From a virus (taxonomy: Duplodnaviria; Caudoviricetes): a stretch of 62,926 bases of DNA. The notes beneath the pieces were generated by a model. The model did not search any database. It was not told where the DNA came from and saw only the letters and a list, made by a program, of their open reading frames with translations. This document shows positions 1-62,926 of this stretch, one piece after another (positions within the stretch are counted from its first letter, which is position 1; every line of letters starts with the position of its first letter). The translations under genes were made by a program, and so were the position numbers. Location: positions 1 to 62,926 of the IMG/VR virus record IMGVR_UViG_3300025598_002100, one strand, 5' to 3'.

Positions 1-9342: not shown

Positions 9343-9642
9343 GTGCAGAAAAAAACAAAAAGTCTTTTAGATGAATTAAATGATTTTGCTGCTAGAAAAG
9401 ATAAAGAAACTATTCTAGAATCTAGGGCAAGTCATATTATCGATTCGGCTATCAATTTTTTAAAACATATCAGAGAAACATTTGATCCTGAAGTTGCATA
9501 TGAATTAGAAAGACGATTCATTAATAGCATTAAAAGCGGTGATAATGCTAAATTTACACGCGGCATACGTAAAATTAAAGAAAATAAAGAAATTTCACAG
9601 GGTCTCAAGATCATTAATGGTAATGTAAAACATGATGATTAA
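9343..9642 (+). CDS. Hypothetical phage protein
   Basis: ORF downstream of GATAAATA (9312-9319). Confidence 0.7.
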   Translation: MQKKTKSLLDELNDFAARKDKETILESRASHIIDSAINFLKHIRETFDPEVAYELERRFINSIKSGDNAKFTRGIRKIKENKEISQGLKIINGNVKHDD

Positions 9643-9728
9643 TAGCCTATTCTAGGGTTTTTTTGGTTTATTGATAAATATTTGCATGATTAGCTCACAA
9701 GGCTATCACAAAATTAAGGAGAAATAAA

Positions 9729-10223
9729 ATGGCTTCGATTAATCGCGTTCATGGTGGTTTATTATCACCGAAGAACTTTGCAGGTCCTGCGTTACAAGAT
9801 TTTACATTAACATTCTGGGGTCCAGATGGTTTAAAATTATGGGCTGACTATGCTGGTACAGTAGGTGCAGTCGGCGGCGGAAATGGCGGTGCATTTACCG
9901 GTGGTGGTGTTTACTCAGCAACTACAGGTACTGCAGCCGGTGGTGTATTCGATCAGGTATTCCGCTCAGCGGTGACACAATTCGGTTCACTTAGCCGCGT
10001 CGGTACATTAAATACTACCAATGCTGCTTATACAATCAATTTTGCTTTAGAAGCATTAGGTGTTGATCCGTTTAGTCCGAGCGGATTGGGATTAGGGTCT
10101 GTAGAAGGCACAACTGCGAGTACAGTTGCTGCTGCATTAACTGCTGCTGTTCAAGGACTAGGCACAGTTAATGGTGTTACATTAAACACTGCAAGTGTTA
10201 GTGTTACAGCACTCACATACTAA
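9729..10223 (+). CDS. Gly/Ala/Thr-rich probable virion structural protein
   Basis: Late box GATAAATA (9673-9680), strong AAGGAG RBS, own terminator; composition typical of structural or decoration proteins. Confidence 0.55.
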   Translation: MASINRVHGGLLSPKNFAGPALQDFTLTFWGPDGLKLWADYAGTVGAVGGGNGGAFTGGGVYSATTGTAAGGVFDQVFRSAVTQFGSLSRVGTLNTTNAAYTINFALEALGVDPFSPSGLGLGSVEGTTASTVAAALTAAVQGLGTVNGVTLNTASVSVTALTY

Positions 10224-10247
10224 GTTAATAAGTTAGTAGATGATAAT

Positions 10248-10279
10248 GAAAGGCGATCTTTATGATCGCCTTTCTTTTT
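10248..10279 (+). terminator. Intrinsic terminator
   Basis: GAAAGGCGATC-tttat-GATCGCCTTTC followed by TTTTT. Confidence 0.85.
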
Positions 10280-10317
10280 GATTATAAATACCTATAACTT
10301 ATTAAAGTAGGTATATA

Positions 10318-10767
10318 ATGGAAATCATCGAAATTAAAACATTAATTGATATCACAAAGCCTGAAATTGCTCGTGCAGGGTATGGATCAGATCTAGAACA
10401 AAATCAATTCAAAAATTGGACAACATTACAACAATGTATCGGGTTACGAAGCAATATAGAATGGGACACTCCTCCTAGTGTCGAAACAGCTGATATTAAA
10501 GGTATGGGTTTTGGTAACAGATATAAAGGCGAACACAAAATATGGACTTTTAAATTCTATACTGATAGATCTTCTGCCTATAGCGATGATAATGGTAACT
10601 TAATCGGTTTATTACTAGACGATGTAGATCAAGTACCGATTATTCAAAATTTAACAGAAACGATAAATATTTCAAAAGCGGTGTTTAATTTAAACAGTCC
10701 GCAGTACAAAAATACAATAATTACGGCAACTATCAGGCAAATCGAGGCACAAGAAAATGTTATTTAG
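10318..10767 (+). CDS. Hypothetical phage protein
   Basis: ORF after TATAAATA (10283-10290). Confidence 0.7.
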   Translation: MEIIEIKTLIDITKPEIARAGYGSDLEQNQFKNWTTLQQCIGLRSNIEWDTPPSVETADIKGMGFGNRYKGEHKIWTFKFYTDRSSAYSDDNGNLIGLLLDDVDQVPIIQNLTETINISKAVFNLNSPQYKNTIITATIRQIEAQENVI

Positions 10768-10784
10768 AACAGGAGATACCTTTA

Positions 10785-11030
10785 ATGCCTGCAATACAGG
10801 AACCGTCGAATATAGAATCTGAAAATTTAGAAACACATGTCGCACTATGTGCATTACGTTATGCTACTCTAGAAAATAGATTAGATACTATCGAAAAAAA
10901 GGTCAGCACACTACAAGAAGTGATCGAAAAAAGTCATATGAGTATGATTCGGGTATTGATCGGTACTGCAGGAACAGTTGTAGCAGGCGTGCTATCGACA
11001 CTTGTAGTAATATTATCTAAATCACATTAA
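10785..11030 (+). CDS. Small coiled-coil protein with C-terminal TM helix (holin/XhlA-like architecture, uncertain)
   Basis: AGGAG RBS; heptad region then hydrophobic VLIGTAGTVVAGVLSTLVVIL. Confidence 0.55.
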   Translation: MPAIQEPSNIESENLETHVALCALRYATLENRLDTIEKKVSTLQEVIEKSHMSMIRVLIGTAGTVVAGVLSTLVVILSKSH

Positions 11031-11031
11031 T

Positions 11032-11250
11032 ATGCGGATAAGCCATTTATTAGAAAATATAACAATTATCCTAAATAATGAAGAGAGGGATTTTGTTAAT
11101 AGACATCGAGATTTAATTTCGATATCTAGTCTAGATGAGCATGATGCATGGGTTGCTCAAAATTTAGTTAGAAAGCATGTATATGAAATAACTAATAATG
11201 GCAAAACAATTAAATTAAAGAACCATGCTAGCAGAAAAACAACTTTATAG
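11032..11250 (+). CDS. Hypothetical protein
   Basis: Tightly packed ORF; N-terminus MRISHLLE. Confidence 0.6.
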   Translation: MRISHLLENITIILNNEERDFVNRHRDLISISSLDEHDAWVAQNLVRKHVYEITNNGKTIKLKNHASRKTTL

Positions 11251-11689
11251 AAAAATCGAAGAACTTGCCATCGAAGTGAAAGAAACACTTAGAGAAAAAG
11301 GCTATGTAATCCCTGCCGAACGAGAAGATGGAAAAATAAAAATAGGCAATTATTATATATGTAAAAATAACGGATTCTTTGATATAACAAATCTACGCAA
11401 TCAAATGTTATATGAAAGAATTAATTTGCCTCAAACCGCATTAATTATTGCTAACTCTTTAGCATTAGGGCAAGATATTGATAATAAACTTTTAGAAAAT
11501 GATCAGCAATTCGGGTATAGTTATTTTGAAGAGTTAAATTATAATAGATTATCTAAAGTATATCTTAATAAAAGAGATTACGACAAATTCAATTCTCTGT
11601 TAATAAAGCAAGAATTGGCACAAATACGTTCTAAAAATGCTAAGAATTACATTTTAACTAACTTCGAAAAACTTAGAAGAATGCGATAA
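11225..11689 (+). CDS. Hypothetical protein
   Basis: Overlapping ORF in an operon. Confidence 0.6.
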   Translation: MLAEKQLYRKIEELAIEVKETLREKGYVIPAEREDGKIKIGNYYICKNNGFFDITNLRNQMLYERINLPQTALIIANSLALGQDIDNKLLENDQQFGYSYFEELNYNRLSKVYLNKRDYDKFNSLLIKQELAQIRSKNAKNYILTNFEKLRRMR

Positions 11690-11716
11690 ATACTTTATCA
11701 ACTTTTGGGTTAAACT

Positions 11717-13189
11717 ATGAAGACAACAGATTTTAATTTTCAAATTTCTAGTAAATCATTAAACGAAAGTATGTTTAAGAAATTCGGCGTCAAAGTCGAT
11801 CTCGAAAACTATACTAGAGAAGAACTAGAAAACTATCGTAATATTATTCGCACTAAACTCAGCCAATCAGAAGGTAATACAGGATTTAATGATCTATTGG
11901 CAAATGAAGATTATCAAAAAGATAAACATATGCTAGATTTACTTAATAGTCGAATTAAAGAAATGCTAGGCGAGTCTATTCTTAATGAAAAATCTAAGAG
12001 TGAAAAACAAGCTAGAACAATGGCTGCTGCTGCGCACAATCCTAAATTTGCAAAGAAAGTAGGTATCAAAACCAGTGTTGCAAAAGAATTTAATAAAAAA
12101 GATAAAGGCACTAAACTTCTAAGCAAGGCTATGAAGCATAAGAAGAAGAAGAAAAAAACTAACGAAAGTAATAAACCAGGATTACCCGGAAATCCGCGTC
12201 CGGCTACAATGGATTTCGGAAATAAACCTGTTTTAACAGATCCCGATAAACCATTAGATCCTAAGTCTTGGGAATATAGAACACGTCACAGACCTACAAC
12301 TTCTTCTACTGCAGGACGAGAGTCAAATGAAATTCAACAAGATGTAGATAATAGAAATGAAAGATTAACTCAAAACAGAAAAGTTAGAAAAAAATCACCT
12401 ACCAGTAGCGGTACATTAAAAAATTATTTAAATAACAGACCACCAAGGTCTGAAGGAATAGAACTTAGCAATGGTAAATACTCCAAGTCCACAATGGAAT
12501 CTAAAACTATGAAAAAACCAAAAAAGAAAGCAGCCAAGCCAGATTACTTAGACTTTGACGGTGATGGTAATAAGAAAGAACCAATGAAGAAAGCTCTTAA
12601 AGATAGAAAGAAAGCTCCTCCTTTTAAGAAGAAGAAAGTTAAAGAAAGCTTTTTAAACCGTAAACATAATTACGCTATTATTATCGAATCTTTAAAATAT
12701 TTAATTAGTGAAAACGAAGAAGACAAAGCTAAAGATATTAGTGGTTCTGCAGATATGGTATCTGATATCACTAACTTTATGCAACGTCTAGGAACTATGC
12801 AAACTAAAACAATGATCGACTTGTCTGATAGCATTCGTAAGAATTTTGGTCAAGCCGAATCAGATGCTTTTAGAAATAGCATCGATCCTGCTCTTAAACA
12901 GGCACTAGAAGTATTAACTAAGGTTAGAGAATCTATTAGTAGTGCTGTTGCACAATTAGCAGGTGGCGAACTTCCTCAAGAAACTATGGGAGCTGAACCA
13001 GTTAATCCAGCACCGTCCGATAGTATGAATACTAGCATGACTGCAGGTATGAGTGACGAATTCGGCGCTAGTGATGCTGCATCTGGCGGATTTGATACCG
13101 CTGGAAGAGAAAAGAGAGAAAGTATCGAAAGATCTAAAGCTCGTAGATTATCAGAAGCTCATTCATTGATGACTAAATTATCGAAATGA
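11717..13189 (+). CDS. Probable prohead core/internal head protein
   Basis: Late box GATAAATA (11685-11692); Lys-rich; repeated (L/I/M/T)-x-E-(S/A/K) sites; EF-hand-like DFDGDGNKKE motif. Confidence 0.5.
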   Translation: MKTTDFNFQISSKSLNESMFKKFGVKVDLENYTREELENYRNIIRTKLSQSEGNTGFNDLLANEDYQKDKHMLDLLNSRIKEMLGESILNEKSKSEKQARTMAAAAHNPKFAKKVGIKTSVAKEFNKKDKGTKLLSKAMKHKKKKKKTNESNKPGLPGNPRPATMDFGNKPVLTDPDKPLDPKSWEYRTRHRPTTSSTAGRESNEIQQDVDNRNERLTQNRKVRKKSPTSSGTLKNYLNNRPPRSEGIELSNGKYSKSTMESKTMKKPKKKAAKPDYLDFDGDGNKKEPMKKALKDRKKAPPFKKKKVKESFLNRKHNYAIIIESLKYLISENEEDKAKDISGSADMVSDITNFMQRLGTMQTKTMIDLSDSIRKNFGQAESDAFRNSIDPALKQALEVLTKVRESISSAVAQLAGGELPQETMGAEPVNPAPSDSMNTSMTAGMSDEFGASDAASGGFDTAGREKRESIERSKARRLSEAHSLMTKLSK

Positions 13190-13479
13190 GATTATTTGAA
13201 CTCGAAGACCAACGAGGAGATATAGTTAATATTCTGGTATTGGTTTTACGTAATGCTGTCGGAAGAGGAGTGTCAGAATTGTCATATGACGCTATCAAAG
13301 GCGCATTACAAGACCAGAATATTTATATGAATGTTGATTATAAAACTTTTGATAATATATATCATCAAAATCCTCGCGCATTTTCAACCGTAATTAATAA
13401 CTATAACGGTACTGGAATTGTACTTAATAAGTCCATTAAAGCAGCCAAGGATAGCGCTCCTGAAACCCCAGTAGTCTAA
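13186..13479 (+). CDS. Hypothetical protein
   Basis: ATGA overlap with previous gene; N-terminus MRLFELED. Confidence 0.6.
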   Translation: MRLFELEDQRGDIVNILVLVLRNAVGRGVSELSYDAIKGALQDQNIYMNVDYKTFDNIYHQNPRAFSTVINNYNGTGIVLNKSIKAAKDSAPETPVV

Positions 13480-13481
13480 AT

Positions 13482-13510
13482 TTGCTCTAAATCAATTTTT
13501 CTGTTATAAT
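13482..13510 (+). promoter_or_regulatory. sigma70-like promoter (leaderless transcript)
   Basis: TTGCTC, 17 bp, TATAAT with extended TG; ATG 7 nt downstream, no SD. Confidence 0.6.
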
Positions 13511-13517
13511 TAAAGTT

Positions 13518-14240
13518 ATGACTACTCTAAAACCTCCACCGTTTGTGGAAAAATTCCAATACAAAAATTGCAAACAAATAAATGATCCTATAACACGTAA
13601 AAGATTATACGAAACGCCTGATGGAGAACGTATACCTAGTGTCACTACTATTTTAAGTGCAACTAAAGATATGACGCACTTAATTGAATGGAAAAAACGT
13701 GTAGGAGAAGCTAAAGCACAACAAATCACTACAGAAGCAGCCAGTGTAGGAACTGGGCTTCATGCCAATTTAGAAAGATTTCTATGTAATGAACAAAGAC
13801 AACCCGGAAATAATCCAATACACATTAAAGCAAATGCAATGGCTGATGTTATTATTGAATACGGATTAAAATATGTTGACGAAGTTTGGGCAATGGAACA
13901 AAGTCTATACTATAAGGGACTATACTCGGGCACAACTGATCTAGTATGCGTTTATAAAGGTAATCCTTGTATTGCCGATTACAAACAAACCAATCGTCCA
14001 AAGAAAGCAGAATGGGTTGAAGATTATTATCTGCAACTCATGGCGTATATCATGGCCCATAACAATACATATGGAACTGATATGCGTGAAGGACATATCT
14101 TTATGGTTAGTAGGGGTGATGATGGAATGAAGCCTGGTGGAGAGGTATATCAACAGTTTGATCTACTACCAAAAGATTTTAACAAATATCAAGATATGTG
14201 GCTTGATAGAGTTGAAGAATATTACAAATTAACTAAGTAA
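13518..14240 (+). CDS. PD-(D/E)XK exonuclease (phage Cas4-like/MGME1-like)
   Basis: PSVTTIL, GTGLH, EQSLY...GTTDLV...IADYKQT, YYLQLMAY motifs. Confidence 0.85.
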   Translation: MTTLKPPPFVEKFQYKNCKQINDPITRKRLYETPDGERIPSVTTILSATKDMTHLIEWKKRVGEAKAQQITTEAASVGTGLHANLERFLCNEQRQPGNNPIHIKANAMADVIIEYGLKYVDEVWAMEQSLYYKGLYSGTTDLVCVYKGNPCIADYKQTNRPKKAEWVEDYYLQLMAYIMAHNNTYGTDMREGHIFMVSRGDDGMKPGGEVYQQFDLLPKDFNKYQDMWLDRVEEYYKLTK

Positions 14241-14315
14241 TTTCCGTAATGCCTATTTTGACACCAGTTTTAACTTCTCCGAAGTTCGATAAATATCTAA
14301 TACTGGAGAGTTAAA

Positions 14316-15956
14316 ATGGCCGTAATCGAAATAGCCCGCATACAAGTACGTCGAGGACAAGAAAATATTACCGGAATCCCTGTTCTTTCACCGGGAGAAT
14401 TCGGATGGGCCGAGGACACAGAGCATTTATACATTGGCAAAAGTGTAAGCGAAGGTGCGGTTAGTAATAGTAATACTAGACTTTTAACCGAAAACGATCT
14501 TATCAATTTATATAACGGATCTATTACTAGTTCAACATTATATAACTTAGTCGGGCATATACCTAATGTTTCTCTTGCTAATACAGTCTCTAGATCATTG
14601 CAGAGCAAATTAGATGATGAAGTAAGTGTACTAAGTTACGGGGCAATAGGCGATGGAACTACACCCAATGCTCAATATTTTAGAGCAGCTATCGAAAGCC
14701 TATATCTAAACGCAACAGTTAAAGGGTCATTAGGAAATGAAAGTCTAGTAACACTATATGTGCCGGCTGGTGTCTATAATATCGAAACCACCATTTATCT
14801 TCCACCTAATGTTATTATTGTAGGCGATGGTCTAGGAAAAACAATTCTTAATCTTGTAACTACATCAATACCTTTGATGCAATATGCTGATCAAACCAGT
14901 ATCCATAATAATTATGTAGTATTTGTTGATGGACAAGCTAATATATTAAGTGCTACTCGTCCTAATAAAATTATTATCAAAGATATGACATTGCAGTACG
15001 ATACTACCCTAAGTGGTCCTAGTGGAACTTCTACACTTCCATTATTAAGAGCAGATTGTGGAGTTGATTGTTTAATTAGTGGCGTGCAATTCTTAGGTAA
15101 CTATGTAGCAGGTTCCGGACAAATTGCTGACAATAATTACACCGGAATTGATATTAGAGGGCAAGGCTCTTTAATCACCCAAGATTTAATCGTAGAAAAT
15201 TGCAGCTTTGATAATTTATATTACGGAATTAAATCTAACTATGATATGCAAGATTCTATCATTATAAATTCCAGATTTAGAAATCTAAATCGTGGTGTTG
15301 TCTACGGAGAAAGTGTAGCTGTAAATAATTTTACAGGTCCGTTAAGAAGCAGAATTGAAAATAATAAATTTTATTATATAGAACGTGAAGGTATTTTTGT
15401 CGGTAGAAATACTAATAATTTACCTACACATCATGTTAGTGCATTTAATATTTTTAACAACGTAGGCAATAACACTAACAATGACCAAAATCAAGTTACT
15501 CCGGTTATTACCTTCCAATCTCAAGGTAATACATCAATTTCTGATTATAATTCTAGATATGATACAGTTAATAGTACTACTACTAATTATGCATCAACCA
15601 CAACCACAGTAAGTGGGCCTACTTATGTGACAAGTCCGGGCGCTTATGCCGGAACGATTATTGTTTCATCAAACCCGGTATTATTGTCTAGATTTCCATA
15701 CAGTAGTCCTACTCAATCTACAATCATAGATTATAATTTAAACGTATCGACTACTAATAGATCCGGAGAACTAACTGTAGGTATTGACGTGTATGGCATA
15801 GCATCGATAACAGATAGCTATTCCTATTCGGGTCCAAATGATGGCGGAGTGGTATTTACAGTTAACTTAAATAATTCAACTAATTTGGTAGAGTTATATT
15901 ATACAAGTCCAAATTATCCTGGTACGATTACTTATAGGTATACACAATTACAATAA
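14316..15956 (+). CDS. Tail/baseplate-associated protein with Mtd_N-like N-terminus and pectate-lyase-like beta-helix
   Basis: IQVRRG...LSPGEFGW; VSVLSYGAIGDG; LYVPAGVY; parallel beta-helix repeats; late box at 14288-14295. Confidence 0.7.
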   Translation: MAVIEIARIQVRRGQENITGIPVLSPGEFGWAEDTEHLYIGKSVSEGAVSNSNTRLLTENDLINLYNGSITSSTLYNLVGHIPNVSLANTVSRSLQSKLDDEVSVLSYGAIGDGTTPNAQYFRAAIESLYLNATVKGSLGNESLVTLYVPAGVYNIETTIYLPPNVIIVGDGLGKTILNLVTTSIPLMQYADQTSIHNNYVVFVDGQANILSATRPNKIIIKDMTLQYDTTLSGPSGTSTLPLLRADCGVDCLISGVQFLGNYVAGSGQIADNNYTGIDIRGQGSLITQDLIVENCSFDNLYYGIKSNYDMQDSIIINSRFRNLNRGVVYGESVAVNNFTGPLRSRIENNKFYYIEREGIFVGRNTNNLPTHHVSAFNIFNNVGNNTNNDQNQVTPVITFQSQGNTSISDYNSRYDTVNSTTTNYASTTTTVSGPTYVTSPGAYAGTIIVSSNPVLLSRFPYSSPTQSTIIDYNLNVSTTNRSGELTVGIDVYGIASITDSYSYSGPNDGGVVFTVNLNNSTNLVELYYTSPNYPGTITYRYTQLQ

Positions 15957-16378
15957 TGTTCAACAAATCTCCAGAAGAGAGATTGTCTATTTGGGCCGAA
16001 TTTAGAAAAACATTGAATCACTGTGATCACCCGTTTGATGATGTTTCTGTATTTTGGCAAGACTCTCCTCGAATACTATTCAATCATAGGGTCGATCCTT
16101 TTAATAAAAAATCATGGCCTACCCCATGGGAAATTATCGTAGAAAATCGATATGACGATTTTACCCTAGCACTAATGATGGGTTACACCCTAAAGTTTAC
16201 AGAAAAGTTTAAGAATTCCAAAATTGAGATTAAAACCATGGTTGATTATTCCAAGACAAAACTGTATAATCTTGTATTCGTAGACGACGAATATATATTA
16301 AATTACGATAAAAATAATGCTGTTAAAGCTGCAGATATTGATCAGGAACTATACGTTGAAAACAATATTAATGTATGA
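15956..16378 (+). CDS. Hypothetical phage protein
   Basis: Coupled ORF; WPTPWE motif. Confidence 0.65.
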   Translation: MFNKSPEERLSIWAEFRKTLNHCDHPFDDVSVFWQDSPRILFNHRVDPFNKKSWPTPWEIIVENRYDDFTLALMMGYTLKFTEKFKNSKIEIKTMVDYSKTKLYNLVFVDDEYILNYDKNNAVKAADIDQELYVENNINV

Positions 16379-16425
16379 CGATCCTAGGTAAATATTCAGT
16401 AAAATAAGTTAAGGGTTAAAAGTAC

Positions 16426-18756
16426 ATGATTACTGTTGTAAAAAGAAATGGGGAGAAAGTACCTCTAGATATTTCCAAAATTCAGAGGCAGGTAGCACAC
16501 GGATGTAGCGGTATAGATGGAGTAAGCCCATCTATGATTGAGATTAAAGCTCAATTAGAACTACACGATGGTATGAGTACAAAAACTATAGATGAGCTAT
16601 TATTAAAAGCTATGGTTAATCTCATTGACGAGAATGAGAATCCTGAAATCAACAATACCAATTATCAATATGTAGCAGGCAGACAGCGTGTTAGTATGTT
16701 GCGTAAAGAAGTATATGGAGAATATGAACCTCCTAAGCTCTATAGCATTGTTAAAACCAATGTTGAAGCAGGTATGTATACTAAAGATTTATTAAATTGG
16801 TATACTGAGGATGAATGGAATATTATTGACTTATTCATTGATCATAGCAAAGATGAAAATTACACATTTGCTGCGATTGAACAGTTGGCAGAAAAGTATC
16901 TAGTTCAAAATCGTGCCACTGGGCAAATCTATGAAACACCACAAGTTCGGTATGCTGTTGCTGCCGCTACTGCGTTTCATGCTGAGCCAAAAGATATCAG
17001 ATTGAAACTAGTAAAGGAGTATTATGAATGCGCGTCAGAAGGACAGTTTACTTTGGCTACTCCTGTTCTTGCGGGCCTTGGGACCACTACTAAGCAGTTT
17101 AGTAGCTGTGTACTTATTAGTTCGGATGATACATTAGATAGCATCTTTGCCAGCGGCGAGATGATGGCCAAATATGCTAGTAAACGTGCTGGTATTGGAT
17201 TGGAATTAGGTCGTATCAGGCCAGTTGGCGCTCCAATACGCAATGGGGAGATTAAACATACAGGATTGGTGCCATTTTTAAAGAAATGGTTTGCAGATCT
17301 TCGCAGTTGTAGTCAAGGTGGCATTCGTAATGCTAGTTGCACTGTAACTTTTCCCATTTGGCATGCACAGTTTGAAGATCTAATTGTATTGAAGAACAAT
17401 CAAGGTACAGAAGAAACTCGTGTTCGACAGATGGATTATTCTGTAGTTGTATCTGCGCTCTTTTGGCGCCGCTATAAGAATGGAGAAAATATTACATTAT
17501 TCGATCCACACGAAGTTCCGGATTTATACGAAGCATATTACCGCAACAGTCAGGAATTTGAAAAACTATATCTTAAATATGAACAAGATAAGACTAAGAA
17601 AAAGAAAGTTTTGTCTTCAGAAGAAGTTTTTAAAAATGGTATACTTAAAGAACGTACAGATACTGGCCGTATCTATCTTGTTAATATCGATAATGTGATT
17701 AATCAAGGTCCATTTAATTCGACAACTGACCCAATCTATCAAAGCAATCTTTGTCAAGAAATCTTATTACCTACTCGCCCATTTCAACGTATCGACGATG
17801 AATCAGGACGCATCTCTCTTTGCACATTGGGGTCTATTAACTGGGGTGCATTCCGTAATCCCGCCGATATGCGAAAGGCTTGTCGAATATTAGTTCGTAG
17901 TCTAAGTAATTTGCTTAACTATCAAGATTTTCTTAGTGTGCAAAGCCGATTGGCTAATAAAGAATTTGAACCATTGGGTGTGGGTATTACTAATCTGGCA
18001 TTTTGGCATGCCAGAAAGAATTTAAAATACGGCGACCCGGAAGCACTAGCAGAAGTTAAACGATGGACTGAACATCAAGCATTTTATCTTACAGAGATGA
18101 GTGTAGAACTTGCTCGTGATCGTGGTGCTTGTGAACGAAGTCATTATACCTATTATGGACAAGGAATATTTCCTTGGGAACGCCGTAATAAGAATGTTGA
18201 TGAATTAACTAATTTCGAACCAAGTGCTAATCTCGATTGGGAAGGATTACGTAATGATATGAAAACATATGGAATACGTAATGCTACTTTAATGGCTATT
18301 GCTCCGGTTGAATCGAGTAGCGTTGTGCTTAATAGCACTAATGGCATCGAGATGCCGATGGAATTAATTAGTGTCAAAGAAAGCAAGGCCGGATCATTTG
18401 TACAGGTCGTTCCTGAATATAAACGTTACAAAAATCGTTATCAATTAATGTGGGATCAAAAAGACTGTGTAGAATATCTTAAAACAGCAGCAGTATTAGC
18501 TGTATACATTGATCAAAGTATTAGTACTAATACGTTTTATTCGCCGAAACATTTTAAAGATGGAAAAATTCCTGCTACATTAGTTGCTAAAAACCTTATG
18601 TTGGCATACAAATGGGGGGTCAAAACTATCTATTATTCGTTAATAGATAAAATTGGCAGCAAAAATGTGTTAAATAGCCAAAATGATCGACTTTCAACTT
18701 CAAAATCTATTATAATACAAGAAGATGAATCGGATTGTGATTCATGCAAACTTTAG
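16426..18756 (+). CDS. nrdA: Class Ia ribonucleotide reductase alpha subunit
   Basis: ATP-cone (VVKRNG), TPVLAG, SSCVL, QSNLCQEI, LCTLGSIN, APVESSS, C-terminal CDSCKL; no visible intein. Confidence 0.97.
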   Translation: MITVVKRNGEKVPLDISKIQRQVAHGCSGIDGVSPSMIEIKAQLELHDGMSTKTIDELLLKAMVNLIDENENPEINNTNYQYVAGRQRVSMLRKEVYGEYEPPKLYSIVKTNVEAGMYTKDLLNWYTEDEWNIIDLFIDHSKDENYTFAAIEQLAEKYLVQNRATGQIYETPQVRYAVAAATAFHAEPKDIRLKLVKEYYECASEGQFTLATPVLAGLGTTTKQFSSCVLISSDDTLDSIFASGEMMAKYASKRAGIGLELGRIRPVGAPIRNGEIKHTGLVPFLKKWFADLRSCSQGGIRNASCTVTFPIWHAQFEDLIVLKNNQGTEETRVRQMDYSVVVSALFWRRYKNGENITLFDPHEVPDLYEAYYRNSQEFEKLYLKYEQDKTKKKKVLSSEEVFKNGILKERTDTGRIYLVNIDNVINQGPFNSTTDPIYQSNLCQEILLPTRPFQRIDDESGRISLCTLGSINWGAFRNPADMRKACRILVRSLSNLLNYQDFLSVQSRLANKEFEPLGVGITNLAFWHARKNLKYGDPEALAEVKRWTEHQAFYLTEMSVELARDRGACERSHYTYYGQGIFPWERRNKNVDELTNFEPSANLDWEGLRNDMKTYGIRNATLMAIAPVESSSVVLNSTNGIEMPMELISVKESKAGSFVQVVPEYKRYKNRYQLMWDQKDCVEYLKTAAVLAVYIDQSISTNTFYSPKHFKDGKIPATLVAKNLMLAYKWGVKTIYYSLIDKIGSKNVLNSQNDRLSTSKSIIIQEDESDCDSCKL

Positions 18757-18832
18757 TTTAATGGTAAATACCAGTGCCGGTCGCGATACTGCAAATATCC
18801 ACCGGCTCTATAACTGTAAGGAGTTACAGCAA

Positions 18833-19483
18833 ATGTATTTACATAATATCCCTGCTTATGTTTACTATATCAAACATTTGCCGACTGGCAAATTTTACTA
18901 CGGCTTTCGTTCCGCCAATATTAATGAAAAAAGGTTTCCAGAAGATGATTTATGGAAAGCGTACTTTACATCTTCTGTTAAAATAAAAAACCTGAGAGAA
19001 CAGGAAGATAATTTTGAGGTCAAAATTGTTTACAAAAATACAGATGTCGAAAAAGTATATTGGGTTGAACAAGAATATATAAAAAATAATATAGATGACC
19101 CTTTATGCCTTAACAAATATTATATAAGTAAAGAAAAGAATCAAAAAATTTTTAGTATGGCAGGGAAAAGTCATTCGAATGAAACTAAATTAAAAATGAA
19201 GGGAAGGCTCCCTTGGAATACCGGAAAACATATTCCTAGAGGAACCCCAAGCTGGAATAAAGGAATTCCTACTCCAGATCATGTTAAGAAATTAATTATA
19301 GAAAAAACAACTGGTTTGAAAAGATCCAAAGAAACTAAAATTAAAATGAGTAAACCCAAATCAGAATCTCATTGTAAAAATATATCGAAAGCAGCATTGA
19401 CACGCCCTAGGTTTGCCTGTATAGTATGCGGTAGACTAATAACTAAAGCTAATATTGAAAATCATAGGAAATCACATGAGTAA
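18833..19483 (+). CDS. Freestanding GIY-YIG/NUMOD3-type homing endonuclease
   Basis: AYVYYI...KFYYGFR...YFTSS; NUMOD3-like repeats (HSNETKLKM, PWNTGK, SWNKG, RSKETKIKMS); C-terminal CxxC. Start reassigned to ATG 18833 after AAGGAG. Confidence 0.8.
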   Translation: MYLHNIPAYVYYIKHLPTGKFYYGFRSANINEKRFPEDDLWKAYFTSSVKIKNLREQEDNFEVKIVYKNTDVEKVYWVEQEYIKNNIDDPLCLNKYYISKEKNQKIFSMAGKSHSNETKLKMKGRLPWNTGKHIPRGTPSWNKGIPTPDHVKKLIIEKTTGLKRSKETKIKMSKPKSESHCKNISKAALTRPRFACIVCGRLITKANIENHRKSHE

Positions 19484-20576
19484 AGCACAATACGATTTTT
19501 CTCAAAAAACTAATTATCTAAAACGTACGATGTTTTTGGATCCAGCTGGCCCGGTCACCGTACAAAGATTCGAAGAAGTTAAGTATCCAAAATTACAAAA
19601 TTACGAATCCTTAGCTCGCGGATTCTTTTGGGTTCCAGAAGAAATCAGTCTCACCAAAGATAAAATGGATCACAAGGAGGCCAGTGATGCAGTTAAACAT
19701 ATTTTCACAAGTAATCTACTCCGTCAAACAGCTCTTGACAGTATTCAAGGGCGTGCCCCTTTCCAGGTATTCGGACCAGTCACGTCTATTCCGGAATTAG
19801 AAGCACTGACACTTACATGGAGCTTTTTTGAAACGTCTATCCATAGTAAGAGCTACAGTCACATTATCCGTAATATCTATGGAGTACCTAAGGATGAATT
19901 TAATAAAATTCATGACACTACAGAAATTGCTGGTATGGCTGCTGGAATCGGACGTTATTACGAAGAACTACATGTTCTTAACATGCGCCGAGAACTAGGC
20001 GAAGATATTCCAGTTTATGATCATAAGAAAGCGATTTGGCTAGCTCTACATGCAAGTTATGCATTAGAGGCATTACGCTTTATGGTTAGCTTTGCTACTA
20101 GCCTTGCAATGGTCGAAAATAAGATCTTCATCGGAAATGGAAATATTATTAGTCTTATTTTACAAGACGAGATTTTACATACCGAATGGACTGCATGGTT
20201 AATTAATAATGTAACCAAAGACGATCCTGACTTTGTTCAAATTGAACAGGAATGTCATGCAGAAGTATATGCACTATATATGGAAGTTATACAAGAAGAA
20301 AAGTCATGGGCAGATTATTTGTTCCGAAAAGGAGTGGTAATCGGTCTTAATGCTAATATTCTTAAAGACTTTGTTGATTATACTGCGTATACTAAACTTA
20401 AGGATATCGGTATTAAGTATCAGGAAGATCATCCTAGAACTAGTCCAATTCCATGGTTTAATAAACATATTAATATTAATAAAAAACAGTCAGCACTACA
20501 AGAAACCGAATCAACGAATTATGTTATTGGTGTAATGTCAGATGCGGTTACACATGATGAATTGCCAGACCTATAA
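19476..20576 (+). CDS. nrdB: Class Ia ribonucleotide reductase beta subunit
   Basis: FFWVPEEI, LDSIQGR, ETSIHSKSY, LEALRF, QDEILH, QETESTNY; start reassigned to ATG 19476. Confidence 0.97.
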   Translation: MSKAQYDFSQKTNYLKRTMFLDPAGPVTVQRFEEVKYPKLQNYESLARGFFWVPEEISLTKDKMDHKEASDAVKHIFTSNLLRQTALDSIQGRAPFQVFGPVTSIPELEALTLTWSFFETSIHSKSYSHIIRNIYGVPKDEFNKIHDTTEIAGMAAGIGRYYEELHVLNMRRELGEDIPVYDHKKAIWLALHASYALEALRFMVSFATSLAMVENKIFIGNGNIISLILQDEILHTEWTAWLINNVTKDDPDFVQIEQECHAEVYALYMEVIQEEKSWADYLFRKGVVIGLNANILKDFVDYTAYTKLKDIGIKYQEDHPRTSPIPWFNKHININKKQSALQETESTNYVIGVMSDAVTHDELPDL

Positions 20577-20587
20577 GGATAATAAAC

Positions 20588-21016
20588 ATGAGAAATCTTA
20601 TTAATCTACTTGAAGATACTATTAACGATGCATGGTTTAAAGACGGATTTCAAACTTATAAGAAACCAGCTCGAGAAAAATATGAAATTGCATCTCAAGA
20701 TACAACTATTCAAACCCTAGAAGGGCCACAGCAAGTTAAAAAGGGATTTTACATTCTTACCGGACCTAAAGGCGAAAAGTATAGTATGCCACCGGAAAAA
20801 TTTGCAGAATTAAAAGATGACTTAGGAAATGGCGATTGTTCACCAAAGAAAATCATGAAGGTAGCTAAATTAGCAGACCATGATGGGGATGTAAAAACTA
20901 GCTGGGGTGAGACGCTTCATTATACTAAGGGCAATGACTATATTGTTCGTCACGGCCCTGGAGATTATGGAGTAGTCAAAGCAGATATTTTTAAACAAAC
21001 TTACGCAACAGAATAA
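20588..21016 (+). CDS. PGDYG-family protein
   Basis: QTLEGP, GPKGEKY and HGPGDYGVV motifs. Confidence 0.7.
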   Translation: MRNLINLLEDTINDAWFKDGFQTYKKPAREKYEIASQDTTIQTLEGPQQVKKGFYILTGPKGEKYSMPPEKFAELKDDLGNGDCSPKKIMKVAKLADHDGDVKTSWGETLHYTKGNDYIVRHGPGDYGVVKADIFKQTYATE

Positions 21017-21025
21017 GGAGAAAAA

Positions 21026-21250
21026 ATGAACGTAGTAATTTGGAGTAAGAACGGATGTACGTACTGTGAGAAAGCTAAAGCATTGCTTAAAGCTAAGAAT
21101 ATTACATTCGAAGAACGCAATATTAACAACGGATGGACTAAGGAACAATTGCTAGAAGCTGTTCCAAATGCACGAACAGTACCACAAATTTTCTTTGATA
21201 ATGAACTCGTTGGCGGGTTCGACGACCTTACTAAAAAACTAGCTGTGTAA
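21026..21250 (+). CDS. Glutaredoxin
   Basis: CTYC, RTVPQIF, VGGFDDL. Confidence 0.92.
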   Translation: MNVVIWSKNGCTYCEKAKALLKAKNITFEERNINNGWTKEQLLEAVPNARTVPQIFFDNELVGGFDDLTKKLAV

Positions 21251-21253
21251 TAT

Positions 21254-21706
21254 ATGGATTCAGAAATAAAAAAGAAAATTGATGATATAATCAACGGACA
21301 GCCATATTTCACTAATATGGCTGTTTATGATCCTTTACAATATCAATTTAATTATAATATAAATGCCGGAGGTCCTGTCGGTTCTTCACCAAATGTAACA
21401 ATAAATAATGGAGGAACATGGACATCAACTAATGGCGGAACTACATGGACATCAATTCCATATACGTTCTCTTCGACTTCACCTAGTAACGGAAATTTTA
21501 AGGTAACCGGCGATGCTGAAATCGATGGCGATATTAAAATGCAAGGTCGTAGTCTCAAAGAAATTTTTAACAAGATTGAACAACGTCTAGCTATATTGGT
21601 TCCAGATCCTAATAAATTAGAACAATTCGAAGCATTAAAGAAAGCTTATAATCATTATAAAATGATTGAAGCATTATGTGAAGTTCCAAAAAATGAAAAC
21701 GAATGA
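21254..21706 (+). CDS. Hypothetical phage protein
   Basis: ORF with tandem NGGT(T)WTS repeat. Confidence 0.65.
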   Translation: MDSEIKKKIDDIINGQPYFTNMAVYDPLQYQFNYNINAGGPVGSSPNVTINNGGTWTSTNGGTTWTSIPYTFSSTSPSNGNFKVTGDAEIDGDIKMQGRSLKEIFNKIEQRLAILVPDPNKLEQFEALKKAYNHYKMIEALCEVPKNENE

Positions 21707-21845
21707 AACAAAAATTGCAGAATTAGAAAATTTAGTTAAACGACAAAATCGTTTGCTAGATAATCTATATAAAAAGATTCTATTTCTTGAAAGAGAAAAT
21801 GCTCGTAGACGCAGTGATGTGGAAAAGTTAAATGAACGCAGATGA
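21693..21845 (+). CDS. Small coiled-coil protein (50 aa, not in ORF track)
   Basis: MKTNETKIAELENLVKRQNRLLDNLYKKILFLERENARRRSDVEKLNERR fills the gap between two genes. Confidence 0.55.
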   Translation: MKTNETKIAELENLVKRQNRLLDNLYKKILFLERENARRRSDVEKLNERR

Positions 21846-22215
21846 TTTTAAAGATTGGTGCGGCCGACACGGTATAGTAATTATTGATAAAAATAAAAGA
21901 GCACACCGATATACTAAACAAAATGTAAAATATTTTCAAAATCCTGCAGATTATAATTTAGTTTACGAAGATATAACACTAGAAACAGAACCTCTTTATA
22001 CACTAGAGATTACCCTCAGTGAGTTAGAACGCTTGGCAGAATTCGAACAACAAGTTTTTAATAATTTAAAAGAAACAGGACGTTTTAATATGTTCGAAAT
22101 GATGGCCAAACAAAAAGAATTAGAGAAAGATTTAAGAAATAAATACGCCGCAGTGAATAAAGCATATGAGCATTATAGTCTATTGCTCAAATTAGCACAA
22201 AGCGGCGAACTATAA
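21832..22215 (+). CDS. Hypothetical phage protein
   Basis: ORF in operon. Confidence 0.65.
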   Translation: MNADDFKDWCGRHGIVIIDKNKRAHRYTKQNVKYFQNPADYNLVYEDITLETEPLYTLEITLSELERLAEFEQQVFNNLKETGRFNMFEMMAKQKELEKDLRNKYAAVNKAYEHYSLLLKLAQSGEL

Positions 22216-22227
22216 AAGGAAATAAAA

Positions 22228-22521
22228 ATGTTAATTACCAAAGGTGTCAGTGTAGGTGAAATCGTATCTGTTAGAACTACAGCTGGCGAAGAAATTGTAG
22301 GAAAGTTGTCAGAAGTTGGTACAGAATCTATTGTGCTTGATCGTCCGAGAGTATTAGTCCCTACTCAAACAGGTGTAAACTTTGTCCCCTTTATGTTTAC
22401 TACTAGTTCGGATAACATACCCATTTACAGACATGCATTATTGACTGCTCCGGTAGCAACAGATAAAGATGCTGCGGATCTCTATATACAAAGAACCACT
22501 GGTATAACACTAGGTAAATAA
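22228..22521 (+). CDS. Small beta protein, possibly Sm/LSm-like fold
   Basis: GEIVSVRTTAGEEIVGKL resembles an Sm1-type pattern; AAGGA RBS. Confidence 0.5.
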   Translation: MLITKGVSVGEIVSVRTTAGEEIVGKLSEVGTESIVLDRPRVLVPTQTGVNFVPFMFTTSSDNIPIYRHALLTAPVATDKDAADLYIQRTTGITLGK

Positions 22522-22537
22522 GTTAAAGGATTAACTT

Positions 22538-23377
22538 ATGCCATATGTATCAGGTACGGGATTAATTAGTGACGTTTTTTATAGTAAAAATGTATTTGTT
22601 AATAATGTTTCTGTAGCATTATGGAATAAGCCACAGCAAAGTGCCGCATTTGTTGGTGATATCACCGTCGGTGGGGTAGCTATCGACCCATTAATTGTTG
22701 AACAAATTACTAGTAATGATACTGCGTATACTGAAAATCCTAGTGTATTCGCAATGCCTGCAGATGCAGTATCGCAAGGAGCAATTCAACCTAACTACCA
22801 AGGTACTCCGCCACAGATTTCAACTGCAACTGGGGTAATCACAACAGCTACGTTTACCAGCGGAATTATTCCTTTCTTAGCTGAAAGACTAGTCGAAGCA
22901 GGAAATGGACAATGGAGTAGAACTTATCAGACTACCGGCGTTGATAATCCGAATATTATAGGAATATGGCAAAGCCTAGGATTAGGTGCCGTTATATTGC
23001 ACGATACTACTCCTTGGTGCATGGGGTTTGTTAATTTCACTCTCAAACAATGTGGATACAAATGGTGCCCGGAAGCTGGCGCTATTGCAATCGAAAATGC
23101 TCCATCGAGGTGGAATGCAATGTCTATTCCACTAGATCAAGGACAACCGGGTGATATTGCACTTTGGAATTATAGTGGGCATAATCATGTGAATTTTATA
23201 TATACTGTACAAAATGGTAGGTATACATTTGTAGGCGGAAATCAAAATAGTAGGGCAACAAATAATAACAACCCATCTGATAGCACAGTATCTATTGCAT
23301 GGCCCGGAGGGTGGACTCAAGCGAGTAATAAACCCGGAAGCACTTTGGTTGGGTTATGGAGACCTAGCCAAACTTAA
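22538..23377 (+). CDS. CHAP/NlpC-like peptidoglycan hydrolase domain protein (TIGR02594-like), probably baseplate-associated
   Basis: TPWCMGFVN, PGDIALW, HVNF, GGNQ motifs. Confidence 0.7.
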   Translation: MPYVSGTGLISDVFYSKNVFVNNVSVALWNKPQQSAAFVGDITVGGVAIDPLIVEQITSNDTAYTENPSVFAMPADAVSQGAIQPNYQGTPPQISTATGVITTATFTSGIIPFLAERLVEAGNGQWSRTYQTTGVDNPNIIGIWQSLGLGAVILHDTTPWCMGFVNFTLKQCGYKWCPEAGAIAIENAPSRWNAMSIPLDQGQPGDIALWNYSGHNHVNFIYTVQNGRYTFVGGNQNSRATNNNNPSDSTVSIAWPGGWTQASNKPGSTLVGLWRPSQT

Positions 23378-23436
23378 TATAAATCTCTTGCATTCTTATT
23401 AAATAATGTTACAATAGTTCTTTAAAGGAGACTAAG

Positions 23437-23577
23437 ATGTTTACATTAATCGTACTTTTAGTTGTAATCGGCGCAGCAATTTATTTTGTTACACGTAATA
23501 AGAATTCAAGTTCTTCAACAGGATCAGCACCAGCAAGTATGCCAACTACTGACCCTACTAAAGAAAATAAGAATTAA
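23437..23577 (+). CDS. Small single-pass membrane protein (46 aa, not in ORF track)
   Basis: AAAGGAG RBS; MFTLIVLLVVIGAAIYFVTRNKNSSSSTGSAPASMPTTDPTKENKN; upstream TTGCAT..TACAAT promoter-like pair and downstream terminator. Confidence 0.7.
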   Translation: MFTLIVLLVVIGAAIYFVTRNKNSSSSTGSAPASMPTTDPTKENKN

Positions 23578-23609
23578 TGGTAGTTATACCTTGTTACTAA
23601 AAATAGCAG

Positions 23610-23636
23610 ATACCCGCTTCGGCGGGTATTTTTTTT
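23610..23636 (+). terminator. Intrinsic terminator
   Basis: ATACCCGC-TTCG-GCGGGTAT followed by a T run. Confidence 0.9.
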
Positions 23637-23671
23637 AAGCATACGACGATGCTTGGAAGATAAATAAATAT

Positions 23672-24301
23672 ATGAAACATTTCATTTATAAAACTATTCA
23701 CAAAAACGGAAAATATTATATCGGACGACATTCAACAGAAAATGAAAATGACGGCTATAAGGGATCAGGATTATGGGTACTCTCAATAAAGGATAAATCA
23801 TCTCTTACAACAACCATTTTAGAATATGCGTCAGATATGGATTCTTTGCTTAAATTAGAGAAGGAATATTTGTCCAAACATATTAATAATCCGAATAATA
23901 TGAACTTTAATCAAAATCCAGTTGGATTTGCATCTGGGGATTTACATCCCCAGAGACAAGAAAAAAACAGACAACGTTTTAGTGAAAATAATCCCGGTAA
24001 GCGACCAGAACACATAGAAAGGATGCGAAGCGAAGATAATCCTGCTAAAAAGAGTGAGGTCAGAGAAAAAATCTCGCAGCGCATGACTGGAAAAAATAAT
24101 CCCATGTATCGTCCTGATGTAATCGATGCAAGAAGAGGAAATAATCATCCGTCCAAAAAAGATCCTACCATCGGAAATAAAATAAGTCAAGCAAGGTTAG
24201 GAATTAAACTCGAAAGAGTTATTTGTGAAAATTGCGGCAAATCAGTAGCTATTAATCATTACCCTAGTCGTCACAAAGCAAAATGTATAGGGCGTTTGTA
24301 A
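23672..24301 (+). CDS. GIY-YIG (Seg-like) homing endonuclease
   Basis: FIYKT...KYYIGRH...YKGSG; NNP/NUMOD-like repeats; C-terminal CENC; late box at 23659-23666. Confidence 0.8.
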   Translation: MKHFIYKTIHKNGKYYIGRHSTENENDGYKGSGLWVLSIKDKSSLTTTILEYASDMDSLLKLEKEYLSKHINNPNNMNFNQNPVGFASGDLHPQRQEKNRQRFSENNPGKRPEHIERMRSEDNPAKKSEVREKISQRMTGKNNPMYRPDVIDARRGNNHPSKKDPTIGNKISQARLGIKLERVICENCGKSVAINHYPSRHKAKCIGRL

Positions 24302-24335
24302 TAGTATTGTAATGATTTTATAGTTAAATATAGGT

Positions 24336-25085
24336 ATGAAAAAAACATACCGAACAATATGCATTAGTGATGTGCATTTAGGCACTAAAGATTGCAAAGC
24401 TGAACAGCTTAATAATTTCCTCAAACATAACAGTTGCGAAACGCTATACCTAGTAGGAGACGTGATAGACGCATGGAAAATTCAACAAAATCGCTGGAAA
24501 TGGAAGCAAAGTCATACTAACGTCATTCGTAGAATCTTAGGTCATGCTAAACGCGATACTAGAGTAGTGTATGTAGCTGGTAACCATGATGAGTTTTTAA
24601 GGCCTTTACTACAATATAATATTTCTTTTGGGAATGTGGAAATTGTAAACCAAACCGAACATTTAGGTGTTGACGGAAAACGTTACTTGCTAACTCATGG
24701 TGATTTATTTGATGGAATCACACGATTGGCACCATGGATTAGTTTTTTAGGTGATCGTGCTTATGACATTGTTTTATCTTTAAACACCCGATTTAACTGG
24801 ATAAGACATCGAATGGGGTTTGGTTATTGGAGCTTAAGCAAATATCTTAAACAACGTGTTAAAAAAGCAGTGGATTTTATGTTTCAATTTGAACATAATC
24901 TTGCTTCTTATTGTAAAAAGCGTGGGTTTGATGGTGTAATTTGCGGTCATATACATCATGCAGAAATTAAAGAAATTGATGGTGTTATATACATGAATGA
25001 CGGTGACTGGGTAGAATCAATGACTGCATTAGTTGAACATCATGACGGACGCTGGAAAATCGTCACTTGGACTAAAGAAAAATAA
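24336..25085 (+). CDS. Metallophosphoesterase, LpxH/YbbF-like (UDP-2,3-diacylglucosamine hydrolase family)
   Basis: ISDVHLG, GDVID, GNHD, HGDLFD, CGHIH, NDGDWVES. Confidence 0.85.
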   Translation: MKKTYRTICISDVHLGTKDCKAEQLNNFLKHNSCETLYLVGDVIDAWKIQQNRWKWKQSHTNVIRRILGHAKRDTRVVYVAGNHDEFLRPLLQYNISFGNVEIVNQTEHLGVDGKRYLLTHGDLFDGITRLAPWISFLGDRAYDIVLSLNTRFNWIRHRMGFGYWSLSKYLKQRVKKAVDFMFQFEHNLASYCKKRGFDGVICGHIHHAEIKEIDGVIYMNDGDWVESMTALVEHHDGRWKIVTWTKEK

Positions 25086-25161
25086 TCGGACACAAGTATT
25101 GGGTGTCACTGGAACCGTAACCAGTATCTCTTTTATAAATATTCTTATAGGGAGTACCAAA

Positions 25162-25317
25162 ATGAAGCAGTCTAAACTAGTAAAGAAAATGTATCAGGCT
25201 TGTTTAGAGCATGATAAAGATCGCCAACGTGAGTTAACTCTGATTGAATACAACAAGATCTTCAAACATAAGCATGCAGGAAAATATTTTACTCCTAAAT
25301 GGACTATAATTCGGTAA
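25162..25317 (+). CDS. Small hypothetical protein
   Basis: GGGAG RBS before ATG 25162, inside ORF 25033..25317. Confidence 0.55.
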   Translation: MKQSKLVKKMYQACLEHDKDRQRELTLIEYNKIFKHKHAGKYFTPKWTIIR

Positions 25318-25325
25318 AAGTTTAG

Positions 25326-25354
25326 TTGACGATAAAACCTTTTAATACTATAAT
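25326..25354 (+). promoter_or_regulatory. sigma70-like early promoter
   Basis: TTGACG, 17 bp, TATAAT. Confidence 0.8.
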
Positions 25355-25376
25355 GATGTTTTAACAGGAGAATAAT

Positions 25377-25682
25377 ATGTCGGCAATTAACACGTTGTAT
25401 TCTCTGGAACAGTTTTGTCTAGATTCTAGTGGCTTTGCAGAACGTTGGCAAGGTAACAGTGCATTCTATCAGTGGAATAAAGGTAAAACTACCGAAGAAG
25501 GTATTATTAATGGTGTTGTACGTAAACTAGCAGGAACAGATACATCAGGGAATGAGATTTGGGTTGTTGCTGGATCTTTTAAGATTGCTGCTAATGGAGA
25601 AATTCTTCGATTTACTGGCATTAGCAAAAAGCAATGGGATATTATTCAGGTATTGCCTGCTAAGGATACTATTGCAGCATAA
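25377..25682 (+). CDS. Hypothetical phage protein
   Basis: AGGAG RBS. Confidence 0.7.
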   Translation: MSAINTLYSLEQFCLDSSGFAERWQGNSAFYQWNKGKTTEEGIINGVVRKLAGTDTSGNEIWVVAGSFKIAANGEILRFTGISKKQWDIIQVLPAKDTIAA

Positions 25683-26983
25683 TGGAATTTTTAATTTATT
25701 TGGCATTTATTTTAATTGTTATTGCGATTTATCTTTATAAAAAACGCAAAAAACATAAAAAATCTATTAAAATATTAGAAGAATCTGTAGAAGCAGGCTT
25801 AACTGAGCCTGTTTCTCTACATCCTATTATTGATCAAGATCTTTGCATCGGTTGCGGCAGTTGTGTTATAGCTTGTCCAGAAAGCCATCACCATGTATTA
25901 GGTATGATTGCTCATAAAGCGGTATTGGTAAACCCTACCGAATGTATCGGGCATAGTGCCTGTAAAGCTGCTTGCCCAATGGATGCGATCACCGTAGTAT
26001 TCGGTACTGCTCGACGCGGGGTTGATTTACCGGTAGTGAAGCCCGACTTTGAAACTAATATTCCCGGGCTCTATGTTGCCGGAGAATTAGGTGGCATGGG
26101 ATTAATTAAGAATGCACTAACACAAGGAAGAGAAGCTGTTGAAAATATTAGTAAGAATAATGAACGTGATCAAAACCAGTTTGATCTTATCATTGTTGGC
26201 GGTGGGCCTGCTGGAATTGGCGCAGCTTTTACTGCAATTAGTGAAAAGCTTAACTATCTGATACTTGAACAAGATTCGTTAGGTGGAACAGTTTTTAAAT
26301 ATCCCCGCAGAAAATTAGTTATGACACAACCGGTTACATTGCCTGTTATTGGTAAAATACATTTTAGAAATACCACCAAAGAAGAACTATTAAACTTTTG
26401 GGATGAACAACGTCAACGACATAACTTAAATTTTAAATTTAATGAACGTGTAGAGAGCGTAGTTAAAGATAATACAGGATTTATTGTTACTACTGCACTA
26501 GGTACATACCGTGCCACTAATGTATTATTATCTATCGGAAGACGAGGCAGTCCTAGAACACTAGGAGTCCCTGGTGAAGAATTACCAAAAGTAGTTTACA
26601 GACTTATCGATCCTGAACAATATAAAGGTGCGCATGTGTTGGTAATCGGAGGCGGTGATAGTGCGCTAGAAGCTGCTGCTAGTGTTGCTGAAGCAGATCC
26701 TAATAACCATGTTACTTTATCATATCGTGGTACAGCTTTTCAAAGAGCTAAACCCGCTAATAGGCGCCGTGTTGAAGCTGCTGTTAAACAAGGAAATTTA
26801 GAAATTATACTTAATTCTAATGTACAGCAGATTGGTGAAGATTATGTTATTCTCCAAATTGGTAAAGACGACTTGCGCATTATAGAGAACAATGCTATTA
26901 TTGTTAATGCAGGCGGTATTTTACCAGATGCGTTTTTGAAAAAGTGTGGCATTGAAGTTGTAACTAAATGGGGTACAGAATGA
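25682..26983 (+). CDS. Membrane-anchored 2x[4Fe-4S] ferredoxin fused to a thioredoxin-reductase-like FAD/NAD(P) oxidoreductase
   Basis: N-terminal TM; CIGCGSCVIACP and CIGHSACKAACP; ETNIPGLYVAGE; VGGGPAG and IGGGDSA Rossmann motifs. Confidence 0.85.
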   Translation: MEFLIYLAFILIVIAIYLYKKRKKHKKSIKILEESVEAGLTEPVSLHPIIDQDLCIGCGSCVIACPESHHHVLGMIAHKAVLVNPTECIGHSACKAACPMDAITVVFGTARRGVDLPVVKPDFETNIPGLYVAGELGGMGLIKNALTQGREAVENISKNNERDQNQFDLIIVGGGPAGIGAAFTAISEKLNYLILEQDSLGGTVFKYPRRKLVMTQPVTLPVIGKIHFRNTTKEELLNFWDEQRQRHNLNFKFNERVESVVKDNTGFIVTTALGTYRATNVLLSIGRRGSPRTLGVPGEELPKVVYRLIDPEQYKGAHVLVIGGGDSALEAAASVAEADPNNHVTLSYRGTAFQRAKPANRRRVEAAVKQGNLEIILNSNVQQIGEDYVILQIGKDDLRIIENNAIIVNAGGILPDAFLKKCGIEVVTKWGTE

Positions 26984-27381
26984 TTGACTTTTCTTTTGGC
27001 TTGCGAAATCCTCTAATTCATTTTAATAAAATTTATCATAATAACTGCTACGAAAAAGCTTGGACGGTTTCTAAAAATAAAGTAATTGACTTTCATTGCG
27101 GCATTATTAATAATGTTATAGTGGATTTTACTTTTAATCTAACTTTCAAAACGGATCATGCAGGATTACATATTTTCTTTGGTGTTCTTGGATTCTATTT
27201 TAACTTCGACTTCCACGATACTCGTCATTGGAACGATAAAGAAAACCGTTGGTGCTTGCCTAGCGAAGAGGATATGGCGTTTATTGAGAGTATTTCAGAA
27301 TTGGATAACAATGATAACAAACCTCAGAATCCTTATGAAAAAATGGTAGAAGAAAACTTTAAAAAAGTAGTAACTGATTAA
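26980..27381 (+). CDS. Hypothetical phage protein
   Basis: ORF; probable ATGA-coupled start at 26980. Confidence 0.6.
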   Translation: MIDFSFGLRNPLIHFNKIYHNNCYEKAWTVSKNKVIDFHCGIINNVIVDFTFNLTFKTDHAGLHIFFGVLGFYFNFDFHDTRHWNDKENRWCLPSEEDMAFIESISELDNNDNKPQNPYEKMVEENFKKVVTD

Positions 27382-27398
27382 CATCAAAAGGATAATAT

Positions 27399-27785
27399 AT
27401 GTCAATGCATCTAGCGCATCCTGCTCTTACTACAACCGGTAAGAAGAAAGGTAAAAAAAAGTGGGCGTCTGCTGAACATAAACGTCGTGCTGAATCTGCA
27501 CAAGCTGCTCGAGAAGCTATGTTGCAGGAATACAACATCAAACCTGCAAAGAAGAATAATAAAGGATTTATGTCTTCAACTTATCAACCTAAGTTCGATC
27601 ATCCTCGGTATACTACTAGTAATATTGCTAGCGTAAATCCTACTTGGGCAACTTGTGCGAAACCTCCTGAGCGTAAGTATACTGGTACTCTTATCAAAGG
27701 CATTGCTACGATGCACAAAAGCAATGCTGTACCTGTAATTAATGAAGAAGAGATGATATCTATTAGTCGTATGCGTCGAGGATAG
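27399..27785 (+). CDS. Basic phage protein of unknown function
   Basis: AAGGA RBS; C-terminal YTGTLIKGIATMHKSNAVPV. Confidence 0.7.
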   Translation: MSMHLAHPALTTTGKKKGKKKWASAEHKRRAESAQAAREAMLQEYNIKPAKKNNKGFMSSTYQPKFDHPRYTTSNIASVNPTWATCAKPPERKYTGTLIKGIATMHKSNAVPVINEEEMISISRMRRG

Positions 27786-27858
27786 TGTGAAATTATTCAG
27801 CCGTAAACGCAGGAGAAAGAAAAAGGATAATGCTACAATTCAGGAAATAAATATTTCC

Positions 27859-28938
27859 ATGAATACTTTATCCAATAAGATCGTAGCTTATTTGACTTTA
27901 CTTTCTGGGCTAGCAATTTCAGCAGTTGCAGTTTACTATTCTGTTTCGGGATTGACTGCAATTTTCTCGGCGGCAGTAGTACCTATCATTGTAATGGGTA
28001 TTACATTAGAAATTAGCAAATTAGTTGCTACAGTATGGCTCAAACAAAACTGGGTTATTGCCCCAACTGCCGTTAAAGGCTACTTAATAGCAGCTATCGT
28101 TGTACTTATGCTAATCACTAGTATGGGAATTTTCGGATTCCTTAGCAAGGCACACAGCGACCAGAGCTTGGTTAGCGGCGATGTAGCTGCCCGTATTTCA
28201 GTTTATGATGAAAAGATCAAGACTGAAAAAGAAAATATCGATACAGATCGTAAAGCATTAAAACAAATGGATAATGCTGTTGACCAATTAATGGAACGTT
28301 CTACCGACGAACAAGGTGCCGGTCGTGCAGTACGGTTGCGTCATTCTCAAGCTGATGAACGAAACAGATTATTATCAGAGATTTCCGAATCACAAAAAAG
28401 AATAGCTACTCTTAATGATGAACGTGCACCTATTGCTGCAGAATCTCGTAAAGTAGAAGCTGAAGTCGGACCTATTAGGTATATTGCTGCATTTGTATAT
28501 GGTAATACAGATCCTAGTATATTAGAACGAGCAGTAACTTGGGTTATTCTAATTCTTATCTTAGTATTCGATCCACTGGCTGTAATATTATTGTTAGCTA
28601 GTCAATATAGTTTTCAACAATTTCGTAAACTGGAAGAGTTTAACTCTAATAAAGAAAAAGAAGATCCTGTAGAATTATGGAATTCTATGATTAATGCAGC
28701 CGAAAAAGAAGTAGAACAAAAGTCCGAATCTACCTCCTACATTCAAAATGAAGAACAATCAGAAAGTGGACTTTGGAAAAATGTTAGTAATGTAATCAGC
28801 GAAAAAGATTATTTAGAAACTTCGGAAAAAAATATAAGAGATATGATCAAACGAGTTAAAAGTGGAATATTACCCTTTTATCAAGTTCCTGAAGAAATTA
28901 AGGCTCAAGTTAAAAAAGGTCTAAAAGATGCCGGCTAA
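27859..28938 (+). CDS. Multi-pass membrane protein with long coiled coil
   Basis: Three N-terminal TMs, a coiled coil and a TM with FDPLAV; start reassigned to ATG 27859, just after AATAAATA. Confidence 0.7.
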   Translation: MNTLSNKIVAYLTLLSGLAISAVAVYYSVSGLTAIFSAAVVPIIVMGITLEISKLVATVWLKQNWVIAPTAVKGYLIAAIVVLMLITSMGIFGFLSKAHSDQSLVSGDVAARISVYDEKIKTEKENIDTDRKALKQMDNAVDQLMERSTDEQGAGRAVRLRHSQADERNRLLSEISESQKRIATLNDERAPIAAESRKVEAEVGPIRYIAAFVYGNTDPSILERAVTWVILILILVFDPLAVILLLASQYSFQQFRKLEEFNSNKEKEDPVELWNSMINAAEKEVEQKSESTSYIQNEEQSESGLWKNVSNVISEKDYLETSEKNIRDMIKRVKSGILPFYQVPEEIKAQVKKGLKDAG

Positions 28939-29320
28939 AATTACATTAATCACACCGCCTGATATTTTTCAAAATGATCAAAGAAGCTTAATGTTTATTG
29001 ATTTAGATGAAACTGATCAGGAACAAATCACACAATTATTAAAAGATGATACAAATGAATCTTTTAATATTTACTTTTACAGCGGAGAAACTAATATTCC
29101 TTGGTTATTGCATAGCCTTTCTTGCAGTGATTACAGGCTTATTAACTTAAATAATATGTCTGCTGTTACAAGCTATTTGGTAGGATATATTTTATCAAAA
29201 CCGAATACATATTATATAACTAATGATGCTAATATAGCAGAACTATATAGCCATATTAATCTAGGGCGGGTTAATAACATGAATGATTTTTTTGAAAGAA
29301 TACTCAGTGGAAAAGAATAA
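28928..29320 (+). CDS. Hypothetical protein
   Basis: Overlapping ORF in operon. Confidence 0.6.
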
Positions 29321-30542
29321 AACACATTACTGCGATTTTTGTAATAAATCCAAAGAAGATGTTAAAAAGTTAATCGTCGGTGATTCTGCCGCTATTTGCA
29401 ATAGTTGTGTAGAACTATGTCGAGAGATGCTTGATGAAGAAAAAATTAAAAAATTTCCTTTAGAAAATTCTAAAGAAATATACAATCCTGTAAAAATAAA
29501 AGAATATCTCGATCAATACGTAATCGGACAAGATGAAGCAAAGATTGCCCTAAGCGTTGCTGTATGTCAACACTTTAAAAGAATCTATAACCATAACAAA
29601 GATATAAAAATCGAAAAAACCAATGTCTTATTACTAGGACCCACCGGGTGTGGTAAGACTATGTTGGCAAAAAAGTTAGCAGAATATCTCGATGTGCCAT
29701 TTGCTATATGTGATGCTACTGGATTAACCGAAGCGGGTTATGTAGGTGATGACGTTGAAAGTATTCTAAATCGTTTGATCTCTGCATCGGATGGCGATAT
29801 CGAACGTGCTCAACACGGTATTATTTACGTTGACGAAATCGACAAACTAAGTCGTAAAGGTGAAAATGTTAGTCTCACTAGAGATGTAGGCGGCGAAGGT
29901 GTTCAGCAATCATTACTTAAAATGATCGAAGGATCTATTGTACGTGTACCTGCGACTGATAAGCGTAAACATCCTAGAGGTGAAATGATTGAAGTAGATA
30001 CTAGTAGTATCTTGTTTATTTGTGGTGGCGCTTTTGTTGGGTTAGATAAGATCATTAATCGTAGAAATAAAACGAGTAGTGTCGGCTTTGGGTCAGTATT
30101 ACCTAGTAATACTAATAATTCTGCAAATTATCGCGATGTTACAACAAAAGATTTAATTACGTTCGGTATGATTCCGGAATTCGTCGGTCGGTTTGGATTA
30201 ATAACCAATGTCGAAGAATTAGATGTTAAAGATTTGGTAAGAATTTTAAAAGAACCGCGTAATAGTTTAATAACACAATATAAACATTTATTTGAATTAG
30301 ATGGTATTAATTTAGAATTTAACGATCCTGCACTTGAAAATATTGCCGAAAAAGCAAAAAAACTCGAAACCAATGCAAGAGGATTGAAGAATATATTAGA
30401 AAAAATGTTATTACCATACCAATTCGATGCAGTGGATCTAGTTTCGCGTGGTCTTAATAAAATTGTGATAACTAAAGAAGCAGTAGCAGGAGAGCCTGCT
30501 ACTCTAATTTTTAATAAGAGTAAAAAAGAAAATAAATTATGA
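29307..30542 (+). CDS. clpX: ATP-dependent Clp protease ATP-binding subunit ClpX
   Basis: Zn finger CDFC...[53 protein letters not shown] loop. Start probably GTG 29307. Confidence 0.95.
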
Positions 30543-30745
30543 AAGTATATGTAAAAGACGGTAATATTAATTCTGCTTTAAGAAAATTTAAAAAGAAAGT
30601 AGAAGATAGCGGAATTTTAATCGAAGTTTTAGAAAGACAATATTACGAAAAACCAACTATTGCTAGACGTAAAGCCGCCGCTGCAGCTAAAGCCCGTTGG
30701 AAGAAAAAACAGAGAGAATTAAATACAGTCGCTCGTTACGAATAA
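30539..30745 (+). CDS. rpsU: Ribosomal protein bS21
   Basis: ALRKFKKKV...GIL...RQYYEKPT...[11 protein letters not shown]. Confidence 0.9.
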
Positions 30746-30746
30746 T

Positions 30747-30795
30747 TTGACAATTATCGCTTTGTATCATACAATATAACTCGTTGTATGATACA
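30747..30795 (+). promoter_or_regulatory. sigma70 promoter overlapped by a 12-bp inverted repeat
   Basis: TTGACA (30747), 17 bp, TACAAT (30770); TGTATCATACAA-N9-TTGTATGATACA. Confidence 0.75.
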
Positions 30796-30803
30796 GAGAA
30801 AGA

Positions 30804-31661
30804 ATGAAGCGTACTAATATTAAAGATGCATTTGGCGGAGAAGTATTTTTTACCAAATTCATTGCAAGTGATTTAGAAACAGCTCGTCGACTGTTAACTG
30901 CTTTAGATCTCAGTTACGAAGATGGTTATTCAATAACACCCGAAGAACATACTACTCACTCTAAACGAGTAGATTTAGTGGTTCGTGACGAATCTAATGA
31001 AACTGTATTGATTATCGAAAGCCAAGATGCATCTGGATGGCTCGATAGTGTTCATGCTAGCAAAATTACATATTACATGTATGATAAGCAATGCGACGAT
31101 GGCGTCTTAATTTGTGAAGATGCAGATGAACACATCAAAGGCTTTGTGAAATGGCTGAACGAAAATACTCCATTACGTATTACTTTAATTAGTGCTATAA
31201 TTTTTGATTATGAAGGGCACAAGCATTGCGAATTTGTTCCATTAATTCGCCCGAGCAATCTTAATGATAAGAAAGTAATTCGCAAAACAGCATCTGCTTC
31301 GGAAAATGATCAAAATAAAGCAGAACATCTCCAGCAGATCTTCAGTGATAATCCTGGATTATTTACTAATGTTACCGGGCGTTATGTTAGTAAAAATAAT
31401 GTAGGAAATTCCGGTATGAATGTCGGAATTTCTCCTTATAATAGCGAAGGCTATTTTGTAGATATATGGCATGCAGGCAAGTCCGATACAGAATCTTTTA
31501 GAAAGAGCTTTACAGATCTTTGTAAGAAAAATGATCTCGAAGCCAAATTTCAAAAATCTCGGGCATATGTTAATGGTGAAAAAGTATTACGTACTACAGA
31601 CGCCATTACTGCATTTAAAATTTTCGTAAAAGCATTAGAAAATAAAGAGGTAGTATCTTAA
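30804..31661 (+). CDS. Putative PD-(D/E)XK nuclease-fold protein (NucS/DUF4268-like)
   Basis: PEE...KRVDLVV...LIIESQ...D..H..K pattern. Confidence 0.5.
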   Translation: MKRTNIKDAFGGEVFFTKFIASDLETARRLLTALDLSYEDGYSITPEEHTTHSKRVDLVVRDESNETVLIIESQDASGWLDSVHASKITYYMYDKQCDDGVLICEDADEHIKGFVKWLNENTPLRITLISAIIFDYEGHKHCEFVPLIRPSNLNDKKVIRKTASASENDQNKAEHLQQIFSDNPGLFTNVTGRYVSKNNVGNSGMNVGISPYNSEGYFVDIWHAGKSDTESFRKSFTDLCKKNDLEAKFQKSRAYVNGEKVLRTTDAITAFKIFVKALENKEVVS

Positions 31662-32197
31662 TGTCAAAACATTTAATGGTCGATTTGGAAACATTGTCAG
31701 TTGCACCCGACGCAGTTATTTTAACACTAGGTGCTGTACATTTTAATCCTCTAGGAAACGGTATAATTGATGAATTGTATTTTAAAATCGATCTCGATGA
31801 TCAAGATAAACTAAAAAGATCAATTGATAACAACACTATCGAATGGTGGGGTAAACAGGACCCTACAATTATGGAAGAAGCATTTTCTTCGGAAGGCCGT
31901 ATTAAGGTTACGGATGCTATTGATCAATTTCATAAGTTTGCTTGGGGATGCAAGACTTTTTGGAGTCACGGCTCTGTGTTCGATCTTATGATTATGGAAA
32001 ATATCTATAAGCAGCTTACGAAAACCCCTCCTTGGAGTTTTTGGCAGATCAGAGATACTAGAACTTTATTTGATCTAGGAGTTGATCCTGAAATGCCTAA
32101 AGAATCGAAACATAATGCACTTGAAGATGCTAAAAGGCAAGCGATTGGAGTACAAAATGTTTATAAACAACTGTATAAAGGATATAGAGGATTATAA
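31661..32197 (+). CDS. DEDDh 3'-5' exonuclease (exoVIII/RNase AS-like)
   Basis: MVDLETL, WSHGSVFD, RDTRT, HNALEDA. Confidence 0.85.
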   Translation: MSKHLMVDLETLSVAPDAVILTLGAVHFNPLGNGIIDELYFKIDLDDQDKLKRSIDNNTIEWWGKQDPTIMEEAFSSEGRIKVTDAIDQFHKFAWGCKTFWSHGSVFDLMIMENIYKQLTKTPPWSFWQIRDTRTLFDLGVDPEMPKESKHNALEDAKRQAIGVQNVYKQLYKGYRGL

Positions 32198-32769
32198 TGG
32201 AAAATCTACTATCTCACGATGAAATTAACCATGCAATACTTGCAAGATCTTTACATTTAGAATATGATGAAAATACCTATTTTAGTAAAGGCATATATAA
32301 TTACGTATTAGATCATGTAGATGATCCTCATATATTGTTTAGAGTAGCGTTATACGGATATTATAGAAAAGAATACAAATGGACTAACGAACAAACTGAA
32401 GAATTCTTTCAATTACATAAACATGATTCTATCAAATGGGACGACGGTTTTCATGTTTATTATTATGACTGGGGTAAGGGTAAAAATAGAATTACTAGAG
32501 ATCCTATGCATTTTCCTAATTTAGATCATGTACAGCCTAAGAGTATAGATGTTAACAAAAATGGGCCTGAAAACTTTCGTATACGTTGCAAACGCTTAAA
32601 TGAGAGCAAAAGCGATGCTAACAGTGATAACGAACGTAGAGCTAGTATTGTTGATCTTTTCAAAGACATGACTGCCGAAGGACAACAAGTAATTTTATCT
32701 TATCTAAATACTATTAAAAAAGAAATTGATAAAACTTTAGATTGCTCTACATCAAATAAAATTATATAA
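32197..32769 (+). CDS. HNH-motif protein
   Basis: NLDHVQPKS...GPENFRIRCKRLNESKSD. Confidence 0.6.
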   Translation: MENLLSHDEINHAILARSLHLEYDENTYFSKGIYNYVLDHVDDPHILFRVALYGYYRKEYKWTNEQTEEFFQLHKHDSIKWDDGFHVYYYDWGKGKNRITRDPMHFPNLDHVQPKSIDVNKNGPENFRIRCKRLNESKSDANSDNERRASIVDLFKDMTAEGQQVILSYLNTIKKEIDKTLDCSTSNKII

Positions 32770-32794
32770 TGCTCTAAATTAAAAGGAGAATAAT

Positions 32795-33325
32795 ATGAAT
32801 TGGACTGTTCCAAATGTTACGTTTATGTTTCGTGTAGGCGACGAACCTACTGATGACGGCGGATGCCCGATTGGTGGCGAGTTTGTTGCTAAAACCACAC
32901 AGGATTTGTTTGCCAGCAAGCGGGTAGTGCTTTTTAGCCTCCCGGGTGCATTTACTCCTACTTGCTCATCAAAGCAGCTTCCTGGATTCGAGGAAGGATA
33001 TAATGAGTTTAAGAATTTGGGTGTAGATGAAATCTATTGCATTAGTGTTAATGATGCGTTTGTTATGAACGAATGGGCACGACAACTTGGTATTAAGAAC
33101 GTTAAGGTCATTCCAGATGGTACCGGACAGTTTACTCGTTTAATGGGTCGACTTGTTGATAAGAGTGCAATTGGTTTTGGTTATCGCAGTCATCGCTATG
33201 CTGCTATTGTTAACAATGGTGTAATCGAAAAGATTTTTGATGAACCCGGACGTGAGGACAATTTCGGTAGCGACCCCTACGGCGAAACTAGCCCAGAAAA
33301 TGTTCTTGCTTATCTTAAGGGCTAA
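32795..33325 (+). CDS. Peroxiredoxin (Prx5 type)
   Basis: SLPGAFTPTCS, SVNDAFVM. Confidence 0.93.
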   Translation: MNWTVPNVTFMFRVGDEPTDDGGCPIGGEFVAKTTQDLFASKRVVLFSLPGAFTPTCSSKQLPGFEEGYNEFKNLGVDEIYCISVNDAFVMNEWARQLGIKNVKVIPDGTGQFTRLMGRLVDKSAIGFGYRSHRYAAIVNNGVIEKIFDEPGREDNFGSDPYGETSPENVLAYLKG

Positions 33326-33328
33326 ATA

Positions 33329-33532
33329 ATGCGCGATCCGAAACTAGGGTATCATTGGCTTTGGCTCTATCCATTAGCTGTTTTGTTACTTATAGTTTCG
33401 GTATTAGCATTTCCCTTTATTAAATTTATTGACTTTTATCAAAAGTATCAGCATAATAAACGTATGCAACGGATTTATAAAAAGAATCCAGATATTAAAG
33501 ATTTATCTATTTTAGCAGGTACAAAGAAGTAG
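33329..33532 (+). CDS. Small membrane protein
   Basis: One hydrophobic helix. Confidence 0.55.
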   Translation: MRDPKLGYHWLWLYPLAVLLLIVSVLAFPFIKFIDFYQKYQHNKRMQRIYKKNPDIKDLSILAGTKK

Positions 33533-33561
33533 TTGACAATTAGGTAAAAGTTAATTATAAT
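33533..33561 (+). promoter_or_regulatory. Perfect-consensus sigma70 promoter
   Basis: TTGACA, 17 bp, TATAAT. Confidence 0.88.
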
Positions 33562-33581
33562 ATCTGCATAGTTTGAAATTA

Positions 33582-33764
33582 AGGATAGGTACAGCAATTC
33601 ATAATCAATATGGAACGCTAATACATTGTATTAGATAGAGTGGTTTCGACAGTTCCTCTCGATAAACATAAAAAGTAGATAACTATCCTGTTTTTAAATT
33701 AGGTTAAGTTCCGCATTCAATCAATATCCAATGTCTACTAGGACGTAAAACTAGTTTTAACCTG
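33582..33764 (+). ncRNA. Two tandem related stem-closed RNA elements (candidate Y-RNA-like ligands)
   Basis: AGGATAG/CTATCCT (33582-33689) and AGGTTAA/TTAACCT (33701-33763), both with GT(A/T)C(A/C)GCA..TTCA..AATCAATAT after the 5' arm and ending CCTGT. Confidence 0.5.
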
Positions 33765-33778
33765 TAAGGAGAATAAAG

Positions 33779-35179
33779 ATGAATATGTTTGTAGACGCAG
33801 TTAAAGAAGTTCAAATCGAAACTCGTACTATTAACGGTATGAAAACTTTCGATTCCAGCAAGAGTCAGCTCGTTGACTTGTTCTTTGCAATCGGTGCAAG
33901 TCGTGGAAAAGACTTGAGCGCCGAATTCCACCGTGCTCTTGCTGAAGATGAAACGCTAGCACTTCGCTTGCTCATGTGGGCTCGCGACGTTCGCGGCGGT
34001 GCAGGCGAGCGTGATGTTGTTCGCACTATCTTGCTTAGTCTGGAAAAGAAAGATCCAGATGTGTTGAAGCGTGTGCTTCCTCACCTAGCTGAGTTTGGCC
34101 GCTGGGATGACTTGTTGATTTTTGAGCACAATCCGGAAATCAAGAGCATGGCTTTTGATCTTATCCATGCAGCACTTAAGGCTGGCAACGGTCTCTGTGC
34201 TAAGTGGATGCCTCGTAAGGGAGAGAAGTCTGCAGAGTTGCGTAATGCACTCGGTATGAGTCCTAAGACTTATCGCAAAACTCTAGTCAATTTGACTAAG
34301 GTTGTTGAGCAGAATATGTGTGCTAACGACTGGAATAACATTAACTATAACCACGTTCCTAGCGTGGCTGCTAGTCGTTACCAGAAAGCGTTTAAGAAGC
34401 ACGATCCGGAGGGCTATGAAGCGTATGCTTCTAAACTCGAAAAGGGCGAGGCTAAGATTAACGCTGGTGCAGTCTATCCGTATGACATCATCAAGGCACA
34501 CAATGCAGGTGGTGATGATAAGGTAGTTACTGCACAGTGGGAAGCATTGCCTAACTACATTGGTGACGAATTGATTCTTCCGATGGTAGATGTTTCGGGC
34601 TCTATGTGTGTACCAATCAGTAGCAACAAGAACCTGCAATGTATCGATGTTGCAGTTAGCTTAGGTTTGTATCTTGCAGATAAGAATACCGGTCCGTTTA
34701 AAGACATGTTCTTAACTTTCTCGACTGTTCCGGAGCTACAGGTTCTTAAGGGTAATCTCATTAAAAAAATTGCACAGCTTCAAAACGCTCAATGGGGGAT
34801 GAGCACCAATCTTAACAAAGCATTTGAGTTAATTCTCGATTACGCTGTTAAGGGCAAAGTTGCAACTAAGGACATGCCTAAGTATGTGCTCATCTTGTCA
34901 GATATGGAGTTTAATCGGTGCACAAAACACGACGACAGTGCTATGCAAATGATTGTACGTAAGTACGAAGCTGCTGGCTACGAGGTTCCGAATATTATTT
35001 TCTGGAATCTAGCAGCACGTAGCGGAAACGTTCCAGTGAAGTATGACAAGAAAGGTACTGCATTAATTTCCGGATTCAGCCCGGCAATTATGACTTCGGT
35101 ACTAGCAGCTAAGAGTATTACTCCGATAGATGTGATGCTTGAGACTCTAAACCGGCCACGTTACGCTATCATCGATTAA
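33779..35179 (+). CDS. Ro60/TROVE-like protein with C-terminal vWA domain (DUF2828-like)
   Basis: ARDVRGGAGER, FGRWDDL, CAKWMPR, INYNHVPS, MIDAS DVSGS, WGMSTN, LSDMEF, IFWN, SGFSP. Confidence 0.8.
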   Translation: MNMFVDAVKEVQIETRTINGMKTFDSSKSQLVDLFFAIGASRGKDLSAEFHRALAEDETLALRLLMWARDVRGGAGERDVVRTILLSLEKKDPDVLKRVLPHLAEFGRWDDLLIFEHNPEIKSMAFDLIHAALKAGNGLCAKWMPRKGEKSAELRNALGMSPKTYRKTLVNLTKVVEQNMCANDWNNINYNHVPSVAASRYQKAFKKHDPEGYEAYASKLEKGEAKINAGAVYPYDIIKAHNAGGDDKVVTAQWEALPNYIGDELILPMVDVSGSMCVPISSNKNLQCIDVAVSLGLYLADKNTGPFKDMFLTFSTVPELQVLKGNLIKKIAQLQNAQWGMSTNLNKAFELILDYAVKGKVATKDMPKYVLILSDMEFNRCTKHDDSAMQMIVRKYEAAGYEVPNIIFWNLAARSGNVPVKYDKKGTALISGFSPAIMTSVLAAKSITPIDVMLETLNRPRYAIID

Positions 35180-35204
35180 TAGTTAAGCAATTAACTACGT
35201 ATAT

Positions 35205-35236
35205 AAATAAAGGAGCAATTATGCTCCTTTATTTTT
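35205..35236 (+). terminator. Hairpin/terminator overlapping a late box
   Basis: AAATAAAGGAGCA-atta-TGCTCCTTTATTT; TATAAATA at 35202-35209. Confidence 0.65.
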
Positions 35237-36220
35237 ATGAACATACTATTTCACACATATACTTTAAATTTTAGAGGCGGAGCTAGAGCGGTAGCAGATT
35301 ATGCCAAATATAATCAGGAAATTTTAGGAAATTCTAGCACAATTATCTATGAAAAGGGAGTATTCGATGGATACGTCGATATGCAAACTGAAAACTCTGC
35401 TTTAGATTATTTTAATAATGAATTTAATGTAATATCTTATAATGCATCTGAATCTAATTTAGTTAATGAAATTGCTAATAAGTATGACGTATTTTATAGT
35501 TTAAGAGCCGGGTGGGTGCAAGAACCTTTAGTGACTTCTACAAAAGCTGCAAACCATGTAGTTTTTCAAGTTTGTGATCCGTATGGGGATCGCTATGCAT
35601 ACATTTCCGACTGGCTTTCTTTAAAAATGTCTAATGGCAAATTGCCTTATGTCCCGCACATTGTTCAACTTCCTCAACCAAACCCATTAGCTCGCAATTC
35701 TCTCAGGAGTCGACTTGGCATAGCTGAAAATAAATTTATTTTTGGAAGATACGGTGCCTGGGGTTCGTTTGATGTTGCTGAAGTTCAACGTGCTATTATC
35801 GAAATAGTAACAGAATATAATGATATTGTTTTTGTTTTTGTGAATACTAATCCATTTTTCTATCACCCAAATATAATATATCTAAATCCGATAATGGATT
35901 TGCAATTAAAATCCGATTATATCGATATGTGCGATGCGATGATACATGCAAGATCAAACGGCGAATCTTTCGGATTAGCTATATGTGAATTTTTATTCCA
36001 TGATAAGCCTGTATTAGCATGGGAAGGAGGAGAGGATCAGCATCACGTCGATTTACTTAAAAATCATAATTTAATTTATAATTTATCAAACGTAAAAGAA
36101 ATGATGCTAAATCTTACTACTACTCAAAAATATCCAGATGTATATAGAAATATCATTAAGAGATTTGAACCAAAAACTGTAATGAAACAGTTTAAAGATG
36201 TGTTCTTAACTTTTAACTAA
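35237..36220 (+). CDS. GT-B (GT4-like) glycosyltransferase
   Basis: RGGARA N-terminus; HARSNGESFGLAICE. Confidence 0.75.
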   Translation: MNILFHTYTLNFRGGARAVADYAKYNQEILGNSSTIIYEKGVFDGYVDMQTENSALDYFNNEFNVISYNASESNLVNEIANKYDVFYSLRAGWVQEPLVTSTKAANHVVFQVCDPYGDRYAYISDWLSLKMSNGKLPYVPHIVQLPQPNPLARNSLRSRLGIAENKFIFGRYGAWGSFDVAEVQRAIIEIVTEYNDIVFVFVNTNPFFYHPNIIYLNPIMDLQLKSDYIDMCDAMIHARSNGESFGLAICEFLFHDKPVLAWEGGEDQHHVDLLKNHNLIYNLSNVKEMMLNLTTTQKYPDVYRNIIKRFEPKTVMKQFKDVFLTFN

Positions 36221-36632
36221 ACCAACCTAATTTTTCACCAGCAGCTTTTCTACGATCTGCTTCAGCGCGGCTACCTGGTAATCTACTTGCCCAAATTAGA
36301 ATTAAAGCAAAGAATATACTTAGTCCTAAACATAGCTTCCAGTTGCCGGTACGCCAATATATTAGAATTAAACTAAAGTCCATACTAGCAAACATTAGCC
36401 ATTTAGCAATAGTAGGGAATACTCGGCCTTCACTCCAGTTACGTATAACCGGTCCAAAAAGTTTATGGTTAAGCATATAGTTATGGAACTTTTCCGAACT
36501 TTTACTAAAGCACCATGCTGCTAAAATACTGGGAGTCGACCAAGGCAATCCTGGTATAAATGTTCCCAAATATGCAACTCCTAGAAATAAGATACCTAAA
36601 GTAAACCAAAGAGCTTTTTTAATTTTATTCAT
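36213..36632 (-). CDS. YbaN/DUF454-family inner-membrane protein
   Basis: LG..GTFIPGLP.STP.ILAAWCFSKSSEKFHNYMLNHKLFGPVIRNW. Confidence 0.85.
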   Translation of the reverse strand: MNKIKKALWFTLGILFLGVAYLGTFIPGLPWSTPSILAAWCFSKSSEKFHNYMLNHKLFGPVIRNWSEGRVFPTIAKWLMFASMDFSLILIYWRTGNWKLCLGLSIFFALILIWASRLPGSRAEADRRKAAGEKLGWFS

Positions 36633-36661
36633 ATTTTATTCTCGTTTGAAATATTTATTTG

Positions 36662-36691
36662 TTGACTTTACCCCACAAAATGTTTTATAGT
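36662..36691 (+). promoter_or_regulatory. sigma70-like promoter upstream of the structured ORF-free region
   Basis: TTGACT, 18 bp, TATAGT. Confidence 0.55.
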
Positions 36692-36697
36692 ATATCA

Positions 36698-37197
36698 ACT
36701 AAGGCACACTTACCGGCAAAAACATAGGCAAATCAATCAACGCTTAAGCTCGCACCGGCTAATTTCGGGTGCCTATGATAACCGGACAGCAAAGTCGCGG
36801 GGACAGAAATCCTGTGTGTTGACAGGAACTCAGCCACTACCCCTTCAGGGATGATGATGGAATATGCCTATATAATCCGTTTGGCTAGGTTAAAAATACT
36901 AGGGCTCTTTTGATCGCGGCTCTGTGAAAAAGATACAACCGCAAATGCTACATGTCTGCTAACATCGGTATGTAGTGTTCCCGTTAGATTGAAGTTAGGA
37001 ATAAGAAGTACAGGCTAACCGCTTCTGCGCAGAAATGCAATTTCCGAATGTTAGTGACTAACGAACTCAGGTAATATTCGTTAGAAATCTTCGCCCTGTT
37101 TTGGGCGAAGTATGACCTGTGAATCTAGGTAATCATTTCTCTTAAGAGAAAATGTGATGAGCGCGAGCGAAATCACAGGCGAATACTTTCGCCTTTC
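36698..37197 (+). ncRNA. Candidate large structured ncRNA (~500 nt), family not recognised
   Basis: No ORF of 60 aa or more; visibly more GC-rich than flanks; more than 10 helices and possible long-range loop pairings; bounded by promoters. Confidence 0.6.
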
Positions 37198-37203
37198 AAA
37201 TAA

Positions 37204-37232
37204 TTGACATTGTTGGTAATTCCAGATATAAT
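37204..37232 (+). promoter_or_regulatory. Perfect-consensus sigma70 promoter (leaderless transcript)
   Basis: TTGACA, 17 bp, TATAAT; ATG 6 nt downstream. Confidence 0.85.
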
Positions 37233-37238
37233 TACGTT

Positions 37239-38057
37239 ATGAAAATTAATATTGTAAGCGATCTACATTTGGATATCGGCGGGTACCAGGAATTACCTGG
37301 CGGAGAAGTATTAATTCTTAGTGGCGATATCGCCGAAGTTCGTAATATTCGTAAACATTATCATAGTACTAAACTATTATCTGATCTACCTAATCATGAA
37401 TACGCATGTTCAGAGTTCTTTCATTATGAATGTGCTAAGTACGATCGTGTATTCTACGTAATGGGTAATCACGAACATTACAGAAGTGTCTATCAAAACA
37501 CTCGTAAAGATCTCGAATATATGATGCCTACAAATCTTACTATTTTAGAAAATGATGTAGTCGATTATAATGGCATTATGTTTATGGGTGCTACATTATG
37601 GACAGACTTAAATCGTGGCGACCCTTTAACTCAATATCATATTAAGCAATGTATGAGTGATTATCGTCAAATCACCCAGAAAGGTGATGTGTATGATGCC
37701 TATCATAAACTTAAACCATCTTTTACTATAGCAGAACATCGCCGCAGTTTGGAATATTTTAAAATTGTACTCGAGCAAAATAAGGATCGTAAGTTTGTGA
37801 TTATAACTCACCATGCACCGAGCGAAATGAGTGTGCATGAATATTATAAACATGATACGTTAATGAATGGTGGATACATGAGTCGTTTAGAAGAGTTTAT
37901 CCTAGATCGCCCTAACATTTGTTTATGGACGCATGGGCATATGCATAACAAGGCTGATTATCTAATTGGAGATACTCGAGTGGTATGTAATCCTAGAGGG
38001 TACCTTCCGTATGAAGCAGATAATGAGTTTGATCCAGGATTTACAGTGGAGTTATAA
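37239..38057 (+). CDS. Calcineurin-like metallophosphoesterase
   Basis: VSDLH, SGDI, GNHEHY, ATLWTD, THHAP, HGHMH, NPRGY. Confidence 0.88.
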   Translation: MKINIVSDLHLDIGGYQELPGGEVLILSGDIAEVRNIRKHYHSTKLLSDLPNHEYACSEFFHYECAKYDRVFYVMGNHEHYRSVYQNTRKDLEYMMPTNLTILENDVVDYNGIMFMGATLWTDLNRGDPLTQYHIKQCMSDYRQITQKGDVYDAYHKLKPSFTIAEHRRSLEYFKIVLEQNKDRKFVIITHHAPSEMSVHEYYKHDTLMNGGYMSRLEEFILDRPNICLWTHGHMHNKADYLIGDTRVVCNPRGYLPYEADNEFDPGFTVEL

Positions 38058-38362
38058 TGTTTAAGTTTCTTCGTCTATGGAAAAAATATCCTAAGCGAGA
38101 TAAATCGTTGCGTATTCCTGTTAGTCAACATCAAGAGATTTACGAACATATTAGGCTTAAAGTTTTTCGAGAATGGCACAAAGATAATCCTGAGAGATCT
38201 ATAGTCGATTTCTATAATATACCTTTACCATCATTAGGTTTAATGTTTAAGCAATATAGTGGGGTTACTATTGATATGGGCGAAAAAGATCTAGAAAAAT
38301 TCTTTTTCGTGTTTGCTAACGAAGCAGCATATACTATGTTCTTATTAAAGTGGTCTTCATAA
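38057..38362 (+). CDS. Hypothetical phage protein
   Basis: Coupled ORF ending AYTMFLLKWS. Confidence 0.6.
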   Translation: MFKFLRLWKKYPKRDKSLRIPVSQHQEIYEHIRLKVFREWHKDNPERSIVDFYNIPLPSLGLMFKQYSGVTIDMGEKDLEKFFFVFANEAAYTMFLLKWSS

Positions 38363-38520
38363 GCAATATTTAGGTATTATATGTTTTATAATAGTAATAA
38401 CACACATTATCATTTTTATTTAGGTACAGATCGACCGCCTTTTTTTATTAAAAAGTTCATAGTATACAGAAATTATTCGACGATAGTAAAAAAGAATAAT
38501 TACTTTTTTAGAGGGTAATT

Positions 38521-39531
38521 ATGTCTTTATTGATCACAGGTGGTTGCGGTTTTATTGGTTCTAATTTTATACATAGATATTTGCAATTATTTCCAAATGA
38601 AAAAGTAATTAATGTAGATAAATTAACTTATGCAGGAAACATAGCAAATCTTAACGATATTAAAAATGAAAATTATCACTTTGTCTGTGCAGATATCAAT
38701 GATCGACAGATTATTACACAACTACTAATACGATATAGACCTAATCGTATTGTTCATATGGCTGCAGAAAGTCATGTAGATCGATCTATAGAAGATTCTA
38801 CCCCATTTATAAAAACCAATGTATTAGGAACTTTGGCTTTATTAGAATCTGTTAAAAATACTGTAGATTGGGATTATAAATTTATACATGTTTCTACAGA
38901 CGAAGTGTATGGCAGTTTATCGTTAACTGACCCTCCATTTACAGAAGTTACTCCTTATAATCCTAGATCTCCTTATTCTGCTAGTAAAGCATCATCAGAC
39001 CATTTAGTTAATGCTTACCATCATACGTATGGTATGAATACAATTATTACAAATTGTTCTAATAATTACGGTTCCTTTCAATATCCGGAAAAATTTATTC
39101 CTGTTATTATTACTAAAGCTCTTAGAAAAGAATCTATACCAGTTTATGGACAAGGGTTAAACATTAGAGATTGGTTGCATGTTTTAGACCATTGTGATGC
39201 TCTCATTAAAGTATTAGAGCACGGAGTACCTGGAGAAAAATATAATATCGGAGGTAACTGTCAAATAGATAATTTATCATTGGCTAAAATGATTTTAGAT
39301 CACATGGAATTAAATCACGATCTATTAACATTTGTTACAGATAGAAAAGGTCATGATTTTAGATACGATATAGATAACAGTAAAATATCTAAAGAATTAG
39401 ATTGGACCCCTGCTGTTGACTTAAATATAGGGCTAGCACAAACCATTAATTGGTATATAGATAATCTCGATTGGATCGAAGGAGTAGAACATCGTGCTAA
39501 AAACTTTAGGAATAATACTAGCAGCAGGTAA
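38521..39531 (+). CDS. rmlB: dTDP-glucose 4,6-dehydratase
   Basis: TGGCGFIG, DKLTYAG, AAESHVDRS, STDEVYG, YSASK, RKGHDFRY. Confidence 0.95.
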   Translation: MSLLITGGCGFIGSNFIHRYLQLFPNEKVINVDKLTYAGNIANLNDIKNENYHFVCADINDRQIITQLLIRYRPNRIVHMAAESHVDRSIEDSTPFIKTNVLGTLALLESVKNTVDWDYKFIHVSTDEVYGSLSLTDPPFTEVTPYNPRSPYSASKASSDHLVNAYHHTYGMNTIITNCSNNYGSFQYPEKFIPVIITKALRKESIPVYGQGLNIRDWLHVLDHCDALIKVLEHGVPGEKYNIGGNCQIDNLSLAKMILDHMELNHDLLTFVTDRKGHDFRYDIDNSKISKELDWTPAVDLNIGLAQTINWYIDNLDWIEGVEHRAKNFRNNTSSR

Positions 39532-40384
39532 ATCTACAAGGTTATATCCTGCTACTCTAGCCGTATCTAAACAAATTTTACCAGTATATGATAAGCCTTT
39601 AATTTACTATCCTCTCAGTGTATTAATGTTAGCTGGTATAAAACAGATATTGATAATTACCAATCCTCATGAAAAAAATATATTTGAAACTCTATTTAAA
39701 AACGCTAAAAAAGAATTAGGAATTGAAATTACTATAGCAACACAGGCTGCTCCTAATGGATTACCTGAAGCATTTTTAATTGCCGATCAGCATTATGATC
39801 TTAAAGAATTCGATAATATAAGTCTAATATTAGGGGATAATATATTCTATGGATCAGGATTTACCCAAATTTTAAAACAAGCATTATATACTCCTAATGC
39901 TGCACAGATTTTTTTACAACAAGTTAAAGATCCTAGTCGGTTCGGAGTTGTAGAATTTAATGCACAAGGAACGATAGAAGCTATAGTTGAAAAACCAGTC
40001 GAACCTAAATCTAATTATGCAATTACAGGATTATATTTTTTCCCGAATGATGTTGCTGATAAAAGTAAAAAATTAACGTTTAGTGAGAGAAAAGAATTAG
40101 AGATGGTAGATTTAATTAGAATGTATCATTTAGAAGAAAGGTTAGACGTACAGCGTTTGTTACGAGGAATATCTTGGTTTGATACTGGCACATCAACTTC
40201 GTTATTAGAAGCTGCATTATTTGTTAAAACTATACAAGATTATCAAGGATTTCTTGTAGGGTCTCCTCATGAAGTGGCGTATACTAATAAATGGATTAAA
40301 GATTCTGCTATAGAACAATTTACAGATTCTTGGAAGAATAAAAATGATTATGGAACTTATCTAACGGAGATGATTAAAAAATGA
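39494..40384 (+). CDS. rmlA: Glucose-1-phosphate thymidylyltransferase
   Basis: GIILAAGKSTRLYP, SKQILPVYDKP, LGDNIFYG, VEKP, WFDTGT. Confidence 0.93.
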   Translation: MLKTLGIILAAGKSTRLYPATLAVSKQILPVYDKPLIYYPLSVLMLAGIKQILIITNPHEKNIFETLFKNAKKELGIEITIATQAAPNGLPEAFLIADQHYDLKEFDNISLILGDNIFYGSGFTQILKQALYTPNAAQIFLQQVKDPSRFGVVEFNAQGTIEAIVEKPVEPKSNYAITGLYFFPNDVADKSKKLTFSERKELEMVDLIRMYHLEERLDVQRLLRGISWFDTGTSTSLLEAALFVKTIQDYQGFLVGSPHEVAYTNKWIKDSAIEQFTDSWKNKNDYGTYLTEMIKK

Positions 40385-41154
40385 AAATACTTGTAGTAGG
40401 TAGAGGTTGGACAGGGAATAAAATGTTTATTGAATTAACTCAGCGAGGCCATGTTTGTAAACTGGTTTCTCATGATGATGTTAATAATTTGATCACTAAC
40501 GATTATGATTGGGTAGTTAATGCTGCAGGAGTAACCGGAACTCCGAATGTAGATGGATGCGAGTTAATTAAACCCGAAACTTACAAAGGAAATGCTTTAT
40601 TTCCTATCGAACTATATAATCTATGTCAACAACATAATGTAAAACTTGCCCATTTTTCTAGTGGTTGCATATACGAAGGTGTAATTACAGATGTAAATGC
40701 AGATCCTAATTATTTCGGAAGCACTTATTCAGTTAGCAAAGGCATTTCTGATATGTTCTTAAAAGACAAAGCGTTGGTTTTTAGAATTAGAATGCCGTTT
40801 ACTGGAGTTAATGAAGCTAAAAACTATCTAACTAAAGTTTACAAATATAGCAATAATGGTAAACTAGTAGATCTAGGTAAGAACAGTATGACTGACTTAG
40901 ATGAAGCAGTTTCGGTAGCATGCAATCTTATTGAACAAAACGAAACAGGGCCTCACAACTTGATTAACCAAGGTGCTATCACGATGCCTGAATTAGTAGA
41001 AATTATGGGTATTGAAAATCCCCAATATTATACTAGAGAAGAATTTGCAGCCGTAACACGTTCAGGAAGATCAACCTGCGTTATTCCTGAATTCGGACTA
41101 ATGCGTTCATTGCATGATGCACTAGTTGATGCCGTGGCTAAGATGAAAGTTTAA
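40381..41154 (+). CDS. NDP-4-keto-6-deoxyglucose reductase, probably bifunctional 3,5-epimerase/4-reductase type
   Basis: GRGWTG, NAAGVTGTPNVDGCE, SSGCIY, YSVSK, RIRMP. Confidence 0.75.
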   Translation: MKILVVGRGWTGNKMFIELTQRGHVCKLVSHDDVNNLITNDYDWVVNAAGVTGTPNVDGCELIKPETYKGNALFPIELYNLCQQHNVKLAHFSSGCIYEGVITDVNADPNYFGSTYSVSKGISDMFLKDKALVFRIRMPFTGVNEAKNYLTKVYKYSNNGKLVDLGKNSMTDLDEAVSVACNLIEQNETGPHNLINQGAITMPELVEIMGIENPQYYTREEFAAVTRSGRSTCVIPEFGLMRSLHDALVDAVAKMKV

Positions 41155-41196
41155 TATCTATCTGACATATTAAAAATATTTGTATAATATAAATAC

Positions 41197-41251
41197 TGTT
41201 GTAGATGACCTAATAGGCTCTACAACAATTCTTACTTTAAAAGGAGAAAAA
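41197..41251 (+). promoter_or_regulatory. Structured hsp20 5' leader; ROSE-like RNA thermometer candidate
   Basis: TGTTGTAGA...TCTACAACA hairpin then TTCTTACTT-taa-AAGGAGAA pairing over the SD; late box at 41188-41195. Confidence 0.5.
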
Positions 41252-41695
41252 ATGAATCAATTAGTAAGACAAGTTCGTTTTGACACTAATACACTAAATG
41301 CTCTAAATAGAGCCCTTGTAGGGTTTGATAATTTGTTTACACAGCATTTTGTAAATTCTGTAGAATCAAGCTATCCCCCATACAATATTTTAAAGCGTGA
41401 CGAGGATACTTACGAGGTTCAAGTCGCTGTAACTGGTTTCGATCCAAAAGAGATCACAGTTGAACTCGATCAGAACCAGTTAGTTATCCGTGGTGAAGTT
41501 GAAGATAGAGATGATGAAAATGTTCAATATATTCATCGAGGTCTTGCCGGACGCAATTTTACTCGTGTTCTACCATTAGCAGAACATATTGAAGTTGGCG
41601 AAGCAACTATTAAAAATGGTGTATTGAGCATCGAACTTAACCGTGTAATCCCTGAGGCATTAAAACCTCGTTTGATTAAAGTTAAGTCTGAGTAA
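41252..41695 (+). CDS. Small heat-shock protein Hsp20 (IbpA-like)
   Basis: YPPYNI, AVTGF, YIHRGLAGRNF, NGVLSI; start at ATG 41252 after AAGGAG. Confidence 0.93.
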   Translation: MNQLVRQVRFDTNTLNALNRALVGFDNLFTQHFVNSVESSYPPYNILKRDEDTYEVQVAVTGFDPKEITVELDQNQLVIRGEVEDRDDENVQYIHRGLAGRNFTRVLPLAEHIEVGEATIKNGVLSIELNRVIPEALKPRLIKVKSE

Positions 41696-41703
41696 TTTAA
41701 ATC

Positions 41704-41733
41704 AGGGAGAGAAGAGCAATCTTCTCTCCCTTT
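41704..41733 (+). terminator. Intrinsic terminator
   Basis: AGGGAGAGAAGA-GCAA-TCTTCTCTCCCT followed by TT. Confidence 0.8.
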
Positions 41734-41769
41734 ATGTTATAATGTATTTTTGAACAATACGGAGTAATA

Positions 41770-42072
41770 ATGAGCGATACAGCAATCGTTACTAAAGATA
41801 CAGTAAAAAGTCGAATTAAAGAACCTAAACGATTTAAGGTTCTTATTCTTAATGATGATTATACTCCGATGGATTTTGTTATAGCTATTTTAGTTACTAT
41901 TTTTAAACATTCCGAAACTTCTGCTGCAAAAATTATGATGCAAGTTCATAATGAAGGCAGCGGAGTAGCAGGAGTTTATAATTATGAAATAGCAGAACAA
42001 AAAGGAATCGAAGCAAATAATGTTTCAAAAGAAAATGGGTTTCCTCTACAGGTTAAGGTAGAACCAGAATGA
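41770..42072 (+). CDS. clpS: Clp protease adaptor ClpS
   Basis: VLILNDDYTPMDFV, MMQVHNEGSGV, FPL. Confidence 0.93.
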   Translation: MSDTAIVTKDTVKSRIKEPKRFKVLILNDDYTPMDFVIAILVTIFKHSETSAAKIMMQVHNEGSGVAGVYNYEIAEQKGIEANNVSKENGFPLQVKVEPE

Positions 42073-42611
42073 GTTTAAAAGATTTAACTAAAGAAAGTCA
42101 CACTGCTGCAGAAAAAACGAAATTTATGAAAACAGTATTTAAAGGTAATATGCCTTTAAATGTATGGGCTGATTGGACTTATCAAAAGAGTTTATTCTAC
42201 AATGCTATAGAAAGCTGTGCAGACGAACTTGGAATATTAGATGAGATCCCGGATATTAAGCGAACATTTTTGCTACTCGAAGACTATAAAAATATGGTTG
42301 CCGAACATGTAACTCCTACATATCGTAAAGTTACTATAGACTATTATCAATATATTATGAGTTTGTATCCTGACCGAGATAGAGTCATTGCACATTTATA
42401 TACATGGCATATGGGCGATTTACATGGCGGGCAAATGATTAAAAAGATTTTGCCAGGTAGTCATCGAAATTTAGAATTTACAGATCCTACATCAACAATT
42501 ACTAAAATTAGAACATTGTTAGATGATCGTTTAGCTAAAGAAGCTAATATGGCATTTTGGTGGGCAATTAAATTGATGGATGATTATGAACCCTGGCTTG
42601 CCGGCGAATAA
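42069..42611 (+). CDS. Heme oxygenase (phage HemO/Ho1-like)
   Basis: LKDLTKESHTAAE (proximal His), AHLYTWHMGDLHGGQMIKK. Confidence 0.88.
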   Translation: MSLKDLTKESHTAAEKTKFMKTVFKGNMPLNVWADWTYQKSLFYNAIESCADELGILDEIPDIKRTFLLLEDYKNMVAEHVTPTYRKVTIDYYQYIMSLYPDRDRVIAHLYTWHMGDLHGGQMIKKILPGSHRNLEFTDPTSTITKIRTLLDDRLAKEANMAFWWAIKLMDDYEPWLAGE

Positions 42612-43260
42612 AATTATTAACTTTGCTGATCGATTTATTTCTAGATTAGAAAAATATTCTATCTGTATTAAGGATGAACATCCTAAATTAATTTGGCAAG
42701 ATTATCTATTTCATAGCAATGTCTTTAGACGTGCACACGTTAATGTCGTTGATGCTAGAGAAAGTAGAGGGTTGTATCTTTTTCATTGTTGCATATTTCC
42801 TAATCTTCAAGATTCTAGTCCTATATTCGGGTTAGACATTATTGCTGGTGAAACAAAAATCAGTGGAGCTTTTCACGACTTTTCTAAAACAGCCGATGAT
42901 AATCATGCAATGATGCAGTGGTTTGAAAAACGGGTAGAAAATTTAAGTTGGCGACGACCGAGAGAACTTCCTGAATGGGCTCAATCTATTTTTAGTCCTG
43001 CAATTATTGCTGCTGGTGCTATTAATACTGAAGAAGAGATTGACCAATTAATTACTTTATCTTTAGAGAATTTAGATTACTATCTTGCTAATGTTGGATT
43101 AACTAACTTTCCGACTAGCAATTTTTTAAAAGAACAAAATTTCTATTGTCAACAGCAGAAATTGAATCCTCATAATGCTCGCACTATGCAACATCTTGGA
43201 CTTACTGAAGAAGAAACAAACTATTTTGTCCAAAATGTCATGTTTCCTGAAGTTAAGTAA
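42586..43260 (+). CDS. Ferredoxin-dependent bilin reductase (PcyA/PcyX-like)
   Basis: FRRAHV, HCCIFP, PIFGLDII, AFHDFS, RELPEWAQSIFS, QNFYCQQQKLNPH. Confidence 0.85.
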   Translation: MNPGLPANKIINFADRFISRLEKYSICIKDEHPKLIWQDYLFHSNVFRRAHVNVVDARESRGLYLFHCCIFPNLQDSSPIFGLDIIAGETKISGAFHDFSKTADDNHAMMQWFEKRVENLSWRRPRELPEWAQSIFSPAIIAAGAINTEEEIDQLITLSLENLDYYLANVGLTNFPTSNFLKEQNFYCQQQKLNPHNARTMQHLGLTEEETNYFVQNVMFPEVK

Positions 43261-43332
43261 GTATTTAACTCGATATCTACCAAGTTAACATATTAACACA
43301 CCCCTGTAAATATTTACATACAGGAGTGTGTC

Positions 43333-43797
43333 ATGAAATATACTGTAATTATAGCATTATTGTTGTACGGTGTGTCTATAGCCGATGCAGCACCACTTCC
43401 TGATTTTGCTTTCAAGAGTCCTAGTTTTAATGGTGTAGGTTATGGTACCTACGTGCTTACTATTGAAAACGAAGAATACACCAGAGCACAACAAATACAG
43501 CAAGCATTAGAAGCAGCAGCACAAGCTGCTAAAAATGCTGCTGCAAATACTCCGATTAATCAGTTCTTAACAAATCTGGAATCCCGCATTTATGCCCAGA
43601 TCAGCCAAAATTTAGCAACCGCAATGTTTGCTGGAGGTTCATCTACTAGCGGTAGCATGAACTTCGAAGGCAATACGATCTTTTGGCAAAATAATGGAAC
43701 AAATATAACACTACAGGTTACAGATAGTTTAGGTAATGTGACAACAATTACTGTTCCTCTAGGATCGTTTAACATTACAGGATCATCAGGGAGTTAA
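43333..43797 (+). CDS. csgF: Curli assembly protein CsgF-like
   Basis: Signal peptide; FAFKSPSFNG; FLTNLESRIYAQISQ; adjacent to csgG. Confidence 0.75.
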   Translation: MKYTVIIALLLYGVSIADAAPLPDFAFKSPSFNGVGYGTYVLTIENEEYTRAQQIQQALEAAAQAAKNAAANTPINQFLTNLESRIYAQISQNLATAMFAGGSSTSGSMNFEGNTIFWQNNGTNITLQVTDSLGNVTTITVPLGSFNITGSSGS

Positions 43798-43798
43798 C

Positions 43799-44644
43799 AT
43801 GAGATTACTTCTTTTATTATGCAGCATGCTAATGCTGGGAGCTTGTGCTACATCTCATAAAATGGAACAATTAGCTAGAATTAAAGACACTCCAGTTCCG
43901 GCTATAAATGTAATGCAAAAAGAGTTTGATTCACTACCCCCACCAAACGGGCCAAAGATTACTGTTTCAGTTTATAGTTTCCAAGATAAAACCGGACAAC
44001 GTAAAGCTACTTCATCATACGCTAGCTTTTCAACTGCAGTTACACAAGGTGCTGAACCTTTCCTAATTAAAGCATTACAAGATGTTGGACAAGGACAATG
44101 GTTCGATGTTGTAGAACGCACTAATGTTGATGATTTAATTAAAGAACGTACTATTATCAAACAGATGCGTGATGCATACGAAGGTAAGGATGCTAAACAA
44201 TTAGCGCCTTTACAATTCTCCGGAATCATAATGGAAGGTGGCATTGTTGGTTATGATTCTAGTGTCGAATCCGGAGGCAGCGCTTATAAATGGTTAGGGA
44301 TTGGACCTCAAACACAATATTCTAAAGATATAGTAGTTGTAAGCCTTAGAGCTGTGAGCGTTAATACAGGACAGGTATTAGCTTCAGTAACTGTAACTAA
44401 AACTGTATATTCGGCTGCAGATAGTATAGCAGTATTAAAATTCTTTCAAGACGGAACACAATCATTTGAAGCAGAAACAGGCTTAACAATTAATGAACCA
44501 ATAACAATAGCAATAAAAACTACAATTGAAGCATCTGTAGTGGAATTGATTAAAGAAGGGGAGAAGAAAGGTATATGGGAGTTTAAGTATCCAATGCCAG
44601 AAGAAAAGCATTGGTGGACACCCAGTAAGAAAAAACTAAAATAA
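43799..44644 (+). CDS. csgG: Curli secretion lipoprotein CsgG
   Basis: Lipobox LGAC; VYSFQDKTGQRK, FSTAVTQG, WFDVVER, KERTII, EGGIVGYD, NEP. Confidence 0.92.
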   Translation: MRLLLLLCSMLMLGACATSHKMEQLARIKDTPVPAINVMQKEFDSLPPPNGPKITVSVYSFQDKTGQRKATSSYASFSTAVTQGAEPFLIKALQDVGQGQWFDVVERTNVDDLIKERTIIKQMRDAYEGKDAKQLAPLQFSGIIMEGGIVGYDSSVESGGSAYKWLGIGPQTQYSKDIVVVSLRAVSVNTGQVLASVTVTKTVYSAADSIAVLKFFQDGTQSFEAETGLTINEPITIAIKTTIEASVVELIKEGEKKGIWEFKYPMPEEKHWWTPSKKKLK

Positions 44645-44656
44645 AAGGAGATCGTG

Positions 44657-45493
44657 ATGAGAAATTTTAGATTAGTTGCTGTTATTGCTAGCATGTTTGC
44701 TTTAAATGCATACGCTGCAGACAACAACATTTATATCCAACAGTCCGGTGACAACAGTACTGTAACTATGACACAAGATGGTGCAGGAAACATTGTACAA
44801 GGACTCGGCGGAAGTGCTAGTAACTCTATTATTAACGGTAACAATAATACTGTAACTGTTGATCAAGTAGGTACCGGCAATACATTGAACTTTGGTGTAC
44901 AGACATCAATGGCAAAAGGATTGGTCGGAAACAACTATTCCTATACAGTAACAGGTAATAATGCAACTGCTATTATTGATAGTAATAACAACGGCAATAA
45001 TACTAGTGCTAGTAACAATATTAATGTAACACAAACTGGAAATTACGCTAATTTAAATGTTAACGTATTAGGCTCAGGAAATAATATTGCTGCTGCTACT
45101 GCCGGCGGTGATTACAATAGCTTTGTATCAACTGTCAATGGAAGCAATAACAATCAAACAGTTAATGTCTCCGGCGGCGGTAATAACAACGTTATTATTA
45201 ACCAAGGTATGGGTGGTAGTGCGTTAGGATTAAACTCAGCTGGACAACCATTATTACCTGCTACTACAGATGTAGCTGGCACAGTAAACTTATCAGTTAT
45301 CGGTGCAAGCAACTCTGTTGATGTTACTCAAACAGGTGGAATGGGCGTAACTGGGCATATGGCCAACATTAGCCTTGACGGGTCTAGCAACGTTGCTAAC
45401 ATTATACAACAAGGAGTTAGTGCAAATAGTATTATTAGACTTACTAGCGTAGGTAATGGTAATACATTTACACTTTCATCTAACACACATTAA
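44657..45493 (+). CDS. Curlin-repeat protein (CsgA/B-like amyloid subunit)
   Basis: Signal peptide; repeated N-x-x-x-x-x-Q-x-G-x-x-N units (IQQSGDNS, TQDGAGN, DQVGTGN, TQTGNYAN). Confidence 0.75.
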   Translation: MRNFRLVAVIASMFALNAYAADNNIYIQQSGDNSTVTMTQDGAGNIVQGLGGSASNSIINGNNNTVTVDQVGTGNTLNFGVQTSMAKGLVGNNYSYTVTGNNATAIIDSNNNGNNTSASNNINVTQTGNYANLNVNVLGSGNNIAAATAGGDYNSFVSTVNGSNNNQTVNVSGGGNNNVIINQGMGGSALGLNSAGQPLLPATTDVAGTVNLSVIGASNSVDVTQTGGMGVTGHMANISLDGSSNVANIIQQGVSANSIIRLTSVGNGNTFTLSSNTH

Positions 45494-46518
45494 TGTGGAA
45501 AAAATTAGCACTAGTTTTATTTCTAGCTGCTCCTGGTATTAGCAATGCTACTATAGGTTCCATTACTAACCAGGTCAATGCCGTTCCCGTGATCCAGAGA
45601 GACAAATTAAACTTAGCTGGATCAAAGGGAACCGGCGTTGAAATGAACGATACAATCAAGACTACGTTAGGTAAAGCTGATATTACTTTTGTCGATGAAA
45701 CTAAAGTACAAGTAAATGAAAATTCTCGACTAGTTATAGATGATTTTGTTTACGACCCAAAAACACCTAAAGGTAGCAAATTAGCATTAAAGTTTGCTAG
45801 CGGTACTGTAAGATACGCCAGTGGCGCAATAGCACACAATAATCCTAGCTCAGTAGCAATTAATACACCATCAGCTACAATCGGTGTACGTGGAACAGAT
45901 TTTAGTGCTGTAGTAGATGATACTGGTGCTAGCATGGTTGTATTATTACCTAGTTGTCCTGAAGGATTTAAAAGTGTTGAAGATGATTGCGTTACTGGTA
46001 TTATTGATGTTTCTAACGATTCTGGCACTGTAGTATTAGATAAACCATTTCAAGCAACATATGTAGCCAGCAGACAAATAACACCTGCAAAACCTGTTGT
46101 ATTACGTTTAACAGCTGATCAAATTAATAACATGCTGATAGTTAGTCCGCCTACAGGGCTTAATACTACACAATCTAAAGATACTAAAAAAGATAGTAAC
46201 GATCCTACTGATTTAGGATATAACTTTCTCAAACAAAACTTTTTGAAAAACGAGTTAGATGAGCCAATAGTACTCGAACCTCCACCAACCCCTTCCAACA
46301 CTGCAGTATTGCCGGATTGGACTGCAAATAGCGAAGTAGTTAAAGTAATTACAAATACACAAGTTAGTTTATGTCGTACAGATAGCAGTAGCAATGCACA
46401 ATGCATAGTTGTACCAAAAGATCAAAATTCTGTAGTAACACAAAGTGAAGGGCAGATTACAATTAAAAATCGCGTTAATTCTGGAAATGGAACAACAATT
46501 ATATTAAAGCAAAATTAA
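45493..46518 (+). CDS. Exported FecR-domain protein
   Basis: Signal peptide; ITFVDETKVQVNENSRL; TPSATIGVRGTDF. Confidence 0.8.
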   Translation: MWKKLALVLFLAAPGISNATIGSITNQVNAVPVIQRDKLNLAGSKGTGVEMNDTIKTTLGKADITFVDETKVQVNENSRLVIDDFVYDPKTPKGSKLALKFASGTVRYASGAIAHNNPSSVAINTPSATIGVRGTDFSAVVDDTGASMVVLLPSCPEGFKSVEDDCVTGIIDVSNDSGTVVLDKPFQATYVASRQITPAKPVVLRLTADQINNMLIVSPPTGLNTTQSKDTKKDSNDPTDLGYNFLKQNFLKNELDEPIVLEPPPTPSNTAVLPDWTANSEVVKVITNTQVSLCRTDSSSNAQCIVVPKDQNSVVTQSEGQITIKNRVNSGNGTTIILKQN

Positions 46519-48254
46519 TGAAAAAAATAATTACCCTAATTCTATTATTATTATTCTGCTCAATAGCTGTTGCTCAGACATTACCACCGGGAAGTATCGG
46601 TTCTATACAATGCTGTAATTCAGGAGGAACTTGGCAACAATACACTTATACTTTTACTCCTACTACTTCGGGGAGTGATTATGTACTATTTGCCTTTAGA
46701 CAAGATCCTGCATATTGGAATTTTAGTAATGTAGATTTATTTGCTGCCGGTAGTAATACAAATCTATTATTAAATCCTAACTTTACTACCGGAGGATCTG
46801 TGACTGTAAGCGGGCATACAGTTACAGCTCCTACTCACTGGGGAGTATTTTATCAAAATGGAACAGTACCTAGTGCAGCAGGTATATGGAAAGGATCCGG
46901 AGGTCATACCGGGGGAGGATTATGGTATGACGGTGCTGTAGGATCATTTGATGGCATTTATCAAGGTGTTACATTAACTGCAGGTGTTACATATGATATT
47001 ACTTTTTGGGCAATGTCTACTTCAGGTACAGCTAATAATAGTACAATACAAATGGGAATTTATGCAGGATCGTGTGCTAATATTGGATTAGCTCCTAGTC
47101 AATGTTCTCTGCCTAGTTCATCGGGATTTGCTGGATTAGTTACCCCATCACAAACTGCAACTGTAGGCGGAGTTACTGTTGTTAGTACTAACACTACTAA
47201 TGTACAAAATACTGTAGTAACAACAGGTACTCCTACAATTACATCAACTACATCTAATCGAACTGTTAATACAACACTTAATGGACAAGCAGTAATTGAA
47301 CTATTTCAAGATACAACTACCACAACAGTTACTCCTACAACTACCATTGTATATTCTACCCCTACAACTACAACAACTTACAGCGATGGAACATCTGTTG
47401 TAACACAAGGAACTACTACAGTTGTTAGTACCAATACTGTAAATGTTACTACTACATCTGTTACACAAGGCACAACACCTGTTAGTATTATTCCAGTATA
47501 TACTAGTAATATTACTGCGATTGAGCAAACTAGATATAATTCTGCACAATCTAGATTGTATGCTGTGCAAGGAGATAGCATCTATATTTCGCAATCATTG
47601 GGTAATAATAATTCTATCTATGTAACACAAACCGGACGGAATGAAAGTGTTGCTGGTATTGGACAACAAAATGCTCCAGTACAAGGATCTAATAACACTA
47701 TCGGTATTAGACAAGGCGATCCTGTTGCATTAACAGGAGCAAACTTAATTGAATTAGAGGTATATGGTAGCGGCAATAGTTTAAACCTAAATCAAGGCTA
47801 TGATTATAATGGAAACTATACTGGACTTGATTTAGCTTATCATTATCAAAGTGTAAGCATCACTGGAAATTCAAATGCTGTAATAACACAGCAACAAGGG
47901 CAATATCAATATGGCGAGGTTAAAATTTCAGGAAATTCAAATAACCAAACTATGATACAAACAGGTATAGGACAACAACTATTTTCTGCTATTACAGGAA
48001 ATAATAATCTACTAACAACTACACAAACAGGTAATGCACAAAACTTTTTAGATGTAGCATTAATCGGTGATGGTAATAGTGCAGTAGTAAATCAAAGTGG
48101 TACTACACAAAATAAAGCTACAATTAGTATTACTAACGCTGGCGGTCCTGCAGGAGTTAATCTAACACAAACTGGCGGGCAAGTTTATAGCATAAGTACA
48201 GTATGTGTAACTGCAGGAGGGTGCGGAACAGTTACTGTAAAACAAGGACCATAA
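46518..48254 (+). CDS. Exported protein: beta-sandwich (CBM-like) domain, Thr-rich stalk and C-terminal curlin repeats
   Basis: Signal peptide; NLLLNPNF...GIYQGVTLTAGVTYDITFW; Thr-rich linker; Q-x-G-x-x-N repeats. Confidence 0.65.
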   Translation: MKKIITLILLLLFCSIAVAQTLPPGSIGSIQCCNSGGTWQQYTYTFTPTTSGSDYVLFAFRQDPAYWNFSNVDLFAAGSNTNLLLNPNFTTGGSVTVSGHTVTAPTHWGVFYQNGTVPSAAGIWKGSGGHTGGGLWYDGAVGSFDGIYQGVTLTAGVTYDITFWAMSTSGTANNSTIQMGIYAGSCANIGLAPSQCSLPSSSGFAGLVTPSQTATVGGVTVVSTNTTNVQNTVVTTGTPTITSTTSNRTVNTTLNGQAVIELFQDTTTTTVTPTTTIVYSTPTTTTTYSDGTSVVTQGTTTVVSTNTVNVTTTSVTQGTTPVSIIPVYTSNITAIEQTRYNSAQSRLYAVQGDSIYISQSLGNNNSIYVTQTGRNESVAGIGQQNAPVQGSNNTIGIRQGDPVALTGANLIELEVYGSGNSLNLNQGYDYNGNYTGLDLAYHYQSVSITGNSNAVITQQQGQYQYGEVKISGNSNNQTMIQTGIGQQLFSAITGNNNLLTTTQTGNAQNFLDVALIGDGNSAVVNQSGTTQNKATISITNAGGPAGVNLTQTGGQVYSISTVCVTAGGCGTVTVKQGP

Positions 48255-50282
48255 ATGTTTAAAAAGATTCTATTGAGCCCGTGGACTGCATTAATTACAC
48301 TATTTTTAGTATTAGCAGTTAGAGTAGTAGATCCGAGTTTTGTTGAAAGTGTTCGTTTACGTTATTTTGATACATTAATTACACATAAAACTCCTACAAA
48401 AAATAATATTGTAACTGTAAACATTGATGAAACCACATTGGATCAACTAGGTCAATGGCCCTTACCTCGTAATGAATATTCTAAACTTATAGAGGAATTG
48501 TATGCTAGACATGCCGGGTTGGTTATACTAGATATCATGATGTCTGAGCAAGATCGCATGGGTGGTGATTCTGCACTTACTGACACTTTAAAAAAATATC
48601 CAGTTGTGTTAGTTAATGTTCCTGCACAAAAAACTAAAAATGAACCTCGTGTACCAGGTAGTGTAGTAATGGGCTCAGATTATTTAAATCGTATTGTGCA
48701 ATATCCAGGATTGATTGCTAATATACCTGCACTAGAAGAAAATGCAGTAGGCATAGGTAGCATTAATACTATGCCAGAAATCGACGGTGTTAATCGTCGC
48801 GTACCATTAATTGCTGCAGTTGATGGAAAACTATACCCGTCATTAGCCATGGAAGCACTACGTGTTGCAGGTAATGATACTACATTTCAAGTTAAGCTTA
48901 ACGAAAATGGTGTAGAGAAAATGCGTATACCTGCATTCGGACCTATCGCAACAGATAGCCTAGGACGTATTTGGGTTGATTGGAGTCAACAAAATCAACA
49001 GATTTCTGTAACAAATTTACCTAAAGATTTTAACGGTGCTGTAGTTATAGTAGGCCCTACTGCTGCAGGCATCGCTAATCCTGTTCCAACTGCAAAAGGA
49101 GCCGTGTATCCGCAAGACATGCAAGCGGCTGTCTTAGGCACGATGATAAACGGTGTAACAATACAGCGACCAGATTATGCAGACGGACTAGAAATTGTTG
49201 CTATTTTATTAGCAGGCGTTATACTATTAGTTCTAACAAGGTGGGTTTATGCGGGTCTGGTTTCAGTCATTACTCTTTTGGCTGCAGGAGTGTTTGGCAG
49301 TTATTATCTTTTTAGTCATTACCTTTGGCTTTTTGATGCTAGTGCTTTTGTTACTGCGATCATCCTTGTGTCACTCCATGCCTATGGAATTAAGTTCGTC
49401 AGTGAATATTTGCAGAAACAACAAATAAAGAAACAATTTGGAAGTTATCTTTCACCAGCGATGGTAGAAAAATTACAAAAAGATCCATCATTATTAAGAT
49501 TAGGGGGGGAGGAAAGAGAATTATCAATACTCTTCACCGATGTACGCGGATTTACAGGGATCAGCGAGCATTATGGTAAAGATGTACAAGGACTCACTAA
49601 AATTATGAATCGCTATATGACTGCGATGACTGCAAAAATTATAGAGAATGAAGGTACGCTCGATAAGTATATAGGTGACGCGCAAATGGCATTTTGGAAC
49701 GCACCATTAGATGATGCTACTCATGCTAAGAATGCTGTTAAAACTGCGCTAGCTATGTTAAAAGACTTAGAGGATTTTAATGCAGAAATTGCTAAAGAAG
49801 GTGTTCCGGCGTTTGGAATGGGGCTTGGTATTAATACTGATGTTGTGGTGGTTGGGAATATGGGCAGCAGTCAGCGTTTTGACTATACTTGTCTTGGTGA
49901 TGGTGTCAATCTTGCAAGCCGTTTGGAAGGACAAAGTAAGCCCTATGGTGTCAAAATTGTTCTCGGCCCGAAGACAGCAGAATATGTAATGGATGAATAT
50001 CCTTTAATTGAATTAGACCTAATTGCTGTTAAAGGTAAAAAAGATCCAGTTAAAATTTATACTCTAGCACCTATTGATGACGGCATGGCTTGGTTACTAC
50101 ATGAAAAATTTCTTGATGCTTATAGAGAAGGAATGTGGGTAGCTGCACGCTTCTATGCTGAAGAATTGCGCGATAAAGGGTGGGGTGGAGAAATGAATAA
50201 GTATTATGAAATGATGCTAGAACGCATGCAAGAAGAAGTTCCGTTAGACTGGGACGGTGTATTTAGAGCTACTAGTAAGTAA
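48255..50282 (+). CDS. CHASE2-domain class III adenylate/guanylate cyclase
   Basis: IDE...GQWPLPR CHASE2 region, three TMs, LFTDVRGFT, DKYIGDA, GNMGS..RFDYTCLGDGVNLASRLE, VKGK. Lys in DKY and Asp in FDY are of adenylate type. Confidence 0.92.
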   Translation: MFKKILLSPWTALITLFLVLAVRVVDPSFVESVRLRYFDTLITHKTPTKNNIVTVNIDETTLDQLGQWPLPRNEYSKLIEELYARHAGLVILDIMMSEQDRMGGDSALTDTLKKYPVVLVNVPAQKTKNEPRVPGSVVMGSDYLNRIVQYPGLIANIPALEENAVGIGSINTMPEIDGVNRRVPLIAAVDGKLYPSLAMEALRVAGNDTTFQVKLNENGVEKMRIPAFGPIATDSLGRIWVDWSQQNQQISVTNLPKDFNGAVVIVGPTAAGIANPVPTAKGAVYPQDMQAAVLGTMINGVTIQRPDYADGLEIVAILLAGVILLVLTRWVYAGLVSVITLLAAGVFGSYYLFSHYLWLFDASAFVTAIILVSLHAYGIKFVSEYLQKQQIKKQFGSYLSPAMVEKLQKDPSLLRLGGEERELSILFTDVRGFTGISEHYGKDVQGLTKIMNRYMTAMTAKIIENEGTLDKYIGDAQMAFWNAPLDDATHAKNAVKTALAMLKDLEDFNAEIAKEGVPAFGMGLGINTDVVVVGNMGSSQRFDYTCLGDGVNLASRLEGQSKPYGVKIVLGPKTAEYVMDEYPLIELDLIAVKGKKDPVKIYTLAPIDDGMAWLLHEKFLDAYREGMWVAARFYAEELRDKGWGGEMNKYYEMMLERMQEEVPLDWDGVFRATSK

Positions 50283-50284
50283 AA

Positions 50285-50608
50285 TTACCACGGCAACGGA
50301 GGTGTTGTTATTGGATTAATTAATTTTGATAATTTATCCCCAACCGCTCCTTCTACTAATTCTTTAACAGGGCCATAATTCCATACCCACCCTAATACGA
50401 TATCTTGAGTTAGATCGCTATAAGGAACATAAGTGCTCGGATCATACGGAACATTACAGCTAGCACTATCACTAGCAGTAACGGTATTACCGTTAACGTC
50501 AGTATCAGTTGCAATACAACTCCAATAAACTGTATATACAATGTTTGGTCTATCACCTACTAAAGGAACAGCATCCATGCGATCTATTGTCCAGTTAATT
50601 GTTGCCAT
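50285..50608 (-). CDS. Hypothetical phage (tail-associated-type) protein
   Basis: YSDLTQDIVLGWV...PLPW pattern common in small phage proteins. Confidence 0.6.
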   Translation of the reverse strand: MATINWTIDRMDAVPLVGDRPNIVYTVYWSCIATDTDVNGNTVTASDSASCNVPYDPSTYVPYSDLTQDIVLGWVWNYGPVKELVEGAVGDKLSKLINPITTPPLPW

Positions 50609-50612
50609 AATA

Positions 50613-50936
50613 TTAAGATTCTCCAGCTGATGCAGTATTATCGTCTTCAGTTTTTTTGATTTTATTTATTTGCTGTTCTGCTTCAACACGTTCTCGTTCA
50701 ATTGTTTTACCGCGTAAATGTAACACTGTAGTTACTTTTTGATTTAATCTAATCAAATCATTATCAAGCATACGTATTCGATCTATAAGAGCAATAAGCA
50801 CGGTGTTGGATTCTCCCAACACCGGCTTAATTTCTTTTGTTGCCCACTCCCAAACATAGTAAATCAAGTAACCCATTCCGCCTGCAGCCACTACAGGAAA
50901 CCCATATTTGTTAATTAAATCTGCTACGTCGCTCAT
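50613..50936 (-). CDS. Small membrane/coiled-coil protein (paralog of 52256..52537)
   Basis: GFPVVAAGGMGY TM followed by a coiled coil. Confidence 0.65.
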   Translation of the reverse strand: MSDVADLINKYGFPVVAAGGMGYLIYYVWEWATKEIKPVLGESNTVLIALIDRIRMLDNDLIRLNQKVTTVLHLRGKTIERERVEAEQQINKIKKTEDDNTASAGES

Positions 50937-51127
50937 TAAGCGTAAGTGTTAACAGCAGAGTGATTTACAGCTTCGTGTACTACTCGACCTTCTTCATCGA
51001 AAATTTTAACAGAATGATTACTGCTACCTTGTACAAATCTAATAGCATCGTCAAAGCTTTCAAAAATAAATTCTCTAGCACGTAATATTCCGCCAACCCA
51101 ATTGTGTGTTTTAACTTTGTGTTTCAT
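50936..51127 (-). CDS. Hypothetical protein
   Basis: GGAG RBS; coupled ORF. Confidence 0.6.
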   Translation of the reverse strand: MKHKVKTHNWVGGILRAREFIFESFDDAIRFVQGSSNHSVKIFDEEGRVVHEAVNHSAVNTYA

Positions 51128-52187
51128 TATTAGCTCCGGTAAAATAATTAAACCAAATTTTTCTGGTTTTATTTGTATACTTATCTAAATTTGTTTGATT
51201 TCTCCAGACATTAAGTTTTGGATAATGATAAGCTCGTAACATCATATCAGCAATATTGTCGCTATTGGTTGGATCCGCATTAAAAAACTTTGTTGCCCAA
51301 GGTATTTCTTTAGATCCAACAATTGGCACTCCTTGACTAATCAAGTCAGCACTAACAATATTAAATGTTTCACTAAAATTGCATTGTAACCCGATATCCA
51401 TTCCTGCACAAATTTTAAGGAATTCTTCTCTAGGAGTCCATTCGTGTACTACCATTTGATGACCGTGTTCTTCGATATGCTGAAATAAGGCCTTTAGATT
51501 GTTCATTACAGGATCGCCCTTCATTTCTATGCGGCCGCCGTTAATATGAAATCTTAATTGTTTTCCAACATTATTAGCAAATTTCAAAGAAGCAAACGCC
51601 TGCAATAAATGATTCTTTAATGGTCTAACCGCACCAAAACATGCAACATCGACCCAATATTTACTTGTATCAAATGACTTTATTTTATAGTCTTTTGGGT
51701 AATAATTAGGCATATAAAATACTCTACGTGCAGTTTCTTCTTTTGACCACTGTTGTTTGATACGTAAGTATGTCTGTACTTCATCTAACATTCTAGGAGC
51801 ATTTACTCCGATATCGATGTTAGGATGAGTTACATAATCACCTATCCAATCCATAGCCATACCTTCACCGGCCATAAATGGCATTTCACTATGTAAACGA
51901 ATAATCCAACGCACTTTAGGATGTAATTTAGTAAGTATAGCAAATTTACTAGGCACTACCCATAGTGCTTCAATAATAACGTGAGTAGGACGGTGTTTAG
52001 TAACTAACCTGTCAATACAATTGTTATCAATTGCGATTTCGAGTTCAGCATTAATTCCATCTTCTATTAACATATCTTTCATAAAAGTAGCGGAATTGTA
52101 CAGCCCTGTACTAAGACCTCTCGGGCTGTGGGCGACAGCATTATAATCCTCTCGTCTCTTGAGAATGAATAAAATTTTTGTAGACAT
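51111..52187 (-). CDS. GT-B-like glycosyltransferase
   Basis: FGAVRPLKN, SETFNIVSAD, GVPIVGS. Confidence 0.65.
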   Translation of the reverse strand: MSTKILFILKRREDYNAVAHSPRGLSTGLYNSATFMKDMLIEDGINAELEIAIDNNCIDRLVTKHRPTHVIIEALWVVPSKFAILTKLHPKVRWIIRLHSEMPFMAGEGMAMDWIGDYVTHPNIDIGVNAPRMLDEVQTYLRIKQQWSKEETARRVFYMPNYYPKDYKIKSFDTSKYWVDVACFGAVRPLKNHLLQAFASLKFANNVGKQLRFHINGGRIEMKGDPVMNNLKALFQHIEEHGHQMVVHEWTPREEFLKICAGMDIGLQCNFSETFNIVSADLISQGVPIVGSKEIPWATKFFNADPTNSDNIADMMLRAYHYPKLNVWRNQTNLDKYTNKTRKIWFNYFTGANNETQS

Positions 52188-52255
52188 AGGAATCTCTCGG
52201 TGGTTACAACCAATATTTATATTTTAATATATTAACTTTTGATTACTTTGATCGG

Positions 52256-52537
52256 TTAATCTCTACGAGCATCGTTCTTTCCATCAGCTCTAGCTATGCG
52301 ATCGATATCCGGTTTCAACCCAAGTGCATTAGATACTAATGTATCAATTCTAATAACATCGTGATTCATAGTTTTAACACGATTATCTAAAGCGGTAATA
52401 ATACCCTTCATTCCATTAACACTACTAGTTACTCCAGCTAAGATAAATTTTAATGTTAAAAATACAAAATATCCTCCAGCACATGCCGCTGCAATTGGAA
52501 ATCCTAATTGTGCTACTAAATTAAAAAATTGATCCAT
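52256..52537 (-). CDS. Small membrane/coiled-coil protein (paralog of 50613..50936)
   Basis: GFPIAAACAGGYF TM followed by a coiled coil. Confidence 0.65.
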   Translation of the reverse strand: MDQFFNLVAQLGFPIAAACAGGYFVFLTLKFILAGVTSSVNGMKGIITALDNRVKTMNHDVIRIDTLVSNALGLKPDIDRIARADGKNDARRD

Positions 52538-52643
52538 TTTTATTCCTATATAATATATAATATTTAAAAAAAAAGTGATGCTTCAAAAGTAAGCATATAA
52601 TAATTTAAAATATATAAGTATAAAAAGTATTAGCGGAGATAAT

Positions 52644-53480
52644 ATGATTAACCTTGTATGGTTGTGTGATAAAGACAATTCTTGGGAAAGAGATTGGATA
52701 GAATTTTTATTCGAAAATATTCCACATGTAACTACTACTGATTACAATTGGGTGAAGAAATTAGATAATAGAATAGTGGTGTTTAATTGCACAGTAAAAA
52801 TTGAAGAATATTTAGAAAAATTCGGATATGATGTAGGCTTGATACATCTTAGTGATGAATATTATAATGATTCAAGAAGTTTTTATCCTAAGGTAAAATT
52901 TGTATTACGAAATTACTTTATAGAAGAAAATGACAAAGTAATGACCATCCCATTAGGCTGGAATTTAACGTATCCACATAATACAGTTGCAAAAACTGTA
53001 TATGAAAGGAAATATGTCTGGAGTTTTACAGGACATGTTGAAAAAACAACACGCCCTGCTATGGCACATTACATGAGTACTGTTCCTAATGGAGCAGGTT
53101 ACTTTAAAAAAGGTGGAGAGACATGGGGGCCGTTTTTAGGGCATGCGTTTGATCCTACTCAAATGGCTGATCTTTACAATAATAGTTTGTTTGCTCCTTC
53201 ACCGAGAGGAAATTTTAACCAAGATACTTTTAGAACAACTGAAGCTCTTCAAATGGGCGCTATTCCTATTGTAGAAAATGATCCTTATTGGGAAAATTTG
53301 TTCGGTATTAATCCTTTAATAAAAATTAATGATTGGGAAGAAGCACCACGATTGATCAATGATCTAATGAAAGATTTACCGAGATTAGAAGAATTGAGAT
53401 TAACGATATATAATTGGTGGCAGAATTATCTTAGAAATTTAAAAATTAAAATAGAGGCACTTATAAATGAAAATAATTGA
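52644..53480 (+). CDS. Exostosin-like (GT47) glycosyltransferase
   Basis: WSFTG, SLFAPSPRGN..DTFRTTEALQMGAIPIV. Confidence 0.7.
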   Translation: MINLVWLCDKDNSWERDWIEFLFENIPHVTTTDYNWVKKLDNRIVVFNCTVKIEEYLEKFGYDVGLIHLSDEYYNDSRSFYPKVKFVLRNYFIEENDKVMTIPLGWNLTYPHNTVAKTVYERKYVWSFTGHVEKTTRPAMAHYMSTVPNGAGYFKKGGETWGPFLGHAFDPTQMADLYNNSLFAPSPRGNFNQDTFRTTEALQMGAIPIVENDPYWENLFGINPLIKINDWEEAPRLINDLMKDLPRLEELRLTIYNWWQNYLRNLKIKIEALINENN

Positions 53481-54318
53481 TACAACTTTATTCTGGAACG
53501 AATTTGACATTCTTGAACTAAGATTAGCTCAACATTATGATTATGTAGATAAGATTGTTATTGTAGAATGCGATAGAACTTATAGTGGTTTATACAAAGG
53601 ATTTACTTTAGAAACACAATTAAATCGATATACAAAATGGTGGGATAAAGTACAACACATTAAGGTATCAAATTCTCCAACTTACAGCAATCCTTGGGAC
53701 AACGAACATTGGCAACGAGATCATATGATGATAGGATGGCAAGATGTAGGAAAAGATGATGTAATATTACTTAGTGATTTAGATGAAATCGTAAGACCAG
53801 AAGCTTTTGAATACATTAGAAATACTAATTATGATTTATATGGCCTCTTTATGCCAGCATTTTATTTTAAATTTAATTATGTAGATGCTAAACCTGATTG
53901 GCACTATAAAGTATGGGGTCGAGCATTTCGCGGCGGACCTTATATTGCAGGTCATAGAATGAGGTATACTAATGATATTCCTGGTAGATCGAGAATAGCG
54001 TTACATCATGCAGGATGGCATTTTGGATGGATGGGAGATGAAAATTTTGCCAAATATAAAGTTAAAAGTTTTAGTCACAATGAATATAATCAACCACATG
54101 TTATTGAAAATTTTAATATTGAAAAACACATTAGTGACGGGACAGATCATATTAGACCGCACAACGTTACCTGGCATACTGTTAATTTAGATGAATATTT
54201 TCCTAAAATTATTTTAGATAACAAAGAAAAATATGCTAATTTAATTCTACCAGATTCTGGGAAAACAGTACAAGATTATTGGCCGGGTGGAATTATCGAA
54301 CCTACTGAATGGAAGTAG
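53467..54318 (+). CDS. GT17 (MGAT3-like) glycosyltransferase
   Basis: FWNEFDILELRL, VIVE, EHWQR, LSDLDEI, GWHF, KVKSFSH. Confidence 0.8.
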   Translation: MKIIDTTLFWNEFDILELRLAQHYDYVDKIVIVECDRTYSGLYKGFTLETQLNRYTKWWDKVQHIKVSNSPTYSNPWDNEHWQRDHMMIGWQDVGKDDVILLSDLDEIVRPEAFEYIRNTNYDLYGLFMPAFYFKFNYVDAKPDWHYKVWGRAFRGGPYIAGHRMRYTNDIPGRSRIALHHAGWHFGWMGDENFAKYKVKSFSHNEYNQPHVIENFNIEKHISDGTDHIRPHNVTWHTVNLDEYFPKIILDNKEKYANLILPDSGKTVQDYWPGGIIEPTEWK

Positions 54319-54321
54319 GTT

Positions 54322-55032
54322 CTATTTAGAAGTTGTTCTATCTAAGACAGACTTCCAATCAACTAAATTAGCAATTACCCAACTATCTAAATGAGTGGCG
54401 TAACCAGGAATAGGAGTAATTAAACTCCTTTTATTACTAAGCTCTGTAAATAGTTGAGTATCGTGCGTCCAATTATCGGTACCACCGCACCATTTATAGA
54501 AAATATCAATATCTTCTTTTAGAAAAGAAGCTTTGCTTGCAAATGTCATAGTAGTAGAACCAGTTGTTCTCCAATGACAATCTTCGGTTATTAATATTTT
54601 AAAAAACTTTTCAGAATTTTTATTCCAATACTTATCTGGATGATCATATAAGCTAACATAAGGTGATCTTTCTAAACCTTGTTCTAAAATAATATCAGAA
54701 CCTTCGTGATGGATATAATCATCTTCTACAAAATAAACATTAGTATCTGAAGGTAAAGTTATTGCCTGAGATAATCCGTGTAAAAATGATCCTGCATTAT
54801 TACCAAAGTTAGTTTTTTCTATTTCTAAAAAATTATATATTTTTTTTAATTTATTAAAAGTATCATCGTCAACACTATCTGCAATTATATGTATATCGTG
54901 ACTTTTAAATACATTGACAAAGTTTTCTAAACATTTCCATTTATCAAACCAAATCGGTCTCTGAGGTGGAGATCGAGGATTACCTGTATTATCAGGCATT
55001 AAGTTAAAACTAAATCTATAATAAATTTTCAT
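54322..55032 (-). CDS. GT-A-fold glycosyltransferase-like protein
   Basis: YFVEDDYIH, YDHPDKY, STTMTF. Confidence 0.6.
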   Translation of the reverse strand: MKIYYRFSFNLMPDNTGNPRSPPQRPIWFDKWKCLENFVNVFKSHDIHIIADSVDDDTFNKLKKIYNFLEIEKTNFGNNAGSFLHGLSQAITLPSDTNVYFVEDDYIHHEGSDIILEQGLERSPYVSLYDHPDKYWNKNSEKFFKILITEDCHWRTTGSTTMTFASKASFLKEDIDIFYKWCGGTDNWTHDTQLFTELSNKRSLITPIPGYATHLDSWVIANLVDWKSVLDRTTSK

Positions 55033-55041
55033 ACAATTATT

Positions 55042-55737
55042 TTACCGAGAAACGTTATTTCTGATGAGAACTAACCAAGCATCATTATCCCATTCTGGCG
55101 AATATCTTGCTTCATGATTAGTTACTACCCATGAAACATGATGAAAATATTTAGAATATTGTTCTACTATAGGTTCATATTGATTTAATCCTGTAACACC
55201 GTGTATATTAGCAACTCGATTAATTTCTTCATTTTCAATCGATGAACGAAAAATATCTTCGATTACGAGTATTCCGCCAGGCTTAAGATGATCAACTGCT
55301 GCATTTATAACAGGAAATTGGTCTTCAGGCCTATGACTAGCATCGTCTACTAAAATATCAAATTTATCAGCACAAATTGATAATCCATAATCAATTGATT
55401 GAGGAACCCTACAATCCATAAAATTGTAATGAGTATTATATAAATTATCTGCTTGCGCTCTTGCAATTTTATCAGTCATGTAATCATATCCATATAATGT
55501 GGCATTAGGAAAATATGATCTCCAACACTTCATCGAAGCATTGCCTTCTATTCCAATTTCTCCAAAATTGATATTACCATATCGATAAGTAGAAAACAAA
55601 AAATCATAAACCGCTGTATAAGGATGGCGATGCCACCCAGTATTAAATGGTGATTTATCAGTTTGATATTTTTCACCTAACGTACATAAATCTGTTTTGG
55701 ATTTAGAAGTGTCTATATATATTTTATTAATAATCAT
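55042..55737 (-). CDS. Class I SAM-dependent methyltransferase
   Basis: TDK...H.Y, EIGI, FDILVDDASH, LKPGGILVIED. Confidence 0.8.
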   Translation of the reverse strand: MIINKIYIDTSKSKTDLCTLGEKYQTDKSPFNTGWHRHPYTAVYDFLFSTYRYGNINFGEIGIEGNASMKCWRSYFPNATLYGYDYMTDKIARAQADNLYNTHYNFMDCRVPQSIDYGLSICADKFDILVDDASHRPEDQFPVINAAVDHLKPGGILVIEDIFRSSIENEEINRVANIHGVTGLNQYEPIVEQYSKYFHHVSWVVTNHEARYSPEWDNDAWLVLIRNNVSR

Positions 55738-55747
55738 TTAAAATTCC

Positions 55748-56470
55748 TTATGTTGGTATATGTCGATGCCATCCGATATGCTGTACTCGTCCTTCGGGTT
55801 CTAAACTAGCACACCACATTCCTAATCTTTGATAATTTTCTGCATGTGTTCTTTCAACTAAGCACCCGTCTTTTTTATTAAAAAATGGACCATATTTAAC
55901 TGCAATAGGAGTAGTTAGCCCTCCGACTTTTTGATAATCAGATAATCTTCGTAATCCCGGATTAAAAGTAAATCCAAATCCGCCATCGTGTTGTATCCAA
56001 GGACGAATTTTCCAATATTTTAGAGATCCTTCGGCATCTGATAAAACGTATTCAGTTTCTTCAACCCAACTTCTATTGTAATCGACCTGCCATTGATCTC
56101 TATGACTACGTAGATGAACCATTAAACATTCAGGATATGCTTCGAGTAATCTTCGACTATCTTCTATAAAATTCGATTTAGTAAAAACCCAATCATCTTC
56201 GCAATGAAAGATATACGGAGTTTTTACATAATTATACGCCCATTCGATGTTTAATAATTGCCCTCTACGGGTAACTGGACTATTCAGTAAGGTTATTTTT
56301 TTTACACTAGGTATTAGGTCTTTTACAAAGTCATTTTTAATCTCAGTATCTTCGACTATAATTAATTCATCTAGCGTATTAGGTGCAAATCGTTCAAAAG
56401 ATTTAATAGTTTCTTCTAATAAATCTTGCCGACCACAGCTAGTAATAACCATAGTAATTCCTAATGTCAT
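55748..56470 (-). CDS. GT2-like glycosyltransferase
   Basis: ITSCGR, FHCEDDW, FTFNPGLRR, HIG. Confidence 0.7.
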   Translation of the reverse strand: MTLGITMVITSCGRQDLLEETIKSFERFAPNTLDELIIVEDTEIKNDFVKDLIPSVKKITLLNSPVTRRGQLLNIEWAYNYVKTPYIFHCEDDWVFTKSNFIEDSRRLLEAYPECLMVHLRSHRDQWQVDYNRSWVEETEYVLSDAEGSLKYWKIRPWIQHDGGFGFTFNPGLRRLSDYQKVGGLTTPIAVKYGPFFNKKDGCLVERTHAENYQRLGMWCASLEPEGRVQHIGWHRHIPT

Positions 56471-56483
56471 ATAGAATATTTCC

Positions 56484-57128
56484 TTAATCTACCCAAACAG
56501 CTAAAATCATACTATGACGATCACCTGTTAATTCTCTAAAATCAAATAGTTGATGTCTATAATGTTTAATAGGATCTATCAAATTCTTTTGAATAGACCA
56601 ACCCGGAGTAGCATGTAATGGCCAATCTGATATATCTTCAATGATTAACATACCGCCGGGTTTAATTTTAGGAAGATATAATTCATAAAATTTTTCCCAT
56701 TGTCCAACTTCATGCCAACCATCGTCGATTACAATATCTAAATCAGGCAAGCTATTTACAAATTCAGAAGAATATCCATCAACTCCTGCATATAAATTAA
56801 TACGAGGCCGTTCTGCTACTTCAGGAATAAACACCTGAGGGTACCAAATAAAATTAGGTACTCCCTCCATTGCAGCTTTTCCTTCAGGAGTATGATCTCT
56901 TAATTCTACTCCTATGATGTTAGCTTTTGTAAACCAATCATCCCAACACAACAATGCTCCGCCCCACGCAGATCCTACTTCTAATAAGTTAATTTCTCGA
57001 TCTCGATATGGTGCCATATAAGTTTCATAAAAATTACTAAAATACTTGTGTGTAGATTCTTTATCAGTTGCAGTGTCTGGATACTTTAATCTTTGTTTTT
57101 CTGATAATTCGGCTAGAGTAATGGACAT
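56484..57128 (-). CDS. Class I SAM-dependent methyltransferase
   Basis: TDK..H.Y, LLEVG, DIVIDDGWH, KPGGMLIIED. Confidence 0.8.
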   Translation of the reverse strand: MSITLAELSEKQRLKYPDTATDKESTHKYFSNFYETYMAPYRDREINLLEVGSAWGGALLCWDDWFTKANIIGVELRDHTPEGKAAMEGVPNFIWYPQVFIPEVAERPRINLYAGVDGYSSEFVNSLPDLDIVIDDGWHEVGQWEKFYELYLPKIKPGGMLIIEDISDWPLHATPGWSIQKNLIDPIKHYRHQLFDFRELTGDRHSMILAVWVD

Positions 57129-57218
57129 AAAATCTCCTGTAGATTATAACCATGAATATTTATATTATATACTACTATAATATAAATAGATTTGGTATTA
57201 ATAATATAATTAAGAAAT

Positions 57219-58595
57219 ATGAATAAATTAATAATTTTTGATTTAGATGGTGTATTGATTGAAAGTAGAGAATTACATTATAATGCATTAAACGCTGCTT
57301 TAGAAAAAATCGGAAAACAATATGTAATTTCTAGAGAAGAACATTTAAGCACATATGATGGTTTAAACACCACTCGTAAATTAGAATTACTATATGAAAA
57401 TAAAGGATTAAGTAGACAGCTATTCGATCAAATATGGAAAGATAAACAACTTGCTACATTTGATCTTATTCGAGAATTTCCTAAAGATAAAAAATTAATT
57501 AAGATTTTTTCAACATTAAAAAGTCAAAATATTAAAATTGCTGTTGCTAGTAATAGTATCAGAGAAACGGTCAAATTAGCATTATTAAGTATAGGAATAT
57601 TACAATATGTGGATTATTTCATCAGCAATGAAGATGTTAAAAGAACGAAACCATTTCCGGAAATGTACTGGAAATGTATGATTGCATTAAATTGTTTACC
57701 CAAGAATACCGTAATTATCGAAGATAGTCATATAGGTAGACAAGGTGCTATAGACAGTGGAGCACATCTTATCCCAGTAAATGACAGTTTTGATCTAAAC
57801 GAAGATAAAATCAATGAAGCTATTGATATTTTAAAAGGCACTTTACATAAAAAAATTCCTTGGAGAAATAAAAAAATGAATGTGTTGATTCCTATGGCAG
57901 GAGCAGGTAGTAGGTTTTCTCAGGCAGGATATACTTTTCCAAAACCATTAATTGAAGTCGAAGGTAAACCTATGATTGAAGTAGTGGTTAATAATTTAAA
58001 TATAGAAGCTCATTATATTTTTATAGTACAAAAAGATCATTACGAGAAATATAATCTAAAATATTTGTTAAACTTAATCGCTCCTAACTGTGATATTATA
58101 CAAGTCGATGGCATAACAGAAGGAGCTGCTTGTACCACATTGTTAGCAAAAAAATTAATTAATAATAATGATCCATTAATAATTTCTAATAGCGATCAAT
58201 ATATCGAATGGAATAGTAACGAATGTTTATATGCATTTAGTGCGGATGAAATAGATGGCGGAATCTTAACATTTAAGTCTCATCATCCGAAATGGTCTTA
58301 TGCTCGTACCGGTAATGATGGATTTGTACTAGAAGTAGCAGAAAAAAAGCCTATTAGCGAACATGCGACCGTAGGGGTTTATTTCTGGAAACACGGGGAA
58401 GATTATGTCAAATATGCTGAACAGATGATTAATAATAATATAAGAGTTAATAATGAATTTTATGTTTGCCCTGTTTTCAATGAAGCAATAAAAGATAATA
58501 AAAAAATACGAATTAAAGAAATAGAAAAAATGTGGGGTATTGGTACTCCGGAAGATCTTAATTATTTCTTAGAAAATTACAAAGGAACATTATGA
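57219..58595 (+). CDS. HAD phosphatase fused to a sugar nucleotidyltransferase-like domain
   Basis: FDLDGVL, KPFP, IEDS; then IPMAGAGSRF...PKPLI, NSDQ, AEKK, GIGTPEDL. Confidence 0.85.
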   Translation: MNKLIIFDLDGVLIESRELHYNALNAALEKIGKQYVISREEHLSTYDGLNTTRKLELLYENKGLSRQLFDQIWKDKQLATFDLIREFPKDKKLIKIFSTLKSQNIKIAVASNSIRETVKLALLSIGILQYVDYFISNEDVKRTKPFPEMYWKCMIALNCLPKNTVIIEDSHIGRQGAIDSGAHLIPVNDSFDLNEDKINEAIDILKGTLHKKIPWRNKKMNVLIPMAGAGSRFSQAGYTFPKPLIEVEGKPMIEVVVNNLNIEAHYIFIVQKDHYEKYNLKYLLNLIAPNCDIIQVDGITEGAACTTLLAKKLINNNDPLIISNSDQYIEWNSNECLYAFSADEIDGGILTFKSHHPKWSYARTGNDGFVLEVAEKKPISEHATVGVYFWKHGEDYVKYAEQMINNNIRVNNEFYVCPVFNEAIKDNKKIRIKEIEKMWGIGTPEDLNYFLENYKGTL

Positions 58596-59392
58596 ATAAA
58601 TCTTGTTTTTTAGCACCAATACACGAAGCAAAGTTTAATTACGGACTAGATTGGATTAAATCTTATAACGAGCATTTCGACGATGATCATATTTACCTTG
58701 TTTTTTCTTCAGAAGAAGAACGTAAAAAATTTGCAGATTTGGCAGAAGGATTAAAATATAGGTCCATTATTTACGATGGACACACATGGAATAAGCACTG
58801 CATAGTTACACATAAAAAATGGTATGGATTAATACAAATTTTTTCTCAAACTGATTTTGATAAAGTTGGCGTAATTGATGTCGATAGTAGATTTATCTGT
58901 AATAAAAATTACGATGAGTTATTCCAAAATAAAATAAACAATGGATTAGTACATGCTAACAGCGGAAATAGAGAAGAATTTTATACATATGCTTTGAAAT
59001 ATTTTAAATTTGAAGATTATCAATTTTTAAAAGATTATACTTCAGGAAATAATGTACATTGGCATGATATAATAGTTTATTACAAACCTTGGTTTTTAGA
59101 AATGTGCGATTATCTTGGATTTAATCAAAAAGATCAAGGTGAAGATTTTATGATTTTTAGAAATGGTGATTATGCTATCTATTATTATTATCTATTTTTA
59201 AAAAAATATGCTAAACTATCTATATTAGATGTAAGCTTTGAGGGCGGGTCTTTTATAGAAAAACAAAGGTTTATGCACCCTGAAAAATTTGCTCAATTAT
59301 TTCATTCATATAATCCTATGTGGATTATGTATCCTATTGAAAATATGAAAAATGTGTTTATGTTAACTCATGTCGATATAAGCGGATTATAA
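58592..59392 (+). CDS. Hypothetical protein, possible GT-A glycosyltransferase
   Basis: DxD motif (IDVD); glycan-locus context. Confidence 0.5.
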   Translation: MNKSCFLAPIHEAKFNYGLDWIKSYNEHFDDDHIYLVFSSEEERKKFADLAEGLKYRSIIYDGHTWNKHCIVTHKKWYGLIQIFSQTDFDKVGVIDVDSRFICNKNYDELFQNKINNGLVHANSGNREEFYTYALKYFKFEDYQFLKDYTSGNNVHWHDIIVYYKPWFLEMCDYLGFNQKDQGEDFMIFRNGDYAIYYYYLFLKKYAKLSILDVSFEGGSFIEKQRFMHPEKFAQLFHSYNPMWIMYPIENMKNVFMLTHVDISGL

Positions 59393-59415
59393 AAATATTA
59401 AAAATAAATTAACCT

Positions 59416-59871
59416 ATGAAATTAATAGCGCATAGAGGGCTTACTCAAGGTCCTGATAAAAAAATCGAGAATCGACCCGAACAAATTTTAAAAACAATCG
59501 AGCAAGGATTTGATTGTGAAATCGACTTATGGGTGATTAATTCAGAATTATGGTTAGGACATGACAATCCACAATACTTAATTAAAGAAGAATTTTTAAA
59601 AAGTAATAGTTTAAACTTTTGGATACATGCTAAGAATCTAGCAACATTGCGTTGGTTAACTTCTACTACATTTTACAAATATTTTTGGCATCAGAATGAT
59701 GATTTCGTGCTTACCAGTAATAATTTTATCTGGACATTCCCTGGTAAAGAGCTAACTTCTGTTAGCATAAATGTATTACCTGAATGGTATGATCCGGAAT
59801 TTAAAAACCTTAATACAAATTGTTATGGCATTTGTAGCGATTATGTACAAATTATAAAAGAAAAATTATGA
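59416..59871 (+). CDS. Short GDPD/PLC-like phosphodiesterase
   Basis: LIAHRG, EN, CEIDLW, LGHD, WIHAKN, GICSD. Confidence 0.75.
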   Translation: MKLIAHRGLTQGPDKKIENRPEQILKTIEQGFDCEIDLWVINSELWLGHDNPQYLIKEEFLKSNSLNFWIHAKNLATLRWLTSTTFYKYFWHQNDDFVLTSNNFIWTFPGKELTSVSINVLPEWYDPEFKNLNTNCYGICSDYVQIIKEKL

Positions 59872-60554
59872 TAAGTTTATTATGTCCTAGTAGAGGTCAA
59901 CCCGAATTAGCCTCTAAAATGATAAAGTCGGCTATAGCATTGGCCGGAGCTCCGATCGAAATACAATTATACTTAAACGACGACGACCCGAAATTACAAC
60001 AATATCTTGATCTAATCGATTCAAAATATATTTCAATAGGACCAGACCGTAGCCCTATATATAGTTGGAACATAATGGCAGAAAAGGCTAAGTATGATTA
60101 CCTGTTTTTAATCGGACATGATGGATGGTTTGAAACAGAAAATTGGGTTCCGAAGATTATAAAACATTTTGATAATTATCCGGACAAGATTGCGTTCGTA
60201 TATCCTTCTGTCGACGGATTAGAATGGGAAGAAGGATTTTTAACTGCAGATCATTGTCCTCATTTTTGTATACATAAAAATTGGGTTAAAACGCTAGGTT
60301 ATTTTCTCCCTCCTCAATTTCATCATTGGTATGTGGATACCTGGTATAGAGAAATTGCAAAAATGTTAGGAAGATATCATATAGTTACAGATGTTAAAAC
60401 TCCGTTGTTAGTAGATATTAAAGATGAACTATGGGAAAGAAAAGATAGATTTTGTAATAGAGAAAAAGACCATTGGCTTTGGCGTAATACACAACGTTGG
60501 CTACATGCTGATGCATATGCATTGCATCAATTTATATTAAATTTTAAACAATAA
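59868..60554 (+). CDS. GT2-like glycosyltransferase
   Basis: ISLLCPSRG, WN..A, HWYVDTW. Confidence 0.65.
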   Translation: MISLLCPSRGQPELASKMIKSAIALAGAPIEIQLYLNDDDPKLQQYLDLIDSKYISIGPDRSPIYSWNIMAEKAKYDYLFLIGHDGWFETENWVPKIIKHFDNYPDKIAFVYPSVDGLEWEEGFLTADHCPHFCIHKNWVKTLGYFLPPQFHHWYVDTWYREIAKMLGRYHIVTDVKTPLLVDIKDELWERKDRFCNREKDHWLWRNTQRWLHADAYALHQFILNFKQ

Positions 60555-60567
60555 AAAGGAATTAAAA

Positions 60568-61449
60568 ATGAAAGCTCTTTTTACAGGTGGGTTAGGCGAT
60601 TTTATTGGAGCTGAAAGTTTCATGACAGAATTTGAAAAAGATTCCGTCACTGAAGTATTATGGGCAACACGTAATAGAGAAGAAATACGCTCTGCTGTAA
60701 ATTTAAAAGATATTTTTCCTAATTTAGAAAAAGAAACAATTATGTATGATAATTTTTGTGATGAACGACCAACTAAACCATGGCAACCCGGTGATCGTTT
60801 TATTAATATACATCGTAAAGAAGATTTAAATCGTATGTGCGGGTTAAATCTCACCGATCAAGAAATGGCAGATATAACTGATTGCGGGCTTGACCCTACT
60901 TTAGAAAGAATATTCAAAGGTCATAGATGGCAGAGCAGCAGAATTACTACTCGTAGCGCTTGGCCTGATATTGGTAGATTTAATTTACCACACCGTTATG
61001 TAGTAATACATCCTTGGAGCGATGCTGAAATTAATGGTAGAGAATTCGATGATAATGATTGGAATCATATTTTTAAATTTCTTGACCAAAATAATATTAT
61101 AGGTGTAGTTGTAAATCGAAGTACTAAGACCGCTCCGTTACATACAAAATTAATAGATTTAACCAATCAAACTAATTTAAAAGAAACATTTAACATTATT
61201 ACAAAAGCAGAAATGTGTATATTGTGTGCAAGTAGTTTAGCATGTTTTGCTACAAAAATATTTCCAAAAGATAAAATTTGGTTAAAAGGCGGCGTTGAAC
61301 ACATGTTTTCACAGTGGGCTACTTATTTTTATCACGGACCATTTTTAAACCCGAAAGATATTATTTTTAAAAATTTATCAATTTTAAATTCTTATTCTAA
61401 TAAAAATCAATCTAAAATGCTTGACCAAGGAACATTAACACTGTTATAA
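60568..61449 (+). CDS. GT9 (heptosyltransferase-fold)-like protein
   Basis: GGLGD, VVIHP, IDLTNQTNLKE, SSLAC. Confidence 0.55.
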   Translation: MKALFTGGLGDFIGAESFMTEFEKDSVTEVLWATRNREEIRSAVNLKDIFPNLEKETIMYDNFCDERPTKPWQPGDRFINIHRKEDLNRMCGLNLTDQEMADITDCGLDPTLERIFKGHRWQSSRITTRSAWPDIGRFNLPHRYVVIHPWSDAEINGREFDDNDWNHIFKFLDQNNIIGVVVNRSTKTAPLHTKLIDLTNQTNLKETFNIITKAEMCILCASSLACFATKIFPKDKIWLKGGVEHMFSQWATYFYHGPFLNPKDIIFKNLSILNSYSNKNQSKMLDQGTLTLL

Positions 61450-61455
61450 TAAAAT

Positions 61456-62298
61456 ATGAATAATTTAACTATCGTAGCTGTAACTACAGTAAAACATGCT
61501 TTAACTAGCAAAGCAATTGAACAAGCAGTGCAAGTAACTAATTCAAAGAATGTATTAGTTATTAGTGATCAAGACTTATATCCCGGATCTGTTCATATAG
61601 ATACAGATCCTCTCTCTATTAGAGATTATAGCGAGATAGTATTTCATAATCTAATCGACTATATCGAAACAGATCATTTTATGATGGTCCAATACGATGG
61701 AATGCCAACTGATGCTACATTTTGGGATAATGACTATTTGAAATATGATTATATCGGTGCAGTTTGGCCATGGGCACCCGAAGGATTAAATGTTGGTAAC
61801 GGTGGATTTAGTATTAGAAGTCGAAAATTATTAGAAGCCTGCCAAACATTACCATTTGGATTAGAAGAATTTGGTAAAGACAAAGATATTGAAGATGCAA
61901 CTATTTGTCGTTATTATAGAAAAACGTTAGAACAGCAAGGAATACAATTTGCTACAAGTGATTTGGCAAAAAAGTTTTCTGCAGAATTACCTGGAGGAAA
62001 ATTCGACACATTCGGGTTTCACGGTACATTATGTCTACCATTTTATTTAAATGATGTTCATATGGAATTTTATATCAATAATATGACAGATCAAATGTTA
62101 AACGATCCTATACAAATCAGAATTGCATATGGTTTGTTTAAAGCAGGCAAATATTATCATTTAGAAAATTTTATGGATCATGCGGTATCGTTAGTTCCGA
62201 ATTTTAAACAAATATTATTGAATCAATTTCCGCAAGACAACAAATTTTTTCCGGAATTTAGTTTAAATGATTTGGAAAGTTTGTTAATTAACTATTGA
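61456..62298 (+). CDS. DUF5672-like putative glycosyltransferase
   Basis: QYDG, YDYIGAVW, VGNGGFSIRSRKLL, ED, FGFHG. Confidence 0.75.
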   Translation: MNNLTIVAVTTVKHALTSKAIEQAVQVTNSKNVLVISDQDLYPGSVHIDTDPLSIRDYSEIVFHNLIDYIETDHFMMVQYDGMPTDATFWDNDYLKYDYIGAVWPWAPEGLNVGNGGFSIRSRKLLEACQTLPFGLEEFGKDKDIEDATICRYYRKTLEQQGIQFATSDLAKKFSAELPGGKFDTFGFHGTLCLPFYLNDVHMEFYINNMTDQMLNDPIQIRIAYGLFKAGKYYHLENFMDHAVSLVPNFKQILLNQFPQDNKFFPEFSLNDLESLLINY

Positions 62299-62323
62299 CA
62301 GCAGGGATAAATAAACGTATATT
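62295..62323 (+). promoter_or_regulatory. sigma70 promoter with an embedded late box for the tRNA region
   Basis: TTGACA, 17 bp, TATATT; GATAAATA at 62306-62313. Confidence 0.75.
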
Positions 62324-62369
62324 AAATATCTATGTTGTAATGCATAGACTTAATAAACAAGGAATAATA

Positions 62370-62513
62370 ATGATAATTGCAGCGACATTTAGAACTCATA
62401 ATAGTAAGACCTTTAAAGCAGGGTTCATACCCGCTTGGTCGTCGATTATGAATTATTCATATGATCGCGGCCAAGAAGGGAGTCCGGGGTCCGGAAGTGA
62501 GATGTTAGAGTAA
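62370..62513 (+). CDS. Putative 47-aa leader peptide
   Basis: AAGGAA RBS at 62359-62364; 3' end overlaps the antiterminator arm. Confidence 0.6.
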   Translation: MIIAATFRTHNSKTFKAGFIPAWSSIMNYSYDRGQEGSPGSGSEMLE

Positions 62514-62576
62514 CAACAAAACATCTAAAACCACTTAAAGGACCCTAGGATTAAGAACCCTGGGGTTTTTGTTTTT
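62486..62576 (+). terminator. Attenuator: alternative antiterminator/terminator helices
   Basis: Terminator AAGGACCCTAGG/CCTGGGGTTTTT plus GTTTTT; competing GGGGTCC/GGACCCT, AAGTG/CACTT, AGATGTT/AACATCT. Confidence 0.7.
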
Positions 62577-62686
62577 AGCAGTGTGAAAATAGGGTAACGA
62601 GGACCCTGCAGCGCACTATAAACATGCTGTAAACGGGCGGAACCGGGGATCAAACCTGTGGCGAAAACGCAGGGAGTAAAATCCGG

Positions 62687-62736
62687 AATTTATATACTAA
62701 AGCATACCTAGTGTAGTATGCTTTAGTATATAAATT
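62687..62736. repeat. Perfect 21-bp inverted repeat
   Basis: AATTTATATACTAAAGCATAC-N8-GTATGCTTTAGTATATAAATT. Confidence 0.9.
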
Positions 62737-62740
62737 ATTT

Positions 62741-62825
62741 GGGTAAGCGCCGGAGTGAGAGAGCCGGATTTGACTGTAAATCAAACGTTCCGACTGAGTA
62801 GGTGCGAATCCTACCTTACCCACCA
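62741..62825 (+). tRNA. tRNA-Tyr(GTA), with non-canonical D/T loops
   Basis: Acceptor GGGTAAG/CTTACCC plus ACCA; D stem CCGG/CCGG; anticodon arm TTTGA-CTGTAAA-TCAAA; T arm GTAGG-TGCGAAT-CCTAC. Confidence 0.88.
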
Positions 62826-62831
62826 AATAAT

Positions 62832-62926
62832 GCGGCAGTAAGTGCGTAATGGGCTAGTGGTGGCCAATCCTGTCTACATGGATCCAATGTAACGGTTGCA
62901 CCTTGATGTAGGTTCGAATCCTATCT
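62832..62926 (+). ncRNA. tRNA-like RNA, 3'-truncated by the window, non-canonical interior
   Basis: 5' GCGGCAG; T arm GTAGG-TTCGAAT-CCTAT followed by CT (start of the expected CTGCCGC); no canonical D or anticodon arm. Confidence 0.5.

What the first reader, a model, noticed from the sequence alone, without database searches (positions are those of the whole stretch)
36662..37200. ~500-nt ORF-free, densely structured region: candidate novel large ncRNA
Seen: in a genome with almost no spacing, a 600-bp gap with its own promoter and higher GC. Helices include GCACC/GGTGC (36752-36772), TCCTGT/ACAGGA (36810-36827), AGCCA/TGGCT (36832-36886), GCGG/CCGC (36916-36942), GCTACAT/ATGTAGT (36947-36976), AGAAGT/GCTTCT (37004-37026), CTAACGAA/TTCGTTAG (37058-37084), CTTCGCCC/GGGCGAAG (37089-37110), TGTGAT/ATCACA and AGGCGAA/TTCGCCT (37153-37194). 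Possible pseudoknots: loop GCTAACAT (36958) with ATGTTAGT (37048), and ATAGGCA (36724) with either TGCCTAT copy (36770 or 36865). A repeated motif occurs as GAACTCAGGTAAT and GAATCTAGGTAAT. I see no RNase P, tmRNA or group I/II hallmarks. Inference: a large structured RNA of the size class of ROOL/GOLLD/OLE, or alternatively a structured replication origin.
Basis: partly seen in the sequence, partly recalled or inferred. Interest (0 to 1): 0.82.

Follow-up and report, generated by a model that had tools for sequence, protein, structure and literature searches.

The report
Large knotted RNA gene of a jumbo phage
The gene-free gap holds a real, intricately folded non-coding RNA of about 500 bases from an uncultured giant lake phage; its first third is a catalogued but unexplained RNA motif, the rest is an uncatalogued knotted extension with two short boxes that always match each other, and its job is still unknown.

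Summary
36633-37238 is the largest ORF-free gap of the window (606 nt, GC 43.9% against 34.8%), behind a conserved sigma70-like promoter.

Rfam places 36747-36891 (+) in Polynucleobacter-1 (RF01718; 91.5 bits, cut-off 37), so the 5' third is not new. The 3' ~300 nt match no Rfam family but always accompany that motif. A scan of viral contigs for a 3'-domain pattern returned at least 119 loci, and 48 of 50 of their records also hold RF01718 about 100 nt upstream.

On 94 RNAs, 89 base pairs in 23 helices are 92.6% paired, against 35-44% in slid controls, and 74 pairs change on both sides.

The two copies are identical within each RNA in 108 of 108 loci, come in 8 types, and changed at least 35 times. 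I found no complementary partner.

The copy here is a diverged paralogue with its own promoter and a unique box (AGGTAAT). Function is unknown. I favour a trans-acting structured RNA whose boxes read a shared partner. The origin, leader and Y-RNA readings are not supported.

This scan has already noted the family on other DNA (103 notes).

The parts
36662..36691 (+). Sigma70-like promoter of the RNA gene (TTGACT, 18 nt, TATAGT); start of transcription inferred near 36698
   Evidence: 10 of 12 positions. In relatives L002 and L005 both hexamers are kept (TATAGT or TATATT) while the spacer varies. No transcript data exist.
36698..37200 (+). Inferred RNA gene, about 500 nt; both ends are inferred, not mapped
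   Evidence: Conservation across 91 homologues runs from about 36695 to about 37200 and falls off beyond. Promoter upstream. A covarying 3' hairpin lies at the end.
36737..36738 (+). Leader bases that pair with the loop of the third hairpin (36819-36820): a small pseudoknot outside the Rfam model
   Evidence: helix 1: 2 pairs, both with changes on both sides, 85% paired.
36747..36891 (+). 5' domain = Polynucleobacter-1 RNA motif (Rfam RF01718). Helices: 36752-56/36768-72, 36779-87/36794-801, 36811-14/36823-26, 36831-36/36882-87, 36841-43/36848-50, 36856-61/36872-81; plus a small crossing helix 36747-50/36757-60
   Evidence: 91.5 bits, cut-off 37, model positions 1-141 of 141; helices 2-13.
36916..36942 (+). 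Hairpin GCGG/CCGC of the window's clade; the family has a GGG/CCC-type hairpin at the same place
   Evidence: GTGG/CCAC in L005; helix 14, 81% paired, 3 pairs with changes on both sides.
36947..36976 (+). Long hairpin (36947-57 with 36966-76) whose loop forms the long-range pseudoknot
   Evidence: helix 15: 11 pairs, all with changes on both sides, 94% paired, up to 6 pair types per position.
36959..36965 (+). Loop strand of the long-range pseudoknot; pairs with 37048-37053
   Evidence: helix 16: 7 pairs, all with changes on both sides, 96% paired. The window has CUAACAU/AUGUUAG where most relatives have UUAGCGU/ACGCUAA.
36983..37046 (+). H-type pseudoknot core: 36983-87 pairs with 37015-19 inside the loop of hairpin 37005-09/37021-25, and is crossed by 36998-37002/37042-46. 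Holds the near-invariant GUACMGG..ACCGC
   Evidence: helices 17-19: 98.5%, 93.6% and 100% paired; 3, 5 and 3 pairs with changes on both sides.
37048..37053 (+). 3' strand of the long-range pseudoknot
   Evidence: helix 16.
37054..37075 (+). Twin unit A: GTGAC, spacer, CTC, then box 1 = AGGTAAT (37069-37075). In this clade it sits in the loop of the local hairpin 37058-65/37077-84
37089..37110 (+). Conserved hairpin CTTCGCCC/GGGCGAAG between the two units
   Evidence: compensatory variants among 7 copies. helix 20: the 4 outer pairs were counted, 90% paired, 2 with changes on both sides.
37112..37133 (+). Twin unit B: (G)TATGAC, spacer, TCT, then box 2 = AGGTAAT (37127-37133). ATCTAGGT (37123-37130) is self-complementary if G-U pairs are allowed
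   Evidence: The self-complementarity is read from the sequence.
37153..37177 (+). Hairpin TGTGAT/ATCACA
   Evidence: GTGAT/ATCAC, GCTAC/GTAGC and GCTGT/ACAGC in different copies. helix 21: 2 pairs counted, both with changes on both sides, 83% paired.
37177..37196 (+). 3'-terminal hairpin AGGCGAA-TACT-TTCGCCT followed by TT; inferred 3' end or weak terminator
   Evidence: Sequence. The equivalent family hairpin has 8 pairs, all with changes on both sides, 94-96% paired (helices 22-23). The terminator scan did not call it, because the T run is too short.
37204..37232 (+). Separate consensus promoter (TTGACA, 17 nt, TATAAT) of the next gene (metallophosphoesterase, 37239-38057); not part of the RNA but bounds it
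   Evidence: 12 of 12 positions. Kept in L002, L005 and L007. Gene identity.

Best explanation
The gap encodes a stand-alone, non-coding, highly structured RNA of about 500 nt on the + strand. It runs from a sigma70-like promoter (36662-36691) to a 3' hairpin (37177-37194).

It is a diverged second copy (paralogue) of a family that is widespread in uncultured freshwater T4-like jumbo phages. The 5' domain (36747-36891) is the catalogued Polynucleobacter-1 motif. The 3' domain (about 36892-37196) is uncatalogued. It holds an H-type pseudoknot core, a 7-bp long-range pseudoknot, and two tandem units that each present the same heptamer (here AGGUAAU).

Shown: the family membership, the two-domain linkage, the fold, and the strict within-molecule identity of the two boxes.

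Inferred mechanism (about 35% of my odds): the RNA acts in trans as a folded scaffold or ribonucleoprotein. It displays the two heptamers, box 1 usually in a hairpin loop, so that both read the same kind of partner. Most simply this would be two copies or two sites of a nucleic acid complementary to the box and encoded elsewhere, in the phage or the host. This would make the box a specificity determinant that differs between RNA copies.

Less likely sub-variants: the boxes touch each other directly through like-with-like contacts, or they mediate self-association of the RNA through the self-complementary AUCURGAU of unit B.
For: Identity and extent
- RF01718 scores 91.5 bits against a cut-off of 37.
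- The window's 3' part finds homologous sequence behind the RF01718 match in L085 (and its duplicate L007), L090 and L091, but not in L086; L086 was aligned by eye.
- A pattern drawn only from the 3' domain found at least 119 viral loci. 48 of 50 of their records hold RF01718. The other two matches lie within 200 nt of the start of their loci, so the 5' domain is probably cut off.

Fold
- 89 pairs are 92.6% paired against 35-44% when slid.
- 74 pairs and 1382 cells change on both sides, against 148-245 cells when slid.
- 0 of 500 shuffles reach the observed values.

Stand-alone gene
- It has its own conserved promoter, and the next gene has a separate consensus promoter.
- The neighbours differ between copies.

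Paralogy
- Each of the two near-complete relatives, G001 and G006, has exactly two copies by Rfam and by nhmmer.
- The two copies in one genome carry different boxes.

Twin boxes
- They are identical in 94 of 94 aligned RNAs and 108 of 108 full-length loci, with 8 types.
- Mutual information between equivalent box positions is 0.98, 0.95 and 0.85. The next-best column for position 1 reaches only 0.27.
- On a tree built without the box columns there are at least 35 changes of box type.
- No complement of an RNA's own box lies inside that RNA, which points to a partner in trans or to a like-with-like contact.
Against: - No transcript evidence: no RNA run is listed for this DNA, so the ends and even transcription are inferred.
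- No partner for the boxes was found:
  - none in the 1.2-kb flanks of 119 loci;
  - none in the tRNAs of two whole genomes;
  - none as inverted or direct repeats genome-wide;
  - none at homologous sites of G001 and G006.
- The structure given to one search was derived from the same alignment, so the counts lean towards it. The slid controls share that bias only in part.
- The pattern fixes part of box 1 (ACTCRGRTRA), so box 1 could vary only within that frame. Box 2 was not constrained by the search.
- Box variation is mostly A/G, so a protein reader with limited tolerance cannot be strictly excluded.
- The minimum of 35 changes depends on a FastTree tree of a short alignment. Pairs of RNAs at 90% identity or more never differ in box type (0 of 26).
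Confidence: 0.8

Rival explanations
1. Replication-origin element: the transcript is a structured primer precursor that forms a persistent RNA-DNA hybrid at its own locus. This would be like ColE1 RNA II or the T4 R-loop origins (both recalled, not tested here). The boxes would be DNA-level repeats.
For: - There are several copies per genome on the same strand: two each in G001 and G006, about 140 kb apart.
- The common copy sits behind recombination and replication genes, SbcD/SbcC-like gp47/gp46.
- Earlier notes of this scan (e1-5618612, e1-5824172) proposed this reading; they are unchecked leads.
Against: - The cumulative GC skew does not turn at 36.6-37.2 kb.
- No AT-rich unwinding stretch is evident from the sequence. 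The gap is the GC-richest 1-2% of the window.
- A covarying 3' hairpin argues for a discrete folded RNA end.
- Box-based inverted repeats are not enriched: 3-9 against 9-11 in the control.
- Two copies in one genome carry different boxes, which DNA-binding initiator sites would not easily explain.
- This copy lies among auxiliary metabolic genes.
Confidence: 0.08
2. Cis-regulatory leader or riboswitch of the downstream gene, as the 2010 catalogue tentatively classed the Polynucleobacter-1 motif.
For: Weinberg et al. 2010 (PMC2864571; I saw only the table row, via the find mode) list the motif as 'cis-reg: y, switch: ?'. The RNA lies 5' of a + strand gene here.
Against: - A perfect, conserved promoter (37204-37232) lies between the RNA's 3' hairpin and the gene.
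- In the family the next genes are mostly on the opposite strand. The baseplate-hub-like gene is convergent in 71 of 119 loci, and the other downstream genes differ.
- The metallophosphoesterase gene occurs without the RNA in most records: RF01718 is in 5 of 50.
Confidence: 0.04
3. Y-RNA-like partner of the Ro60/TROVE-like protein (DUF2828 + DUF7788, 33779-35179) encoded 1.5 kb upstream.
For: In 4 of 9 loci with a relative of that protein, RF01718 lies 0.5-4 kb downstream of it on the same strand; in L007 it is the next feature. The protein matches phrog_850, 'RNA-binding protein'.
Against: - 5 of those 9 loci have no RF01718. Two whole records that hold the protein (G002, G005) have none.
- Only 1 of the 119 pattern-found RNA loci holds a relative of that protein, and it is L133, from the window's own clade.
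- The second copies in G001 and G006 lie elsewhere.
- The protein has its own candidate RNAs directly upstream, 33326-33778.
Confidence: 0.04
4. Template RNA for a reverse transcriptase that jumps between the two identical boxes and makes concatenated cDNA, as reported for DRT2 defence systems (recalled, not read here).
For: There are two identical direct repeats bounding a 47-62-nt segment, held together by a scaffold. Identity of donor and acceptor sites is what template jumping needs.
Against: - The repeat spacing varies from 47 to 62 nt with no preference for multiples of three.
- Only 29 of 94 concatenated units stay open in any frame.
- No reverse-transcriptase family appeared among the ten commonest neighbour-gene clusters scanned. 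A whole-genome search for a reverse transcriptase was not done.
Confidence: 0.03

Closest known systems
Polynucleobacter-1 RNA motif (Rfam RF01718; Weinberg et al. 2010, Genome Biol 11:R31, PMC2864571)
   Same: 36747-36891 matches the full 141-position model at 91.5 bits against a cut-off of 37. The helices are the same, the habitat is fresh water, and the function is unknown.
   Different: The catalogued motif is only the 5' third. Here and in at least 119 phage loci it is fused to a conserved ~300-nt pseudoknotted 3' domain with twin boxes, plus two small pseudoknots that reach outside the model. The catalogue lists Burkholderiales and tentative cis-regulation. Here it is a stand-alone gene of a jumbo phage.
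Large structured RNAs of unknown or newly found function: ROOL, GOLLD, OLE (recalled as a size and complexity class)
   Same: Several hundred nucleotides, many helices and pseudoknots, found in phages or mobile DNA, with no obvious protein partner. A self-complementary segment (AUCURGAU) could allow self-association.
   Different: No match to their Rfam models. It is smaller than GOLLD, and none of them is known to me to carry identity-coupled twin boxes. Multimer formation was not tested.
ColE1 RNA II primer precursor and the T4 R-loop origins (recalled)
   Same: A structured transcript of about 500 nt with its own promoter. The common family copy lies near replication and recombination genes.
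   Different: No origin signature in skew or composition, a discrete covarying 3' hairpin, several diverged copies with different boxes, and no antisense regulator seen.
Bacterial and phage Y RNAs with Ro60 (Rsr) (recalled)
   Same: A Ro60-like gene lies 1.5 kb upstream in this clade.
   Different: The linkage is not general. No tRNA-like module was found by ARAGORN or Rfam. The RNA is much larger.

Membership tests
Polynucleobacter-1 RNA (Rfam RF01718) | Covariance-model score at or above the curated gathering score (37 bits) | tested here: met
   91.5 bits, E = 2.8e-18 for the whole window; again.
Polynucleobacter-1 RNA (Rfam RF01718) | Full-length match with the model's helices formed | tested here: met
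   Model positions 1-141 of 141, three non-standard pairs marked in the alignment. The same helices covary on 94 homologues (helices 4-13).
Polynucleobacter-1 RNA (Rfam RF01718) | Distribution as catalogued: Burkholderiales, fresh water or estuary | tested here: inconclusive
   All 20 DNA runs that hold the stretch are labelled freshwater metagenome, in 18 studies; 7 may be the source. The carrier is a virus record and its host is unknown.
Polynucleobacter-1 RNA (Rfam RF01718) | Tentative cis-regulatory position in a 5' UTR (Weinberg 2010 table) | tested here: not met
   A separate promoter stands before the next gene. Downstream genes are convergent or unrelated in the family. This was a tentative label, not a defining feature of the Rfam model.
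RNase P RNA, tmRNA, group I/II introns, ROOL, GOLLD, OLE and every other Rfam family | Match to the family's covariance model | tested here: not met
   No match up to E = 10 in 36500-37400 except noise (mir-308, 15 bits against 60). The same holds for a typical family member (cow-rumen-2, 18 bits against 66). ARAGORN finds no tRNA or tmRNA in the window.
Y RNA / Ro60 ribonucleoprotein | Consistent genomic linkage to a Ro60/TROVE gene | tested here: not met
   4 of 9 loci; 1 of 119 RNA loci, from the window's own clade.
Replication-origin primer RNA (ColE1 RNA II type) | Origin activity at the locus: skew turn, unwinding element, RNA-DNA hybrid, RNase H processing | tested here: inconclusive
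   No skew turn and high GC speak against it. Skew is a weak test in phages whose genes run mostly one way. Hybrid formation is not testable with these tools.
DRT2-type template RNA | Repeat unit that yields an open reading frame when concatenated; adjacent reverse transcriptase | tested here: not met
   Spacing is 47-62 nt and not in threes; 29 of 94 concatemers are open. No reverse transcriptase among the ten commonest neighbour clusters.

The most novel reading that the evidence does not exclude
The twin heptamers are a programmable address. A conserved pseudoknotted scaffold presents two identical guide-like segments that base-pair with a duplicated or dimeric nucleic-acid target in the phage or host. 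Each paralogue in a genome would be aimed at a different target. That would make this a new class of phage-encoded guide or ribozyme RNA with a two-site, identity-coupled recognition mode. An even stranger variant is a like-with-like, parallel box-to-box contact.
Probability: 0.15. Interest if true: 0.88.

Novelty: new variant of a known kind. Interest (0 to 1): 0.66.

Why it matters
Large, intricately folded RNAs without a known function are rare, and several have turned out to be ribozymes, riboswitches or self-assembling particles.

This analysis shows that a motif catalogued in 2010 as a 141-nt, possibly cis-regulatory element is one domain of a ~450-500-nt pseudoknotted RNA. Very many uncultured giant lake phages keep it, sometimes in two diverged copies.

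The two heptamers have changed in step, by the parsimony count at least 35 times, and were never found different. That is a kind of covariation (identity, not complementarity) that standard RNA tools do not look for. It points to a specific, testable recognition event.

Finding the partner could reveal a new way in which phages address a target. The family is also a well-covarying candidate for structure determination.

Tried and rejected
1. Protein-coding reading: rejected. No ORF above 34 aa lies in the gap, and the substitutions are compensatory in helices.

2. Similar DNA in deposited phage genomes: none, either for the window's copy or for a typical family member (blastn).

3. Expression: no RNA holder is listed for this stretch. 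This is no evidence either way.

A search of the genus Polynucleobacter could not be set up. The claim in earlier notes that Polynucleobacter islands carry the RNA was therefore not checked.

5. Box partner searches, all negative:
- columns inside the RNA;
- exact complements of 5-7 nt inside the RNA against controls;
- an RNA's own box or its complement in the flanks of 119 loci;
- inverted repeats of box type in three near-complete genomes against a reversed-pattern control;
- tRNAs of G001 and G006;
- close pairs of boxes or complements genome-wide;
- homologous sites that switch with the box between G001 and G006;
- 10-mers including the CTC or TCT context. The two apparently non-coding hits in G006 lie inside a run of small ORFs and have no Rfam match.

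6. AGGTAAT occurs 26 times in the window against 13.2 +/- 3.6 in shuffles, without strand bias. I do not read this as targets.

7. Never-ending-ORF idea: rejected.

8. The leader is poorly aligned, so a clade-specific pairing is not excluded.

9. RNAalifold on the raw MAFFT alignment recovered only part of the structure and no pseudoknots, so I used mutual information instead.

10. Papers: searches for 'Polynucleobacter-1', 'RF01718' and jumbo phage / noncoding RNA / pseudoknot / covariation found no description beyond Weinberg 2010. From the search listing alone, the other two RF01718 papers look like genome annotation lists. Supplementary files of Weinberg 2010, which I could not see, may hold the motif drawing and its gene associations.

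Full report
What is there. The window is an IMG/VR virus record of 62,926 bases that CheckV rates 17% complete. Its relatives are contigs of 326-354 kb, so it is a piece of a jumbo phage. Genes are tightly packed and mostly on the + strand. The stretch 36633-37238, between a DUF454 gene (36213-36632, -) and a metallophosphoesterase gene (37239-38057, +), is the largest ORF-free gap at 606 nt. It is GC-rich for this genome: 0.439 against 0.348, the 98.8th percentile. A TTGACT-18-TATAGT promoter lies at 36662-36691, and a perfect TTGACA-17-TATAAT at 37204-37232 stands before the next gene. In close relatives both hexamers of the first promoter are kept while the spacer drifts, and the second promoter is kept even in the distant L007. 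Folding one sequence gives only z = -2.5 (+) and -3.0 (-), so the case for an RNA rests on comparison with relatives.

Known part. Rfam release 15 places 36747-36891 (+) in Polynucleobacter-1 (RF01718) at 91.5 bits against a cut-off of 37, over the whole model. Nothing else in 36500-37400 reaches even E = 1, and ARAGORN finds nothing in the window. The only description in the paper library is one table row in Weinberg et al. 2010 (PMC2864571; passage seen; searches). It reads: probably an RNA, probably cis-regulatory, Burkholderiales and fresh water.

The motif is one domain of a larger RNA. Relatives found through the neighbouring Ro60-like protein carry RF01718 in 4 of 9 loci. The ~300 nt behind it align with the window over their whole length. 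Among 50 related records, 5 hold the motif. The two near-complete genomes, G001 and G006, hold two copies each, and nhmmer on their full sequence finds exactly those two. The window's 3' part finds both second copies. An alignment of seven copies shows invariant blocks and compensatory stems through to the 3' hairpin. RF01718 is present in 48 of 50 of their records, about 100 nt upstream. The two misses have their match within 200 nt of the locus start, so the 5' domain is probably cut off. Of the 119 loci, 108 are full length and 90 are below 92% identity to each other. Neither deposited phage genomes nor, with this pattern, bacterial genomes hold it; the bacterial scan gave 4 MAG contigs.

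Fold. From an alignment of 94 RNAs I took the pairs with the highest corrected mutual information, extended them and counted them. There are 89 pairs in 23 helices. They are 92.6% paired, against 35-44% when the partner is slid by 1-3 columns. 74 pairs change on both sides. 1382 such cells compare with 148-245 in the slid controls, and 0 of 500 shuffles reach the observed values. The structure was derived from this same alignment, which flatters it, but the margin is large. Apart from one invariant pair (in helix 17), the core helices 15-19 are made of pairs with several pair types. The 3' domain has four main elements:
- a long hairpin (36947-57/36966-76);
- an H-type pseudoknot in which 36983-87 pairs into the loop of hairpin 37005-09/37021-25 and is crossed by 36998-37002/37042-46;
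- a covarying 3' hairpin.
Two further small pseudoknots involve the leader and the first hairpin of the Rfam motif. The hairpin round box 1 is clade-specific in the alignment, although a local stem there is commoner than chance.

Twin boxes. The two heptamers are identical within each RNA in 94 of 94 aligned RNAs and in 108 of 108 full-length loci. There are eight types; the window's AGGUAAU occurs once among the 94. Equivalent positions share mutual information of 0.98, 0.95 and 0.85, while no other column exceeds 0.27 for position 1. On a tree built without the unit columns the box type changes at least 35 times, and position 1 at least 26 times. RNAs at 90% identity or more never differ (0 of 26 pairs), and those at 80-86% differ in 16 of 45. 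The flanking CUC and UCU stay different throughout. The search pattern fixed the frame of box 1 but not of box 2. AUCURGAU of unit B is self-complementary in every type if G-U pairs are allowed; this is read. Every search for a complementary partner failed.

Context and rivals. The common copy follows SbcD/SbcC-like genes and a small SegE-like GIY-YIG nuclease gene, and faces a convergent baseplate-hub-like gene. The window's copy has none of these neighbours and has its own promoter, so the RNA depends neither on the nuclease nor on a downstream gene. A homing-type nuclease beside it fits a conserved, valuable target gene; that is inference. The Ro60-like gene is linked only in this clade and has its own candidate RNAs upstream. 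The cumulative GC skew does not turn here. The box spacing of 47-62 nt shows no threes rule.

Verdict. This is a real structured RNA gene. It is a member of RF01718 by score, but the family is far larger and more intricate than catalogued, and this is a diverged paralogue with a unique box. This scan has already noted the family on other DNA (103 notes in at least 94 genomes). Those notes agree on the extended RNA and the twin boxes, and I re-derived both here independently. Function remains open. My best guess, at about one in three, is a trans-acting scaffold whose two boxes read one kind of partner.

Noticed in passing
window 33326-33778 (+), upstream of 33779-35179: This is the second-largest ORF-free gap (453 nt). 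Behind a conserved TTGACA..TATAAT promoter lie two stem-closed elements (AGGATAG..CTATCCT and AGGTTAA..TTAACCT). They sit directly before a Ro60/TROVE-like gene (DUF2828 + DUF7788, phrog_850). The second stem is kept even in relatives at 56-69% protein identity and ends at the ribosome-binding site. In L009 and L010 tRNA genes flank the gene. They are candidate Y-RNA-like or leader RNAs, and a first-reader note (e1-6296403) already covers them.
   Followed up: partly
window 62741-62822 (+): Rfam calls a tRNA here (42.1 bits, cut-off 29, 82 nt), but ARAGORN reports no tRNA in the whole window. It is perhaps an atypical or intron-bearing tRNA.
   Followed up: no
G006 (L233-L250), 65875-66376, and the tRNA clusters: The 353-kb relative carries 49 tRNA genes and a permuted tmRNA by ARAGORN (tag ANDSVYALAA). 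The 328-kb relative G001 carries 27 tRNAs.
   Followed up: no
window, whole: The heptamer AGGTAAT (the window's box) occurs 26 times on both strands against 13.2 +/- 3.6 in dinucleotide shuffles, with no strand bias. This is unexplained and may be a codon-usage effect.
   Followed up: partly
L093-L211, upstream of the RNA: In 60 of 119 family loci a 142-aa SegE-like GIY-YIG nuclease gene ends right at the start of the RNA. The conserved 'leader' in those loci looks, by eye, like the 3' end of that coding sequence, so the common copy may be co-transcribed with the nuclease gene.
   Followed up: partly
L192:1507-2029: One family member has a normal 3' domain and twin boxes, but its 5' part aligns poorly with the Polynucleobacter-1 domain. 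The 5' domain may be diverged or replaced.
   Followed up: no
window 38521-41154 and 41770-62298: Downstream of the RNA lie nucleotide-sugar genes (dehydratase/epimerase, nucleotidyl transferase). First-reader notes record further auxiliary genes, which I did not check.
   Followed up: no

Follow-up and report, generated by a model that had tools for sequence, protein, structure and literature searches.

The trpL, hisL, thrL and ilvL leaders are leader-peptide transcription attenuators of enterobacterial amino-acid operons. T-box riboswitches bind uncharged tRNA directly, and translation is not needed for that. In mycobacteria, stalling in the upstream ORF (uORF) of whiB7 (wblC) is believed to let transcription continue into whiB7 by antitermination, and whiB7 is activated when any of many genes for amino acids, tRNAs or tRNA synthetases is defective; the uORF is alanine-rich, and its coding sequence determines what is sensed (PMC10274678).

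The locus considered here comes from an uncultured giant lake phage and lies at the end of the window, that is, of the whole stretch of 62,926 nucleotides that was analysed (Table 1). It has a fairly good chance of being a ribosome-mediated (leader-peptide) transcription attenuator heading a phage RNA-gene operon; a literature search found no published description of such a leader attenuator before phage tRNA genes. As in the enterobacterial leaders, a promoter-proximal short ORF, presumably translated, and an intrinsic terminator precede the genes that would be regulated, and there are alternative pairings, with the stop codon at a hairpin loop, between which the ribosome position would choose. 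Unlike these leaders, the cassette has three segments, not four, and hence an untranslated leader would be read through, which is not the case in the trp attenuator; such read-through without any ribosome counts against the attenuator reading. Other differences are the absence of codon runs for a single amino acid in the leader, the family of leaders covering instead all amino acids and codon classes, and the nature of the downstream genes, which encode phage RNAs (tRNAs plus a structured RNA) rather than biosynthetic enzymes. The proposed route from stalling in an upstream ORF to antitermination is that of the whiB7 uORF attenuator, whereas the element itself is a phage one, has an even composition (4 Ala among 47 residues) and precedes tRNA genes, while whiB7 is a bacterial transcription factor. 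The leader shows no sequence relation to the whiB7 uORF. The T-box riboswitches are similar in that the state of the tRNA pool would be coupled to terminator read-through via the antiterminator/terminator choice. At that, no T-box or other Rfam family besides one tRNA was found in 61500–62926 at E up to 1, and the search of 62320–62745 against Rfam, T-box included, at E up to 10 yielded chance-level matches only.

Table 1. Elements of the candidate attenuator cassette and of the adjacent RNA genes
Feature	Position	Strand	Basis and remarks
Sigma-70-type promoter TTGACA-17-TATATT	62295–62323	+	11/12 match, homology onset, conserved in relatives
Hairpin at the predicted transcript 5' end	62330–62347	+	Seen in RNA folds
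Ribosome-binding site AAGGA	62359–62363	+	Six bases 5' of the ATG at 62370
Leader ORF, 47 codons and stop (MIIAATFRTHNSK...GSGSEMLE)	62370–62513	+	ORF list, open frame in relatives, protein family
Antiterminator hairpin	62481–62552	+	Predicted fold; shares 62538–62552 with the terminator
Intrinsic terminator	62538–62576	+	Stem 62538–62549/62559–62570, 9-base loop, T-run
Structured spacer RNA	62577–62686	+	Fold z –5.51 together with the long hairpin; both reached only by read-through in the proposed model
Long hairpin after the spacer RNA	62687–62737	+	Predicted fold
Non-canonical tRNA, GTA (Tyr) anticodon	62741–62822	+	Rfam tRNA, 42.1 bits, E 3.3e-7; first of the RNA genes that would be gated
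tRNA-like RNA truncated by the contig end	62832–62926	+	Complete in L010 and L013

Both start signals named in an earlier note on this DNA, the promoter and the ribosome-binding site, were found. Promoter-like sites are frequent here, as the scan counts 14 of them in 61400–62926, compared to 7.2 ± 2.8 in shuffles. In the alignments of the window with two related loci that are preceded by other genes, L010 and L014, the homology starts at the promoter (the –35 box): the promoters are identical at 28/29 and 26/29 positions, and only 9/25 bases coincide just upstream. The same promoter type precedes the leader ORF in 9/9 loci of the initial set and in 28/28 loci added to it. The related loci form three sequence groups (A, B and C). 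In group A, to which the window belongs, the location of the promoter 46 bases 5' of ATG is invariant, as is that of AAGGA; in four distinct sequences of this group AAGGA and ATG are unchanged, and the bases in between vary. At position pair 62333/62344 of the 5'-end hairpin the window has U-A, where L010, L012 and L014 have C-G; other pairs of this hairpin are disrupted in some relatives. Window-wide repeat searches with the promoter and the terminator produced no copies besides those at this locus.

Although indels occur, every one of 34 distinct related DNA sequences keeps the leader frame open, the expected fraction being 3–7.5% in shuffles of the same composition, and the indels between related leaders are in frame. 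Judging by these open frames and in-frame indels, and by the conserved ribosome-binding site and ATG, the leader ORF is likely translated. The leader peptide has no Pfam match and no PHROG match.

The pairings of the last codons with 62520–62546 that had been claimed for the window (GGGGTCC/GGACCCT, AAGTG/CACTT and AGATGTT/AACATCT) constitute the minimum-free-energy fold of 62480–62590, with the energy of –34.9 kcal/mol and z –3.55; one of 200 shuffles gives an equally good fold. The 5' arm of this antiterminator is formed by the last ten leader codons, including GGGGTCC at 62486–62492, the apex holds the stop codon (62511–62513), and the 3' arm ends with GGACCCT at 62540–62546. The predicted energy of the hairpin itself is –27.8 kcal/mol. 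The terminator, with its 5' arm inside the antiterminator, is also present as claimed: a 12-pair stem and a 9-base loop are followed by TTTTTGTTTTT up to 62576 (–13.9 to –16.3 kcal/mol). It was missed by the consensus terminator scan because the scan accepts only loops of 3–8 bases. When the ORF end is blocked in folding, the terminator hairpin forms. In the window, L014 and L015 the fold of minimum free energy is the antiterminator; in L010 it is the terminator. By eye, both terminator arms are altered together in L012/L015, and a 33-base terminator piece including the loop recurs almost unchanged in many contigs. The lower stem of the antiterminator is weakened by a G-to-A change at 62487 in L010 and by a C-to-A change at 62484 in L012. 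It shows no compensatory changes within group A, and these points count against the attenuator reading. One more helix of the window's full fold, the long-range 62419–62426/62555–62562, is disrupted in L010, L012 and L014, and was rejected.

The main evidence for the switch is provided by the family of related loci, not by the window ORF alone. About 35 further distinct phage loci carry the leader/antiterminator/terminator unit, mostly at or inside tRNA arrays. All nine loci of the initial set, representing the three groups (L022, cut at the 5' end, was excluded), have a promoter, a small ORF, a terminator and then tRNAs, and in the nascent RNA of all nine, codons of the ORF pair with the terminator 5' arm. 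Among 28 further distinct B-type loci, the promoter is present in 28 and the terminator in 26; these counts exclude the 5'-cut L028 and L052 and the duplicates L038–L040, L045, L060 and L061. The B-type antiterminator pairing is seen in the nascent RNA in 26/26 and in the full-length fold in 25/26 cases, and the antiterminator is the full-fold minimum in 6/9 and 25/26 relatives of the two sets. At the protein level, a profile search based on all three groups yielded a leader family of 52 protein clusters (E from 4.5e-23 to 3e-3). The window leader is 44% identical to that of L020 (B-type) over 45 aligned codons, and the window also shares GGGTCC...GGACCC and the terminator with the family. The genes flanking the cassette are about 75% identical to those in L015, compared to 87–100%, depending on the segment, for the stretch from the leader to the tRNA. 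By this comparison, the leader-to-tRNA unit is a conserved module.

Some candidates were discarded. Loci L002–L008 are relatives of the upstream DUF5672-like gene and were left out of the comparison, P0008 and P0009, which came up in the representative search, proved to be repeat proteins and were excluded as spurious matches, and L019, a match to the hairpin/terminator pattern, is an unrelated terminator. The records of cultured phages contained nothing that matched leaders of the B or C2 type by tblastn at E up to 0.01, or 62200–62926 by blastn; the scan of genome contigs found no relative. Among the sequencing runs listed for the region there was none of RNA, and the four runs used in the comparison are DNA contigs.

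Pairing of the terminator arm with the ORF by itself is weak evidence, as shuffled ORF ends also pair with this arm over 5–7 bases (P 0.04–0.58). Hence the nascent-RNA pairing test was replaced by hairpin stability and shuffles of the 3' strand. The three-tier hairpin is predicted in 25/25 distinct relatives, with the stop codon in its apical part in all 25. The native 3' strand yields a more stable hairpin than shuffled ones in 23/25 (median z –3.4; P 0.043 for the window). In L021 and L023 the stability of the hairpin does not exceed that of shuffles (P 0.11 and 0.20, respectively), and the full fold favours the terminator, which counts against the attenuator reading. Exchange of the 3' strands between relatives gave a hairpin as stable as the native one in 14/25 cases, with a significant effect in only 11/25. 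GGGTCC and GGACCC are both present in 35/39 loci; among 25 distinct sequences, the reading frame of the former is GGG TCC in 14 and nGG GTC C in the other 11. As far as sequences can tell, the antiterminator is selected as RNA, with the non-coding arm following the changing coding tail.

The mechanism that we infer is as follows. The host RNA polymerase would start at the 62295 promoter, and ribosomes would translate the 47-codon leader. A ribosome that reaches the stop codon would keep the 5' arm of the hairpin open, so that the terminator folds and the transcript is terminated at 62576. With a ribosome that lags, stalls early or has never loaded, the antiterminator would form first and sequester the terminator arm, and transcription would continue into the spacer RNA and the tRNA and tRNA-like genes. 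Thus the position of the ribosome would decide termination, and slow reading of the leader probably lets transcription run into the tRNA genes. The direction of the response follows from the same model, and the physiological purpose suggested below is likewise our interpretation.

The 47-codon ORF with 33 distinct codons and 18 amino acids (without Cys and Val) reported by the earlier note was confirmed. Whether its codon usage is unusual depends on the reference. The third-position GC content is 0.43, compared to 0.23 in the 54 long ORFs of the window, and relative to 47-codon windows of these ORFs the number of distinct codons (P 0.018) and the third-position GC content (P 0.030) are indeed high, while at least 18 amino acids are not rare (P 0.285). 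On the other hand, relative to open shuffles of its own composition the leader has ordinary numbers of codons (P 0.47), codon classes (P 0.32) and amino acids (P 0.57). Thus the claimed abundance of codons and of GC-ending ones holds against phage genes, but the codon diversity of the window leader alone is no greater than that of a random open frame of equal base composition. None of the four group-A sequences exceeds such shuffles. Group A, and the window with it, is the weakest member of the family, which counts against the attenuator reading. Seventeen of the 18 amino acids of the window leader are encoded upstream of the hairpin arm.

The family presents a different picture. The full set of 20 amino acids occurs in 34 of the 52 peptides, 19 occur in another 14, and 18 in the remaining four, whereas all 20 are found in 1.4–2.8% of 44–48-codon stretches of phage genes; the relatives from group A have 18–19. 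Cys, with the background frequency of 1.3%, is present in 36/40 B-type peptides at 15 different offsets. The median leader of 46 codons (the range is 42–57) features 36 distinct codons versus 27.4 ± 2.9 expected, and 28 codon classes versus 21.6 ± 2.1; the relatives span 27–30 classes. The number of classes exceeds that in own-composition shuffles at P<0.05 in 25/34 leaders. The composition counts exclude L054, which is truncated at the end of its contig, and L055 with its aberrant tail. Given that no amino acid and hardly any codon class is missing from the related leaders, what the family would report is most likely the capacity for decoding in general and not the supply of a single amino acid, to the extent that composition is a guide. 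The general tRNA-pool sensor suggested by the earlier note would predict the coverage in relatives, which is beyond chance; the window leader, with its 18 amino acids, is indistinguishable from shuffles and is a less complete member of the all-amino-acid family. In many B-type leaders Asp/Glu codons adjoin the hairpin arm, although the automatic placement of arm boundaries is noisy and the prefix counts are loose; stalls so near the arm may go unsensed.

A tentative extension, to which we give somewhat less than an even chance, is that the leader is a pangram serving as a test message: any shortage of charged tRNA would delay the ribosome and open the full tRNA set of the phage together with the co-made RNAs. 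Selection would then keep an ORF of about 45 codons supplied with each of the amino acids and almost all codon classes, and the shortage could come from starvation, host codon mismatch or tRNA-cleaving defence nucleases.

The sequence of the peptide had been expected to vary. This is not the case, as the blocks KAGFIPAWS, SYDR and EG.PGS are conserved across the groups, including an invariant core AKQAGFMP..W (KAGFIPAW in the window), and there is a DRTPE block. The conservation extends to nucleotides: the same codon is used at 16/20 shared residues, and the core is invariant. This retention of third codon positions points to a role at the RNA or codon level. When the same layout was looked for before related tRNA arrays, the structure turned out to be conserved, and so did the peptide blocks.

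The genes that would be regulated are atypical. In the spacer RNA, helix 62591–62595/62603–62607 has compensatory changes in other contigs, and a 19-base core recurs in eight viral contigs; the stretch 62577–62737, including the long hairpin, has no accepted Rfam match, as the matches to the hairpin were of the chance-level microRNA type and were rejected. The scan found no promoter-like site on the plus strand in 62350–62926. That tRNA genes follow, as had been claimed, is correct for one Rfam tRNA, but ARAGORN called no tRNA in the window, 62741–62822 included, and no tmRNA, and the second RNA, a tRNA-like one, runs off the end of the contig. It was called by neither ARAGORN nor Rfam; in its counterpart in L010/L013 an acceptor-like stem, a T arm and CCA can be made out by eye. 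Downstream in the lineage of the window itself, there are only odd tRNA-like RNAs followed by protein genes.

In other relatives, tRNA genes are situated at most 900 bases downstream in 22/26 loci, and the gap contains no strict promoter in 14/19 loci; L023 and L025 have an additional promoter between the terminator and the tRNAs. In many loci the T-run is followed after 15–20 bases by a second ORF with its own ribosome-binding site. This small ORF (52–54 residues) is conserved, has only sub-threshold Pfam matches and is missing behind the terminator in group A. The 10-kb tRNA array of one relative contains internal promoter-like sites, three of them matching 11 of 12 positions immediately before tRNA genes, and an opposite-strand ORF, and therefore at most its first transcription unit would be gated.

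Three other readings have to be weighed against the attenuator. The locus may be an ordinary small early gene for a functional 47-residue micro-protein, with a promoter and a terminator of its own, the latter leaking to some extent; the hairpin that encloses the stop codon would stabilise the 3' end of the mRNA, and the adjacency of tRNAs would be simply gene order. The peptide blocks conserved across groups at 44% identity, the location of 7/11 variable columns of group-A codons 10–47 at third positions, the ORF length held to 42–57 codons and the separate promoter after the terminator in L023 and L025 are consistent with that. But these blocks are conserved as nucleotides, third positions included, GGGTCC is kept while the encoded peptide shifts frame, and Cys at 15 positions and the coverage of all 20 amino acids are hard to explain for a folded product. 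Further, a hairpin sequestering its own terminator arm opposes a simple terminator, a functional RNA and a second ORF reside behind the terminator without a promoter, and the peptide belongs to no Pfam or PHROG family; hence we consider the gene unlikely to be of this kind. Even less probable is an element of RNA processing or stability, in which the long hairpin and the hairpin with its U-run would be RNase III/RNase E-type sites where the leader mRNA and the tRNA precursor are cut apart, with no control of transcription at this locus and with the ORF translated only incidentally. The entire 62330–62740 region is indeed highly structured (z –6.0 and –5.5) and lies within a run of unusual structured RNAs, the 33-base terminator piece is nearly unchanged with its loop in many contigs, and the tRNA cluster of phage T4 also has small stable RNAs. 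Yet this does not agree with the frame being open in 34/34 sequences versus 3–7.5% of shuffles, with the conserved ribosome-binding site and ATG, with the codon-class coverage exceeding that expected from composition, and with the stem and U-run having the canonical form of an intrinsic terminator, and it leaves unexplained the mutual exclusivity of the two hairpins.

Finally, the cassette may be an attenuator sensing a signal other than tRNA, that is, a small molecule or protein via nascent-peptide arrest, or a phage protein at the terminator loop, the product of the second small ORF of the relatives being an example of the latter. The AKQAGFMP..W core and the DRTPE block may resemble arrest peptides with conserved Trp and Pro, the sequence of the terminator loop is conserved, and so is the 52–54-residue ORF behind the terminator in many relatives. 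However, the core is conserved equally as nucleotides and as amino acids, the ligand or partner remains hypothetical, and the coverage of all amino acids and codon classes is not predicted; the odds of such a signal seem to us as poor as those of a processing element. In favour of the tRNA-responsive attenuator are the conserved unit, the hairpin maintained at the RNA level and the coverage in the family; against it are the window leader, the conservation of the peptide and the promoters within arrays.

If the proposed switch operates, this would be a virus with homeostatic, demand-driven control over the translation machinery it carries, while phage tRNA genes are usually regarded as constitutive cargo. 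Giant phages would then gauge the decoding capacity of the host and supplement it on demand. This bears on why large phages carry tRNAs and how they withstand tRNA-targeting defences, as well as on how far leader-peptide attenuation generalises, from one amino acid to all; the cassette itself would be a compact, portable sensor of translation stress.

The window record is a fragment of an uncultured virus with an estimated completeness of 17% (62,926 bases), and its sequence was found chiefly in freshwater metagenome runs. The genes are close-packed on the + strand, and behind the last of them lie the elements of the proposed mechanism, which would be leader-peptide attenuation, a textbook kind of regulation. 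The elements reported in the earlier note were confirmed, and the pairings that it had proposed for the end of the leader are reproduced exactly by the fold of 62480-62590 (-34.9 kcal/mol, z -3.55). The 5' arm of the terminator is contained in the 3' arm of the predicted antiterminator, and when the end of the ORF is blocked, as by a ribosome, the terminator is the predicted fold. The promoter scan (61400-62926) gave no + strand promoter-like sites from 62350 to the contig end, and the 165-base spacer downstream of the terminator is strongly structured (z -5.5). The -35/-10 spacer is conserved across groups as ..TAAATAA..GTA, a pattern suggestive of an additional binding site or promoter feature. 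A long-range helix in the window's fold was dropped, as it is not conserved in relatives.

Features of the window and of related loci (L-numbers denote other phage contigs or loci with a related leader)
Feature	Locus	Position	Remarks
Last protein gene before leader	window	61456-62298	DUF5672-like
Promoter	window	62295-62323	TTGACA-17-TATATT, 11/12 consensus positions
-35/-10 spacer	window	62301-62317	
Small hairpin	window		at predicted transcript start, between promoter and leader RBS
RBS	window		AAGGA, six bases 5' of leader ATG
Leader ORF	window	62370-62513	47 codons
Antiterminator hairpin	window	62481-62552	predicted fold, stop codon at apex
Terminator	window	62538-62549/62559-62570, T-run to 62576	-13.9 to -16.3 kcal/mol
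Recurrent terminator piece	window	62538-62570	33 bases, loop included
Spacer RNA	window	62577-62686	further members: L020-L025, L029-L033, L043-L062
Helix in spacer RNA	window	62591-62595/62603-62607	
AT-rich hairpin	window	62687-62737	near-perfect, 21 pairs
RNA-gene stretch	window	62741-62926	also L010 7728-7990; L013 2084-2345
Second small ORF	L053	1085-1249	also L056, L058, L059, L062, L043; motif LTPEQ.KKLI.DK.ERA
Three tandem paralogous genes	L013	2398-4351	242, 230, >177 residues
Permuted tmRNA gene (ARAGORN)	L055	133-605	
Group-A locus	L010		328-kb contig, 92% complete
Group-A locus	L009/L012/L015		one 69.9-kb contig
Group-A locus	L013		2 mismatches in 2,269 bases
Group-A locus	L014		

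Exact-word and peptide scans yielded four further loci of group A, that is, close relatives of the window. The genes flanking L015 are about 75% identical to those of the window, against 87-100%, depending on the segment, for the stretch from leader to tRNA; in L010 and L014 the upstream genes are unrelated, and homology with the window begins at the -35 box. This start of homology behind unrelated genes, together with the excess identity, indicates that the promoter-to-tRNA stretch is a module. Within the group, the RBS and ATG are invariant and the bases between them variable, the indel is of three bases, and 7 of the 11 variable columns in codons 10-47 fall at third positions. The terminator of L012/L015 is altered on both arms. 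No compensatory changes were seen in the antiterminator in group A; the base of its stem is weaker in L010 and L012, and in L010 the full fold favours the terminator.

The 19-base core of the spacer RNA, GCGCACTATAAACATGCTG, which is followed by GGGCGG, retrieved six more large-phage contigs when used as a query. The nine loci then available all share one layout, from a sigma-70-type promoter (33-81 bases 5' of the ATG) through an ORF (44-55 codons) and a terminator (47-57 bases 3' of the stop codon) to the spacer RNA and, last, the tRNA genes. A search with the peptide profile gave 52 protein clusters (38-74 residues), unnamed and without a Pfam domain, and the back-translated motif gave 37 more loci from viruses, of which 28 are distinct. 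The architecture, which the earlier note proposed to look for before the tRNA arrays of related phages, is present in nine loci and in most of 28 further distinct ones. Among the latter the promoter precedes the ORF in all 28 and the terminator follows it in 26, one exception being cut by the contig end and the other having an aberrant tail. Same-strand tRNA genes occur in the 900-base downstream flank of 22 of 26 loci, in seven of these also just upstream, and the gap between terminator and first tRNA lacks the strict promoter pattern in 14 of 19. In L023 and L025 a further promoter and a small ORF come after the terminator and before the spacer RNA. The leaders of the nine loci form three sequence groups, with a peptide identity of 44% between A and B and 13-25% between C and A; the family was not found in cultured phage records.

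In one subgroup (L034, L035, L036, L037, L041, L042, L046, L047, L049) 10 bases separate the end of the -10 box from the ATG, which would make the message almost leaderless; here the unit sits mid-array among tRNA genes, directly behind tRNA-Met and tRNA-Leu. The permuted tmRNA gene of L055 precedes the leader promoter by about 300 bases. A near-identical terminator stands behind the leaders of most related loci, and its 33-base piece recurs in many contigs with unrelated flanks at high summed depth (sequencing runs X12, X14, X17 and X18).

In the nascent RNA, lacking the 3' arm of the terminator, the 5' arm pairs with codons of the ORF in 9/9 and 26/26 loci, and the same pairing is predicted in the full-length fold of 6/9 and 25/26. 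The nascent result is tempered by the fact that shuffled ORF ends still pair 5-7 bases with the terminator arm (P 0.04-0.58). The stability of the hairpin lies beyond all 300 shuffles in groups A and B and in L025, but not in L021 (0.11) and L023 (0.20). The larger set provides firmer evidence of two kinds. In 35 of 39 loci the ORF contains GGGTCC and the terminator arm GGACCC, and of 25 distinct sequences 14 read GGGTCC as Gly-Ser and 11 read it out of frame (x-Val-x); the bases are retained and the peptide is not. The coding tails are highly variable, yet each non-coding 3' strand suits its own tail: in 23 of 25 cases the native hairpin is more stable (P<0.05) than 300 hairpins whose 3' strand was shuffled (median z -3.4; window P 0.043), and the stop codon is in the apical part in all 25. 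Swaps of the 3' strand between relatives were significant in 11 of 25, this test being less decisive because many tails are similar. Judged from these comparisons, the attenuator architecture is conserved and selected at the RNA level.

Some features fit the proposed mechanism imperfectly. The peptide, expected in the earlier note to be unconserved, contains conserved blocks, and these are conserved as nucleotides too. The window and L020, a B-type leader, use the same codon in 16 of 20 shared residues, with identity at codon positions 1, 2 and 3 of 32, 25 and 23 of 45, and in the B-type core GCC AAA CAG GCA GGC TTT ATG CCC the third positions are nearly invariant over 27 sequences. Such conservation would be expected if codon identity itself were selected; alternatively, it could reflect an unrecognised RNA or arrest-peptide function. 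Many B-type leaders have Asp and Glu codons no farther than a ribosome footprint from the hairpin arm. Finally, attenuation as proposed would, by its design, read through without any ribosome.

The statement that tRNA genes follow holds in part for the window. Rfam, but not ARAGORN, calls one tRNA, with a Tyr anticodon; the second is a tRNA-like RNA of about 105 bases, cut in the window by the contig end, with an acceptor-like stem, a T arm and CCA, and called by no tool applied. In L010 and L013 a further conserved, structured stretch comes next, the third in the row. The window's own lineage has the Tyr-like tRNA and two structured RNAs, then three paralogous protein genes, and no canonical tRNA in the next 2 kb. 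The paralogues, seen in L013 just past the point corresponding to the window end, share the motif W(R/N)DC(V/I)AKLEEGYD and belong to no clear family. In the relative that is 92% complete, the 10 kb behind the leader contain 26 of the 28 tRNA genes, and these represent all 20 amino acids when the ARAGORN calls are combined with the Tyr-like gene called by Rfam alone. The same array contains three promoter-like sites (11 of 12 positions) directly before tRNA genes and an opposite-strand ORF, hence the leader would gate only the first unit.

The spacer RNA is a conserved structure that immediately follows either the terminator itself or a second small ORF, and has no match in Rfam; its helix shows several compensatory changes in other contigs. 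TATAAACA inside its core presumably resembles a T4-type late promoter box. The AT-rich hairpin, directly 5' of the first tRNA, may be a processing site, and yields only chance-level microRNA-type matches in Rfam. The second ORF, which is conserved (52-54 codons, no Pfam family), starts 15-20 bases after the T-run in many loci, has its own RBS and no promoter, and extends up to the spacer RNA; shorter forms occur in L023 and L025, and the window lacks it. Since this ORF and the spacer RNA lie behind the terminator without a promoter, transcription must cross the terminator to make them.

T-boxes sense tRNA directly; Rfam gives no T-box match at the locus. Full-text literature search turned up no account of an attenuator ahead of tRNA genes in phages, nor of an all-amino-acid leader. 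The closest published case checked is the mycobacterial whiB7 uORF, where stalling is believed to cause antitermination and which is activated by many amino-acid, tRNA and synthetase defects; unlike the leader family, it is alanine-rich and controls a bacterial regulator (PMC10274678).

The window leader uses 33 distinct codons for 18 amino acids, and its GC3 is 0.43, compared to 0.23 in the window's long ORFs. Against the window's real genes it is in the upper tail (P 0.018 for distinct codons, 0.030 for GC3), but it does not stand out from open shuffles of its own base composition (P 0.47 for codons, 0.32 for classes, 0.57 for amino acids), and hence the window alone shows only that the ORF ignores the genome codon bias. 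Among 52 family peptides, cut to the shortest plausible start, 34 have all 20 amino acids, 14 have 19 and four have 18, the only ones ever missing being Cys (11 times), Val (10) and His (1); same-length gene windows of these phages have all 20 in 1.4-2.8% (44-48 codons) or 6.6% (55 codons). In 35 ORFs from the new loci, 29 have 20 amino acids and six have 19. Cys is present in 36 of 40 distinct B-type peptides, at 15 offsets from a fixed motif and usually once (24) or twice (12), while it makes up 1.3% of the proteins of these phages; His is never absent from these 40 (mean 1.02), and nine of ten sequence clusters have a member with all 20. Defining a codon class by the first two bases and purine or pyrimidine at the third (at most 31 sense classes by our count), 34 distinct ORF DNAs have medians of 36 different codons and 28 classes per 46 codons, the null being 27.4 +/- 2.9 and 21.6 +/- 2.1. 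Both boxes are used for serine in 34/34, arginine in 30/34 and leucine in 27/34 (nulls 0.53, 0.33 and 0.65). Against own-composition shuffles, class coverage is significant in 25/34, amino-acid coverage in 17/34 and codon number in 11/34, including none of the four group-A sequences. Coverage of codon classes exceeds composition in most of the family and not in the window copy, a weaker, 18-amino-acid member. The function, the direction of regulation and any counter-defence role are what we infer; the composition signature of the family is one that a general decoding sensor predicts.
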